The notes beneath the pieces were generated by a model that did no database searches, had not been told where the DNA came from, and saw only the letters and a list, made by a program, of their open reading frames with translations. Position numbers and translations under genes: made by a program. A stretch of 62,550 nt of DNA, counting the filler. It is 8 parts of 8 records of this genome, joined end to end, with 100 filler letters (N's around TTAATTAATTAA, not from the genome) between each part and the next. Parts side by side here need not be neighbours in the genome. Positions count along the whole stretch, not along the records: positions 19,811 to 25,374 come from SRR31147125_33408; 7 more parts are not named here. One strand, given 5' to 3'. Positions 1 to 62,550 of this stretch are shown here, one piece after another (position 1 is the stretch's first letter; each line of letters starts with the position of its first letter).

Positions 1-289
1 AACGGCCATGTCAGGCCGCCTGACACAACAAAGGGTGAAAATTCACAATGCATTGGCCGTGAGATATTCATATAGAATACTCCGCTTACGCCAGAGTCTT
101 TCATCCGGGCGTTGGACTTCTTCATATTTGGTGCAGACTTACAAATAAACCATGGGACTAAATTCTGACAAAATTTTTAGCAGGATCGTCGAGTCCGTTC
201 TTATCTGAAATGAAATAAAGATTATTGGAAATGAAATAATATCATTATGGCATCAATCCCTTCGTAAGATGAAATGGCTACCGTTATAA

Positions 290-1306
290 TCAAGCCCGCT
301 TTTTGATATATTTTGCCGGACTTGCACCGAAATGTTCAGAAAAGGCTTTTGAAAATGAGGGAATGCTGTTGTAACCCACTTCCAAAGCGGCCTGCGTAAC
401 ATTCAGGCCTTCTTCTTCAAGAAGTTGTCTGGCTTTTTCCAGACGAATTTTTCTGAGGTAACCAAATGCGGTCGTGCCATGGATTTGTTTAAAGTCGTGA
501 TTCAATCGTGAATGGGTCGTACCAACGATCTTTGCCAGGTTGAATAGCCCGGGGGGATTTTCAAGGTTGTCATTTAAAATCCGGACGGCTTTTTTGATGC
601 GACAAAAATTTTCCATTTTTATGTCGGGGGATTGAATGGGCCCGGATTTTTCATGGAGAATCTGATCCAATTTGTAAGTGATTAATTCCATGGTCTTACT
701 TTCAATGAATAGTTTCCGCATGATTCCCTTATAGGGACAGTTCAAAATATGGTCAATGGCAACCAGCATTGGGCATGTAATTCTGGCAGTATGGAAAAAG
801 CTTGCCTGATCGGATCCTTTAAGGATTTCCCTGAGTACGAACGGGCCGATATCAAACTCTCCGTTGAAATAGTCCATCAGTGTGGAAGGATGAATATGGA
901 TACTGAATTGCTGAAGACGGTGGCCGGCCTCGAATCGGATTTTCCCCTCAATTTCAGGCGAAAAGTAGAGATAACTGTGATGGACGAGGTCATCATTGAA
1001 ATCTCTTTTTAAGTGGAAATCCAAAAAGTGATAGTCAACAGTACCTTTGCCTGAAAGAAAATAGGCAAACTTTAAGTAGTTCTCCTTTGTCTCCACATGA
1101 TTGATGACGCTTTCACCAATGAAAAAATCATTGAGAGATAGAAAAAAACCCGGCTTCAGTTTGCAGATCCAGTTTCTGCTGTTACCTTTGCAGTGCGGGA
1201 ATTGTACCTGAAACTCAAACTCGGAATCCTTCATCAGCGGTGCGGATCTCGCGATGGTTGCCCATATGAACTCTTCAGAACTATGGGTGATTATATTATT
1301 TTTCAT
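290..1306 (-). CDS. AraC-family transcriptional regulator
   Basis: C-terminal AraC HTH (…IRLEKARQLLEEEGLNVTQAALEVGYNSIPSFSKAFSEHFG); PchR-like layout. Confidence 0.92.
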   Translation of the reverse strand: MKNNIITHSSEEFIWATIARSAPLMKDSEFEFQVQFPHCKGNSRNWICKLKPGFFLSLNDFFIGESVINHVETKENYLKFAYFLSGKGTVDYHFLDFHLKRDFNDDLVHHSYLYFSPEIEGKIRFEAGHRLQQFSIHIHPSTLMDYFNGEFDIGPFVLREILKGSDQASFFHTARITCPMLVAIDHILNCPYKGIMRKLFIESKTMELITYKLDQILHEKSGPIQSPDIKMENFCRIKKAVRILNDNLENPPGLFNLAKIVGTTHSRLNHDFKQIHGTTAFGYLRKIRLEKARQLLEEEGLNVTQAALEVGYNSIPSFSKAFSEHFGASPAKYIKKRA

Positions 1307-1697
1307 GCTGTTGAACTTTTCCTAAAGGGTTTTCTTTGAGCGCTCTTTGGGGAGCCGCCGGGTATTGAGTGTTGTTATATCGGAACTGACAGGAATATCC
1401 AGCTCCTTCGAAATCTTTTTCAACCATATCTCGGACCCATTTTGGCTCTTTCATAATAGGCTTCTATTCCATTTTATGCCCGTTTTTCAACTAAATTGAA
1501 CCAAGAGGGAGTGGGGGGGGGTTGTTTACTGGCTTTATGATTTTTTTTATATTTCATCATGACTGCTTTAAAGTACCCTCCATCTATATAGTTTCCATGT
1601 CCTCAACAAAGCGTTTAGATTCCAAATTTTTGGAATGATCACGACTATGGCAAGAAAGGGAGATGAGGGAGATATAATGCAAAATAACGTCCGCTGT

Positions 1698-4600
1698 TCA
1701 GATCAGTCGTTGATAAAGATCGCTTATTTCGGGGCTGACGGAACAATCCATTTCAGCAGACATTTTTTTATGGTTCATGTACAATTGTTTTATTTTGGAT
1801 CGTTTGCCGGATCGGGCATGGAGGGACATCAATTTTTTTAACGCGTTTTCATCAAAAGGATCCGCGGTCAGTACTTTTTGGATATATATCGCTTCATTGT
1901 CAATCTCTTTGACGGTTTCGTAAATGGATGCAACGGCTTTGAGTATCATCAGATGGTCTGCAGCGAACCGCTCCCTTTTTTCAAGGCACCACTCCTGGTA
2001 GCGATCTTCTTCGAGAAACGCACCCCGGTACAGCGATTCAGCCGCAAGATATGATTCAAGGGCGCTGTGAGGAGCGCTTTCAAGGGCCATTGCCGACCGG
2101 ATAAGATCCGAGAACTGCTCGGTATCAATACGGATTTTTCTGTCCCTGAAAAGTCTGTAGGTATCTTTTTTACGTTCGATATAAGCGGATGCCTTTTTTG
2201 GGGGTAGTCGAGGTTCCAATGTTTTCCTCAGTACGCTCATGGCCATATTGAAGCGTGGAGCGGTTTTTTGAATCTCTTCTTCCGGCCAAAGCATTTCAAT
2301 GAGTTCCTCGCGCTGGAGAAATCCCCTGTTTCGGTTGGCTGCAAGATATTTGAGAATCATCAAGGCTTTGGAACTTTTCCAGTGTGAGGTAGGAATCTCC
2401 TTGCCACCGACTAAGACTTTGAAACGGCCCAGAAGCGTGATGGTCAATTCGGCCCCCTCTGTGGCCAACCTGCAATTGAAAAGCCTTTCCAGGTATGCCA
2501 AGACTTCTTCATCTAATGCATTTTTTCCGGGCAGCTCTGTCTCTAGTATGGGAAGGATCCAGTGCGCTTCATTTTTGATAAATCGATCATAGTTCCACTT
2601 TATTGATAGCAAAAGCCCTTGAGCCAAGTGGTTGAATGCCTCATCGATCCTGTCGGAATTGTAATAGGATTGCGACGTCAACAGATGATTGTTGAAGAGG
2701 TAAAAATCCATTCCGGAAAGCTTTTCTCTGGCGGCGTCCAAACACACCAGAGCTTTTGAAAAATCATTTTTCATCATCAGAAGATTAGCAAGTCTATTTC
2801 CAAGGTTCCCTTCAGTGGAGCGCAAACCGTACCCGTCAATGATCTCCAATGCTCTGGTTAACATGTGAGCCGCCTGCGCGCTTTTCCCCTGGGCCAGAAA
2901 AATCCGATGCAGACAATCCCAGGCATTGGCTAGCCCCCATCGATAGCCCAAGCCCTCAAACAATTCGATACTTCTATCGATCATCTCCATGGCCTGATCC
3001 GAATTACCCAGCCCCAGGCAATTCTCTGCCCATGCAAAGTAGAGCCACCCCTTCTGACTATCTGAAAGTTCCATTTTTTCACAACATTCAACGCCTTTTT
3101 CGGCGTATATTATCCCCTCATCAAACGCTCCGAAAAAAGCGCTCATGGCACTGTGCTGATAGTATACAATGGGCAGACAGGCGTCGATACGAAGTTCGAC
3201 CACAGACTGAAGTACTTTGGTGTTGATCTTTTTAGATTGCTCCAGATCTCCTTTGAAAAAAAGGGTGGCGGAGTAGGGGATATTGATCATAACATCGATT
3301 GTTCGCAGCTTGATGTCCGGGAAACCGGCCATTCTATCCTCCATGGCACGGTAATATTGTTCCGCCGAATGAAACTCCCCGAGAACTGAGCACAATAAAA
3401 TGAGATGGGAGATGATGGTGATAAAAGTGGAAGATGAGTCATCCACTTCATCCAGTACCTGCTCCATTAAAAGTTTGGCCTCTTTGATGTACCCTGTTGT
3501 ATAGTAATGGGTGCCCAACACGGCTAGGCATTTAATCATATTTTCCTTGGAATTTTGTTTCTGAAAGAGTTTATGTGCCCGGGTGAGGGTTTGCAGAGCT
3601 TGCCCGGGATTGCCGTAATGGGAAAAAAGTTTGGCCTGTATCAGCAGCAATTGGGGATTTCTTTCCATGATCGGCTCGGGAATTCTTTTCAAAAAAGAGT
3701 CCAGACAGTTGATTGTGCCTGCAAGCAAAAATTTCATCTCATGGGTTTCAATGAGGCGTATCGCTTCTTCAAAGGCATGGGCTTCAATGTAATGTTCCAA
3801 CGCCAAAAAGAGATCTCTTTTTTCACTTTTTTGTGCAATTTGATAATGGAGTTGATCAATTTGGGATGGGGAGAGCCTTTTTTCAAGTTGGGTCAATAAG
3901 AACTCTTTAAATAGGTGATGCAGATAAAAAACGGTTTCGGATTCGTCCATGGGAAATATCATCAAATGGTTTTCAAGCATTGTTTTTACAATGGCGTCGG
4001 TCTGCCCGGTTTCAAATATTTCGCTGCAAACACGGATATCTATTTCCGGAAGAAGCGCTGCTTTCATCATAAAAACCTTGACGGCGTCGGGTTGCGGGTC
4101 AAAAAGGTTCTCTTTCAAATATGAAAAGATGTACCGGGGATTTTCTTGAAAGGATTCCAGAGTGTCGGCAATGCGCTCCGGCGTTTTTCTGTTGATGGCG
4201 TATCGCAGAAGAACCAACGCCGCGACCCATCCACCGGTATAGAAATGGATATCCTCCATGCGCTTGCCCGAGGGAAGTTGACTCTCTACAAAGAGCCGGC
4301 GGATTTCTTCCACTGTGAAGGCCAGATCTCCTTCACTGATTTCAATGAGCTCTTGCCTTGCTCGAAGGGTTGACAACGGGATGGGAACCTCTTTTCGGCC
4401 GATGATGACCAAACGGATATGATCGGCCAGACGACTCAGGATAAACGCAACGGCATGGTTGATGGGCGCACTCTTTTGAACCAGATGATAATCATCCAGA
4501 ACAAGTACAATCGGCCGAGTCACTCTCTTCTCCAAAAGGGCCAGCCAGTCAAGTAAGGTGTCCGTCTGTTTTTGAAGGTTGGTTTTCAGCACCCCATCCA

Positions 4601-4886
4601 TCTCTTTCGAATCATGGGGGGATGGAAAAATACGCCGGACAGCATGGTAAAGATATGAGACAAATACCTGGAAGTCCTGGTCATGGCTATCCAGACGATA
4701 CCATAGGGTGTCGATACCCTGCCTCTTCAATGCGTCCATGACAAGTGTCGTTTTTCCATATCCGGCTCCGGCAATTACAGTAATCAACTTGAGCGGCTGT
4801 TTTGTCCGGAACAATCGGCACAGCCTTTTCCGTGAAAGGGTGTTATACCGTTTGGGAAATTGAAGCTTTGAATCAAGCAAATTCAT
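1698..4886 (-). CDS. MalT-like STAND ATPase/TPR transcriptional activator with C-terminal wHTH-BTAD domain
   Basis: Walker A AGAGYGKTT, Walker B VLDDYH, long helical repeat region, C-terminal LLGRF…LREELIEMLWP…YRGAFL…DPFDE BTAD signature; ATG at 4886 follows a purine-rich RBS (ORF is open from 5006). Confidence 0.88.
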   Translation of the reverse strand: MNLLDSKLQFPKRYNTLSRKRLCRLFRTKQPLKLITVIAGAGYGKTTLVMDALKRQGIDTLWYRLDSHDQDFQVFVSYLYHAVRRIFPSPHDSKEMDGVLKTNLQKQTDTLLDWLALLEKRVTRPIVLVLDDYHLVQKSAPINHAVAFILSRLADHIRLVIIGRKEVPIPLSTLRARQELIEISEGDLAFTVEEIRRLFVESQLPSGKRMEDIHFYTGGWVAALVLLRYAINRKTPERIADTLESFQENPRYIFSYLKENLFDPQPDAVKVFMMKAALLPEIDIRVCSEIFETGQTDAIVKTMLENHLMIFPMDESETVFYLHHLFKEFLLTQLEKRLSPSQIDQLHYQIAQKSEKRDLFLALEHYIEAHAFEEAIRLIETHEMKFLLAGTINCLDSFLKRIPEPIMERNPQLLLIQAKLFSHYGNPGQALQTLTRAHKLFQKQNSKENMIKCLAVLGTHYYTTGYIKEAKLLMEQVLDEVDDSSSTFITIISHLILLCSVLGEFHSAEQYYRAMEDRMAGFPDIKLRTIDVMINIPYSATLFFKGDLEQSKKINTKVLQSVVELRIDACLPIVYYQHSAMSAFFGAFDEGIIYAEKGVECCEKMELSDSQKGWLYFAWAENCLGLGNSDQAMEMIDRSIELFEGLGYRWGLANAWDCLHRIFLAQGKSAQAAHMLTRALEIIDGYGLRSTEGNLGNRLANLLMMKNDFSKALVCLDAAREKLSGMDFYLFNNHLLTSQSYYNSDRIDEAFNHLAQGLLLSIKWNYDRFIKNEAHWILPILETELPGKNALDEEVLAYLERLFNCRLATEGAELTITLLGRFKVLVGGKEIPTSHWKSSKALMILKYLAANRNRGFLQREELIEMLWPEEEIQKTAPRFNMAMSVLRKTLEPRLPPKKASAYIERKKDTYRLFRDRKIRIDTEQFSDLIRSAMALESAPHSALESYLAAESLYRGAFLEEDRYQEWCLEKRERFAADHLMILKAVASIYETVKEIDNEAIYIQKVLTADPFDENALKKLMSLHARSGKRSKIKQLYMNHKKMSAEMDCSVSPEISDLYQRLI

Positions 4887-5240
4887 CTCAATGATCTCTC
4901 CCCTCATGTAGTTAACGCACTCCATGTAAACTTTTGTATCAACCCTAGTTTGACTACATTGAAATGTCAACAGAACCTGTCCAAAAAATAAATAATTATC
5001 TTTCAAAAAAGTATTGATAATAATTTAAATTGAAGGTAAAGTTTTTTATCTGATTTATTCTCAAACTACGACTCTCGCTCAAACGACTACGATTACAAAT
5101 CCAATCAAACAGCTGTTGAAAGAACACCCCTCAACGTATTCGTCAAAATCATCTTTAATTCCTTCGAATTTTTAACATTTCGACCGGATTCACTTTCCAT
5201 CGTGCTAATACTACTGGTCGTTCAAGATTTGCCTGTCGGG

Positions 5241-5340
5241 NNNNNNNNNNNNNNNNNNNNNNNNNNNNNNNNNNNNNNNNNNNNTTAATTAATTAANNNN
5301 NNNNNNNNNNNNNNNNNNNNNNNNNNNNNNNNNNNNNNNN
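5241..5340. other. Artificial contig linker (N44-TTAATTAATTAA-N44)
   Basis: Identical linker recurs seven times; gives stops in all six frames. Confidence 0.99.
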
Positions 5341-5595
5341 GGGACTGAGTTCACAGGCAGTGTCTATGAGTCCTTCCAGCGTGAGTGCGGGCGAACTGAA
5401 ACGTGTATAGGTCTGTATCTGCTTGAGGACTTTCTTACGGGAAAAATTTTCTTTGGTTATATGGAGCTGGGCGGGGGTAAAAAAGTAGAAGTTGAGATCG
5501 AAGCGGGCCCCGCCCTTTTCGGGGATGGGAAGTGTCGTTTTCATTTCCAGGTGGTGCAGGTCGTGACGGCGGAAGTCGCAGGTAAATTGGCGCAT
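5341..5595 (-). CDS. Hypothetical protein, N-terminal fragment truncated by contig end
   Basis: Open ORF running into the linker (MRQFTCDFRRHD…YFFTPAQL…YTRF). Confidence 0.6.
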
Positions 5596-5700
5596 GGGAA
5601 AGCCTCGTTGTCAAGATTTCTTTACAGTATAGACCGGGTTTTGGGGAAATGCAAATGGAAGGATAAAGGATTTTCTCTTGAATGAGACCTGTACCTTTAT

Positions 5701-6312
5701 TTACAAAAGGCGGTAGTCTGACAGTTGATTTTCTAAATAGGCCTGATCAACAATGGTAATCTTTCCTGAAACTCTTACAACGGCTCCATTTTTTTCCAAT
5801 GATGAAATAGCTCTTGATAAAGCCTCACGGGAACAGTTCAGCTCTTCTGCCAAATCCGTTATATGTATTTCATACTCTTTTCCGGCATTATAATGGTGCA
5901 GAAAAAAGAGAATAATTCTATCTGAAATCTTTTTGTATGAAAGAATTTCAATTCTCTCCGTCATTCTGGACACACGCTCAAATATTCTGTGAAAAAATAA
6001 TTGTTTAAATGCAGGGTCATTCAACAATTCGTCGAAGTACCCAATACTTAGCTCCAAAACAACTGTCGGCTCATCTGCTATCAACCATCCCCTATAGCTT
6101 TCACCTGCCAGCATCAACAGTTCTCCAAACATTTCTCCTGAACAGAACTCTGTGAGCAGCAACTCCTTTCCGGTTGTCAGGTATTTCTTCATGAGCAGTT
6201 TTCCGGATAAAATATAACCCAGGGCGGTGCATTCCTCACCAGGTTTATGCAGCACCTCATTTCTATCCAGCTCTCTCTCTTTTGCATTCTTGAAAAAATG
6301 TTTTAAGTCCAT
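5701..6312 (-). CDS. Crp/Fnr-family transcriptional regulator
   Basis: cNMP-binding-like domain (GEMFGE) and HTH LAEELNCSREALSR. Confidence 0.92.
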   Translation of the reverse strand: MDLKHFFKNAKERELDRNEVLHKPGEECTALGYILSGKLLMKKYLTTGKELLLTEFCSGEMFGELLMLAGESYRGWLIADEPTVVLELSIGYFDELLNDPAFKQLFFHRIFERVSRMTERIEILSYKKISDRIILFFLHHYNAGKEYEIHITDLAEELNCSREALSRAISSLEKNGAVVRVSGKITIVDQAYLENQLSDYRLL

Positions 6313-6313
6313 A

Positions 6314-6958
6314 CTATTCCTTGTTTAGGATTATACATCCTGATATATCAATACCTTCATGTAAAACAGCCTGTTTAAAATCTGCACAACTATTATATCC
6401 GCACCCTCCGCAGTTTAAATTGGGAAGATCCAAATTTCTCGATTCTTTTTGTTCTTCCTTAATTTCATATCTCTTCACCATTTTCTCTGTAATCATACCA
6501 ATAAGTATCACTGCTGGTACGGTCAGAATAAATCTCACAACAGAAAACTGAATACCCAGAAACTGAATTTCAACCATCAGCATGGGAACTTTGATCACGG
6601 CCCATGAACTTAAGATAATCACCATATTTGAAATTGATGCACCCTTTTTAAAAAGAACCAGTGCCGCTGGGAAAGCTGCATATATTGGTCCGGCAGATAC
6701 AGAACCTATCAGTACCGCAAGAATTCTCCCTTTAAATCCTGATTTCTCTCCCAAACCTTTTTGTATAGTGGCTGAGGGGACCCATACCGTAATTAAAGCT
6801 GATAGAATCATTACGGGAGGTAATACTTGTATCATCTCTTTAAAGAATCCTGCTGTAATAGAAACTGCATCAAAGAAAACATCTCTTTTCAGTATGAAAA
6901 ATGCTAAATACAGTATTGCAGCTATTATAATTATTCTGAATTGTTTAATTCTTTTCAT
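6314..6958 (-). CDS. DUF318/ArsP-like permease subunit with C-terminal RnfB-type Fe-S motif
   Basis: Hydrophobic helices with SAGPIYAAFP motif; C-terminal LPNLNCGGCGYNSC…C. Confidence 0.8.
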   Translation of the reverse strand: MKRIKQFRIIIIAAILYLAFFILKRDVFFDAVSITAGFFKEMIQVLPPVMILSALITVWVPSATIQKGLGEKSGFKGRILAVLIGSVSAGPIYAAFPAALVLFKKGASISNMVIILSSWAVIKVPMLMVEIQFLGIQFSVVRFILTVPAVILIGMITEKMVKRYEIKEEQKESRNLDLPNLNCGGCGYNSCADFKQAVLHEGIDISGCIILNKE

Positions 6959-7434
6959 TACAGTATAACCCCCATTGCAAACGCTATTATCAGGGCCATT
7001 ACAAAGCTTACACTATTTCTTACTAATGTGAATTTCTTACCAAAATGCCTGGATTCAATAGGGAAAGTAGCAAATCCGACCATTGTCAGCGTTGTAAGAA
7101 ACGCGGTCAAAGAAACAAGGTGAGCACCACTTACAAAAAGAGATTTGGTTAGCGGGAAAGCTATAAATGCCGGCATAATGGTAACAGTTCCAATCAATGC
7201 ACCGTAAATTGTACTTAAGAATACATTCCCACTTCCAAGGATACGCTGTATTAATTCCGGTGGAAGGAGAGCCAGAAGCAAACCTACTATAGCCATAATT
7301 CCAGCAACCTCTACAATAGTTCCCAGAAACATCTTTTTTGCAATATAAAAAGCTTCTTTGCTTTTTTGTCTACTTTTTATAATTGATAAGATAAGCAGCA
7401 CAACTGCTATCGCTATCATAATCATTGCTGTCAC
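6958..7434 (-). CDS. DUF318/ArsP-like permease subunit
   Basis: Hydrophobic, MPAFIAFPL motif; GTG start after AAGGAGG; overlaps the next gene. Confidence 0.8.
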   Translation of the reverse strand: MTAMIMIAIAVVLLILSIIKSRQKSKEAFYIAKKMFLGTIVEVAGIMAIVGLLLALLPPELIQRILGSGNVFLSTIYGALIGTVTIMPAFIAFPLTKSLFVSGAHLVSLTAFLTTLTMVGFATFPIESRHFGKKFTLVRNSVSFVMALIIAFAMGVIL

Positions 7435-7551
7435 AATGACCTCCTTGTGATACACTGTTTTTTTGCAGATATTTACCATGATATACATTCCATTTCATGG
7501 TTTTCAACCCAAACATCGGGAAAGAGAAAAGAACTTTATTTGTAGTTCATA

Positions 7552-7872
7552 TTATGGTTTTGGAGTTTTAACTACCATCACTCTCAAAATGTCTTCATTA
7601 CTATGATTTTCAAGGGCATGCGGAATATCTTTCGGGCTTTCTACTACAGCTTCAGCTTCAACAGCAATGCGTTCTTCCCCAATTTCAATCCAGGCTTTAC
7701 CTTCGATGACAAAGAAAAAAACATCAACCGGCGTTGTATGTGTTTTCAGGCGGGCTCCCGGTTGAAATGTCAGGTAATTCACAAGAGCCTCTTGATGGTC
7801 GTAGAGTTTCTGAGTTTTCACTCCATTCCTTTGAACAACAGTTTCTGCTTTTTCTACGGTGGTAATTTTCAT
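7552..7872 (-). CDS. Cupin-domain protein
   Basis: Cupin motifs H-TTP…FFVIEG and PKDIPHALEN. Confidence 0.88.
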   Translation of the reverse strand: MKITTVEKAETVVQRNGVKTQKLYDHQEALVNYLTFQPGARLKTHTTPVDVFFFVIEGKAWIEIGEERIAVEAEAVVESPKDIPHALENHSNEDILRVMVVKTPKP

Positions 7873-8021
7873 TAGTGCTACTCCAATAGTGTCAAATTTT
7901 GCAAACCTTAGTTGGGCATGCTTCAATACATTGATAACATAATAGACATTCTTGTTTCTCATGTTTCATCTTTTCTTCCTGAGTCTTTCCGAGGATGTTA
8001 ATAGATGCTTGTTCTCATGTC

Positions 8022-8037
8022 TGTGATATTTATCACG
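8022..8037. promoter_or_regulatory. Crp/Fnr (HcpR-like) binding site TGTGA-N6-TCACG
   Basis: TGTGAtatttaTCACG, 9/10 match to TGTGA-N6-TCACA, upstream of the operon that encodes the Crp/Fnr regulator. Confidence 0.65.
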
Positions 8038-8091
8038 TTACCATAATATTCTATAAGATTTTTTCAAATACCCAAATACATGGCCGGGTTG

Positions 8092-9024
8092 CTAGAGATC
8101 CAGATTTCTTTGGGTTGATTTAACTGATCGTGTTATACGTTCTGTGACCACATCATCCTGCCCTACTGTTCCGATAAGCAGGGGTGAGTCGATCTGGTGC
8201 AGATTGTGGTTCTTTTCCACTAAATCTTTATTGAAATTTGCGTAGCAGTAAAGACAGTGATGCATACAGGTATTATATGCACCAATATCGATACTGCTTA
8301 CACAGCCGCATGCGGCACGTTGATTTTTGTCTTTCGAAACCTTGAGCGTGCAGGAACCGATTTTCTCGAGAAGCTGGGCATCTATGCATCGACCATGCTC
8401 TATTCCGATAGATTCCAGGTCATACGGCTCGGCGCAGGATTTGACTGCCAATCCATACGATTCGGCGATTTCCCATATGGATTTTGCCATAGCATGCACA
8501 TCAACCTTGGTGATTTCCTGCATGGTTATCGACTGCATGTTTCTGCGGCTTTTCTTGTACATGTCGACAAAGCTTATTACGCATGTTCTGGTGTAACGGT
8601 GCAGTTCGTCGGCCAGGGAGGCGAATTGGCGCTTATGATAATCCATGGTGTGCGTATCTGTAAGAATTATCGGATCATAGCGCCAGATAACTCGTTCTGG
8701 ACCAATCAAGTCGGATAGTTCTTTGAATGTTTTCAGGATATCTCTTCTTGGGGGAACAGATGCTTCCAAGGGGTTGCCGTATGCGTTCAAAGTGAACTGG
8801 AAATAGTATGGGATGTCTGTAAAGATGGTTAATTTGTCCATGAGCGGGCGCGGATTTTTGCTCCAGAAAACAATTCCATCGATATGTTTGCTGAGGTTGA
8901 TTGAGGAAACCTGACGGGGGTTGAATGGATTTCTGACATATACATATCCTTCTTGATATCTGTTGATAAGCCAGTCGGAATAAAAAGCGGGGATATCTGT
9001 TCTGCGGCTTATGCTGAGTATCAT
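8092..9024 (-). CDS. DUF1848-domain protein (C-terminal CxxxCxxC)
   Basis: N-terminal ISRRTDIPAFY; C-terminal CGC…DIGAYNTCMHHCLYCYA. Confidence 0.92.
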   Translation of the reverse strand: MILSISRRTDIPAFYSDWLINRYQEGYVYVRNPFNPRQVSSINLSKHIDGIVFWSKNPRPLMDKLTIFTDIPYYFQFTLNAYGNPLEASVPPRRDILKTFKELSDLIGPERVIWRYDPIILTDTHTMDYHKRQFASLADELHRYTRTCVISFVDMYKKSRRNMQSITMQEITKVDVHAMAKSIWEIAESYGLAVKSCAEPYDLESIGIEHGRCIDAQLLEKIGSCTLKVSKDKNQRAACGCVSSIDIGAYNTCMHHCLYCYANFNKDLVEKNHNLHQIDSPLLIGTVGQDDVVTERITRSVKSTQRNLDL

Positions 9025-9191
9025 TTCGAGTGGCCTCGGTTAAGGGATTATAGCATTAAAGTTTGTGAAAAGAGTATGTAGTGATTGGTGAATTATTTCA
9101 TCCAAAATATCGATAATTTTTCTATATACTGGTTATTTTTCTTGATTTATTCAACAGCATATAGTACATATAGCTATAAGGCTGTGTCATT

Positions 9192-9821
9192 ATGGAAAGC
9201 ATTCTTTTCAACACAAATCTTCCCTACCTCACCACTCCATATCTGTTGAGTTTATATGCCGGCTACACATATCCGCGTGATAAGATTAAGAATTTAGTGA
9301 AAAGCAATGATCTTATCCACGTAAAGCAGGGATTGTATATTCTCGGGGAAGAATATCGGAGAGCATATTCGCGTGAAGTAATTTCAGGGATGCTGTATGG
9401 ACCTTCGGCTATCTCGCTTGATTTTGCCTTATCATATCACGGGCTAATCCCGGAACGAGTGGAAGAACTCACCTGTATCTGTTTTAAAAGAGATAAACTG
9501 TTTCATACTCCTTTGGGGCGATTTAGTTATAAGTATATCTCAGTGGGGAAATACACATGCGGCATTGGCTACAAACAGACGGAACTTGGTAATTTTTTTA
9601 TGGCCTCCCCCGAAAAAGCATTATGCGACAAGATATATTTCAGTTCGATTAAAGGAGAACAGGAAGTACCGGAATATTTACTGCATGAGCTGCGGATCGA
9701 TATTGAGCAGCTGAAAAAGCTTGATTTGAATGAATTGACTCGTTTATCCCGTATCTATAAGAGAAAGAGCTGCCTCTATTTACTTAGAACGGTAGCTAAA
9801 TTCCAAATTGATAAGGGGTAG
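9192..9821 (+). CDS. AbiEi-family antitoxin / transcriptional regulator
   Basis: PSAISLDFALSYHGLIPE and ASPEKALCD motifs; directly upstream of an AbiEii gene. Confidence 0.88.
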   Translation: MESILFNTNLPYLTTPYLLSLYAGYTYPRDKIKNLVKSNDLIHVKQGLYILGEEYRRAYSREVISGMLYGPSAISLDFALSYHGLIPERVEELTCICFKRDKLFHTPLGRFSYKYISVGKYTCGIGYKQTELGNFFMASPEKALCDKIYFSSIKGEQEVPEYLLHELRIDIEQLKKLDLNELTRLSRIYKRKSCLYLLRTVAKFQIDKG

Positions 9822-9825
9822 AAGA

Positions 9826-10707
9826 ATGCATCAGGCTATAATGGAAATGTTGGAACCGTACAAATGCAGCACACCGACAGATTATAAAAATGCACTGAAG
9901 GAAATCGTACAGCAAATTATCTTACTTGGGTTATCAAGACAAGATTTTTTCAACAAGGCTGCGTTTTATGGCGGCACTGCCTTACGTATAGGCTACGGAC
10001 TGCATCGATTTTCGGAAGATATGGATTTTACTTTACTGACTCCGGATAAAGGCTTTCGGCTGGAAAAATATCTTAAGGGTGTTGAACAAGAACTGCTGGC
10101 CTACGAACTGCAATTCTTTGCTGAACGTGTAGAGAAAAGAGCGGGAACTCCTATTGATTCCGCATTTATGAAAGGCAATGCCCTGTCAATATTGCTGTCT
10201 ATTCGTGAATGGGGATTTTCTGCTTCCGGCACTCATAAAAACGAGTTGCTGAAAATCAAACTGGAGATTGATACCGATCCTCCATTTTTCATCGCCATGA
10301 AATCTGAGTTATTGTTTCTGACCAGTCCAATACCCTTCAGCTATAGAATACTTGATTTGGAATTGCTGTTTGCTGGAAAACTGCATGCCATTCTTTGCCG
10401 GAATTTCCCCAGCGGTCGTGTAAAGGGCAGGGATTTCTATGACTTCATATGGTACGTCAAGTCCGGGATTTCACCGGATATTCCATATCTGGAGGCTAAA
10501 CTGAAACAAAGCGGAATTATAGAGAATAATCAGATACTTTCTTTGGATTCTGTTAAGGATATGCTGGCTGCGAAGATCGCCGTGACGGACTTTCAAAGTG
10601 CTCGAAAGGATGTTTTACCATTTATTAAAGATGATTTTGAACTGGAATTATGGTCTGCGGATTTTTTCAGGTCTTTGATTAACGGGATTGGGAGTGAACT
10701 TTCCTGA
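9826..10707 (+). CDS. AbiEii/AbiGii nucleotidyltransferase toxin
   Basis: FYGGTALR…RFSEDMDF, KLHA and KGRDFYD motifs. Confidence 0.92.
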   Translation: MHQAIMEMLEPYKCSTPTDYKNALKEIVQQIILLGLSRQDFFNKAAFYGGTALRIGYGLHRFSEDMDFTLLTPDKGFRLEKYLKGVEQELLAYELQFFAERVEKRAGTPIDSAFMKGNALSILLSIREWGFSASGTHKNELLKIKLEIDTDPPFFIAMKSELLFLTSPIPFSYRILDLELLFAGKLHAILCRNFPSGRVKGRDFYDFIWYVKSGISPDIPYLEAKLKQSGIIENNQILSLDSVKDMLAAKIAVTDFQSARKDVLPFIKDDFELELWSADFFRSLINGIGSELS

Positions 10708-10871
10708 ATCTCTAACAAAACTTTGATTTGCTTAAATACTTACGAATCGTTCCCTGGTTAGTGGAAGTCGCCGAAAATAATTTTAATTATGAATTTTCCC
10801 AAAAGCATTTTCTCAATAAGGCTTCCTCCGTCTTGATTGATAATATGTTTTCAAAATGATTGCTGATTTCA

Positions 10872-11576
10872 TTATTGCGCACTCTCAATTAAAACAGCGA
10901 TATAGCTGTAATAGAGAAGCAGTATCACAATCAGAAAGATGAGCAGCTTCCTGCGTTCTCCAGGATTTTCTTTCCTCCAGTTGGCTCCCATCCTCCAGAG
11001 AACCAGAGAGTCGGAGATACTTAAGATGATACCGGCTATTGCAAGATGGTCAGGTTTGGAAAATATTGCTGATATTGAGCCTGCTGCCAGTATTGCTAAT
11101 CCAACAGCATAGATTCGCAGTTGAAACACCGTATTTTTTTCAGGTTGATGAGCTCGTTCAAGAAGTATAACCAGAACTGCTATGCTGATGATTCCTGCCA
11201 ATATCCCAATAAGCTGATTTTGACCTGTCTCTGCCTGAATAAAGAGAACAACTCCAAGACATACATTTACCAGTAGAAAGAGCACTCCTGCAACCGTTAC
11301 GGTCCATGGTGTTCCTGTTTCAAGCCTCTCATCTTTTGCCTCGACAACTGATGAACCTTCTATTCCTATTTCACCCAAGCCCATTGCAAACAACAAAACA
11401 ACCGGAACTATGGCAACTATTTCTGCGGTTAAAACGATTACCAGGCTGCCAAGCAGGAGCATGGCTGGGGTCGTAACACGTTTTGCCAGAAACAGTGGTT
11501 GAGATGGGTTGGAAAAATATCTCATCTGGATGATGAAATTAGAGATAACCAGCAGGATCCAAATATAAAAGAGCAT
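10872..11576 (-). CDS. Integral membrane protein, possibly YhhN/lysoplasmalogenase-like
   Basis: About eight TM helices; ISDSLV motif near the C-terminus. Confidence 0.5.
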   Translation of the reverse strand: MLFYIWILLVISNFIIQMRYFSNPSQPLFLAKRVTTPAMLLLGSLVIVLTAEIVAIVPVVLLFAMGLGEIGIEGSSVVEAKDERLETGTPWTVTVAGVLFLLVNVCLGVVLFIQAETGQNQLIGILAGIISIAVLVILLERAHQPEKNTVFQLRIYAVGLAILAAGSISAIFSKPDHLAIAGIILSISDSLVLWRMGANWRKENPGERRKLLIFLIVILLLYYSYIAVLIESAQ

Positions 11577-11730
11577 GGGTAATGATATAATGCCTGGTCA
11601 ATAGTTATCTATTATTTTTTATATACTGGAAGAGTACTTTGGTGAGTATTCAAAATTTTAAACCACTTCACATAATACCGCTGAATCAGAAGACTATATA
11701 CAGAATAGAGGTATTCACCTTTACCATAAT

Positions 11731-12444
11731 TTAATCAAAATCTAAAACTAATTGTTTTTTGTATGGAGGATAAAATAAACCAATTATAATAAATGGATTA
11801 GGTGATCTTCTTTGATGATACTGCAAGGTAGTGCCAAGGAAAAAATAAATATCTTTTTCCGCCAAACTATATAACTTTTGTTCGACTTTTTCAGGGCTGC
11901 CTGTTCATTATTATTTTCACTCTTCATGCAGTTCCAATAAAGTGCTCCAATCTCCCAATCTTCAATTTTCATTCGCCTTCTAGCACCGTCTTCTGTATAG
12001 AATATATAGAAAAAATCATACGGAATTTTCTTAAGAGCTCTTTTTTTACCATTTGATTGAATATCAAACAGATCATTCTCAAGCAAATATGATTCCCATT
12101 CTTTCTTCCATTCTCTATCTGTTGCTACTATTTCAACTTTCTCAATGCTACTTGGTTTCAATGTTGCTAAAGAGACATTTTCCGGTTCTAAGGAATCTTT
12201 AATTAAATCTGCCATAGAGTAGTAAACATTGTTTAGGATCAAATCTCTACGCTCTTTCCAGCAATCATCCGTACTTAACTTTTCACCAACAATTATGTCT
12301 TCTTGAATTCCTTTTTCTGGTCTGTAGCTTTCAGGTCTAAAATCATCTGTAAATCGGCTAGCAAGGTTTAATTGAATCCAAGCATATTTAGGATATTGAT
12401 TTGCATTCTTAAGTAATCGAAAAGGAACTGGGTATATTCGAACC
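11731..12444 (-). CDS. Conserved hypothetical protein (RIYPVPFR / DFRPESY / WEIGALYWNC type), 5'-truncated, one homopolymer frameshift
   Basis: Frame is open from the contig end (VRIYPVPFR…); after an A5 run near 11888 the reading continues in another frame as VEQKLYSLAEKDIYFFLGTT…NPFIIIGLFYPP to a stop at 11731. Confidence 0.65.
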
Positions 12445-12544
12445 NNNNNNNNNNNNNNNNNNNNNNNNNNNNNNNNNNNNNNNNNNNNTTAATTAATTAA
12501 NNNNNNNNNNNNNNNNNNNNNNNNNNNNNNNNNNNNNNNNNNNN
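12445..12544. other. Artificial contig linker
   Basis: N44-TTAATTAATTAA-N44. Confidence 0.99.
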
Positions 12545-13300
12545 GAAACACTTCTTGAAAGTGAACTCTTTGGTCATGAGAAAGGATCGTTCACAGGTGC
12601 ACATCAGCTAAAAAAAGGATATTTTGAAGTTGCAGGAGAAGGAACTCTTTTTCTTGATGAGATCGGCGAACTTAGTGAAAACATGCAGGTAAAACTTCTA
12701 AGAGTTCTACAGGAAAGAAATTTTACCAGAGTTGGTGGAACTGAGAAAATACAGACAAGGGTTCGTCTTATTGCAGCAACAAATCGTGATCTTAAAGAGC
12801 AGATCCGTAAAGGTCTTTTCAGAGAAGATCTTTATTTTAGATTAAATGTCCTTGAGATCTATATTCCTCCAATAAGTCAAAGACGGGAGGATATTATTCC
12901 CCTTGCTCATCTTTTTCTTGAAGAGTTTGAAGCAAAATCAGGAAAAGAGCTGCACTTTTCAGATGAAATGATCAAGTTTCTGGAAACCTATGATTTTCCT
13001 GGAAATGTCAGAGAGCTTAAGAATATAGTTGAAAGAGGAACTGTTTTTGAAAGTGGTGGAGTAGTTGATAACAGGAACTTTAATACTACTCGTGAGATCT
13101 CTGAGAAAATTACCGGTGAGATTGCTATTGACTTTAATTCAGCTGTAAGTCTTGACAATATTCTTGAGGAAGTTGAAAGAAAGTATATCTCCGGAGCACT
13201 TGAGAAAACTGGAAACAATAGGCAGGAGACAGCTAAACTCCTTAATATCACGGAAAGATCGCTAAGATATAGGATTACAAAACTTAATATTAAAGGATAA
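12545..13300 (+). CDS. Sigma-54-dependent Fis-family activator (PilR-like), 5'-truncated
   Basis: [32 protein letters not shown], Fis HTH; next to prepilin peptidase. Confidence 0.88.
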
Positions 13301-13302
13301 CG

Positions 13303-14154
13303 ATGTTTGAAATTTTTAATAATAGTGAGTTCTTACCCTTTACAACTGCGGTCGTTCTTATTTTCGGAATGCTGACGGGGAGTTTTCTTAATGTAGTTAT
13401 CTATAGAGTTCCGCTTGGTAAAAGCATAGTTTTTCCACCTAGCTCGTGTACGACTTGTTCCCACCAGATCAAATGGTATGAGAATATTCCCGTTATAAGC
13501 TGGGTGTTCTTAAGAGGAAAATGTTCAGGATGCGGACAGAAAATATCTGCAATTTACCCCATGATCGAGCTTTTAAATGGTCTTCTTTATGTTCTGGCTT
13601 TTTTAAGGTTTGGTATTTCGCCTGAACTTCCCTTTGTCTTTTATTTCCTATCCGCAATGATCGCTACCGCTATAATTGATTTTAAAACGCAGGATGTCTA
13701 CAGTCTTATTGTTCTTCCGTTAATAGTTCTTGGAGTTGTCAGGGCACTTTTAACAAATGAAATAAGCTGGATAGAATCACTTGTTGGAGCTGCTTTTGGT
13801 GGTGGAATTCTTCTCCTTGCAATTGCAGTATTCTATATTGTTACAAAAAAGATAGGAATGGGGCTTGGTGATGTCTATATTCTCGGTGCTATCGGCGCTT
13901 TTACCGGTCCGAGAACTATTCCGCTTATCCTTCTTACGTCCTGTCTTGCAGGGATTGTTTTTTTCGTAGTTGCAAAAGCTGTTTTTAGAAAGAAGCTTAT
14001 AGCGATAAATCTTAAAAAAGAAGATCTCAATACTGATAACGATAAAGATCTTGAGAATGCCATCTATTTTGGACCTTTTCTTGCGGTTGCAGGAATAATT
14101 GTTCTGTTGTGTCCAATGATATACTTGAATTTACTTATTGGAATAAATTTTTGA
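13303..14154 (+). CDS. pilD: Prepilin peptidase / N-methyltransferase
   Basis: GSFLNVVIYRVP, two CxxC pairs, GMGLGD and FGPFL motifs. Confidence 0.95.
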   Translation: MFEIFNNSEFLPFTTAVVLIFGMLTGSFLNVVIYRVPLGKSIVFPPSSCTTCSHQIKWYENIPVISWVFLRGKCSGCGQKISAIYPMIELLNGLLYVLAFLRFGISPELPFVFYFLSAMIATAIIDFKTQDVYSLIVLPLIVLGVVRALLTNEISWIESLVGAAFGGGILLLAIAVFYIVTKKIGMGLGDVYILGAIGAFTGPRTIPLILLTSCLAGIVFFVVAKAVFRKKLIAINLKKEDLNTDNDKDLENAIYFGPFLAVAGIIVLLCPMIYLNLLIGINF

Positions 14155-14161
14155 GGTAGAA

Positions 14162-15433
14162 ATGGAAAAGAAAAATGCTCTGGATTACCATAAGTATCCA
14201 CAACCAGGAAAGATAGAGATCGTTCCCACAAAAAATTGTAAAACTCAGGAAGATCTGTCTTTAGCCTACACTCCCGGTGTTGCGGTTCCCTGTCTTGAGA
14301 TAGAAAAAGACGATTCAACAAGTTTTGACTATACTGGAAGAGGAAATCTTGTCGGTGTTATTACTGATGGGACTGCTGTTCTTGGATTAGGAGATATCGG
14401 ACCCCTTGCATCAAAACCTGTAATGGAAGGAAAAGCACTTCTTTTTAAAAGGTTTGCAGGAGTTAATGCATATGATGTTGAAGTTGATGAAAATGACCCT
14501 GAGAAATTTATCAGGATAGTTAAAGCTCTTGAACCGACTTTTGGCGGTATAAATCTTGAGGATATTTCATCTCCCAACTGTTTTATGATCGAAGAAAAAC
14601 TAAAGGAGATCATGGATATTCCTGTTTTTCATGACGACCAGCATGGAACAGCTGTGATAGGTGCAGCAGGAGTTCTTAACGGACTTGAGATCGCCGGGAA
14701 AAAGCCACAGGACTGCAAAGTTGTTCTTACAGGGCCTGGAGCTGCCGGTGTAGCAATTGCAAAGCACATGATAAACTGCGGATTCAAAGAGGAGAATATT
14801 TTCGCTTATGACAGCAGGGGAGTTCTCTATAAAGGTCGTGAGAACAAGAAAAGTCCATTTCACACCTTTCTTTTCCGCGATACTGAAAAAAGAACTCTCT
14901 TGGAACTATTTGATGGCGCTGATGTTTTTATAGGAACCAGCATAAAGGGAATGGTCACCGAAGAGATGATACTCAAAATGGCAAAAGACCCTGTGATCTT
15001 TCCAATGGCTAACCCTGATCCTGAGATACCTTATGAAACGATCATGAAAGTTCGTCCTGACGCTCTTGCAGGGACAGGCAGAAGTGACTATCCTAATCAG
15101 GTTAATAATGTTCTCGGTTTTCCTGCGATTTTTAGAGGAGCGTTTGATGTCAGGGCTAGAAAGATAACTGAGAAAATGAAGATGGCGGCTACTCATGCAT
15201 TGATGAACGTTGCCAAAATGCCGATACCTCGATCAATTCTTGATATTTATGGACTGGATTCTCTTGAGTTCAGCTCAGACTATTTGATCCCTAAGCCATT
15301 TGATCCAAGAGTTCTTGTAGAAGTTGCCTGTTCTGTTGCAAAAGCTGCTATGGATGAAGGCGTAAGCAGAATAGAAGTTGACATTGAAAAGTATAAAAAA
15401 GAGCTTTCACGGAGATTTAACGTTGAGAACTGA
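14162..15433 (+). CDS. NAD(P)-dependent malic enzyme (no PTA domain)
   Basis: LSLAYTPGVA, PVMEGK, FHDDQHGTA, TGRSDYPNQVNN. Confidence 0.95.
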   Translation: MEKKNALDYHKYPQPGKIEIVPTKNCKTQEDLSLAYTPGVAVPCLEIEKDDSTSFDYTGRGNLVGVITDGTAVLGLGDIGPLASKPVMEGKALLFKRFAGVNAYDVEVDENDPEKFIRIVKALEPTFGGINLEDISSPNCFMIEEKLKEIMDIPVFHDDQHGTAVIGAAGVLNGLEIAGKKPQDCKVVLTGPGAAGVAIAKHMINCGFKEENIFAYDSRGVLYKGRENKKSPFHTFLFRDTEKRTLLELFDGADVFIGTSIKGMVTEEMILKMAKDPVIFPMANPDPEIPYETIMKVRPDALAGTGRSDYPNQVNNVLGFPAIFRGAFDVRARKITEKMKMAATHALMNVAKMPIPRSILDIYGLDSLEFSSDYLIPKPFDPRVLVEVACSVAKAAMDEGVSRIEVDIEKYKKELSRRFNVEN

Positions 15434-15941
15434 TAGTTTTGTACATGTATATACAGGAACAGGAAAAGGAAAGACAACAGCTGCCATCGGTCTATCCATA
15501 AGAGCTGCAGCAGCGGGAAAAAAAGTCTTTATCGGTCAGTTTGTCAAAGGAATGCACTACAGTGAACTGGATCTTCTGCCAAAAATCGGGAACATGGAAG
15601 TTAAACAGTATGGAAAAGACTGTTTTATCTATAAGGATCCTTCAGAAGAAGACATCCGGATCGCTCGTGAAGGTCTTAAAGATGCAGCATCAAGACTCGC
15701 TTCAGGTGATTACGGACTTGTGGTTCTTGATGAAGCTAATATTGCACTTTATTACAATCTTTTTACTTTTGAAGAACTATGGGATGCCGTTGAAAAAAGA
15801 GCTCAGGGTGTAGAAGTTGTGATAACTGGGAGAAAAGCTCCGGTAGAACTAATAGAGAAAGCTGATCTTGTTACTGAAATGAATGAGATAAAGCATTACT
15901 ACTCAAAAGGAATTGAGGCAAGAACTGGGATAGAGAAATAG
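15423..15941 (+). CDS. cobO: Cob(I)alamin adenosyltransferase CobO/BtuR
   Basis: VYTGTGKGKTTAA, VVLDE, ITGR…ADLVTEM; probable TTG start. Confidence 0.92.
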   Translation: MRTDSFVHVYTGTGKGKTTAAIGLSIRAAAAGKKVFIGQFVKGMHYSELDLLPKIGNMEVKQYGKDCFIYKDPSEEDIRIAREGLKDAASRLASGDYGLVVLDEANIALYYNLFTFEELWDAVEKRAQGVEVVITGRKAPVELIEKADLVTEMNEIKHYYSKGIEARTGIEK

Positions 15942-15950
15942 GAGAAGATC

Positions 15951-16982
15951 ATGAAAAAGATGATATTTTTTGTAGTTTCAGGATTGATTGCCGGTGCGAT
16001 GATCGCAGGATTTATCATTTATAGAAACTATGAAACTTATAAACAAACGCCTTTAAAGCTTGAAAATGAGATAACAATTGAGATCGAAAAGGGTGAAAGC
16101 TGGAAAAAAGTCGCTGATAAGCTCTTAAAGAACGGTGTAATAACTGATAAGGAAAAATTTTATTGGATGATCCGTGAAAAGAAGTGGGGATCAAAGCTTA
16201 AGACTGGTGAATATGTTTTCAGTGGAGATGTTTCACCTGTGTATGCAGCAAAGATTATAATGTCGGGAAAAGTGAGGATGTATTCTTTTACCGTTCCTGA
16301 AGGTTACAATAAGTATGATACTCAGCTGGTCTTTGAGCAGATTGAGTGGATGAAAAACAGCAAGGATTTCCTTAAAATATGTAACAGTGTTGAATTCTTA
16401 AGATCCATTGGTTATCCAAAGAGAAAAAGCTGTGAAGGGCTTCTCTTTCCATCAACTTACAGCTTTGCAAAAGGCACAGATGTTAAAGTTGTAATGAAGA
16501 AAATGGCCGATCAGCTTCGTGATGTTCTTAATAAGTATAAAAAAGAGATCAAAGCACTTGATATGACTCCTTATGAACTTCTTAAACTTGCTTCAATAAT
16601 TGAAAAAGAGACAGGAGTTAGGAAAGAACAGCCGATGATAGCTTCAGTCTTTTTAAATAGAAGAAGAATAGGAATGAAGATGCAGACAGATCCTTCAGTT
16701 ATCTATGGTTTTCTTCCAAAGTTCAATGGAAATATCACAAAGAAACATCTTCTTACTGATCATCCGTGGAATACTTACACAAGATACGGATTTCCAGTAA
16801 CTCCGCTTTGTTTTATGGGTGAGAGTGCGATTAAAAGTGTGCTTTATCCGGATAAGACAAGTCTTCTATATTTTGTTGCAACAAATAAAGGCTATCACTA
16901 CTTTTCAAAGACTCTCAAAGAGCATAATGCAGCTGTTGATCATTATCAGGTTAAGGGATTGAAGTCTAAGTTCAGGTATTAA
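15951..16982 (+). CDS. mltG: Endolytic transglycosylase MltG
   Basis: N-terminal TM helix, TVPEG, LASIIEKET, MQTDPSVIYG, PWNTY. Confidence 0.95.
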   Translation: MKKMIFFVVSGLIAGAMIAGFIIYRNYETYKQTPLKLENEITIEIEKGESWKKVADKLLKNGVITDKEKFYWMIREKKWGSKLKTGEYVFSGDVSPVYAAKIIMSGKVRMYSFTVPEGYNKYDTQLVFEQIEWMKNSKDFLKICNSVEFLRSIGYPKRKSCEGLLFPSTYSFAKGTDVKVVMKKMADQLRDVLNKYKKEIKALDMTPYELLKLASIIEKETGVRKEQPMIASVFLNRRRIGMKMQTDPSVIYGFLPKFNGNITKKHLLTDHPWNTYTRYGFPVTPLCFMGESAIKSVLYPDKTSLLYFVATNKGYHYFSKTLKEHNAAVDHYQVKGLKSKFRY

Positions 16983-16996
16983 TTAAGGAAGGAATA

Positions 16997-17695
16997 ATGG
17001 GAATTAGAAACGTTATAAGGTCGATCCTCGGGAAATTCGGATATGAAATTAGAAGGGTACGTGAAATAGAATCAAGAAATGGGTTTGAGCTTTTTCAATA
17101 TAGAAATTCTGATGGTAGCTTTGATTATGATCGTTATAAACAGATCCAGACGAATGGAAATGTTGAAAAGATCAACAATGTTTGGGTGAAAGAGCAGAAT
17201 ATTGAATTCATTTCCAAATACATTAAAGAACACTTGGAAGATGTGAATTTCGGCTTATGTCACGGAACTAGAAGAGGTAAGGAGCAGGAGTGGTTTAATA
17301 AGTATCTTTCCTGTGATGTTCTCGGCACAGAAATTTCTGAGACTGCAACACAATTCCCAAACACCATTCAGTGGGATTTTCACGAAGTAAAACCTGAGTG
17401 GGAAAATTCGGTTGACTTTATCTACAGCAATTCCTTTGACCATAGTTACGATCCGGAAATGTGTCTAAATCAATGGATGAGCTGTCTTAAAAAAGGTGGT
17501 TTATGTATAATTGAGCATACTTCAGGTCATGAACTTGCGACTGAGCTTGATCCTTTTGGTGCTCACATTTCAAGGATGCCATATTTAGTTCTGACTTGGG
17601 GAAAAGGGACCTACTGTGCTAGAGAAATCTTGTCAGCGCCTTCTCTTCCCGATAGCTTAAGTTACATACACTTTCTAATAATTGTAAAGCTTTAA
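16997..17695 (+). CDS. Putative class I SAM-dependent methyltransferase-like protein
   Basis: DFIYSNSFDH…LKKGG motif. Confidence 0.6.
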   Translation: MGIRNVIRSILGKFGYEIRRVREIESRNGFELFQYRNSDGSFDYDRYKQIQTNGNVEKINNVWVKEQNIEFISKYIKEHLEDVNFGLCHGTRRGKEQEWFNKYLSCDVLGTEISETATQFPNTIQWDFHEVKPEWENSVDFIYSNSFDHSYDPEMCLNQWMSCLKKGGLCIIEHTSGHELATELDPFGAHISRMPYLVLTWGKGTYCAREILSAPSLPDSLSYIHFLIIVKL

Positions 17696-17712
17696 GTTAG
17701 TCGATCAAGGGA

Positions 17713-18696
17713 CTAGAAAACAGTAATACTACACCCATCTGAACTATCTTCATCTTCTTCCTGAGTATCATCAGGAGTTTCATCCAACTCCGTCAAGACT
17801 TCGTCGGACAGGTCGTCGGACGAGTCAGGAACTTCATTATCATCAGACTGTTCAACTGTATTAAAATACTCATCATGTGAAACATAGGTGAGATCCGCGG
17901 CCATAACGTAATGAAGTCCTTTTGAAAGTTCCTCATCAAGATCAATGACCGCAACATTGTCGTAATCAGTTTCATTGTACCAGTAGATAATTCTGTTTTT
18001 TGTGTCATAAATGAGAGAGAATTTTGTGTAATTTCCCTGTTTAACGGCATCAAGAGTGTCTCTGAGATATTCAATGCTGAAATCATCGCCCATATTTTCC
18101 ATTCTTTCTTTAATTTTGTCATAGCGATCAAATCCACCGCCACCTGTCATTCCCGGATCAGAAAGATAGAAGTTCGTTGTAATGAACCAGTCCTCCTCAT
18201 CACCTTTTCTAACGACTTTATGTGTCGGCTCAACTGCAGCAGCATCTCCGAAAGCATCGCCGAAAACTTCATAACCTGCGGCAATTCCATTAGAAGTCGT
18301 ATCGTACTTTGTCTGCACAGCGATCGCCTCTTCAACTGTGCTGCACGTTTCCATTATCTCCTGCCCAACAGTTATCCAGTCTTTCTTTTCAATTGGAGGA
18401 TCAAAAGTTACAGTCGTTTCCGGGCCTGCCATTCCGTCGTAGTAAAGACCCTTTTCATTGATCCCGCCCTGAACAGAGTTCATATCCTTATAAACAAAAT
18501 ACATCGCACCGAACTTTCCGCTTTCTCCTGGTACAAAAAGCAGCCTGATCTCGTCACTTGGAGGACCATCCTCATTAACAACACCGTAGTGCATATCATC
18601 GTTGCTCACCTGAAAGACAGAGCAGGGAAAGACCAACCCAAAAGAAAAAACTATCAAAAATAAAACGCCCAAGATCCTTGTCATATCTTTCTCCAT
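17713..18696 (-). CDS. Secreted Ntn-hydrolase (choloylglycine/linear amide C-N hydrolase-like) with acidic linker and C-terminal GC tail
   Basis: Signal peptide followed by Cys (CSVF), GGINEKGL, TNF motif; D/E-rich linker then SSDGCSITVF. Confidence 0.7.
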   Translation of the reverse strand: MEKDMTRILGVLFLIVFSFGLVFPCSVFQVSNDDMHYGVVNEDGPPSDEIRLLFVPGESGKFGAMYFVYKDMNSVQGGINEKGLYYDGMAGPETTVTFDPPIEKKDWITVGQEIMETCSTVEEAIAVQTKYDTTSNGIAAGYEVFGDAFGDAAAVEPTHKVVRKGDEEDWFITTNFYLSDPGMTGGGGFDRYDKIKERMENMGDDFSIEYLRDTLDAVKQGNYTKFSLIYDTKNRIIYWYNETDYDNVAVIDLDEELSKGLHYVMAADLTYVSHDEYFNTVEQSDDNEVPDSSDDLSDEVLTELDETPDDTQEEDEDSSDGCSITVF

Positions 18697-18760
18697 CCAA
18701 AGTTTTTAGAAAGCTGACCGTTCGTTCAGCTAGTTTAGTCTATAGGAATTGAGGATAATG

Positions 18761-19069
18761 TCAAGAAGTGTTGTCTAAGATATTGTTATTTTTTGACAAT
18801 GATTTAAGTTTTTCAAGATCACCTTTAATTAACGCACCTTTTTTTGCTCTAGACCATTTTTTTATTTGAGTTTCTCTTTCCATAGCTTCTCTTTTAGAGA
18901 TATGCTTTTCACTATATGAAAGTCTCACCGGTCTTCTGTGTTTTGTGAAAACTGCTCCTTTCCCTAAATTATGTAATTTTAATCTCTCTTCAAGATTAAT
19001 TGTATGTCCAACGTAAAAGGATCCGTCAGAGCATGTTAAGATATACGTGTAATATTCACTTGCAGTCAC
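18761..19069 (-). CDS. Small GIY-YIG nuclease (UPF0213-like)
   Basis: YTYILTC…FYVG…RLKLHN…E.QIKKW. Confidence 0.92.
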   Translation of the reverse strand: MTASEYYTYILTCSDGSFYVGHTINLEERLKLHNLGKGAVFTKHRRPVRLSYSEKHISKREAMERETQIKKWSRAKKGALIKGDLEKLKSLSKNNNILDNTS

Positions 19070-19265
19070 TTTTTTCCTCCATTTATCTCAGCAACATTCT
19101 GGTCGAATAATAATTAGAATAAGTTTGTTTGCAAATTTATTCTATGCACTTCGATGCATTCGTTGTACTCATTTACTCAGTACACCATTCGACTGTTGAA
19201 GGTTCTTTGATTATTAAAGGATTGTGTTATCCGTGGCCAGCCATGAGCAAGCGTAGCTAGTCGAA

Positions 19266-19611
19266 TGGTGGAGACGGCGGGTATCGAACCCGCGTCCGAA
19301 AAGGGGCGCTGATAAGCCTCTACATGCTTAGCTGTCTGATTTAATAAGTGCTCAGACTCCCAGCAGCAGGATTCATCACACTGTTCCACAATTAATTTCG
19401 CTTCCTTCACCCTGCGGAGAGGTTCCGGTCGCTATCCCACTGTTTGACGCCCTGTCTGCAGCCGTGAGAATACCACAGCAGGACGAGCAGCTTACGCTGC
19501 TAAAGCAAAATTATTTTCTGCGTTTCGTTTGTTTGGGCTTTTTACGAGGCCAGCCCACCTCGGCATGCATCTTAAAAGTTCCATCCTCCCCGTCAAAACC
19601 ATGTCGTCCCC
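19266..19611 (-). ncRNA. ssrA: tmRNA
   Basis: 5' GGGGACGAC…, 3' T-arm GGTTCGATACCC…GTCTCCACCA; tag ORF AENNFALAA* at 19521-19492. Confidence 0.96.
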
Positions 19612-19682
19612 ACGTTTTAAAGGTCGGTTGAAAACCGTGGATTATGGTACGTAGAAAAGGAATTTTGTCAAATAGAGTTCTA

Positions 19683-19710
19683 ATCCCCCTAGCCCCCTTT
19701 GACAAGGGGG
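19683..19710. repeat. REP-like palindrome at contig end (CCCCCTTTGACAAGGGGG)
   Basis: Hairpin preceded by ATCCCCCTAG; a related hairpin opens the last contig at 43294-43320. Confidence 0.55.
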
Positions 19711-19810
19711 NNNNNNNNNNNNNNNNNNNNNNNNNNNNNNNNNNNNNNNNNNNNTTAATTAATTAANNNNNNNNNNNNNNNNNNNNNNNNNNNNNNNNNN
19801 NNNNNNNNNN
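19711..19810. other. Artificial contig linker
   Basis: N44-TTAATTAATTAA-N44. Confidence 0.99.
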
Positions 19811-19811
19811 T

Positions 19812-20393
19812 TTTTCGTCAACCCATTTTGGAGCGTTGTTGATTCAGTTTCCCTGGCGTTTTAAATATAGTCGACAAAATGCCGATTATGTCGCAAAGTT
19901 GTTGACAGCGTTTTATCCTATTGCAAGTGTTGTCGAATTTAGACATACCAGTTGGGTTAAAACAGAAACATTTGCCCTGTTACAGGATCATAATTCCGGC
20001 TTTGTTAATATCGATCAACCTCTTATTTCTGATTCTATCGCGCCTTCTGCCCATCTTATTGGGGATATTGGTTATATACGCTTCCACGGTCGTAATGAAG
20101 CAAACTGGTTTAATGAAAATGCCGGACGGGATGCCCGTTATGATTACTTGTACAGTGATACTGAAATAAAAACATGGATCCAATTAATTGATAGTATAGC
20201 AAAAAATTCAAGCAAGACGTTTGTTGTTTTTAATAACCACTTTAGAGGACAAGCAGTCATCAATAGTTTGCAACTCTTGAATAAAGTGGAACATAAAGAA
20301 ATCGTTGCACCTGATACACTATTGAATATATTTCCAGAACTGAAATCTATTTGCAGGGGTGAGTCTTCCCAACAGACACTTGATTTATTCTGA
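19812..20393 (+). CDS. DUF72-domain protein, 5'-truncated
   Basis: LIQFP, VEFRH.SW, YIRFHGRN, YDYLYS, FNNH. Confidence 0.92.
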   Translation, partial: FSSTHFGALLIQFPWRFKYSRQNADYVAKLLTAFYPIASVVEFRHTSWVKTETFALLQDHNSGFVNIDQPLISDSIAPSAHLIGDIGYIRFHGRNEANWFNENAGRDARYDYLYSDTEIKTWIQLIDSIAKNSSKTFVVFNNHFRGQAVINSLQLLNKVEHKEIVAPDTLLNIFPELKSICRGESSQQTLDLF

Positions 20394-20539
20394 TATGTTT
20401 ATACTAATTTTCTATTATAACATGTCCTGAATAAAAGATTTTTTTGAAAAAATAGTATAGATTCATAAAATGTGAATACTTTTCTATCGTTGTGCATCTT
20501 ATTAATAATGACTATTAACACTATATAAATGGAGTATTT

Positions 20540-20698
20540 ATGGATTCGATAGGTGTGATTCTTTTTTTCATTATCTGGTTTGTGATGATGAAAGTTATAT
20601 TCCCAAAGATGGGAGTCCAGACCTGAATGTCAGCGTCATGTCATCTTCCGGAGGAAGAAACGAAAACAACTCAAGTAGACCATACAAAGAAAGATTAG
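20540..20698 (+). CDS. Small single-TM protein, candidate selenoprotein (UGA at codon 29)
   Basis: GGAG RBS; MDSIGVILFFIIWFVMMKVIFPKMGVQT-TGA(20624-20626)-MSASCHLPEEETKTTQVDHTKKD-TAG; absent from the ORF track. Confidence 0.7.
20627..20662 (+). promoter_or_regulatory. SECIS-like hairpin 1
   Basis: TCTTCC-GGA-GGAAGA stem-loop at 20644-20658; loop G lies 24 nt after the UGA. Confidence 0.55.
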
Positions 20699-20720
20699 GA
20701 ATTTATAGGAGAACGTTTAA

Positions 20721-20936
20721 ATGCCACTTTACGAGTACAAGTGTGATAACTGTGGACATATATTCGAAGTTTTTCAAAGCATTAATGCTGATAGTAAAGA
20801 TCTGACCTGTCCGCATTGTCAGGCTGCAAATCCGGAAAGAATATTTTCCGTGTTTGCTTCTTCGGGAAACAGTCCGGATTATGGCTCATCGTCCGGTTCC
20901 GGTTGCGGATCGGGTGGATTCACCTGAGGATTATAA
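20721..20936 (+). CDS. FmdB-family zinc-ribbon protein, candidate C-terminal selenocysteine
   Basis: MPLYEYKCDNC…CPHC; ends GCGSGGFT-TGA(20925-20927)-GGA-TTA-TAA. Confidence 0.85.
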
Positions 20937-20962
20937 AAAAGTTAGGTAACTTTTTAAATATC
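20928..20962 (+). promoter_or_regulatory. SECIS-like hairpin 2
   Basis: AAAAAGTT-AGGT-AACTTTTT at 20936-20955 with outer GAT/ATC pairing; loop begins 16 nt after the UGA. Confidence 0.55.
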
Positions 20963-21076
20963 AAATTCAACTTGCTTTTAACAGCATATTTTGTATTTTT
21001 ATGGCAAGCAGTAAACTCTAATAAAGAGTAACCTGTTTGCCATTTTTTTTTCAGAGAAAAATAGTGACCATATGAT

Positions 21077-21547
21077 ATGATTACTTTAGACATTCCTGGT
21101 CTCCAATCTTATAAAATAGAAAATCTTGTTCTGGATGTTAATGGGACGCTGGCTATAGATGGCAATCTTATTCCCGGCGTCAAGGAACGTCTGAGCCAGT
21201 TATCTCATCTGGTTCATATTTTTATGTTAACAGCTGATACTCACGGCAGGCAGGATTATATAGATAAGGAACTGAACTTAAAGTCTGTTCGCATAAACCG
21301 GGAAAATGAAGCACAGCAAAAAGAAGCGTTTTTAATAGAATGTGGGCCTGAATCGACTATTGCCATAGGTAATGGTGCAAACGACGTGCTCATGATTCGA
21401 AAAGCAGCCATTGGAATTGTACTGATTCAGGAGGAAGGGGCTTGTTTGCGCACGATTTCCAGTGGTATGATTGTATTCAAGAATATAGTACATGCTCTTG
21501 ATGCGCTTGTTTATCCGAACAGGATTATTGCAACACTCAGAAGATAA
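21077..21547 (+). CDS. HAD-family hydrolase (soluble P-type ATPase-like)
   Basis: LDVNGT, LTADT, IGNGANDVLM. Confidence 0.9.
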   Translation: MITLDIPGLQSYKIENLVLDVNGTLAIDGNLIPGVKERLSQLSHLVHIFMLTADTHGRQDYIDKELNLKSVRINRENEAQQKEAFLIECGPESTIAIGNGANDVLMIRKAAIGIVLIQEEGACLRTISSGMIVFKNIVHALDALVYPNRIIATLRR

Positions 21548-21594
21548 ATATTTTTATGATCCGAATAAACTTATTATTTGTTTAGGAGCTATAC

Positions 21595-22746
21595 ATGCAC
21601 TGCATTTATAAAATTTTCATGCTATTAATGTTGGTTATTCCAACAATGTCTCATGCCCAGCGAATTACGTCAGCAAAAGAATGTCAGGAGTGCCATAAAG
21701 ATATTTATGCTGAATGGAATACGTCAAGGCATGCTGCCTCGAATGCGGCTTTAAATCCTTTTTATGCTGCTATGCTCGAATGGGCAAAAAAAGCATCAAA
21801 CAATAAATTAGAAGCCCAATGTGAGAAATGTCATGAACCAGCCATAAGCATGGTGATGGATCCATTGCTGGCAAAATCCACGGTGAAACAAGGTGTTACA
21901 TGTGATATATGTCATGCTACAAAGATTGTTGATCAAAATAAAGGATCATGGTTTGAATTGCAGCCAGGCAATGTAAAATATGGACCCATTGAGGATGCTG
22001 TTTCAAATTCTCACGAATGCGTGTATTCACCGGATCACAAAGAAAGCTCATTTTGTTTGACCTGTCATTCAAACGCAGAAACACCTCACGGCATTTCTTT
22101 TTGCTCTACTGAGAAAGAATATAAGCAAAGCTCATTTGCGAAACTTGGCGTTAGTTGTCAGGATTGTCACATGCCTTCTGTAGAAGGGAAAGCAGCCTTT
22201 CTTGGAAAAATCAGAGATGAAATTCATTCACATAAATTTTATGGGGGATACACAGATAATTTTTTACATAACTGTGCAGATGTGGAACTGGAAATACATC
22301 CAAAAAATGAAAAAATTAATGTAAAGATTAAAGTTACAAACAAGACAGTCGGGCATGCTCTGCCAACAGGTTCACCCATGAGAATGGTTTTGCTATCTTT
22401 GGAAGCCCTTGATGAGGATAACAATGCTGTCTGGAAGAATTGGTATTCCAATCCACTTTTAGAAGATACACAATCTGTATTTATGCGATTACTGGAAGAT
22501 AAAAATGGTAATGCCCCGGTTCCTCCCTGGGAAGCTGCCAGGGAAAGATATGATCAACGTCTTTTACCTGATGAAACCCGAATCCTGGAATATCAATTTT
22601 CTGATACGTCAGCTGTCCGTCTTGTTGCTACTCTTATTTATCGTCTTGCTCCACCTCCTTTATTAAAAAAACTGGGTATAACAGATGAACTTTATACCAG
22701 GCCCAAAAAAATCGTCAATAAATCTATTGTAATCACCGGGCAATAA
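21595..22746 (+). CDS. Secreted pentaheme cytochrome c (c554-like)
   Basis: Signal peptide; CQECH, CEKCH, CDICH, CLTCH, CQDCH; GHALPTG. Confidence 0.9.
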   Translation: MHCIYKIFMLLMLVIPTMSHAQRITSAKECQECHKDIYAEWNTSRHAASNAALNPFYAAMLEWAKKASNNKLEAQCEKCHEPAISMVMDPLLAKSTVKQGVTCDICHATKIVDQNKGSWFELQPGNVKYGPIEDAVSNSHECVYSPDHKESSFCLTCHSNAETPHGISFCSTEKEYKQSSFAKLGVSCQDCHMPSVEGKAAFLGKIRDEIHSHKFYGGYTDNFLHNCADVELEIHPKNEKINVKIKVTNKTVGHALPTGSPMRMVLLSLEALDEDNNAVWKNWYSNPLLEDTQSVFMRLLEDKNGNAPVPPWEAARERYDQRLLPDETRILEYQFSDTSAVRLVATLIYRLAPPPLLKKLGITDELYTRPKKIVNKSIVITGQ

Positions 22747-23087
22747 TTGGAATAATATTAATAAATTATGCATTAAAGTATTTACAGGCAGGTTTGAAAA
22801 ATAAAGACTATTATATCTTTGTGGATGTGTGGAACGTGGGAATCGCCTCATAATTTGTCGTTTAAATTCTAACCGCCCGAAATGACCTCGTTCCTGTCCT
22901 TTGGTTCAATTGACCATTTTAAGCTAACAATATTTTGGTTTTAAAGGCCTTGCAGGATACAGCCTGTACATATGATATAATTCACAACAGACCGAAAAGG
23001 ATTCCAAACAAGCTATAGCAGATATAAAAAAAACAATCTCTCGTGAGATTATAAATAAAATATTTATAATAAGATAGAGAGACAATT

Positions 23088-24196
23088 ATGGAGTTTTTAA
23101 AAAAGTACTTTAATGATGTTGTCATTCTGACGACAATAATAATTGGTTTGGTAGGGGGAACATGGATTTTAAATACAGCCGAAAATCCCGTTTCTGTTGC
23201 TATCTTTTATGCTCTTGCCATTACTTCTTTTACTTATCGTTTTCTAGGCGGGATTGACAAAGATACCGGATTTACCATTGGAGCTATGAAAGCCACAGGA
23301 ACGTTGGCAGCCATGTTCGGTTCTATTTGGCTTATATTCAACTTGAGTCAGGATGCACAGATTACCTCTGCTAATTTTCCTCAAAATTTTCGTCCGAATG
23401 AGATTTTTATGTTTAAAGATACGGGTGAACCAGTAGATTTTACATTCACAACATCTACTAAAGGTGAACAGGATACACTGACATTCGGTTTGTTGCCGAA
23501 AGAGAAATACCGGGAAATTTCCAGAAAACTTATTTTTATTGATGAAAAGGCATATGTTACTACAAAAACGGATTCAATCTATCTCGGATATATTGATATA
23601 GAACGTGAAAAGCTGTCCTATTTTACCATGACAAGCAAACAGAGTCTGGCATTGGGACTTTATTATAGTCAGACAGATAGTGCGACAGGAAAAAGAAATG
23701 ATTCACATCGTGCTGTTGATTATTTATTCAAAGTGGTAAGAGAGTGTAAAGATCAAACATTGATAGAACGTGCACTTAATCAGTTATATTTTTTGCAGCG
23801 TTTTTTTAGGGATGCGGACCAATTTGATCAATTTATAGTGTCCACAAAGAATTTGAAAACAGGTTATAATCTTTATCTGGAACTGGCCGCAACTCATCTT
23901 AATTATTCGCGCAAAATCGCAGATAACAAAATTGAACAAAAGGGTGTGGCCTTGACCTATTATCTAAAATTTCTAAGTACGAAACAAAGTCAGAGTAAAA
24001 ATTTGTCAAAGAGAAAAAAGGTGTCATCGAAATAGTCGAGGAATTGCTCAAGGTTGAGCTCAACAATGAAGAATATATTAAGCAAAACAACAGGAAAGCC
24101 CAGATCCTTGAAGCTATGCGAAAGCATGATCGGGCAAAGCTAAAACAACTGGGTGATGAGCTGGCCATGCATTTTTTAAATGATATGTCCGTTTGA
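23088..24196 (+). CDS. Hypothetical membrane protein (three N-terminal TM helices plus helical domain), probable frameshift near 24000
   Basis: 315-aa ORF; a second frame continues KEKKGVIEIVEELL…FLNDMSV* after A-runs. Confidence 0.55.
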
Positions 24197-24262
24197 GGTT
24201 TTTGGAATATTTATTTTGTTTTTTGGTAGTATAATGAGGAACAAGTAGAGTTTTTGTTTTAC

Positions 24263-25207
24263 TTATCTCAGTTTCCCTTCAATAAAGGGGACCTGAAATA
24301 CTTTTTCATGCATGATTGGTCCATGACCAAAAAAACCATCTTCTCCGAATAACTCGCCATGATCCGAGGTTATTGTTACATATGTATTAGGGGGCAGCAT
24401 ATCAAACAGGCGTTCAACAATTGTATCAATGTATTTGACGGCATGAATTTGTCTTGTATAAAGCTGATCCAGTTTTTTTTGATCAAAAAACTTTTCATTA
24501 TCGTCCTCGACTAATTTCCCTCCGACAATATGGTCATCAAGGTGCTTAAATACTCCATGTACACCGGAAATTCGCGGCCATTCACTCTCTGGTTCGTCAG
24601 GAAGGGCATAAGGATAATGTGTTTCTCCAATATTAAGGAGATAGAAAGAAGGATATTCGTCGGAAAAGTGCATTTTATCCAACATGGCAGCCATGTCATT
24701 ATGTTTATCCATCAGAGTGAACGTATCAAATCCAAAGTTGACAGGCGTTTGCGGATTTAATACGGGTAATGACACCATGGCATGGGTTTTATAGCCCAGT
24801 TTATTTTGCAAAAAAGGTGGGAGATAAAGTGTGGGTACAAGATTCTTAAATTCAAATGCGTCTGTGCCAAATCTTTGTTTAAATTTTATAAAATCCTTTT
24901 TATAATAATCAGAAGCGTAAACATGTGATGGACTAGTGTGAGGAAATAATCCCATAAGTAAATTATAATGTGATGGAGCCGTCCAGGACGCATAAGAGTA
25001 TCGGCATTCCAGGTTGCCGAGTTTCATCATTGTTTGTGGTTGTGCCTTTATCCATGTATCAAAACGGCAGCTGTCCAAAATAATGATGACATAATTATTC
25101 AGATTATTCATCTTTAGAGAAATTTGTGGTTGAACATCGGAAATTGTGGGGCGCTTAAAAACCTTACCCCCGTTTTGAGCCGATTCTTTTTTGCGGAAAA
25201 GTCCCAT
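24263..25207 (-). CDS. Sulfatase-like / alkaline phosphatase superfamily protein
   Basis: LDSCRFD, WTAPSH, ETHYPY, TSDHGE…GHG. Confidence 0.85.
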   Translation of the reverse strand: MGLFRKKESAQNGGKVFKRPTISDVQPQISLKMNNLNNYVIIILDSCRFDTWIKAQPQTMMKLGNLECRYSYASWTAPSHYNLLMGLFPHTSPSHVYASDYYKKDFIKFKQRFGTDAFEFKNLVPTLYLPPFLQNKLGYKTHAMVSLPVLNPQTPVNFGFDTFTLMDKHNDMAAMLDKMHFSDEYPSFYLLNIGETHYPYALPDEPESEWPRISGVHGVFKHLDDHIVGGKLVEDDNEKFFDQKKLDQLYTRQIHAVKYIDTIVERLFDMLPPNTYVTITSDHGELFGEDGFFGHGPIMHEKVFQVPFIEGKLR

Positions 25208-25331
25208 GCTTAATTTTTCCCACCACCAAACACGTTATTCACTTTTTTAGATTAAATAAATATCAAGATCAATTCTTTAAACATAAGGATCAAAATATTA
25301 TCTTTCAAGTTTAAAATTTGTTTTCATAAAA

Positions 25332-25351
25332 AGGTGGGTTTTAACCCACCT
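25332..25351. terminator. Terminator-like hairpin
   Basis: AGGTGGGTT-TT-AACCCACCT with flanking A-tract. Confidence 0.5.
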
Positions 25352-25374
25352 CTAATTGCCACTTTAATAAAAAA

Positions 25375-25474
25375 NNNNNNNNNNNNNNNNNNNNNNNNNN
25401 NNNNNNNNNNNNNNNNNNTTAATTAATTAANNNNNNNNNNNNNNNNNNNNNNNNNNNNNNNNNNNNNNNNNNNN
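25375..25474. other. Artificial contig linker
   Basis: N44-TTAATTAATTAA-N44. Confidence 0.99.
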
Positions 25475-25475
25475 G

Positions 25476-27236
25476 GGGTTTGGCATCTTTCTCCTCGGTA
25501 CCATTTGCGTTATGTTGCAGGAGAAATTCGGTCTGCCGACATTTGGCGGCATGTGGTACCTCATCCTCAGCCTGGCACTCGACCTTTTCGCCATTCTGGT
25601 TCTGGGCGGCTTATTCTGGGCAGCCTGGCGGCGTTGGGTGCGGCAGCCGGAGGAGCTGAGCCGTGCCCCCGGCGACGGAATGGTCCTCGCCCTCATTACC
25701 CTGGTGGTGGCCTCGGGCCTGCTTCTTGAGGGCGTAAGAATCGCACAAAACCCCGAGCCATGGGCCTTGTGGTCGCCGGTGGGATACTGGCTCTCCGGCG
25801 GGCTGTCCGGGATTGAGGGGGGTGTTTTATCCAGTTTGCACCAGGGGCTTTGGTGGGGGCATCTCCTGCTCTCCGGCCTGTTTCTGGCGGTGATTCCCTT
25901 CAGTCGCCTGTTTCATCTTATTGCTTCTCCGGCGGCCCTCTTCTTCGTTGATCCGAAGGCGGCTCATGCCCTTGTACCCCTCGACTTTTCCGATGAGGAA
26001 GCAGAATCCTTCGGCGTCAGTCGAATCGAGGATTTTCACTGGAAGCGTCTCCTTGACGCCGACGGTTGTACCGGTTGTGGTCGTTGTCAGGTCGAATGCC
26101 CTGCCTGGCAATCGGGTAAACCTCTTTCACCGAAGGATGTCGGCGAGACGTTAAGTAACTGTCTGGCCGATTATGATCGTGACAAGCACCCGGGACGGAG
26201 CAGGAATGAGAACAAGGTTGCCCTCTCCCTGACCGGTGATGTTGTTCGTGACGAAGCCCTCTGGGCCTGCACGACCTGCCGCGCCTGCGAGGTTTATTGT
26301 CCGGTGGGTATCGAACATGTTCCGCGCTTCATCGACATGCGCCGCTTTCTGGTACTCACAGAGGCCAGGTTCCCAAACGAATTGCAGACGGCATTCCGTG
26401 GTCTTGAACGCCAGGGTAATCCTTGGGGGCTGGACTACCAAGAGAACGCCGCGAAACTGGAATTGCCGACCCTGGCCGACGAACCGGAGGCGGAGGTTCT
26501 GTTGTGGACCGGTTGCGCGGGAATCTATGACCCTCGTTATCGCCAGGTAATAGTTGCCCTGGCCGGCCTCCTGAAAGAGGCGGGTATCCGTTTCGCCGTG
26601 CCGGGAGAGGAGATGGTCTGCTGCGGCGATGCGGCCCGAAGACTTGGAAACGAATACCTTTTCCAGGACCTGGCCCAGCGGAATATTGCCGCCTTGGAAG
26701 AGAGCGGCGTCCGGAGGATTGTCACTCCCTGTCCCCATTGCCTGAATACTTTGTGCAACGAATACTCGCAGTTCGGCGGGGACTTTCAGGTTATGCATCA
26801 TTCGGTTTTGCTCCGGGATCTGCTGGCGGAAAAACGGCTTCCCATCTCCGGGCTGCAAAATGTTCGTGCGGCTTTCCATGACCCCTGTTACCTGGCTCGC
26901 TATGCTGATGAGGTAGAGGCCCCGAGGACGCTCCTCGCGGTCGTGGCCGGGCAGCCTGTCGAGCTTGATAAGCATGGGGATGAAAGTTTTTGCTGCGGGG
27001 GCGGCGGCGGCAGGATGTGGCTGGAGGAGAATGCCGATGAGAGTATAGCGGAAGTGAGGGTGCAACAGATTCTGGACTCGGGTGTCCCGACAGTAGCCAC
27101 GGCCTGTCCGTTTTGTCTGACCATGCTTTCCGATGGGACAAAACGGCGAGAAGTCGATATCCGGATCATGGATTTGGCGGAAATTCTTGCGGAAAACCTG
27201 ATATCCGAGAAAAAGGAGGGTGCAGATGGATGTTAA
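25476..27236 (+). CDS. FadF-like membrane Fe-S oxidoreductase (NarI-like TM domain, two 4Fe-4S motifs, two CCG domains), 5'-truncated
   Basis: CTGCGRCQVECP, CTTCRACEVYCP, CCG, HDPCYL, CCGGGGG, TACPFC. Confidence 0.9.
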   Translation, partial: GFGIFLLGTICVMLQEKFGLPTFGGMWYLILSLALDLFAILVLGGLFWAAWRRWVRQPEELSRAPGDGMVLALITLVVASGLLLEGVRIAQNPEPWALWSPVGYWLSGGLSGIEGGVLSSLHQGLWWGHLLLSGLFLAVIPFSRLFHLIASPAALFFVDPKAAHALVPLDFSDEEAESFGVSRIEDFHWKRLLDADGCTGCGRCQVECPAWQSGKPLSPKDVGETLSNCLADYDRDKHPGRSRNENKVALSLTGDVVRDEALWACTTCRACEVYCPVGIEHVPRFIDMRRFLVLTEARFPNELQTAFRGLERQGNPWGLDYQENAAKLELPTLADEPEAEVLLWTGCAGIYDPRYRQVIVALAGLLKEAGIRFAVPGEEMVCCGDAARRLGNEYLFQDLAQRNIAALEESGVRRIVTPCPHCLNTLCNEYSQFGGDFQVMHHSVLLRDLLAEKRLPISGLQNVRAAFHDPCYLARYADEVEAPRTLLAVVAGQPVELDKHGDESFCCGGGGGRMWLEENADESIAEVRVQQILDSGVPTVATACPFCLTMLSDGTKRREVDIRIMDLAEILAENLISEKKEGADGC

Positions 27237-27474
27237 GGAACAGCAAATGATTATGGAGTTTATTACGACCCGGATTGCCAAGAAGAAAGAACACCGGGAA
27301 ATTGGTGACGGGGATGATTTGATTGCCTCCGGGATTATCGATTCTCTCGGCATCATGCACCTCGTAAGCTTTCTCGAAACCACCTTCGGCATGCGCATCC
27401 AAGATGAGGATTTTCTGCCGGAAAATTTTTCGTCGGTGACGGCTATTGCTTCTTTTGTCGACCGCAGCCGCTGA
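27226..27474 (+). CDS. Acyl/peptidyl carrier protein
   Basis: GIIDSLG phosphopantetheine site; FLPENFSSV. Confidence 0.9.
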   Translation: MDVKEQQMIMEFITTRIAKKKEHREIGDGDDLIASGIIDSLGIMHLVSFLETTFGMRIQDEDFLPENFSSVTAIASFVDRSR

Positions 27475-27567
27475 TCGGGTTTTTAGGTAAAAGTTCTGTT
27501 TTTGAAAAGCATTAATATGTGAGCTTTTTAAAAAACAGTTTGTTGGATATTTTCAAGAGGGAGATCC

Positions 27568-28599
27568 ATGAAACAGTGCGAAATTCCCATGGTATTCGGA
27601 CGCAAATCGGACCTTCCCAAGGTTTACGGCGACACGCCGACATTTCTGGGTGTGCCGAAGCTGGATCTGAATAGCCTTCCCGGTGATCTAGATGCCGTGG
27701 TCGTCGGCGTGCCCTGGGAAGGGACGATCACCTGGGGTTCCTTTACCGGCTGCGAACTTGCCCCCCGCAGCATCCGGCACAGTGCCGCTCGTTATGGGGG
27801 CTTTTTGCCGGAATACGAAATCAACCTGTTTGATCACCTGTGTCTGGGGGATGCCGGAGATATCGCTGTCGAGCCGAACAGCCCGGCTGAAACAATGGCC
27901 CAGGTATGCCGAGGGATGGAGCGGATTTACGCGGCGGGAAGCATTCCCGTCGTTATGGGCGGCGATCATTCCTTCACTCCGGAGGTCATTCAGGCTATGA
28001 CCCGTCACCGTGAAGGCCCGATCGGCATCGTCCACTTTGACGCCCATTTCGATAATGCCAAGGCCTTTGGCGAAGATACTATGCCCCGCTGTGGACCGCT
28101 CCACCGGATTGCCCAGATTCCGCAGGTGCGGACCCAAAGCATTGCCCACGTGGCTATTCGCGGGCCGCGCAATTCTCCGGCCCAACTGGCCTATGCGCGG
28201 GAAATGGGGGCCAGTGTCTTTACCATGCGGGATATTAGGAAGCGAGGGATGGAGAAGGTGATCGAGGAAGTGATCCAGGTCGCCCGGCAGGGGACCGAGC
28301 AGGTTTACGTCACTATCTGCAGCGACTGCATCGATGCGGCCTTTAATCCCGGCGGCCCGGCTGATTTCAACGGATTGTTCGCCCACGAGTTGTTTTCAGC
28401 GCTCTACCGTCTGGGAGAGTGCGGCATCGCCGGGCTCGATTTCGTCGAAATCTATCCCCAACAGGACCCCAACGGCTTTTCCTCCCACTTGGCGGCCTGG
28501 GCTATTATTCATGCCCTGGCCGGACTGGCCGAGGGAAAACGGTCGAACAACGGAGAGAGCGGCGGGGGGCAGGCATCCCTTTCCGGCAAGGAGGTTTAA
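27568..28599 (+). CDS. Agmatinase/arginase-family amidinohydrolase
   Basis: GGDHS, HFDAHFD, SDCID. Confidence 0.9.
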   Translation: MKQCEIPMVFGRKSDLPKVYGDTPTFLGVPKLDLNSLPGDLDAVVVGVPWEGTITWGSFTGCELAPRSIRHSAARYGGFLPEYEINLFDHLCLGDAGDIAVEPNSPAETMAQVCRGMERIYAAGSIPVVMGGDHSFTPEVIQAMTRHREGPIGIVHFDAHFDNAKAFGEDTMPRCGPLHRIAQIPQVRTQSIAHVAIRGPRNSPAQLAYAREMGASVFTMRDIRKRGMEKVIEEVIQVARQGTEQVYVTICSDCIDAAFNPGGPADFNGLFAHELFSALYRLGECGIAGLDFVEIYPQQDPNGFSSHLAAWAIIHALAGLAEGKRSNNGESGGGQASLSGKEV

Positions 28600-28601
28600 G
28601 G

Positions 28602-29746
28602 ATGGATTTTACCCTTTCACAGGATCAGACGGAGCTCAAGGATGCGGTCATCGGTTTCGCCCAGCGAGAACTCACTGACGATCTGGCCGAACGGGAGAAA
28701 AAGGGGAATTCTATTGGGAAGGGTGGCGCAAATGCGCGGAGTTCGGGCTTTTGGGAATGCCGGTGCCGGAGCGCTACGGCGGCCTCGGCCTTGATCCCCT
28801 GTCCTGCGTTGCGACTCTCGAAGGTCTTGGCTATGGCTGCCGCGACCATGGCCTGGTATTCGCCCTCAATTCTCAGCTCTGGACCTGCATCAAGCCGATC
28901 CTGGGTTTCGGCAGCGATGCCCAAAAGGACAAATATCTGCCCTCCCTGATCCGGGGGGAACTGGTCGGCGGTCACGCCATGACCGAGCCGGATGCCGGGT
29001 CCGATGCCTTCGGCATGCGCTGCCGGGCGCGGAAAGAAGGGGATCGCTACATCCTGAACGGGACCAAGATGTTTATTACCAACGCGCCGATCGCCGACCT
29101 CCTGCTGGTGTTCGCCGTGACCGACCCTGACAAAGGGTTTGGCGGCATCTCCGGCTTTATTGTGGAGAAAGATTTCCCCGGTTTCTCGGTCGGCCGGCCT
29201 TTGGAACTGATGGGTTTGAAGACTTGCCCGCTCGGCGAGGTCATTCTGCAGGATTGCGAGGTTCCCGAGGAAAACCGATTGGGGAAGGAAGGGGCGGGCA
29301 CTGCTATTTTTAATGCCGAGATGGAATGGGAACGGGGTTGTCTTTTCGCCGCTCACCTGGGAGCGATGCAGCGGACCATGGAGGAGACGATCCGCTATGC
29401 TCAGGAGCGGGAGCAGTTCGGCCAGCCGATCGGCAAGAATCAGGCGATCTCCCACAAGGTTGCCGACATGGCCGTGCGGATCGAACTGTCCCGCCTGATT
29501 CTTTATAAGGTGGCCTGGATGAAAGGGGACGGACAGCGCGCACCGTTGGAATCGGCTATTGCCAAGCTCTTCGTCAGCGAGAGCTACGTTCAGAACAGTC
29601 TCGATGCGTTACAGATCCATGGTGCCTACGGCTATTCAGCCGAGTACGATATTGAGAGGCACGTCCGCGATTCCCTGGCGGGACGGATTTACTCCGGAAC
29701 CTCGGAAATCCAGCGTAATATCATCTCCAGTTTTCTGGGGCTGTGA
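28602..29746 (+). CDS. Acyl-CoA dehydrogenase family (prolyl-PCP dehydrogenase-like), frameshift near 28700
   Basis: MDFTLS start after GGAGG; AMTEPDAGSD, GTKMFITN, QIHGAYGY, IYSGTSEIQ; frame changes at the AAAAAGGGG run. Confidence 0.88.
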
Positions 29747-29763
29747 TATCGGAGGGAAGGCCT

Positions 29764-30759
29764 ATGAAGCCTTATCTGTTGCACCAACTGCTCACGGAAA
29801 GTGCCCGAAAGCACCCGCATCGGCCGGCGGTAGTCCAGGGAGAAAATTCCCTGACCTTTGCCGAACTGGAGACCCTGAGCAACCGTTTCGCGGCCATCCT
29901 CGCTAACCTCGGTGTGAAGGCGGGAGAGCGGGTAGGGATACTGCTGAATAAGTCTCCGGAAGTGGTTATTGCCATCTACGGCATTCTCAAGGCGGGCGGG
30001 ATCTATGTGCCGCTCGATCACCTTGCCCCGTCGGGGCGTCTTGCCGGTATCCTGGAGCGTTGCGACATCTCGGTCCTGGTCACCTCGTCTCGCTTAGCCT
30101 CTGGGATTCTGGCGGAGCCTTTGGCCGCCGACCAACTTTGCAGCCTGATTCTGGCCCCAGGCGACGAGTTTTCCGCAGCAGGAAAAATCTGTTTGCCTTG
30201 GGATGAGGTGCTGGCCGCATCTCCTGATCCGCTGCAAACAGAAGCAACGGCTGACACTCGACCGGCCTACATCCTTCATACTTCGGGCTCAACCGGCATA
30301 CCAAAAGGGGTTGTCATCTCTCACTTGAACGCGTTGACCTTCGTCCGCATGGTGAGTGATTTCTTCGCCATCTCCCCGGAGGATCGTTTGGCCAGCCATG
30401 CCCCTTTCCATTTCGATCTGTCGGTTTTCGATCTGTTCGCGGCCTGCGCCAATGGCGCGGCGGTCGTTCTGGTTCCGGAGACCCTTGCCATATTTCCATC
30501 CCGCCTTGCAGAGTTCATGGGTCGTACCGGGATCACCATATGGAACTCGGTGGCTTCGGTTGTCGCCCTGTTGGCCGAGCACGGCCGGCTGGAACAATTT
30601 TCTTTCGATGCCCTGCGACTGGTCCTTTTTTCCGGGGATGTTCTTTCCGCCAAACACCTGCGTCGGGTTATGGAGAGGATGCCCAAAGCGATCTTCTATA
30701 ATCTCTACGGCCAGACAGAGGCCAATTCCTCAACGTTCTACCGGGTGGAGGGCCTTCCC
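29764..30759 (+). CDS. Standalone amino-acid adenylation domain, 3'-truncated
   Basis: YVPLD, YILHTSGSTGIPKG, FDLSVFD, NLYGQTE. Confidence 0.9.
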
Positions 30760-30859
30760 NNNNNNNNNNNNNNNNNNNNNNNNNNNNNNNNNNNNNNNNN
30801 NNNTTAATTAATTAANNNNNNNNNNNNNNNNNNNNNNNNNNNNNNNNNNNNNNNNNNNN
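30760..30859. other. Artificial contig linker
   Basis: N44-TTAATTAATTAA-N44. Confidence 0.99.
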
Positions 30860-30949
30860 CTTTTCCCCACGCCCGTGGGGATGATCCGTGCGAACCATTT
30901 CGAATACCTGATCCGTTCCACTTTTCCCCACGCCCGTGGGGATGATATG
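30860..30949 (+). CRISPR. End of a type I-E-like CRISPR array (two 29-bp repeats, one 32-bp spacer)
   Basis: CTTTTCCCCACGCCCGTGGGGATGATCCG at 30860-30888, spacer 30889-30920, degenerate repeat ending GATATG at 30921-30949; CCCCAC/GTGGGG palindrome. Confidence 0.88.
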
Positions 30950-31185
30950 ACAATGGCAGAGGCAACATGCTAAACCCTGCAATAAATTTTTTATCTCTTT
31001 CCTTGACAGAATTATTTCTGAAAGATAATGCTAACATTGTTCAATGGCCATAACCGGACTCTCCACTCCAAAACAAAGCATCGGCATCTCACATCAATAC
31101 CCCCTACCTAAAGTTGAGATGCCCGGCGAACGAGATTCCAGCAAAGCCACTCACCTTAACGCATTACATAGTTTGAGGAGTTTCC

Positions 31186-33920
31186 ATGAAGAAACAAGGA
31201 AGGTTGCTGAAAAGTCTATTGGTATGGACAACAGGATTATATGTCCTATTGATGAGCGCCGGAGGCATCATGGCGGATACCTGCGCTACAATGGATCAGG
31301 ATTTAACGCTGTCACTCCCTTGCGTTGAATATGAAGGAACCCAATTGATGCTTCCTTTGGTTCCATATGAAAATCCAAACGCCCAAACTCCGTTCGAATT
31401 TTACTGGACATTGGGTAACATCAGCCTACTTGAGGCGGACCCAAATTGCGCATCCCTATCGATCCCATCGGATTTGACCATCACATTGCCGTGTATCAAC
31501 TATTACGGAACCCATATGAAAGCGACCCTACTACCGATCCTATCCGATCCGTCGCAGATCATGTGGAAACTTGACCTCAACTCTCTTGATCTATTGAACT
31601 TACCCGTCACGACCACTCGGGATGAAAAAGGCGTGTGGTTCATCACCGGAGATGAAAATGCAGATCTCTACACAACCTTTGAAGCGATGGGATACGCAGT
31701 TGCTTCAGATCGCCTATGGCAGGCGGAAAAATATCGACGCATGGGCCGAGGCACCCTTGCCGAAATTTTTGGGGAAGGCCAGCTTCAAAGCGATATTCAA
31801 GTGCGTACCACCGGATATTCCGATGAAGAATATGAGCAGCTGTTTGATGAACTGGATCTGGAGACCCAATCGGTCATCAACGGCTATGTCGCCGGGTTTA
31901 ACAGAAGAATTGCCGAAGTGACCGAAGATAGAAGCCAACTTCCTTTTGAATTCCATGCCTTGGGCGCTTCATTGGGTATCGACTTGATACCGGCACCATG
32001 GACAACCACCGATATCCTGGCGTGGGCCACCAACATGCTTCGTTACTTTGACGGGGAAGCCACTGAACAAGGCCAGATAGACAACCTGGCCCTCTATCAG
32101 ACACTTCAGGCTTCATATCCGGAAGATTATCAAGCCATGTTCCAGGACATGAGATGGGAAAACGACCCTGATGCCACCACATACATCGCCAAGAAGAGTG
32201 CCCCGTCAATCACATCGAATATTGAAAAGAATTTTTCGGATCTTTTCGACCTTTCTTGTGATTTCCAAGAGATCTCAAACGAAATGGAAGCAACCCATGA
32301 GGCCATTGTCGCCAACCTTAAAGAGATCAACGCCTATGTAAAAATGGGAAGTTATGCCTGGGTCGTTTCCGGTGATAAAACCCAAAGCGGTAACCCCATC
32401 CTCTATTCCGGTCCTCAAATGGATCACGCCTTTGACTTTTCTGTTCCTTCCATTGTCACTGAAGGGTCAATCAAAGCGGCCGGTCTCAACATCTCCGGTA
32501 TGACCATCCCCGGCATGCCTGCCGTCGTGATTGGAAGAACGCCCCACCATGCATGGTCTATGCAGGTGGGCCACGCCCATACCTTGGATTATTACATCGA
32601 AGATCCATCTGCAGTGTCTCTTCACCGTATCGAAATCATCAAGGTGGCAGGCGGAGAAGATGTGGAGCTCCCGGTTTACAGAACCGTCCACGGCCCGGTG
32701 ATCAATTCCGATCCTGTCATCTCCTGGAAATATTCCCATTGGGAAAAAGAGCCCGGTATGGTTGCCACATATCTTCATTTGGCAAGAGCGACAACAATGG
32801 ATCAATTTGGGGAGTGTATCGATCAGGTATCTCTCTCCCAGCACTACTGTTATGCCGACAGATATGGAAACATCGCCTATTGGATGTCCGGATTCGATCC
32901 AGAGAGACCTGAAGGTATTGATAGACGGTTTCCACAACCCGGTGATGGAACCGCAGAGTGGGGAGATCCTGTTGTTTATAAAGCTCGCTCCCACGAACGG
33001 AATGCCGCCAGAGGATTCTACAGTGGATGGAACAGCCGCTCCAGTCATGATTATCCAAACGCTGCAAATACCCCTTCCTATTATTTCGGTCCCTTTCACA
33101 GAGGACATATTTTGGAAGATTATCTTTCAAGCCATGAGAGTCTTACCTTTGAGGATGTACGGGATCTTGCGCTTTACATCGCGACAACCGACTCCATCCG
33201 AAATGAGTATCTCGTCTTTGATTTCGACACCTACGGGGATGGGGAAATCCTTGGAAATTCGTGAGTACCGATTTTACCGCTGCAGTTAAAGCCAACGCAA
33301 CAGACAGCAGAACCGCGGCATTGACACTGCTGAATGGATGGGATGGACATTTTGTTAAAGGCGGACAAGAAAACTGGGCCTTTGGAACGGATCGATCCGA
33401 CGCCTGGATCCTCATGAATCAGTGGATCAATGAAGTACTGAAACTCACCTTCTTTGATGAGCTGGGAGATACCGAAAATCGTGTAACTCTTTTCAACATG
33501 CTGTTACACGGCCTTCCGCAATTCAATGCAACCATTCAAAACGCCTACAACTGGTTCCAAAACAGAGTCGACGAATCCGCGCCCCAAACATTGGATGAAA
33601 TTATCGTATCGGGTCTTGACAATGCCCTTGCAGCTCTGGGGGAACAGCCTTGGGGGATAAACAAACGAGGGGAGATGACGTACACCCATGAAATGTTAGG
33701 CGCACTACACAGTATGCCCACAGCGTCCCGCTCTACATATGGGCAGTGTGTGGAAATGGGAAGTGAGGGGCCGGTACGTATTGAGAGTATGTTGCCTTTG
33801 GGGGAATCCGGCACCATTTTGATGGATGCTGACGGCGCTCCGGTGTTCGATCCAAATTTTTTCAGCATGTCGGAAATATATGACGGTTTCCAGCATCGTG
33901 ATTTTCCGTTGAACAATTAA
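31186..33920 (+). CDS. Secreted penicillin acylase family (S45) protein with N-terminal repeat domain; frameshift at about 33243
   Basis: RDEKGV, GYAVASDRLWQ, GSYAWVV nucleophile, RTVHGP; reading continues as GNPWKFVSTDF… after the G4 run. Confidence 0.88.
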
Positions 33921-33946
33921 TATCAATCCTTGACTGCTGCTTGACG

Positions 33947-33982
33947 GCTTGAGCGGTCGATGTCTCAATCAACCGCTCAAGC
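33947..33982. terminator. Inverted repeat between convergent genes
   Basis: GCTTGAGCGGT…ACCGCTCAAGC. Confidence 0.55.
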
Positions 33983-34011
33983 GTATTTCTTGACCCCTCT
34001 TTATTCCATCA

Positions 34012-34610
34012 TCACAAAATCAAACTGCCGCCGATACTCCACATGGTGACGCACACCACACTGTCCAACACTCTCCAGGCCATGGGCTTTTGGAACAGCG
34101 GTCTCAATAAACTCCCCCCAACTCAAAAGAAAGAACCAAACAAACGACGCGGTGATGGCTCCGGCGGCAAAATGGACTTTCTGCGCTCCCAGAAACCGAC
34201 CGGCAATACTGCCCATCAAAAGAAGTGTATCTATATAGACATGGGGGTTGAGCAGCGTCAAGGCAAGGGTCGTCAAAACGGCAGCCTTGAACGTCGCCGT
34301 GGTCACCTGACTCTCCTCCAGCGAGGTCGATCGAAATGCCGACCGAAGAGACAGGGCACCATACCAAAAGAGAAACCCAGCCCCCCCCCCATGTGGCAAG
34401 CCGGGCAAGCTGAGGATTCTCGGAAACAAGGCGTCCCATTCCCGAAACCCCGGCAGCAATGAGGATCGCATCACATACGGCGCAGATGAGCGGGATGATG
34501 ATCCAGTATTGCCGCTTGATTCCTTGGGTCAATACAAATGCATTCTGCGCCCCAATGGCGACAATCAATCCGGCTCCCACTCCAAATCCTTTCAAAAAGA
34601 CCAATAACAT
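34012..34610 (-). CDS. argO: LysE/ArgO amino-acid exporter, two frameshifts at G-runs
   Basis: IVAIGAQNAFVL and LLNPHVYIDT motifs lie in different frames; C10 run at 34381-34390, C6 run at 34114-34119. Confidence 0.88.
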
Positions 34611-34792
34611 TTGTCACCTCCATCTATTTTCCATCCTAAATTTATATCGTTTCGAATCCTCTTGTTTTACTTCATTAAAAGCGCTTATTTCTTGAGACGT
34701 CTCACCGTGAGCAGCAGTATTCAAACAAACGGATCGAGTAAAGTAAAATTAATTGTTTTTATATATAATTAATTTTGATAATAATCATACCT

Positions 34793-35706
34793 ATGATTGA
34801 ACTCAAATTTATGGAAGCCCTTGCAGCGGTTATTGATCAAGGGGGCTTTGAAAAAGCCTCCAAAGTCCTCCACATTACCCAATCCGCCATCTCCCAACGG
34901 GTAAAACAGCTCGAAGAGATGACCGGCCAGATTTTATTGATCCGAAGCACCCCACCGGTTCCCACCGCAGCAGGCACCCGCATCATCAAGCACTTCCGGC
35001 AGATTAAGCAATTGGAAGACGAACTGATTGAAAGCCTCTCTCCCACACGGGAAAAAAATTTACCTCATTGGCCATCGGTATCAATGCCGACAGCCTGGCC
35101 TTTTGGTTTTTGGATGCCGTTATTCCGTTTTTAAGACAGGAATATGTGACGCTGGACATTCGTGTCGACGATCAAGATCAAACCCACAGAATGCTTCGGG
35201 ACGGCGAAGTGTTCGGATGCATCAGCGCCCTTGACGTTTCCGTGCAGGGATGCGGCACCCGCTTTCTCGGGTATATGACCTACCGCCTGGTGGCAACACC
35301 GAAATTTGTCTCCAGATGGTTTCCCAATATCGATCTGTCCGATCCGATAAGAACCTTGGAATATGTTAAGAAAGCGCCGATGCTCATATTCAATCAAAAA
35401 GATGAGCTGCAGCACCGGGTACTTCGAAATGCCTTGAAAACCACCATTCCGGATGACATTCCCATTCACTGCATTCCCTCTTCCGAACAATTTCTCACCT
35501 TTATTGCCGAGGGAATGGCTTACGGCGTTCTGCCGGATATTCAAAGTCGTCCGCTGCTTGAGGCGGGAAAGCTTGTCGAACTGTTTCCCATGCACTCGGA
35601 GCGGGTCCCGCTCTACTGGCACTGCTGGACCATCAAATCCCGCTTTTTGGAACGATTTTCCAATAGTTTTATTGACAATGCATCAACTTTATTGGAATCT
35701 TCTTGA
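34793..35706 (+). CDS. argP: LysR-family regulator ArgP/LysG, frameshift at A7 run
   Basis: HITQSAISQRVKQLE; IGINADSLA; LYWHCW; divergent from argO. Confidence 0.9.
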
Positions 35707-35743
35707 TCCCAATAAATGAAAAGCATCTCAAGAAGATAGAAGT

Positions 35744-35917
35744 ATCACCAATGCCCTGCCCCATGTCAGCCCCTCCATATCCGGCGTGGTACTGTTGGCT
35801 CAGCCGGCCCTGGCGTTTGTGTGGGATGTCCTGTTCTTCAGTCGTCCCACCGATTTTGTGAGCTGGTGCGGGGTGGGGCTCACACTGGTTGCCATCTATC
35901 TGGCCACCAAGCGATAG
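35744..35917 (+). pseudogene. C-terminal remnant of a DMT/EamA transporter
   Basis: ITNALPHVSPSISGVVLLAQPALAFVWDVLFF…AIYLATKR*; no in-frame start, upstream stop. Confidence 0.6.
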
Positions 35918-36238
35918 GTGAGAGAGCTCGCCTATCTCATTGAGTACCATAGAAATAATTTCTGCGTTTTTTTGGCAAGAAATTATCTCGTTGAGGGACT
36001 TATCCGGTTTGGCCGGGTTAGGCGATTCTCATTTCAAAGGCAGTAAACCCCATTCGGTCTATGAACATAGACTTATTTCATTTCAAAATCATTTCAAGCA
36101 TTTGTATTGGAAAAATATCTTGGATTTTTCCCTCTGTTTTTTTTATTTTTCAATTTTCTATTCCCGGTGATTTGCCTTACTTGTGAATCCCCACCCATGA
36201 ACACCGCTTTAAAGCTCAAAAAATCAATGGAGAAATCT

Positions 36239-37273
36239 ATGAAAACACTGTCAAAGACAATCGTCATGCTCACTGTCATGTTAACCGCCGGAATGGCGTT
36301 TGCCAAAGCCCCGTCCGGTGTCGTGACCTTTACCGTCACCCCTGCCGTCACGGAGAATACGGAAACCGTCACTGTCTGGCTCCCCTATCCCATGAGTGAT
36401 GCGTTTCAGACCATCAGTCATATGGAGATCAAGGGAAATTACGGGAAATCAGCCGTTTACCGGGATCCTTCCTCGGAGGCAGTCTATTTTTTCGCTGCCT
36501 GGGACGCCCCTGTGACAGCGCCCCAATGTACCATGCAGTTTCATATCGATCAGAAAAATAGAAAGGACGCCCACCTCAATGAATCCCAAAATGCCTTTCC
36601 TGCCATTGTCACCAAATACCTGAAGGCCACGGAACAGATTCCGGCCGATGATGCCGAGATGAAGGCCATCGCAAAAAAAGCGGTTAAAGGCAAGACAGGC
36701 ACACTTGAAAAGGCAAAGGGAATCTATGACTGGGTGGTGGAGCACACCTACAGAGATCCCAACGTAAAAGGGTGTGGTCTTGGACTTCCCGTAAGAACCC
36801 TCAATCAATGCAGCGGCGGCGGAAAGTGTGCCGATTTGAGTACCGTGTTTGTCACCCTTGCGCGGGCAGCGGGAATACCGGCACGGGATGTTTACGGCCT
36901 TCGCCTCTCTTCCCCAAAAGACGGCGATGTCACCAGCGGATTTCACTGCTGGGCGGAATTCTACCTTCAAGGCACCGGATGGGTGATGGTGGATCCTGCA
37001 GATGTCAGAAAAATGATGTTGGTCCACAAATTGAATCTGGAAGATGCCGATACCGATCAATGGCGGGATTTCTTCTGGGGCGGAGATGATCTGTTCCGGG
37101 TGGTTCTGGAGAAAAATTCACGGGGCGTCTCCCTCAACGGTGCAGATCAAACAGTCAACTATTTCATGTATCCGGCCGCCCAGGTCGACGGCACCATGCT
37201 CAACTACTTTGATGCGGCCGCATTCAGCTACAAAGTGGAATTCAAACAGGATCGACTGGTGGCAGACAAATAA
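36239..37273 (+). CDS. Secreted transglutaminase-like protein
   Basis: Signal peptide; GKCAD, HCWAEFY, W..VDP catalytic triad motifs. Confidence 0.92.
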   Translation: MKTLSKTIVMLTVMLTAGMAFAKAPSGVVTFTVTPAVTENTETVTVWLPYPMSDAFQTISHMEIKGNYGKSAVYRDPSSEAVYFFAAWDAPVTAPQCTMQFHIDQKNRKDAHLNESQNAFPAIVTKYLKATEQIPADDAEMKAIAKKAVKGKTGTLEKAKGIYDWVVEHTYRDPNVKGCGLGLPVRTLNQCSGGGKCADLSTVFVTLARAAGIPARDVYGLRLSSPKDGDVTSGFHCWAEFYLQGTGWVMVDPADVRKMMLVHKLNLEDADTDQWRDFFWGGDDLFRVVLEKNSRGVSLNGADQTVNYFMYPAAQVDGTMLNYFDAAAFSYKVEFKQDRLVADK

Positions 37274-37401
37274 CCCACGACATCCCATCTCTCCCAACCC
37301 GGCATGAACAAAGGCGGATTGCACAACAGAAGTCAGTACCCGGACTAAAATCTTTCCGACTTTGGAATAGGGTTTAAATAAGTTGCCCATTTTTGCGTTT
37401 A

Positions 37402-37426
37402 GGGGACGGAGTTTTAATCTGTCCCC
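37402..37426. repeat. REP-like palindrome GGGGACGGA…TCTGTCCCC
   Basis: Imperfect inverted repeat near the contig end. Confidence 0.5.
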
Positions 37427-37464
37427 GTTTTTACATGGAAAGCAATTTATGTCCTATTGTTTAT

Positions 37465-37564
37465 NNNNNNNNNNNNNNNNNNNNNNNNNNNNNNNNNNNN
37501 NNNNNNNNTTAATTAATTAANNNNNNNNNNNNNNNNNNNNNNNNNNNNNNNNNNNNNNNNNNNN
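37465..37564. other. Artificial contig linker
   Basis: N44-TTAATTAATTAA-N44. Confidence 0.99.
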
Positions 37565-37712
37565 CGAATGCTCGTATCGGGAATCCAGGGTGGACAGGGG
37601 GTTAGTTGTAACCATTTTTCTCATATCACTGTACTACCTGTTCAAGCATTATTTTTTAAAAAAACAGTAAAAATCTATGCAATAAAATCTCTCCTTTTAC
37701 GTCTATAATAGC

Positions 37713-38261
37713 ATGAAAAACAAAACGAGACAAAAAGCACTCTCTGACTTTTTTAAAAAGGAATATTCGAATCTTGTGTTATTTGTTCAACGCCTGATTA
37801 CGGATACAGCATCCAGAGACAGTCAGGATATTGTCCAGGATGTGGCGTTTAATTTATTTAGTGCAACAGACATTACCATTCCAATTGAAAATCTGTCCGC
37901 CTATATCTATCGCGCCATCCGCAACCGGGTTGTAGATGAATTCCGTAAACGCAGGGAACATGTTGTCTCCCTTGAACAAGAGGTTTATTCAGATTCCAAC
38001 CTGAAACTAGCGGATGTCATTGAGGACAGCCGACAGGATCTGCCACAGATGCTGCAGGATAAAGAAATACGAAATCAACTGTTCAATGCGATGGATGCAT
38101 TAAAACCGGAACAAAAAGCGGTTATTATCGAAACCGAGTTTGAGAACCGCACGTTCCGTGAACTATCGGAAGAATGGAATATTCCAATCGGAACTCTACT
38201 GGCAAGAAAGTCTCGTGGATTACAATCGATACGAACAGCGCTTGCTGCTTCGGCGATATAA
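37713..38261 (+). CDS. ECF RNA polymerase sigma factor
   Basis: DIVQDV, YIYRAIRN, region 4 FRELSEEWNIPIGTLLARKSR. Confidence 0.92.
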   Translation: MKNKTRQKALSDFFKKEYSNLVLFVQRLITDTASRDSQDIVQDVAFNLFSATDITIPIENLSAYIYRAIRNRVVDEFRKRREHVVSLEQEVYSDSNLKLADVIEDSRQDLPQMLQDKEIRNQLFNAMDALKPEQKAVIIETEFENRTFRELSEEWNIPIGTLLARKSRGLQSIRTALAASAI

Positions 38262-38276
38262 AAAGGAGGAATTATC

Positions 38277-38690
38277 ATGTATCACAGTCATTATTTTCAT
38301 TTACACAAAACATCAAAAAATCCCTTAGCAATGGCTTTGCGTATATCCAGTCTGGTATTAATGGGATTGGCATTCGCTATCATCTTTTCACTTGTTTTCA
38401 GCTTTGTTCTACAATGGCTATGGAATTCTGTGCTAACGGACGTATTAAACGTTAACACGATCACATTCTGGCAGGCGTTTGCTGTATTGATACTGGCTAA
38501 AATTCTTTTTGGAGGGCTTCATCATACCATGGGTCCTCGACATATCAGGAGATGGCACTATGATGGGGATACCAAAAAAGTAAAACCACCTTTACCGGAA
38601 GATCAACAAAAACATTATGAACAATACTGGCAGCAAGAGGGCAAAGCCGCGTTTGAGGCGTATTTGCAAAAGATGGAAAAGGACTCTTAA
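38277..38690 (+). CDS. Small membrane protein co-transcribed with the ECF sigma factor
   Basis: WLWN…ITFWQA…LAKILFGG; AGGAGG RBS. Confidence 0.8.
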   Translation: MYHSHYFHLHKTSKNPLAMALRISSLVLMGLAFAIIFSLVFSFVLQWLWNSVLTDVLNVNTITFWQAFAVLILAKILFGGLHHTMGPRHIRRWHYDGDTKKVKPPLPEDQQKHYEQYWQQEGKAAFEAYLQKMEKDS

Positions 38691-38723
38691 TCAGGGCAAG
38701 GGAATAAAATAAAAAATAGATAA

Positions 38724-38740
38724 TCCCGGCATTTTGCCGG
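38724..38740 (+). terminator. Terminator-like hairpin after the ECF operon
   Basis: CCCGGCA-TTT-TGCCGGG. Confidence 0.5.
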
Positions 38741-39062
38741 GAATATCCTTCCTCAGGCGTCCACTCCTGTTAAAAAAACACTCAAATGTGACCTGCTTTT
38801 TTCTTTTCATGTTCAAATTATAAAATATCAACCCATAAAATATCCGGCATGCAAATAGCTAACAAATGTAATATGTAACGATCTGAAATTAGAGCAACTG
38901 GCGACTCTTCACTCTAATGTAAATATATTTCACCGGATTAATTGATCAGTGGTACATTTTTTTTATTATTAAAGATTAAAAAAACTGCCGATTTTTAAAA
39001 TGAGATGTTATACCTGTAAAACGCAAAGTCAGTCTTTTGCATACGATTTCTATGGAGACCTC

Positions 39063-39480
39063 ATGTTCTTTTCCCGACTGCTTCAGTTGGTTTTAATCCC
39101 TATTGTCATCTATTCCATGAGCTGTCATAAAGAATCATCTCCCACAACACCAACTCTGGAAGGCATTGGATTGCCTGTGAATGTGACGCTCTTTTCGCAC
39201 AATGAAGACACCTGGCAGATTGATACACTGGTAAAATATGAAGGTTATCGTTCAAATCTTGTTGAACGGTTGCAACTCATTCATGAGTTTGGCGCGACAT
39301 TAAACTGGCAAACCGATGTGACCGTATTGGAATCTATGATGCACTTTAAAAATGAGACTCTGGCAACCCAAACAAATGGCAAAAATATACTGCATTATCT
39401 CACAGAGGATATGGATTTTTGCATCGAACCCTACACATAAAAGCAATTTCACGGATGTGGCCTATCTAATCCGGCAATGA
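39063..39480 (+). pseudogene. Truncated lipoprotein gene
   Basis: Lipobox-like SMSC; ORF stops at 39440 and another frame continues briefly (HKSNFTDVAYLIRQ*). Confidence 0.45.
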
Positions 39481-39655
39481 GGGATCGACTTTTATATTAT
39501 CGCTATTACGGCTTGTGTATTAGCAGCAATTGTTTAAAAAACAGAACTTTAACATTTCTCTCTGTACTTTTTGCAAATATCAAATATGATGAATGTTGGA
39601 ACACGATTATCCTGAACTATCTGTTATCTTTTAAATGAATACAAAAGGTGTAAAT

Positions 39656-40432
39656 ATGAAAAAATTAGTTAGAACAATTACCATCTTTCTATTTCTTGTT
39701 AGTTTTACAGGGTGTTCAAAAACACCTGATAATACCATAACCCAGATATCAACAATCGACGCTTTATTAGCTGGATTATATGACGGACATCTTTCCTGCC
39801 AGGAACTTTTAAAATACGGTCATTTTGGCATTGGTACTTTTAATAAACTTGATGGAGAAATGATTATTCTTGATGGGCATGTTTATCAAATCAGGTCAGA
39901 CGGGACGGTACACACACCCTCTTTGGATATAACAACACCTTTTGCGTCCATTAGTCGTTTTAAAGCAGACAACACTTTTCCAGTAAAACAGGGGATAAAT
40001 TTCAAAGAACTGGAAAAAGTTATAAATGAAAAGATTCCCAATATGAATATATTCTGTGGCATTAAGGTAAAAGGAACTTTTGCAAAGATGAAGACAAGAA
40101 GTGTTCCCCCGCAGGAAAAGCCATATCCTCTACTTGTTGAGGTCGCAAAAAATCAACCGACATTTAACATGGAACATGTTTCAGGAACTATTGTGGGCTT
40201 TCGCTGTCCAGCCTATGTGAAAGGAATTAATGTACCTGGATATCATTTACATTTTTTAAGTGATGATCTGAAACAAGGAGGGCATATTCTTGAATTTACG
40301 ACCGATGACGTGATAATTAACATAGATACCTGCAACAAGTTTTTCATGATGGTTCCCGATAAAAATAGTGGATTTGACCAAATCGACCTCAATATTGATA
40401 GGGAAAAAGAATTGGAAAAAGTAGAAAAATAA
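39656..40432 (+). CDS. budA: Alpha-acetolactate decarboxylase with lipoprotein-like signal
   Basis: QISTIDALLAGLYDG, GIGTF, GYHLHF, GGH; N-terminal FTGC. Confidence 0.93.
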   Translation: MKKLVRTITIFLFLVSFTGCSKTPDNTITQISTIDALLAGLYDGHLSCQELLKYGHFGIGTFNKLDGEMIILDGHVYQIRSDGTVHTPSLDITTPFASISRFKADNTFPVKQGINFKELEKVINEKIPNMNIFCGIKVKGTFAKMKTRSVPPQEKPYPLLVEVAKNQPTFNMEHVSGTIVGFRCPAYVKGINVPGYHLHFLSDDLKQGGHILEFTTDDVIINIDTCNKFFMMVPDKNSGFDQIDLNIDREKELEKVEK

Positions 40433-40495
40433 AACAACCAGGCGTTGCAGGATGCTTCGTTCCGCTCAAAGCCCCCATGAGCTTTAACGTTACAC
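40432..40495 (+). mobile_element. Degenerate attC-like site
   Basis: AAACAAC-CAGGCGTTGCAG…TGAGCTTTAAC-GTTACAC directly after the budA stop. Confidence 0.45.
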
Positions 40496-40661
40496 AAACT
40501 TGAATACCTGTAACTCCGATACTCTTTTGTGCCGGTTTCTAGCATTGTTCTATTAAATTGTTTTTTAGATAATTATTGAAATTCGCGGTTTCGTACGGGT
40601 ACGTCAAAACCTAGTGAATGATAAAAACCGCACTTGTTTAACAGATTATAGGAGATTTAAT

Positions 40662-41435
40662 ATGAAAATTATCCAATGGGCTGCCGCTATTTTGTTTATA
40701 TGTTTATTCGCGTTAAATTGTTCGAACAATCCAACGAATCCTGAACCGATCCCAACAGGTCATGTGACCGGATACCTCACGAGCATGATGGGCGTTAGCC
40801 CTGTATTAGATGAAACAGTATATCTATTTGATAAATTAGCCAGGGTGGATTCAGTCAATTACGATAACCGTCATTTTTTTATAGATTCCACAACCACGGA
40901 TTCAACCGGATATTATGAACTCAAAGATATCAAACCAGGTGAATATGCTGTTTTTCCCAAACACATCACTCGATTTGATCACGAAAGCTCCAGGGATGCA
41001 TTTGAGTTTAGTATTGAAGGCGGCGAAGATTATGATATTCGTTTCCAGGAACATTTTCAGAGTCAATTCGGTTTTTTTGAAGTGCTTTTCAGGTTAATTA
41101 ACATTCCCGAAGGTCAGGAAGATAAATACAAATACGCCTTTGTCTATCGCCGTGACTGGATATTTTTTGTACCCTATTGGGCATTTAATTTTTCCAGAGA
41201 ACCTTTTCATTCAGAGGGGAATTCCCTGGCGATTCAATTCAGTACAGACTATGGACATACTATCGCAGTCAATACGTTGGACAATTATTTTAAATTTGAG
41301 TTTTACTCAAATGTGAGTGACTTTCACAAAACACCGTCTCTTGAATTAGAATTTGGGACGCCTATATCGGCTACACCCGAATATATGGAATGGACATATG
41401 ATTGTACAACTGGAGAATTAAAACGGATTCCATAA
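40662..41435 (+). CDS. Hypothetical lipoprotein with a carboxypeptidase-regulatory/Cna-B-like domain
   Basis: Lipobox-like ALNC; TTTDSTGYYELKDIKPGEY. Confidence 0.65.
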   Translation: MKIIQWAAAILFICLFALNCSNNPTNPEPIPTGHVTGYLTSMMGVSPVLDETVYLFDKLARVDSVNYDNRHFFIDSTTTDSTGYYELKDIKPGEYAVFPKHITRFDHESSRDAFEFSIEGGEDYDIRFQEHFQSQFGFFEVLFRLINIPEGQEDKYKYAFVYRRDWIFFVPYWAFNFSREPFHSEGNSLAIQFSTDYGHTIAVNTLDNYFKFEFYSNVSDFHKTPSLELEFGTPISATPEYMEWTYDCTTGELKRIP

Positions 41436-41654
41436 AAAAGGGAAATTAACAGCCGTAACTTCCCGGAGGCAGTGCAAAACGAAAGCAGCCTCCGGGAGTG
41501 CTTTTCAATCCACGGCTCAGACAAAATTGCCTACAAAAAACAATCCCATAACATGAGAATTTACTTGCATTTCTACCTCTTTTTCTCTATAATTGATTAA
41601 TTTAGAAAACAGATGTTGGACATTCTGGTAGGGGTACTCTAATGGACAATTTTA

Positions 41655-41702
41655 AAAAAGCGTAAAAAGGTTTTACATATAGAATCTTTTTGCGCTTTTT
41701 TT
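41655..41702. terminator. Long AT-rich inverted repeat
   Basis: AAAAAAGCGTAAAAAGGTTTTA…TAGAATCTTTTTGCGCTTTTTT. Confidence 0.5.
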
Positions 41703-42089
41703 GTTTTACCTATAGTCGCTTTCCCATTCCTTGGGGACTAATTCCATTATTAATAAAAATTACCGAATAACAGTTTGTGCTGCCAGGCACTTGTGATTGA
41801 ATTGATAAATCCAAATATTCAAACAGTGACCCTTCGCCACACTCCCCGTATCAAAGCACGGGACAGGCTGGACAACGATTTTCAGAAACAAAAAAGTTGA
41901 TATTTGAAAAGTAGTATTCACAGTAATTGGCTAAAGATCAAAATGCATTCTATACAAAAGGATCAGCAGCTTTTGTCAGTTTAGCGCATTATTCAGGTTA
42001 TTAGATAAAATAAATTCCAGTGCATTTAAGCCTATAGCAAATGCTTTTGGACATTGATCATCAACCACTTTACAGGAAAGGGTCTTGTT

Positions 42090-43193
42090 ATGAAAACTTT
42101 TTTTATCACTTTAATCCTTATCATGGCAATAGTGGGATGGAGTTTCGCGCAAAATGATCCCTTTTTTATTCCGGATTCGGTCATTCTCAAGTCATCTGAG
42201 AAAACAATCCTATTTAATGACCAGGTAATAGCTATGCCTTTGTGGCCTGATGGATTGCCTGACAATTCGATTGAATGGAACGAGGATGAATATATTGAAA
42301 ACAGAAGCAGTGATCAAAATGAATTTGGATTTAATCGTGCGGTGCACAAAGTTGAAAATCCAGGTTTAATTGTTTTCAAGGCGGATAATGGAGACGCCCT
42401 GAAACCGGCTATTGTTATTTTTCCCGGTGGCTCGTGTGAAAGAATCGTTATTGATAAAGAAGGTATTGATGTCGCACGCTGGTACAATAAATTTGGAATT
42501 ACCGCTATCATTGTAAAATACCGTACATTGACGAGTCCTCAGTATAATATTTATCAGGCACTTTATTCGGATGCACAAAGAGCTATGCGAATTGTTCGTT
42601 CAAATGCAGCTGAATGGTCTATTGATCCTGACAAAATTGGAGTTATGGGTTTTTCGGCCGGTGGCTGGCTTTCAAGAACCCTGTTAACCGATTATAGTCA
42701 AGGCATGCATCAATTTTACGATGCAACAGGTCGCGTTTCTTTTTACCCCAATTTTTGTTGTCTGGTTTACACCAAAGTGCCGCAGGATTTCCACAATTTA
42801 TTACGCTCCACTACAGCGCCAACATTCCTGACTGGCTGTAAAGATGACGACCTGGTTAATGAAGCTAATTATCAAGCTTTTGCCAACATCATGGCGGAAT
42901 ATTCAATCCCCTGCAAGGTGCAATTGTACGATTCCGGTGGCCACGGATATGGACTCGGCATTCGCGGCGGTGAAGTAACTTCCTGGCCACAGCTGTTTTT
43001 AGACTGGCTGGTTGAAATAGATATGGCAACAACCGTTTCTTCAGTTGAAAATCCCCAAAATGATATGTCCGGTTTACCACGTTCATTTGAGCTGTTTCAA
43101 AACTACCCCAATCCCTTCAATCCTTCGACTACGATAAAATATAATTTAGCTGAATCAAATCACGTCACTTTAACAATCTACAATCTCGCCGGT
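42090..43193 (+). CDS. Secreted alpha/beta hydrolase (BD-FAE-like esterase) with C-terminal sorting/FlgD-like domain, 3'-truncated
   Basis: PGG, GFSAGG, GGHGYG; QNYPNPFNPST. Confidence 0.88.
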
Positions 43194-43293
43194 NNNNNNN
43201 NNNNNNNNNNNNNNNNNNNNNNNNNNNNNNNNNNNNNTTAATTAATTAANNNNNNNNNNNNNNNNNNNNNNNNNNNNNNNNNNNNNNNNNNNN
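43194..43293. other. Artificial contig linker
   Basis: N44-TTAATTAATTAA-N44. Confidence 0.99.
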
Positions 43294-43383
43294 CCCCTTG
43301 TGATATGATCAAAGGGGGATTTTTTTATCATCAATCCGATTCTTCACATCAAAAACATATATTCGTTAGAATCACCTCACGTA

Positions 43384-44904
43384 TTATATTGAAATCTCTG
43401 TCTCTTTATACTTTTCTCGTAATTGATTCAATTCAACCTTGAGTTTTTTCACGACATCTGCATGAGCCGGATCATTATAGATATTATTCAGCTCATGAGG
43501 ATCCTTTTGCAGATCATAAAGTTCCCAGGCATCAATATCATAGTAAAAATGAATCAGTTTGTACTGTTTGGTTCTAATACCATAGTGACGTTTGACAGCA
43601 TGAACAGCCGGATATTCATAATAGTGATAATACATTGACGTCCGCCAGTCATCCGGAGTCTTATCAGACAAAACAGACCGAAAAGTACGACCTTGCATGT
43701 CATCTGGTTTCTTAATCCCGGCAAAATCCAGAAAAGTTGGAGCAAAATCAAGATTGAGCACAATGCTATCGTTTACGGATCCTGCCTTGATCGCTTTTGG
43801 ATATCGTGCCAGTAAAGGCATGCGCAGAGATTCCTCATACATAAACCGTTTATCGAACCAGCCATGATCTCCAAGGTAAAAACCCTGATCAGAAGTGTAG
43901 AACACAACCGTATTTTTTGCTAATCCGGATTCATCCAGATAATCCAGTAATCGCCCGACATTATCATCCACAGAAGCAATACAACGAAGATAATCTTTCA
44001 TGTAACGCTGATACTTCCATTTAACCAAATCCTGCCCTTTAAGATTGGCCTTGCGAAAAGCCTCGTTCTTCGGTTCATAGGCAGCGTTCCAGGCAGCCAA
44101 TTGTTCCTCTGTCAGATCTTTGGGAACAGAGAATTTCATATCGCTATCGGTTATATGCCTGGAAATAGTCATTTCCTGTTCTCGTGCTGCATCGGAACGG
44201 GTACTATAATCATCATTAAAAGTCTCTGGCTCAGGAATCTCGACATCATCGTAAAGGGTTAAATGTTTGGGACCCGGCTCCCATCTGCGATGTGGTGCCT
44301 TGTGTTGATACATGAGACAAAAAGGTTTATTCTTATCACGGTTTTTGAGCCAATGAAGACTTTTGTCAGTAATAATATCCGTTACATAGCCCTCAAATGT
44401 TTTACGTTCACCCATTTCAATAAAATGTGGATTGTAATACCGTCCCTGCCCGGGAAGCACATTCCAATAGTCAAAGCCGGTCGGGCTGGTTTTAAGATGC
44501 CATTTTCCGATCATCGCTGTCTGATAGCCTGCTTTTTGAAGTAATTTTGGAAAGGTCTGCTGACTACCATCAAATTTTTCTCTATTATCGATCACACCAT
44601 TTATGTGGCTGTATTTGCCGGTCAGTATAACAGCTCTGCTTGGAGCACAAATGCTGTTGGTACAAAAACAATTCTTAAATCGCATACCTTCATTTGCCAG
44701 ACGATCAAGATTCGGAGTTTTATTTATCTTGCTGCCATAACAACTCATAGCATGGGAAGCATGGTCATCTGTCATAATAAAAATAATATTAGGTGGTGTT
44801 GACGAGGTATCACAGCCACTCATCCATTTGGGCATTGTTGCGACAAACGCGCCAAGACCCATTTTTTTAATAAAATTCCGTCTTGTAGTACCTTTTGATT
44901 TCAT
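43384..44904 (-). CDS. Tat-exported sulfatase (Cys-type)
   Basis: TRRNF Tat motif; CAPSRA, GKWH, SDQG. Confidence 0.95.
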
Positions 44905-45053
44905 TTTGCCTCCCTGGTTATACATTTCACCGCATGCTGAAAATAATACTAAAAAAATAAAGATAAATATAAAAAGACTCAAGTGATTGTTTTTAATAAT
45001 TCGTTCACCAGAATCCCCCGAACTTTTTTACCCTGTTAACAGCACATATCGTA

Positions 45054-46247
45054 TTATTCCCGTTCAAACAACATCGCAATACCCATACCTCCACCTATAC
45101 AAAGAGCTGATATACCTAAATGGTTGTTTCTCCTGCTCATTTCATGAAGAAGCGTCACTGTAATTCGTGCGCCGCTCGCTCCAAGAGGATGACCAAGTGC
45201 GATGGCTCCCCCATTTACATTCACCTTGTTTTTTTCCCATTCTAATTCTCTGGCAACAGCAAGTGTTTGAGCAGCAAATGCTTCATTAACTTCCAGCAAA
45301 TCAATGTGATCCAGTGAAAAACCGGTTTGCTTTAAAAGTTTTTTTATGGCCATTGCCGGACCAATTCCCATTATTTTGGGATCCACACCAACAGACACAA
45401 AGCCTTTAATAAAAGCCAGGGGTTTTAAGGAGAGCTTATTGGCACTAGTTTCATCCATGAGTACCACAGCAGCAGCGCCATCATTTATTCCGGACGCGTT
45501 ACCTGCTGTAATGGATCCGTTTTTTTGAAACACTGGTTTCAACTTGCCCAGAGATTCGAGAGTCACATCTTCACGAGGATGCTCATCCAGCTTGAAATAA
45601 GTCAAAGCCTGGTTTTTATGTTGAATTTCAAAAGGAACAATCTCATCAGCAAAGATATTTTTCTTTAATGCCTGCAGATAACGGCTCTGACTTGAGAAAG
45701 CAAATTCATCCTGATCTTCACGGGAAATCTGATATTTTTCAACTAGATTTTCCGCTGTGTCCCCCATATGACAGTCACAAAAACGATCCCACAAGCCATC
45801 CCGAAGCAATCCGTCTATGATCTGCCCATGTCCCATTTTTTGCCCCCAGCGCTGGTTCGGGAGCAAAAATGGCACCTGACTCATATTTTCCATTCCACCA
45901 GCCACGACAACCTGTGCACTTTTCGTTAATATGGCTTGCGCACCCAGAACAATAGACTTTAGACCGGATCCACATACTTTATTTATTGTCATGGCAGGTA
46001 CGGTATTGAATAAACCTGCCCGAAGCGAAGCGATCCGCGTCGGATTTGGACCAACTCCTGCCGAATAAACCTGTCCCATAATCACTTCATCGACCATAGC
46101 CCCGTCCACATTGCATCGTTGCAAGGCCCTTTTAATGACAATACTGCCAAGTGTGGCTGCATCGATATTCTTTAAAGAACCACCAAAGGAGCCAATCGCT
46201 GTACGAACAGCACTGACAATTGCAACACGATTCAAAGATCTGCTCAT
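45054..46247 (-). CDS. Acetyl-CoA C-acetyltransferase (thiolase)
   Basis: NKVCGSG, NEAFA, GHPLGASG, LCIGGG. Confidence 0.96.
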   Translation of the reverse strand: MSRSLNRVAIVSAVRTAIGSFGGSLKNIDAATLGSIVIKRALQRCNVDGAMVDEVIMGQVYSAGVGPNPTRIASLRAGLFNTVPAMTINKVCGSGLKSIVLGAQAILTKSAQVVVAGGMENMSQVPFLLPNQRWGQKMGHGQIIDGLLRDGLWDRFCDCHMGDTAENLVEKYQISREDQDEFAFSSQSRYLQALKKNIFADEIVPFEIQHKNQALTYFKLDEHPREDVTLESLGKLKPVFQKNGSITAGNASGINDGAAAVVLMDETSANKLSLKPLAFIKGFVSVGVDPKIMGIGPAMAIKKLLKQTGFSLDHIDLLEVNEAFAAQTLAVARELEWEKNKVNVNGGAIALGHPLGASGARITVTLLHEMSRRNNHLGISALCIGGGMGIAMLFERE

Positions 46248-46264
46248 TTATCGCTCCATATTCT

Positions 46265-48342
46265 TTACATGTTTTTTTTAAGGGTGATACCCTTTACGGA
46301 CCAGGACTGTAGATAATTTTCGCGTAATTTTCGTCTTATAATCTTGTTCGAAGCCGTTCTGGGCAAGGTCTTGATCGGGATAACATCAAAAATTTTAAAT
46401 AATGGATTCAGTTTATCCCGAATTTCCTTCTGCATGGCTGATTTCAGGCTATCAGGCTGATCCGGTGATCCATCAGCAAGAATCGCATATATGACAAGTT
46501 TACCTGGTCCACCTTCTGGTGGAGAGACCGCTATTGCGGCTGTTTCCACGACATGAGGTACTTTATTGACAACCTCCTCAATCTGAATAGAACTGACTTT
46601 GATACCACCTAAATTCATGGCATCATCCACCCGGCCAAGGGCACGATAATAACCATTTGGGAGGCGTTCTATTTGATCACCATGTCGTCTTGTTTTTTTC
46701 CTTCTGGCCCGAAAGGGGTATTTGCATAATAAACCTCATGGTGATCCCTGTTTAAGAGTTGGGTGGATAATCCCATTGCAGGTGGAATAAAGAACACTTC
46801 TCCATTGCTGGTCTCCAGACCTTCATCATCTAAAACAACAAATTCGGATCCTAATGCCGGGGTTGTAAAAGTACCTGGTGCGCACGGCTGCATAACAGTT
46901 CCGGTAATATATCCCCCGCCAATTTCCGTTCCGCCGCAGTATTCAATAATCGGTTTGTAACCGGCCAGCGACATTAAATAAAACATATCTTTGGCGTTTG
47001 AACTCTCACCGGTTGAACTAAAAGTTCGAATGAGGGACCAATCAAGTCCTTCCATGCAACCACTTTTTTTCCATGCAGAAACGAGACTGGGCACTAATCC
47101 CAACATAGTAACGCCTGAGTCGCTTACGAATTGCCCAAATTTCCGGGTCGTCGGGATATCATAATAAAGAGCAATCGTGGCACGGTTTAAAAGTGCACTA
47201 AATACCAACCAGGGGCCCATCATCCAGCCAAGATTTGTCGGCCAGCAAACAACATCTCCAGGATGGATATCGTGATGCAAGTGGCCATCCACTGCGGATT
47301 TAATTGGTGTCGCATGATCCCATGGGATCGCTTTTGGACTCCCTGTTGTTCCGGATGAAAATAATATATTAATAAAATCCGTTGGAGCACATGGTGTGGA
47401 CGAAAATGTTCGGTCAGATGATAAAAACTCATCCCATGCAACATCACCTTGCCTTAATTGAGAAAGTTTAGTATTTCTTTTCGAAAAAACAATGACTGGT
47501 GGTTCCACAGCTTTTTTCATTTTGTCATACAGTGGTAAAATTTTTCCACCGCGAAAGCTGAAATCCTGAGTAAAGACAAACCTGCATGGTGCAATTTTCA
47601 GGCGCACTTTGATTTCCTCAAGAACAAAACTATCCGCAATGGTTACAACAGCACATCCAGCCAATATAGCACCAAGATAAACAGCCACAGCTTCCACGGT
47701 CATTGGCATTATAATAGCGATCCGGTCGCCTTTTTGAATCCCGTGATCAACGAGACTGCAGGCGATACGATTTACCATCAATTTCAGATCTTTTATTGAC
47801 ATATTTTTTATTACATGACTTTCATCCTGATAGACAATGGCAGTATAATCATCCGGAGCCTGAAAACAACTATCCACAATGTTCAGGCTGGCATCTTTGA
47901 GCCATTGTGGATTTTCAACACCATTTGAAAGGTCCAATATGTCGGCACACTTTTTCTTAAAAATGATATTCAAGCGTTGTACAACTGTTTGCCAATACAA
48001 ATCCCGTTCTGTAACAGACCATTGATATAAAGCCTCATAGGTTTTATTGTCTGTTTTTTTCATCAACCAATAAATATTACTTGATTGTATAACTTTTTCA
48101 GTGGGAATCCATGCTGGTGCCGGTTGTTCAGAATAATTTCTGGAATAAAAAATGGAATTGTGAAGGTAAGGATGTACTGAAAAAGGATGGTGGGGTTTAA
48201 ATAGATGAGTATATATCCACTGCCAGATTTGTTCCGCAGTAAAAGAGCTATTCAGGTTGACAATAGCTTTTTGAAAAACCTTTGCCTCTGTAGTACTGAG
48301 GCCTCTTTTTACTAACTCTTCAAGATCAGGAATAATGACCAT
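46265..48342 (-). CDS. AMP-dependent acyl-CoA synthetase, frameshift at T7 run near 46695
   Basis: FSSGTTGSPK, EYCGGTE; continues RHGDQ…GRVDDAMNLGG…LPRTASNK. Confidence 0.9.
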
Positions 48343-48391
48343 GATATCTCACATCCTGAATAATAGAAAAACCATCATAAACCTGGTAATA

Positions 48392-49660
48392 CTATTGATG
48401 TAACCACTCGCAAATGCTATTAATGGCTTTTACACAGTGTTGACAGTACATCTTTATAAACGATTCACTTAGAGATTCATGTGGCGGCACTTGTTGTGCA
48501 GCAATCAGAGCACGGGCACCATCAAAATCGACATAGGCTATTCTGGCTGACAGTTCTTTTTCAGAACGTCCAAAAACACTTCCAGGGAGAATAGCCACCC
48601 CCACATCCTGGAGTAGTTGATCACACAATTCCTCGCTCGTTGTTATCCCCCTGGCGTTTAATTTATCTTTAAATGAACAAAAATCCGGAAACAGATAAAA
48701 AGCTCCCACTGGCATGGAAACTGATACACCGGCAGCCTTTAACTGTCTGGCTAAATAGGTGCCAAGCGTTTCCAATATCCTCCTGGCCTGAAACAAATAC
48801 TGTTCAATTTCAACATCGCCTAAAAACGCACTGACAGCAGCATATTGTATGGGTGTCGAGGTAGATGTATAAGTTTCACTGGCAACAACTCCCATAGCTT
48901 GCTTTAACCAGTCTAACGATTCCGGGAAAATAAAAGTGCCTAATCTCCAGCCTCCTGCTCCACACCATTTACTTAATCCACTGCTTACGATGGTTCCTTC
49001 CGGATAAAACCGTGCTACAGAAATATGGTGGCCCTTGTAATGCAATTCTCCATAAATTTCGTCAGACAGAAGTACAACACGATATCGTCGCGCAATGTCT
49101 GCAATAATTTTCAAATCCTCAGCATCATAACTGCATCCATGTGGATTAGCCGGATAATTCAATATAATCAACCGGGGTCGATCAGGATCACTATGACATA
49201 ATCTCTCAATTTCCTCTGGTTGGATACGCCAACATGATTTCAAACTCGTTTGAATCCAGCGAATATGTCTTCCAATGATATGAGCTTGAGGTGCATAAGA
49301 GACCCAACTGGGAGTTGGGATCACCAAATCCCCGTAATAGACCAATTGTAAAATAAACATGAGTTCTTTTGAACCAGGGCCAATCATAACGTTGTCAGGA
49401 GCAAATCTCACATCCTGAGTTCTAAAGAAATAATCTGACACAGCATACCGTAATTGTGATAATCCCATTACTGGTAGATAGTCTTTTTCATGGGCATGAG
49501 CTTTCAAATCCTCTTGCACAACACGAGGTACAGGAAAAGGAGATTGGCCCAAACCCATTTTATAGACTTTTTTACCCTGATCCAGTAATCGGTTACTGGA
49601 TTCATTTATTCGCAAGGTTGCTGATTTTAGCAAGCCCCGAACATTTAAGTTCAGATGCAC
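48392..49660 (-). CDS. PLP-dependent class I/II aminotransferase
   Basis: NYPANP, SDEIY, SGLSKWCGAGGWRLG. Confidence 0.93.
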   Translation of the reverse strand: MHLNLNVRGLLKSATLRINESSNRLLDQGKKVYKMGLGQSPFPVPRVVQEDLKAHAHEKDYLPVMGLSQLRYAVSDYFFRTQDVRFAPDNVMIGPGSKELMFILQLVYYGDLVIPTPSWVSYAPQAHIIGRHIRWIQTSLKSCWRIQPEEIERLCHSDPDRPRLIILNYPANPHGCSYDAEDLKIIADIARRYRVVLLSDEIYGELHYKGHHISVARFYPEGTIVSSGLSKWCGAGGWRLGTFIFPESLDWLKQAMGVVASETYTSTSTPIQYAAVSAFLGDVEIEQYLFQARRILETLGTYLARQLKAAGVSVSMPVGAFYLFPDFCSFKDKLNARGITTSEELCDQLLQDVGVAILPGSVFGRSEKELSARIAYVDFDGARALIAAQQVPPHESLSESFIKMYCQHCVKAINSICEWLHQ

Positions 49661-49924
49661 ACTGGGTGTATTATTATGCTTGTTTATAAAGTTGCCCTAT
49701 TTTAGATAGATATATTATAGGATTTATTTTTACATGTCTAAAAATATTTGCCTGGTTATCAGAAGCACACTATCAATTTAATATAATTCAAACCAGATTT
49801 ATTTCAGGATAATCAGGTAACTTTGACAAAAAATATGTGCTAATATAATATAACAAGCAAATATAGATATTATTCTTTAAGGACGGATATTGTTATGTGG
49901 AAAGAAATTAATAAAACCGGATAA

Positions 49925-51290
49925 TCAAAAATTGTCGGAGATATCCTGCAATATTCGATAAACAGTTCCCCGACTTAGTTGTGATTCCTGAGCAACTTTG
50001 GAAATATTGCCTTCATGTTTTTTCATCATGGAGTTAAAATAGTGCTCACAAAATTTCCGCATGTATTTTTCTCTGGCTTTTTTAAAGCTGCCACTCTGAA
50101 AAAAGTCTTCTTCATAAATCTGAATATTTTCTCTTATTTTTTCCGGCAAATCTTCCAATGAAATCACTTCATGCTCGGTAAACGACATAGCCTGTTCAAT
50201 AGCATTTTGCAATTCTCTTACATTGCCTGGCCAATCATATCTCTTTAGATGCTGCAAGGCCTCACTCGACATACCAGTAACGTTCTTTTTACAAAAGGGG
50301 GAAAATTTTTCAATAAAATGATCTACGAGTAAAGGAATATCCTCCTTCCGCTCCCGTAGAGGAGGCAACTGAATAGGCACAACAATGAGCCTGTAATAAA
50401 GATCTTGTCTTAATTTATGTTGTTGAACAGCCTTTTCTGGATCCATGTTTGTGGCTGAAATAATTCGAATGTTCACATCAATAAGATTTTTCCCGCCTAT
50501 CCTGCGAAACTGTCTCTCCTGTAAAAGTCTCAACAGTTTGGCTTGCAGGTACATATCCAACTCGGCAATTTCATCCAAAAAAATGGTTCCACCATCAGCA
50601 AGCTCTATTAATCCGGGTTTTTCTTTATCAGCGCCGGTAAAGGCGCCTCGTTCGTAACCAAATAGTTCACTTTCAATTAAATTCGACGGTAATGAAACAC
50701 AATCAAGAGGCACAAATGATTTATTCCGACGGTCGGAATGTAGATGAATATTTTTAGCAATCAATTCTTTCCCGGTTCCGGATTCACCATAAATCATAAC
50801 AGTCGCTTCCGTCTGAGCAACTTTAATAACGCGTTTAACAACATCATTCATACATTGACTTTGACCAATAAAATCCTGCAATAAATTAGATTGCTGTTCG
50901 GACGAGAGTTCTTTTTTCAAAAGTAAGCGAATTTTGTATTGCTGTTGCTTCACGTAATATTTTTATAATTTTGTCACGCGTAACTGGTTTCTGTAAAATA
51001 TCAAAAGCGCCTAACTTCATTGCCTCAATGGCAAGATGTGTCGTAGCGAGCTCTTCATATAATATTATGGGGATGGATAAATCCAGGTTTGAAGCTCTGG
51101 TTAAAAACTCAAAATTATTTTTCACAGCTATTTGTGAATGAATCAAAACAACATCAAGTTTTTCCTTATTCAACAGTTCAAGAGCATGTTCTTCATTACC
51201 GGTGGTCAGACAATCATATCCGAGTTCTATTATTATTTGTTTTGATATTATCGCACAATTTTGATCACCTATCAATAAAACTCTACACAT
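49925..51290 (-). CDS. NtrC-type sigma-54 activator with atypical receiver domain, frameshift near 50915
   Basis: Receiver-like ORF (GAFDILQKP) overlapping an AAA+ ORF (GESGTGKE, GAFTGA, WPGNVREL, Fis HTH). Confidence 0.88.
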
Positions 51291-51984
51291 CGTTTTTCCC
51301 TTTACATATAAACCTAATTCATGGTGTGATTCAAGCTGATTTACTATTTGCTAAAATCCTTATATACACATATTATAAGGACTTTTAGCAAGATAACAGA
51401 TTTTTCACAGAACTTTTATCACTGCATCAAAATATGTAACGGGCAAGCATGGGGAAAAGTCACACGGCAGAATTTCAGATTGGAATCCGGGGCATTTTAT
51501 CCATTTCAAATGAAGAGCAGACTACCAACCCATATCTATTTAATACATATATTCTTACCAGTTAGAAAAATTAAAAGGATCATAAAAACACATCAACTAT
51601 GACAATACTTGAATCCGCAAAATTTCCACATTATCAATACAAAAATATATATATTACCAGGATTACATTATATAAATCGTCGCATATACCAAAAAAGTCA
51701 AGATATTAAAAATGGATGAGAGGATTATCCTCCGTAAAAAAACAAGATATCATTATATCAAAATACAGCAGAAATCAGGAATGTTCTCTCCATGTTTTAT
51801 TCGAGTCCAATCAGCTTAATAACACTTTTAAGCTTGAATAATTATTTAAAAAGCAGTAAGTTATTTACTTGGAACCAAAGACAATAAAATTAGCCCATCA
51901 TAAAAACATAATAAAGGGAAAATGTGGGATTTGAGGAAAATTGTGTTTATGCTGCGATTCATGAAGCATTCCTCTCGTGTTTCC

Positions 51985-52000
51985 TGGCACAAATTTTGTG
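51985..52000 (+). promoter_or_regulatory. Candidate sigma-54 (-24/-12) promoter
   Basis: TGGCAC-AAATT-TTGT; correct spacing, one mismatch to TTGC. Confidence 0.4.
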
Positions 52001-52263
52001 TTATATCTAAAATTTTGACAAATATTTTTTACTGTTCAATTCTTTGACATGTCTAACACATGGAACATACTTTTTCTTCCCGAGAATATAAAAAAACAAA
52101 ATTAAATTTAATATTAACCGCAGATAACACAAACATTATATATAAAACAACCAGATTCAACTTGATTATATAGCAATAATTTTTGTGCATGCAGCGTTTC
52201 TTTTAAAGATTATTTCAATCTTTTAAGAAAATAACAGATCATCATGAATATGGAGAACAAACC

Positions 52264-53661
52264 ATGATCAAAATAAAGATGGATCTCTCGCCAGCTGCTC
52301 TTGATACAAAAATACAGAATCTTTTTACACTATCGGCACAAAAAATTAACGCAATTGACAGGACGTGGAACTCACAGAAAGGCACACCGGTTTTCACAGT
52401 CCAGGGCAAATACACCTCCCGTGGATGGACAGAATGGACACAGGGATTTCAATTCGGTTCTGAAATCATCCAGTTTGATGCAACCGGAGATACATATTAT
52501 CTAAACCGGGGACGGGAGCACACAGTGCAATTCATGGCACCGCATGTCAGTCATATTGGCGTCCATGATCACGGATTTAACAATGTAAGCACTTTTGGAA
52601 ACCTGCTTCGCCTGATGCATGAAGGACGTATTGCAGAAAATGAATGGGAAAAGAACTTTTACGAGTTGGCGTTAAAATTATCCGGTGCAGTTCAGGCTTC
52701 ACGGTGGACAGCCCTTCCTGATGGTCTTGGCTATGTCCGTTCATTCAATGGACCGCACTCTCTTTTTGCTGATACGATACGATCCATGCGGGCTCTGGCA
52801 CTAAGCCATACGCTTGGCCACGTTTTGATGGGAGAAAAAGACACAAAAATAAACCTGTTAAAACGGATTCTACAACATGCTGAAACCACAGCCCAATTTA
52901 ATGTCTATTTTGGCCAGGGTCGTGACGCTTACGATGTAAGAGGAAGAGTGGCACATGAATCCATTTTTAATCTGACAGATGGATCTTATCGCTGTCCCAG
53001 TTCACAACAAGGTTTTAGTCCCCTTTCGACATGGACGCGTGGATTGGCCTGGATACTCACCGGATTTGCTGAACAATTGGAATATCTAAGTCATCTTCAA
53101 TCCAAAAATTTTGATAGCATCGTGATTGGAGAATTATCTGGTAAACAAGCCTTTATTGATCGGTTTTTAGAGATTACCTTAGCTGTGGCAGATTTTTATA
53201 TCGAATATTCCCCTACGGATGGCATTCCCTACTGGGACACGGGTGCTCCCGGATTGGCTAATATGAATGATTACCTGGACAAGCCCGCTGATCCATTTAA
53301 TAATTATGAACCGGTAGACAGCTCGGCAGCTGCCATAGCAGCCCAGGGTTTACTTCGGCTTGGTCAATATATACAGTCCATTGGAAAATCCGATATATCC
53401 GCAACCTATTTTCAGGCCGGTCTGACAGTGGCAGACACATTGTTTGATAATCCCTATTTATCAACAGATGACAGGCATCAGGGACTATTGTTACATTCAG
53501 TTTATCATCGTCCTAATGGATGGGACTATATACCAAAAGGGAAAAAAATACCCTGCGACGAATCATCCATGTGGGGAGATTATCATGCGCGAGAATTAGC
53601 ACTTTACATAAAACGTATGGCAAAAAACGGCCCATACTATACATTTTTCGGCACGTTGTAA
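52264..53661 (+). CDS. GH88-like (alpha/alpha)6 glycoside hydrolase
   Basis: WTQGF, HDHGF, WTRGLAW, PYWD, DSSAAAI, WGDY. Confidence 0.85.
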   Translation: MIKIKMDLSPAALDTKIQNLFTLSAQKINAIDRTWNSQKGTPVFTVQGKYTSRGWTEWTQGFQFGSEIIQFDATGDTYYLNRGREHTVQFMAPHVSHIGVHDHGFNNVSTFGNLLRLMHEGRIAENEWEKNFYELALKLSGAVQASRWTALPDGLGYVRSFNGPHSLFADTIRSMRALALSHTLGHVLMGEKDTKINLLKRILQHAETTAQFNVYFGQGRDAYDVRGRVAHESIFNLTDGSYRCPSSQQGFSPLSTWTRGLAWILTGFAEQLEYLSHLQSKNFDSIVIGELSGKQAFIDRFLEITLAVADFYIEYSPTDGIPYWDTGAPGLANMNDYLDKPADPFNNYEPVDSSAAAIAAQGLLRLGQYIQSIGKSDISATYFQAGLTVADTLFDNPYLSTDDRHQGLLLHSVYHRPNGWDYIPKGKKIPCDESSMWGDYHARELALYIKRMAKNGPYYTFFGTL

Positions 53662-53673
53662 TGGAGTAATAAA

Positions 53674-54504
53674 ATGTCAAACACCTTGAACGATTTCAGT
53701 AAATTATGTATTCATACGATAACCACAAAACCCTGGGCATTGGAAGAGGCTGTTGAAAATTATTCGAAAGCAGGAGTATCAGGCATCACTGTCTGGCGCC
53801 AGGCTTTGGAAGGCCGAGATGCGCACAAATCCGGGCACATGATTCGTAATGCCGGGTTAAAAATTGTTTCTTTATGCAGAGGAGGATTTTTTCCGGCAAA
53901 AGATTCAACTGGCAGACAACTGGCCATAAACGATAATCTTAAAGCCATAGATGAGGCAGCTGCGCTGGGAGCTCCCCATATTGTACTGGTTTGTGGGGCC
54001 GTTCCAGGTCAATCGCTCAATATATCGCGCCAGCAGATTCAGGAAGGAATAGAAAAAATCCTGCCTCACGCACAGGCATGTAATGTTAAATTGGCGATTG
54101 AACCCCTGCACCCCATGTATGCGGATGATCGATCAGCCATCAATACAATGAAACAAGCGAACGATATGTGTGAAAATATTAACTCACCATTTGTAGGTGT
54201 GGCAGTAGATGTATATCATCTCTGGTGGGATCCGGACCTGGAACAGGAAATATCCCGTTGTGGTCGTAACGGGAATTTAATGGCATTTCATATCTGCGAC
54301 TGGAGAACACCAACAGATGATTTTCTGAACGATCGGGGACTTATGGGTGAAGGTTGTATTCCAATCAACGAAATTCGTGGCTGGGTTGAACAGGCCGGTT
54401 TTGAAGGTTTTAATGAAGTTGAAATTTTTTCAACAAAACGTTGGGCAACGGATCAGGATGAATTTTTAAAAGATATTCAAAAGGCTTACCTGCAGTACTC
54501 GTAA
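53674..54504 (+). CDS. Sugar phosphate isomerase/epimerase (xylose isomerase-like TIM barrel)
   Basis: IEPLHP, DVYH, HICD, EVE. Confidence 0.9.
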   Translation: MSNTLNDFSKLCIHTITTKPWALEEAVENYSKAGVSGITVWRQALEGRDAHKSGHMIRNAGLKIVSLCRGGFFPAKDSTGRQLAINDNLKAIDEAAALGAPHIVLVCGAVPGQSLNISRQQIQEGIEKILPHAQACNVKLAIEPLHPMYADDRSAINTMKQANDMCENINSPFVGVAVDVYHLWWDPDLEQEISRCGRNGNLMAFHICDWRTPTDDFLNDRGLMGEGCIPINEIRGWVEQAGFEGFNEVEIFSTKRWATDQDEFLKDIQKAYLQYS

Positions 54505-54585
54505 CTCATATCTTTCATACAAAATCAAAAATTGACGTATTTGAAAATCACACACAATAAACAACTATTTCAAAAAGGGAAAAGA

Positions 54586-55737
54586 ATGGAAATAAGAAAA
54601 ATAGGCATTATTTTAAGTGGAGTCACAGGACGAATGGGTACAAATCAGCATTTAAAACGCTCCATTTTAGGGATAATAAATCAAGGTGGAATCAAAGTAT
54701 CTGATGATTTGGTTCTTATGCCTGAACCCATTCTTGTCGGACGTAACGCTAACAAACTGGAATTACTGGCCCGTGAAACAGGGGTTGAGAATTGGACAAC
54801 AGATCTGGATAGTGCCCTGGCAGATGATCAGTACCCCATTTTCTTTGATTCAAGTGGTACGTTACAACGGTCCGGATTTGTAGAAAAAGCTGTCATGGCA
54901 AAAAAAGCCATCTATTGTGAAAAACCCACAGCTGTTAACACAAAAGAGGCCATTCGATTAGCAAAACTATGTGAAGACGCGGGATTAAAAAACGGCGTCG
55001 TCCAGGATAAACTCTGGTTACCGGGATTTCGTAAATTACAAATGATTAAAGATCAGGGATTTTTTGGTGACATATTAAGCGTACGAGGCGAATTTGGCTA
55101 CTGGGTATTTACAGGAGAACATTATGATCAGTCAGCCCAACGGCCCAGCTGGAATTACCGTAAAGAAGATGGCGGCGGTATTATCATAGATATGCTATGC
55201 CATTGGCGTTATGTTGTTGACAATCTTTTTGGTGATATCGCATCTGTGAGCTGCAAAGGAGCGACTCATATTCCAACCCGATATGACGAGCAGGGCAAAG
55301 CCTATAAAGCGACAGCAGATGATTCCGCTTATGCCACTTTTGAATTAAAAAACGGCATAATATGTCATTTTAATTCAAGTTGGAATGTCAGAGTCCGGCG
55401 CGATGATCTGCTTACCTTACAGGTTGATGGTACCAAAGGTTCCGCAGTCGTTGGTTTACGCTCCTGCAAGGTTCAATCAGCTGCCATGACACCGAAACCA
55501 GTCTGGAATCCTGACATCGAATCCCCAATCGACTATTTTCAGGACTGGCATGAAGTACCTGATTGCACCGAATATGAAAATGCGTTTAAAATTCAATGGG
55601 AATTGTTTATCAGACATGTTGTCCTGGATGAACCATTCAAGTGGACATTGAGAGAGGGTGCCAAGGGTGTTCAGCTGGCAGAAGCGGGAATACAAAGTTG
55701 GCAGGAACGAAAATGGATCGATCTTACTGATATTTAA
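54586..55737 (+). CDS. Gfo/Idh/MocA oxidoreductase
   Basis: GVTGRMG, CEKP, GGGIIIDM.CH. Confidence 0.92.
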   Translation: MEIRKIGIILSGVTGRMGTNQHLKRSILGIINQGGIKVSDDLVLMPEPILVGRNANKLELLARETGVENWTTDLDSALADDQYPIFFDSSGTLQRSGFVEKAVMAKKAIYCEKPTAVNTKEAIRLAKLCEDAGLKNGVVQDKLWLPGFRKLQMIKDQGFFGDILSVRGEFGYWVFTGEHYDQSAQRPSWNYRKEDGGGIIIDMLCHWRYVVDNLFGDIASVSCKGATHIPTRYDEQGKAYKATADDSAYATFELKNGIICHFNSSWNVRVRRDDLLTLQVDGTKGSAVVGLRSCKVQSAAMTPKPVWNPDIESPIDYFQDWHEVPDCTEYENAFKIQWELFIRHVVLDEPFKWTLREGAKGVQLAEAGIQSWQERKWIDLTDI

Positions 55738-55900
55738 TAACAAGTTGCTTGCTGAAACACGAGTATGCTCCAGACATGATTTTATAAATTTCATCCCAAT
55801 AACCATCAAGGGTGAAACATAAAATATGATATAAATATATAAATACGATCATATTCCTTTTTGTATGAACATTAAACAGCTATCAAAACAGGAGTTAAAT

Positions 55901-56890
55901 GTGTCTTATTCACCTTCAGATGCACGATATAAAGATATGATTTATAATCGCTGCGGGAAAAGCGGCTTAAAACTGCCTGCAATTTCTCTCGGCCTCTGGC
56001 ACAATTTCGGTGGCGTCGACACGCTTGAAAACGCCAGAGAAATGATTCACCGGGCCTTTGACCTGGGGATCACACATTTTGACCTGGCAAATAATTACGG
56101 ACCACCTCCAGGATCGGCAGAGGAAAACTTTGGCCGAATTTTACAGCAGGACTTGGCTTCTTATCGTGATGAACTCATCATCTCTTCAAAGGCCGGGTAT
56201 TATATGTGGCCCGGTCCCTATGGCGAGTGGGGCTCGCGAAAATATCTGGTAGCCAGTCTCGACCAAAGTCTGAAACGCATGGGCCTGGATTATGTGGATA
56301 TTTATTATTCTCACCGCCCGGATCCGGAAACGCCTTTGGAAGAAACAATGGCAGCACTTGATTTTATCGTACGACAGGGCAAAGCTCTTTACGCAGGAAT
56401 TTCTTCATACCCTCCGGAGCAGACACGCCAGGCAGCACAAATTCTAAAGGAACTTGGCACACCGTGTTTAATCCATCAGCCCAATTACAATATGTTCGAT
56501 CGCTGGATTGAGGATGGCCTTTTAGAAGAACTGCAACAGCAACATATGGGATGTATTGTCTTTTCTCCTTTGGCTCAGGGTATGCTCAGTACAAAATATC
56601 TAAATGGAATTCCGAAAAATTCACGAGCGGCCAAGGCGCACGGCTTTTTAAAAAAGGAACAAATTACAATAGATAAAATAGCAAAAATCCAAAAATTGAA
56701 CAAACTGGCCCAGGCTCGAGGGCAATCACTGGCACAAATGGCCATTGCCTGGGTATTACGCCATCCTGGTATGACATCCGCTCTCATTGGTGCCAGCAAA
56801 ATTAGCCAGATTGAGGAAATCGTGGCCACGTTAAATAACCTTACCTTTGAGCAGAATGAACTGGATACAATAGAAGAGATATTGACGTAA
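55901..56890 (+). CDS. yghZ: Aldo/keto reductase, L-glyceraldehyde-3-phosphate reductase (YghZ/MgrA)
   Basis: LGLWHNFG, FDLANNYGPPPGSAE, SKAGY; GTG start after CAGGAG. Confidence 0.93.
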   Translation: MSYSPSDARYKDMIYNRCGKSGLKLPAISLGLWHNFGGVDTLENAREMIHRAFDLGITHFDLANNYGPPPGSAEENFGRILQQDLASYRDELIISSKAGYYMWPGPYGEWGSRKYLVASLDQSLKRMGLDYVDIYYSHRPDPETPLEETMAALDFIVRQGKALYAGISSYPPEQTRQAAQILKELGTPCLIHQPNYNMFDRWIEDGLLEELQQQHMGCIVFSPLAQGMLSTKYLNGIPKNSRAAKAHGFLKKEQITIDKIAKIQKLNKLAQARGQSLAQMAIAWVLRHPGMTSALIGASKISQIEEIVATLNNLTFEQNELDTIEEILT

Positions 56891-56892
56891 TT

Positions 56893-57777
56893 ATGAATGT
56901 CGGAATACTTTATGCCATTGGCGCCTATTTATTGTGGGGACTGTTACCTGTTTTCTGGAAATCTATTTCACATATTCCAGCAAGTGAGATCCTGAGCCAT
57001 CGTATGGTTTGGTCTTTGGCTTTTGCGTTAATCCTGCTAATTTACAGGAAACAATGGCATTGGTTACGACCTGCCGTCAGAGACTTTAAAACACTTTTAA
57101 CTTTTCTGGTAACCTCAGGTCTTCTCGCTATAAATTGGTTCACCTATATCTGGGCGGTAAATTCAGGTTATATCGTTGAAGCAAGTCTCGGTTATTTTAT
57201 GAATCCTCTGTTAAATGTGCTATTGGGTGTTATTTTTTTGAAAGAAAAACTGCGTTTTTGGCAGGGTGGTGCGCTTGTTTTAGCTGCTACTGGCGTCCTT
57301 TATATGACACTGATATATGGTTCATTTCCCTGGATTGCACTGACACTTGCCTTTACATTCGGATTTTATGGTCTTTTAAAGAAAACAGCTCCACTTGAAT
57401 CACTCGAGGGCCTGTCTCTGGAAATGCTGTATTTATTTTTACCAGCGTTGTTCTACCTGCTCCACCTGAATTCATTGGGTACAGGCTCTTTTGGAAATAC
57501 AAACATGACGACCACTATTCTTCTTTCGTTTACTGGCATAGCAACAGCATTACCTCTTCTCTGGTTTGCCTATGGTGCCAGAAAGGTCACACTTACAACG
57601 CTGGGCTTCCTGCAATACATAGCTCCGACTTTACAATTTTTGCTTGGCGTATTTGTATACCACGAACATATGAATAAAACTCGCATGTTTGCCTTTATAG
57701 CTATCTGGATTGCGTTATTCATTTATTCTTACGAGGCATATTATAATGTAAAAACAAGAAAAATGAATGTGACTTAA
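56893..57777 (+). CDS. rarD: EamA-family transporter RarD
   Basis: AYLLWGLLP, EASLGYFMNP, LQYIAPTLQF. Confidence 0.94.
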   Translation: MNVGILYAIGAYLLWGLLPVFWKSISHIPASEILSHRMVWSLAFALILLIYRKQWHWLRPAVRDFKTLLTFLVTSGLLAINWFTYIWAVNSGYIVEASLGYFMNPLLNVLLGVIFLKEKLRFWQGGALVLAATGVLYMTLIYGSFPWIALTLAFTFGFYGLLKKTAPLESLEGLSLEMLYLFLPALFYLLHLNSLGTGSFGNTNMTTTILLSFTGIATALPLLWFAYGARKVTLTTLGFLQYIAPTLQFLLGVFVYHEHMNKTRMFAFIAIWIALFIYSYEAYYNVKTRKMNVT

Positions 57778-58408
57778 TATCCAGCGGTCCTAACCAAATT
57801 CCTCACTTCACCAGTCACTTTTTTCATGCACAGAACGTCAATTCCGTCTTGACATGAAAAGACCATGAAATTAGACAACCCGATTATCTGGTTTTTACAC
57901 TATAAATGTAATATTGTAACTGTATTTAATATCCCCCCAATAACGAGATTTTTAATGCAACGAACCATACTGCCTGTTCATTAAAATAATACATTGTAAG
58001 AAAAATTAATGTGTAACTCATCTGAAACATTTCTCACTTTCTATCGTAAATAATGCCGGGGACAGGTGCATTTTGACGTGATGTATCCAATCCTTACTAT
58101 TTAAAGCTGGAACAAACATAAGAAATACCTCAGGCAAGAAAAACGCTAGAGTGAATTGCACAACTCAACATAAAATGACAATACGTAAACTGATGGATTA
58201 ATAACCCTAGTATCACTGAGTGAAACGGAATCAACAGCAACTGTATGAAAACAATAATCATTAATATTCACGCCCCGCCTCTATTATTTTTATCCTTTCA
58301 TAAATATCATTCATCAATTCTTTAAAAACAATTTCATTACATTTAATTCAACACAAATAAAATTTGAAAACAACAATCAGATACCATCAAACAGGGAAAA
58401 GACAAATC

Positions 58409-60458
58409 ATGAAAAAAATGTTGAAAAAGAAAATTTTAATCTATTTTGCCGGCCTTTTACTATGTACGGGTTTTAATTCATGTTCCAAAACATCCGGACA
58501 AAAAGAACCACCCCTTGATCCTAAAAATATGGATTTAAGTGTAAAGCCGGGTGAAGACTTTTTCACATATGCAAATGGAACATGGATGAAAAACAATCCA
58601 ATCCCGGATGAATTTAGCCGTTACAGTGCTTTTGAACTGTTAATAGACAGAAACTATGACGATCTGCAGGATTTATTAAAAGAGGCATCTTTAAGAAAAT
58701 CTGAAAAAGGAAGTATTCAACAAAAAATTGGTGATTTTTATGCCTGTGGTATGGATAGCACCAAAATTGAGGCAGATGGGATAACTCCTCTCAAGGATGA
58801 AATGGATAAAATCCAAAACATTCAAACAAGAGAAGACATACCAAAAGAAATTGCCCACCTCCATAGCTATGACATTAGCAGTTTGTTTGAAATCTATGCG
58901 GCTCAGGACGAAAAAAACAGTGACATGGTCATCACTCAACTTGGCCAGGGCGGATTGGGACTTCCTGATCGGGATTATTATTTAAAAGACGATGCCCGCT
59001 CTAAGGAAATCCGACAAGAATATGAAAAACATATCACAAAGATGTTCATCCTTTTAGGTGAAGACAATCAAAAAGCGTCGGATACGGCACAGAAAATAGT
59101 GCAATTCGAAACACGTTTAGCAAAGGCATCCATGAGCCGTCTGGATCGACGTGATCCACATAAAACCTATCATAAAATGAATCTGTCAAAACTGTCCCGC
59201 ATATCCCGTAAAATAGACTGGACATCATATTTTACCAACATCGGTCTTGCAAATCCGGATGATATTAATGTTCATCAACCTGCATTTTTTAAAGAAATCA
59301 GTAAAATAATGCAAGATACTCCGATTGAAACCTGGAAAACCTATCTAAGCTGGAATCTACTGAACGATACAGCCAGATTCCTGAATTCAGACCTGGTCAA
59401 TCAGGATTTTCATTTTTATGGTACTATTTTATCCGGAAGAAAAAATACAACCTCGATGGAAAAGAATGCTTCAATCTACAAATAACGCGCTTGGAGAAGC
59501 AGTGGGACAACTGTATGTTGAAAAATACTTTCCACCCGAAGCAAAAACAAGGATGCTGGAGCTTGTATCGAATCTAAAAAAATCATTTAAACAAAGAATA
59601 AAAAATGTAGAATGGATGAGTGATGATACAAAAAAGAAGGCACTGGAAAAACTAGACGTCATGCACGTTAAAATTGGCTATCCGGATAAATGGATTGATT
59701 ATTCTTCGCTTGACATTGACCGCAGCTCCTATTTATCCATTGCGTTACGTGCCAGTAATTTTAATTTTAAAAGAAATATGGCAAAAATCGGCAAACCAGT
59801 GGATCGAGGTGAATGGCATATGACACCACAGACTGTGAATGCCTATTATAATCCGAATTCAAATGAAATTGTATTTCCGGCAGCTATCTTACAATTCCCA
59901 TTTTTTAACATGGAAGCCGATGATGCTGTCAATTATGGCGCTATTGGATTTGTCATCGGCCATGAGATGACGCATGGATTTGACGATCAGGGTCGTTTGT
60001 ATGACAAAAACGGAAATCTGGACGAATGGTGGAATGAACAAGATGCAAAAAGATTTAAGCAAAGAGCACAGGTGTTGGTGGAACAATATGATTCTTTTGT
60101 GGCAATTGATACAATGCATGTAAACGGCAAACTCACCCTGGGCGAGAACATTGCTGACCTGGGTGGATTAAACATTTCCTTTGAAGCGATGCAAATGTCT
60201 TTTAAAGACAATTCGCGTCCGGAAAATATTGATGGCTTTACCCCGGAACAACGCTTTTTCCTTTCAGCTGCCCAGGTATGGCGACAAAATATTCGCGACA
60301 AAGAATTGATGCGAAGAATTAAAGAAGATGTCCATTCACCCGGTCGTTTCAGAGTTAATGGACCCATAGCCAATATGCCGGAATTCCATCAGGCTTTTCA
60401 AATCAAAGAAGGCGATCGTTTGTACAAATCAGAACAAGAACGCGCTAAAATATGGTGA
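58409..60458 (+). CDS. M13 metalloendopeptidase (PepO-like lipoprotein), frameshift at A6 run near 59440
   Basis: DFFTYANG, GLPDRDYY, VNAYY, HEMTH, ENIAD, HSP. Confidence 0.93.
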
Positions 60459-60608
60459 TTATCCATTCAGAAATCAACCACAATAAAAATTATCACCAAA
60501 AATGAACTGGAATAAAAAAAAACACTTTTATAACATATATGAATTGATTAAGTTACAATAGTTCTTTTCCGATTTTTAATTAAAAATTATTTTACTATTT
60601 ATAAAGGA

Positions 60609-60648
60609 CGCTGCGGGTCCAGGTTATATTTCCCGCAGCGATTTTTTT
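60609..60648 (+). terminator. Rho-independent terminator
   Basis: CGCTGCGGG…CCCGCAGCG followed by T7. Confidence 0.65.
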
Positions 60649-60670
60649 ATCTTTGAAAAAAAATATTATA

Positions 60671-61084
60671 ATGATTGTTGATTACGAAAAACACAAAAAC
60701 GAGATACACCATATTCGTAAAATCGTTTTTATAGATGAACAGGGTGTTTCAGAGGATTTAGAAATCGATGGACAGGACGAGAATTGTTATCATGTTTTAG
60801 CATATAATGAGAACAATGTTCCTGTCGGTACAGGACGAATGCAGAAAAATGGTCATATTGGCAGAATAGCGGTTTTGAAAGAGTGGCGAAGGCAAGGTTT
60901 TGGATGGCTTATTCTGGATAAATTAACAATGTACGCAAAACAACGTAAACTGGATAATGTCTTTCTCAATGCCCAAACACATGCTTTATCCTTTTATGAA
61001 AAAGCCGGATTCATAGAAGAGGGTGATATCTTTTATGAAGCAAATATCCCGCATTTAAAAATGGTTAAAAGCCTGAGCAAATAA
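60671..61084 (+). CDS. GNAT N-acetyltransferase (ElaA/YjcF-like)
   Basis: IRKIVFIDEQ, IGRIAV…RRQGFG, FYEKAGF. Confidence 0.92.
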   Translation: MIVDYEKHKNEIHHIRKIVFIDEQGVSEDLEIDGQDENCYHVLAYNENNVPVGTGRMQKNGHIGRIAVLKEWRRQGFGWLILDKLTMYAKQRKLDNVFLNAQTHALSFYEKAGFIEEGDIFYEANIPHLKMVKSLSK

Positions 61085-61355
61085 AAAAGTTATCTTTTAT
61101 TTTTTTTAAATTATTATTATTTTATAAAATAAATTCAATTGATTATCAGTTTAACTATCTAAAAGTAAAGACTTACTATAGATAAAATATTATCGTTTTT
61201 TGCCTTCCGGACGAATCTGTTTGTCGTAAAAAAAGGTGTATTACTTTAAAAAAATGTATATATTTTATAATCATCAAGGTGTCCAAAATTCAGGTACAAT
61301 TTACTAAAAAAATTCATACCTGGCATTGATCGGCTATTCCAGAAAAGGCTAAAGA

Positions 61356-62156
61356 ATGCTACACTTTAAAAAGTATGAGCTCGGTAAAGATCATGATTGG
61401 GTCGTCTTTGTACATGGAGCAGGAGGAAGTTCTTCCATTTGGTACAAACAAATCCGGGATTTCAAAAAACATTTTAATGTGCTCCTTATTGACTTGCGTG
61501 GCCATGGACTTTCACAAAACATTTTAAAAGTAACAAAACAATTTAAATATACCTTCGAAAACGTCAGTTCTGACATTATCGAAGTGCTCGATTATCTTGT
61601 CATTCGTAAAGCGCATTTCGTTGGCATCTCACTTGGAACGATTCTGATTCGTACCATTTCGGATCTGGCACCAGATAGAATTGCGTCCATGGTTATGGGT
61701 GGTGCAATCACACGGTTAAATTTTCGTTCTCGTTTTTTTGTCATGATTGGTAATATTTTCAAGCATATGGTTCCTTTTATTTGGCTGTATAAATTTTTTG
61801 CCTGGATCATCATGCCCAGAAAACGACACAAAGAAGGACGTCTTTTATTTATAAGTCAGGCTAAAAAAGTATGCCACGATGAATTTATACGCTGGTTCAA
61901 GCTAACGTGGGAAGTAAAACCACTCCTCACTCTTTTTGAAGAAAAAGAACCAACAAAGCCCACACTTTATATCATGGGTGAGGAAGATTATATGTTCCTG
62001 CCAGCCGTGCGTAACCTGATGGGTAAACATAAAAATAGCCATTTAAAAGTGATAGCAAATACCGGACACGTTTGTAACGTTGAAAATCCAATCATCTTTA
62101 ATAAATATGCTATTTCTTTTATAAAGGCACATCCTGGTTATCAACTAACAAATTGA
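61356..62156 (+). CDS. Alpha/beta hydrolase
   Basis: HGAGG, DLRGHG, GISLG, GHV. Confidence 0.92.
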   Translation: MLHFKKYELGKDHDWVVFVHGAGGSSSIWYKQIRDFKKHFNVLLIDLRGHGLSQNILKVTKQFKYTFENVSSDIIEVLDYLVIRKAHFVGISLGTILIRTISDLAPDRIASMVMGGAITRLNFRSRFFVMIGNIFKHMVPFIWLYKFFAWIIMPRKRHKEGRLLFISQAKKVCHDEFIRWFKLTWEVKPLLTLFEEKEPTKPTLYIMGEEDYMFLPAVRNLMGKHKNSHLKVIANTGHVCNVENPIIFNKYAISFIKAHPGYQLTN

Positions 62157-62550
62157 TCTGTTTATCAAAGTTGAATTTGATTCTGATGTTCTTTGATATC
62201 TTTACATGAAATATTCCAGTTATCCATAATATGAATTGGATTAAGAGGAAACGAGTTCAACTGATAATAGAATTACTTTATTAATAAAGAATTTAGTAAG
62301 AGTAATCTCTTTATATTGTTTATTGGACTCGAAGACCATACTTTTAAAATAGATAAAAGGCTATTTGGAAAATTCGAGAATGAACGGTCCAATGATTTAT
62401 GAAAAGAGCAGTATCCAACCGATTTTTAACGACCATCCTGGGCTCTCCCTTTCAATCCTTCTACCAGTGATGAAATTATTCGTTCATTATCGATACGCAA
62501 AATCCACTATTTAATTGTATCTTTATTGACACGGTCTTTTTCGAAAAAAA

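Follow-up and report, generated by a model that had tools for sequence, protein, structure and literature searches.

The window analysed here is the whole stretch of 62,550 nt of DNA, filler included, and the gene of interest lies on its forward strand at 20540..20698. The coding sequence consists of 28 codons, an in-frame UGA taken as a selenocysteine (Sec) codon, 23 further codons and a TAG, giving a predicted 52-aa selenoprotein whose homologues align across the TGA. The start ATG is at 20540 and the first 28 codons read MDSIGVILFFIIWFVMMKVIFPKMGVQT. The TGA at 20624..20626 (U29), which corresponds to Cys in homologues and is retained as TGA in metagenome and genome loci, is followed by 23 open codons, MSASCHLPEEETKTTQVDHTKKD, ending at the TAG at 20696–20698. 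On the same strand a ribosome-binding site, GGAG, was read directly at 20531..20534, 5 nt ahead of the ATG, and a promoter-like TTGAAA-16-TAAAAT element upstream of the small gene at 20444..20471 was recognized by its consensus match alone (10 of 12 positions). A single transmembrane helix was predicted for codons 3–23 (20546..20608, forward strand) from AlphaFold2 and hydropathy. The family signature P22-K-M-G25-V-Q-T28-U29-M-S-A-S-C34 was located by pattern match at 20603..20641 on the forward strand, the pattern occurring once in the window and not at all in 100 shuffles. Behind it, at 20644..20658 on this strand, a SECIS-type hairpin with stem TCTTCC/GGAAGA and loop GGA (20650–20652) was identified both by folding and as an inverted repeat. 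A preliminary description of the locus had reported a ribosome-binding site, a 28-codon helix, a TGA and a 23-codon extension, and on direct reading of the sequence each was exactly where it had been placed; the U-x4-C motif that it proposed was likewise confirmed in the read-through frame, being formed by U29 and C34 (TGT, 20639–20641).

Upstream of the small gene is a DUF72 gene (19836..20393, forward strand; PF01904, E 2.2e-29) whose 5′ end meets an N run, and 22 nt downstream is an FmdB-family zinc-ribbon gene (20721..20927, forward strand; TIGR02605, E 7e-19, and PF09723), whose copy here contains only Cys, its frame being uninterrupted by TGA. Two further forward-strand genes were assigned downstream by profile matches, namely a small HAD or soluble P-type-ATPase-like gene (21077..21547) and a multiheme cytochrome c (21595..22746). 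The HAD neighbour is a 156-aa stand-alone protein that resembles the P-type ATPase phosphorylation domain. Relatives with 40–45 % identity were found at 10 loci, in Desulfobacterales, Desulfosudaceae and similar groups, and the small gene was absent upstream of all 10. The cytochrome matched the ExtKL (seleno)protein model NF040886 weakly (73 bits against a cut-off of 250) and lacks an in-frame TGA. Those of its relatives that are named (49–52 % identity) belong to candidate division KSB1, and one other relative is 92 % identical. Because of these named relatives, the lineage of the window probably differs from the phylum sampled below.

A tmRNA with the tag peptide AENNFALAA, on the reverse strand at 19266..19611 in the segment before the N run preceding the small gene, was the sole RNA gene found in the window. 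tRNA-Sec and sel genes were sought within the window and none was found, and no other selenoprotein gene was seen there. N runs are located at 5241–5340, 12445–12544, 19711–19810, 25375–25474, 30760–30859, 37465–37564 and 43194–43293, each interval comprising paired 44-base N runs split by 12 bases and recurring every 5–7 kb. These runs cut several genes, including the 5′ end of the DUF72 gene, sigma-54 activators and an adenylation domain. The stretch may thus consist of short contigs set end to end or be masked at regular sites, so linkage across the runs is not to be assumed. The GC content is 0.32–0.39 at 19750–25000, the AT-rich region around the small gene, against a window mean of 0.41. 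The region 27568–37273 displays many overlapping long ORFs on both strands, mostly with GTG or TTG starts. Acyl-CoA dehydrogenase and adenylation-domain genes are located there, and in composition the region seems to differ from the AT-rich surroundings of the small gene.

Homologues of the read-through peptide were sought with HMMER against 1.84 billion representatives, using a threshold of E≤1e-3. This gave 12 hits (best 2.8e-7), including a 592-aa repeat protein that was dropped as a 14-residue match only. The remaining 11 hits were 49–75 aa in length and aligned to query residues 1–46, i.e. spanning the TGA. A word-index protein search with the single read-through peptide as query returned no candidates. 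Of 446 candidates, at least 228 proteins reached E≤0.01 with the profile built from the 11 homologues. Those listed, 120 in number, were 42–90 aa, contained no Pfam domains and were named 'hypothetical' or bore one automatic label. By name, the Cys-form lineages were Omnitrophota, Myxococcales, Planctomycetota and others. In the ESM Atlas, a natural Cys homologue used as the query retrieved 'hypothetical protein' clusters alone. Two clusters of 29-aa 'hypothetical proteins' there (85 and 111 members) matched residues 1–28/29 of the Cys homologue structurally, and these may be Sec forms cut at the TGA by gene callers.

The family alignment was made from 122 database proteins and the window peptide (123 sequences), and the resulting motif is LP-x-LG-[IV]-P-T-[C/U]-M-S-G-x-C. 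Across the 123 sequences P22, G25 and C34 were invariant, and L16, P27, T28, position 29 (C/U) and G32 were conserved at 90 % or more. At the column of the window's TGA, where the preliminary description proposed to look for TGA or Cys in homologues, Cys was present in 117 of the 122 database proteins, Trp in four and Ser in one. Conservation, which it proposed to check downstream as well, continues past the UGA not only at G32 and C34 but across the M-S-G-x-C stretch, which is kept in the Cys forms.

These homologues bear directly on whether the TGA is an ordinary stop, in which case the gene would encode a 28-residue membrane micro-protein and the downstream frame and hairpin would be non-coding, for example an RNA stability element. 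Since 13 of the 54 large ORFs of the window end at TGA, this codon is an ordinary stop in the window, which is consistent with such a reading, as is the observation that the hairpin by itself is not significant; the 29-aa ESM Atlas clusters further indicate that truncated products are at least called. However, the 117 database homologues continue through the position with Cys, and the DNA-level searches also oppose termination. In metagenome DNA, a pattern was used in which the critical codon was TRR, so that TGA, TAA, TAG and TGG were all permitted, and which also demanded ATG, W-S-N, G-S-N and TGY downstream of the TRR. Because it fixed codons after the stop, the loci were pre-selected for part of the downstream motif. 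The scan gave at least 121 stretches, with TGA in 121 of the 121 matches listed and TAA, TAG or TGG in none, and all 121 listed had a hydrophobic helix ahead of the motif and an open frame behind it. Homologues ending with TAA or TAG, which the preliminary description had named as an outcome contrary to Sec, were thus absent among the metagenome matches listed. The metagenome sources of the small gene were soil, sediment and sludge. In one metagenome contig (L061) the small Sec gene is present twice, as nearly identical copies at 33–71 and 984–1022, approximately 950 bases apart.

As a test without the downstream bias of the pattern, whole genomes were searched in six frames with the family profile. 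A match was found in 183 of the 401 sampled genomes (~46 %) of one phylum, that of G002 (Desulfosudaceae), and a TGA lay inside the alignment in all 150 genome matches listed, with 37 further matches existing. Among the genomes reached via the HAD loci, two of five had a small-gene match. A DNA pattern for the Cys version gave no matches in the 401 genomes; this pattern was too narrow, its TGA version fitting none of 32 known loci. Codon usage behind the TGA was compared among 139 distinct Sec sequences: Ser at +2 was encoded by TCN in 85 and AGY in 45, and Cys at +5 by TGC in 88 and TGT in 50. Because Ser and Cys are retained through varied synonymous codons, from both codon families in the case of Ser, selection downstream of the TGA is judged from these comparisons to act at the protein level. 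This retention likewise opposes an ordinary stop, which we consider very unlikely.

The position directly after the TGA is relevant to a further alternative, in which two coupled cistrons are translated, first the 28-aa peptide and then, by re-initiation at TGAATG, a separate 23-aa Cys peptide. An ATG does adjoin the TGA in 137 of the 139 Sec forms, as this would predict. However, this Met is also kept in the Cys forms, which are fused and would require no restart, and CTG or GTC occupies the position in the other two Sec forms, which argues against a restart. Likewise, neither the exclusive use of TGA nor a G-loop hairpin at fixed distance would be predicted by coupling, and this alternative is given only a slim chance. 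A pseudogene is also conceivable, as a single base change turns TGT or TGC into TGA and a gene for an ordinary small protein might have lost its Cys codon (TGY) in this way. Such an event is hard to reconcile with a TGA and intact downstream frame in 121 of 121 metagenome and all 150 genome matches listed, or with the family-typical hairpin of the window (loop GGA, offset 26), and a pseudogene is regarded as highly improbable.

The four homologues with Trp at the TGA column raise the question of an alternative genetic code with TGA read as Trp or Gly, and the Trp in these four is presumed to represent TGA under another code. Loci identical to the Trp-bearing homologues were sought among the fetched DNA and were not found. 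TGG occurred in none of the 121 metagenome matches listed, which makes gene calling the likelier source of the Trp residues. Recoding in the window itself is contradicted by the 13 of 54 large ORFs that end at TGA. Read-through of TGA extends the large ORFs by at most 38 residues, and the added parts of the six extended frames scanned contained no family matches. An alternative code is accordingly given almost no credence, and the reading of U29 as Sec is retained in what follows.

The preliminary description had also proposed a hairpin with a loop G 24 nt past the UGA. The sequence there is a perfect 6-bp inverted repeat (TCTTCC at 20644–20649, GGAAGA at 20653–20658, loop GGA), which is contained in the single-sequence MFE fold, and its loop opens with a G 24 bases past the A of the UGA (offset 26 from the U). 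In the bacterial SECIS model quoted in PMC13188914, the first or second base of a small apical loop is a G, and the loop lies 16–37 nt from the UGA. With its 6-bp stem, GGA loop and distance of 24 nt, the window hairpin fits this model. Taken alone it is within chance, with a z-score of −0.20 and 76 of 200 shuffles folding at least as well.

The signal that goes beyond chance is the comparative one. Hairpins were compared across a set of 139 distinct segments (window, metagenome and genome loci), each starting at the TGA and 60 nt long. In 134 of these a hairpin with an unbroken stem of 5 bp or longer was present, and in five it was missing. The loop started at offset 26 from the U of the UGA in 69 of the 139, and the commonest loops were GUC (45/139) followed by GGA (26/139); the position (offset 26) and loop type of the window hairpin are the mode of the 139 Sec loci. 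A combined test demanding a stem of at least 6 bp, a loop start at 19–32 and a G in the first two loop bases was passed by 102 of the 139 downstream segments and failed by 37, compared with 12 of 138 upstream controls of 60 nt and a mean of 4.9 (maximum 11) in composition-preserving shuffles. Hairpins of at least 6 bp were also common upstream of the TGA (93/138), so the discrimination is by position and loop identity only.

On the ungapped alignment A2, 64.5 % of the cells of the named helix were paired, against 46.7 % in shuffles (none of 500 reaching the observed value). Its covariation score was 0.433, against 0.194 in shuffles and no more than 0.203 in slid-partner controls, and all eight pairs varied on both sides. 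RNAalifold predicted no consensus pairs on the fixed-register alignment A2, because the hairpins occupy several registers, with a minority sitting earlier or having longer loops. The string 'DVESRR', frequent after the Cys in Sec forms, is the hairpin in translation and is not conserved in Cys forms. In a sub-clade represented by L131 (1658–1870) and L132 (1668–1871), with the motif U-M-R-x-A-C, the hairpin has an earlier position and takes in the Cys codon; AGGU is one example of its loops.

The presence of Sec machinery in the sampled genomes was assessed from selB (TIGR00475), which scored above the curated cut-off in 372 of 401. Of the genomes holding the small gene, 181 of 183 had a selB hit at E≤1e-30, although, with selB near-universal in the sampled phylum, this co-occurrence is not discriminating. 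Seven of the 401 genomes lacked a selB hit at that threshold, two of them, G020 and G110, being holders of the small gene; in a further five holders (G130, G187, G282, G357 and G405) the hits were only weak, with E from 5.7e-48 to 6.9e-57. Occurrence mainly in genomes lacking Sec machinery, another contrary outcome foreseen for a selenoprotein, was not seen.

Of the genes computed beside the small gene, 92 of 117 downstream neighbours and 85 of 112 upstream neighbours were scanned, those from loci with only 300-nt flanks and upstream ORFs of <70 aa being dropped. No single conserved partner was found across the scanned neighbours. Within the window's sub-clade the FmdB gene is a conserved neighbour on sequence evidence, as it follows the small gene in L018, L046, L063, L072, L073, L077, L143, L148 and L157; as a neighbour family, Zn_ribbon_8 (FmdB) was counted six times, plus four more by motif search (motif in 6/128 loci). 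DUF72 was found twice, upstream of the small gene in L018 and L046 as in the window. The other recurrent neighbours were Rhodanese (5; two downstream, three upstream), Hemerythrin (5, downstream), PLD-type (5, downstream), YgaP-like TM (4; two downstream, two upstream), DUF302 (4; one downstream, three upstream), Acetyl-CoA hydrolase (4, upstream) and HMA (2). Both HMA cases are in L131 and L132, where a CopZ-like HMA gene lies directly 3′ of the small gene on the same strand. Thioredoxin, AhpC/redoxin, desulfoferrodoxin, DsrE, DsbD, a pyridine-nucleotide disulfide oxidoreductase and a CsoR-type repressor each occurred as single cases. These families point to thiol, persulfide or metal chemistry, which we take only as a lead from raw counts.

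The family was compared with existing models and catalogues. The window peptide matched no model in NCBIfam (E≤0.1) or Pfam (E≤0.01), 12 family members gave weak unrelated hits alone in Pfam and NCBIfam at E≤1, and a profile search of the PDB returned insignificant helix matches (E≥0.11). A 2026 inventory comprises 119 prokaryotic selenoprotein families, every one of which is linked to a model from Pfam, NCBIfam, cd or PTHR (PMC13188914). For the comparison with these 119, Pfam and NCBIfam models were scanned, and entries with only a cd or PTHR model were compared by their table description. No U-x4-C motif or small membrane protein is present among the 119 families as tabulated in that inventory, in agreement with the earlier statement that no named family could be assigned. 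Two other resources are BSepDB, with 111 families and built by searching already known ones (PMC13326102), and deep-Sep, which added nine families (PMC12013277). The NCBIfam models of the hypothetical proteins from the latter did not match the small family. Full-text literature on the spacing motif and on small membrane selenoproteins yielded no description of it, and supplements such as BSepDB Table S2 could list it.

With canonical bSECIS genes, the small gene shares an in-frame UGA, Cys homologues and a 3′ stem-loop with G (then G or U) in the apical loop. It differs in that the protein is unrelated to catalogued families and in that approximately a third of the 52-residue coding sequence is inside or after the SECIS, unlike in canonical genes. 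The decoding mechanism is apparently canonical, and the protein itself apparently new to the catalogues compared. Some small families in the inventory are likewise defined by motifs, namely UGSC (NF041046), LULAxC TsoA (NF045695), CC/Se (NF041239) and hypothetical DG, DW and DF (PMC13188914). As described there, these resemble the small family in being short, defined mainly by a Sec motif, bearing Sec/Cys pairs and occurring largely in sulfate-reducing or related anaerobes (PMC13188914). They differ in that their models were unmatched by the 12 members (NCBIfam, E≤1) and that neither U-x4-C spacing nor an N-terminal membrane helix is given for any of the 119 entries.

The window protein was also set beside small membrane selenoproteins of eukaryotes. 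SELENOK and SELENOS are small single-pass membrane proteins with Sec in a non-membrane tail, near the C-terminus, and with the SECIS in the 3′-UTR. The window protein is alike in architecture, whereas its Sec would directly follow the helix and its SECIS is in frame. The Pfam families of SELENOK and SELENOS were unmatched in Pfam scans of the window peptide and members, and the two are regarded as the nearest analogues by architecture, an analogy without homology.

Metal-handling proteins offer another comparison. The HMA motif contains a Cys pair spaced x2. Sec-containing metal-handling families in the inventory are MerT-like PF02411, HMA NF041115, P-type ATPase TIGR01525 and YHS NF041384 (PMC13188914), and they share with the small family a Sec/Cys pair in a short loop beside or within membrane segments. 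No match to these models was obtained in the Pfam and NCBIfam scans. The small family differs from the HMA and MerT types in having no PF00403 or PF02411 match and in its spacing, x4 in the window protein against x2 in HMA. FmdB zinc ribbons (TIGR02605) are given in the same source as a small Cys-rich family with some Sec-containing members (UxxU; PMC13188914), but in the window the FmdB gene is separate from the small selenoprotein in gene and fold, and merely adjacent.

The architecture of the protein was predicted with AlphaFold2 on the 123-sequence alignment A3, which gave a helix at residues 3–23 (block pLDDT 88) and low confidence beyond it; the mean Kyte–Doolittle hydropathy of residues 4–21 was 2.71. 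In the conserved unit of the family the helix leads into P-x2-G-x2-T-U-M-S-G-x-C, and a polar tail that varies completes the protein. The family mean net charge was approximately 0 ahead of the helix and +1.0 to +1.5 over the 30 residues from the conserved Pro, while the net charge of window residues 18–52 was 0. The U/Cys motif is probably on the cytoplasmic face, because of the slightly more positive charge after the helix, a weak positive-inside signal. Homodimer prediction for a Cys homologue scored 0.01 against a mark of 0.32. A lipoprotein or signal-peptide reading was set aside by reasoning, the N-terminus being acidic, not basic, and P-T preceding the Cys.

If decoding proceeds as in canonical bacterial genes, SelB would bring Sec-tRNA(Sec) and bind the hairpin at 20644–20658 with the ribosome at UGA-29, and selenocysteine would be inserted. 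The product would have one N-terminal membrane helix (3–23), followed by the surface motif P-x2-G-x2-T-U-M-S-x-x-C and a short polar tail. For its function, we tentatively put first a U-x4-C selenol/thiol pair that may cycle via a selenenylsulfide, or carry sulfane sulfur or selenium at the membrane, although the odds are somewhat below even. Binding of a soft metal is ranked second and is rather unlikely.

Overall, the preliminary reading of a 52-aa membrane-anchored selenoprotein is supported by sequence comparison, and we place at about 0.9 the probability that 20540–20698 is a gene, complete from start to stop, for a selenoprotein of 52 residues whose family had not been catalogued before. 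The joint claim, that the family is widespread, had not been described and acts at the membrane surface in redox chemistry or trafficking, is favoured with less assurance. It also seems fairly probable that the family is among the most widespread bacterial selenoproteins, missed as a ~50-residue single-pass gene that is dropped or truncated by gene callers, and that it serves as an inner-face relay of sulfane sulfur, selenium or soft metal.

Selenoprotein inventories drive estimates of microbial selenium use. With matches in 183 of the 401 genomes sampled from one phylum and in at least 121 metagenome stretches, the small family is nevertheless absent from the lists in the available parts of PMC13188914 and BSepDB. 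Adding it would alter per-genome selenoprotein counts, would give annotators a simple model and would expose a blind spot of Sec prediction for very short genes. If true, the reading would make the protein architecturally the first counterpart in bacteria of the eukaryotic small membrane selenoproteins, and a 52-codon gene with its SECIS inside the coding sequence would represent a minimal system for Sec insertion and for selenol chemistry at the membrane surface.
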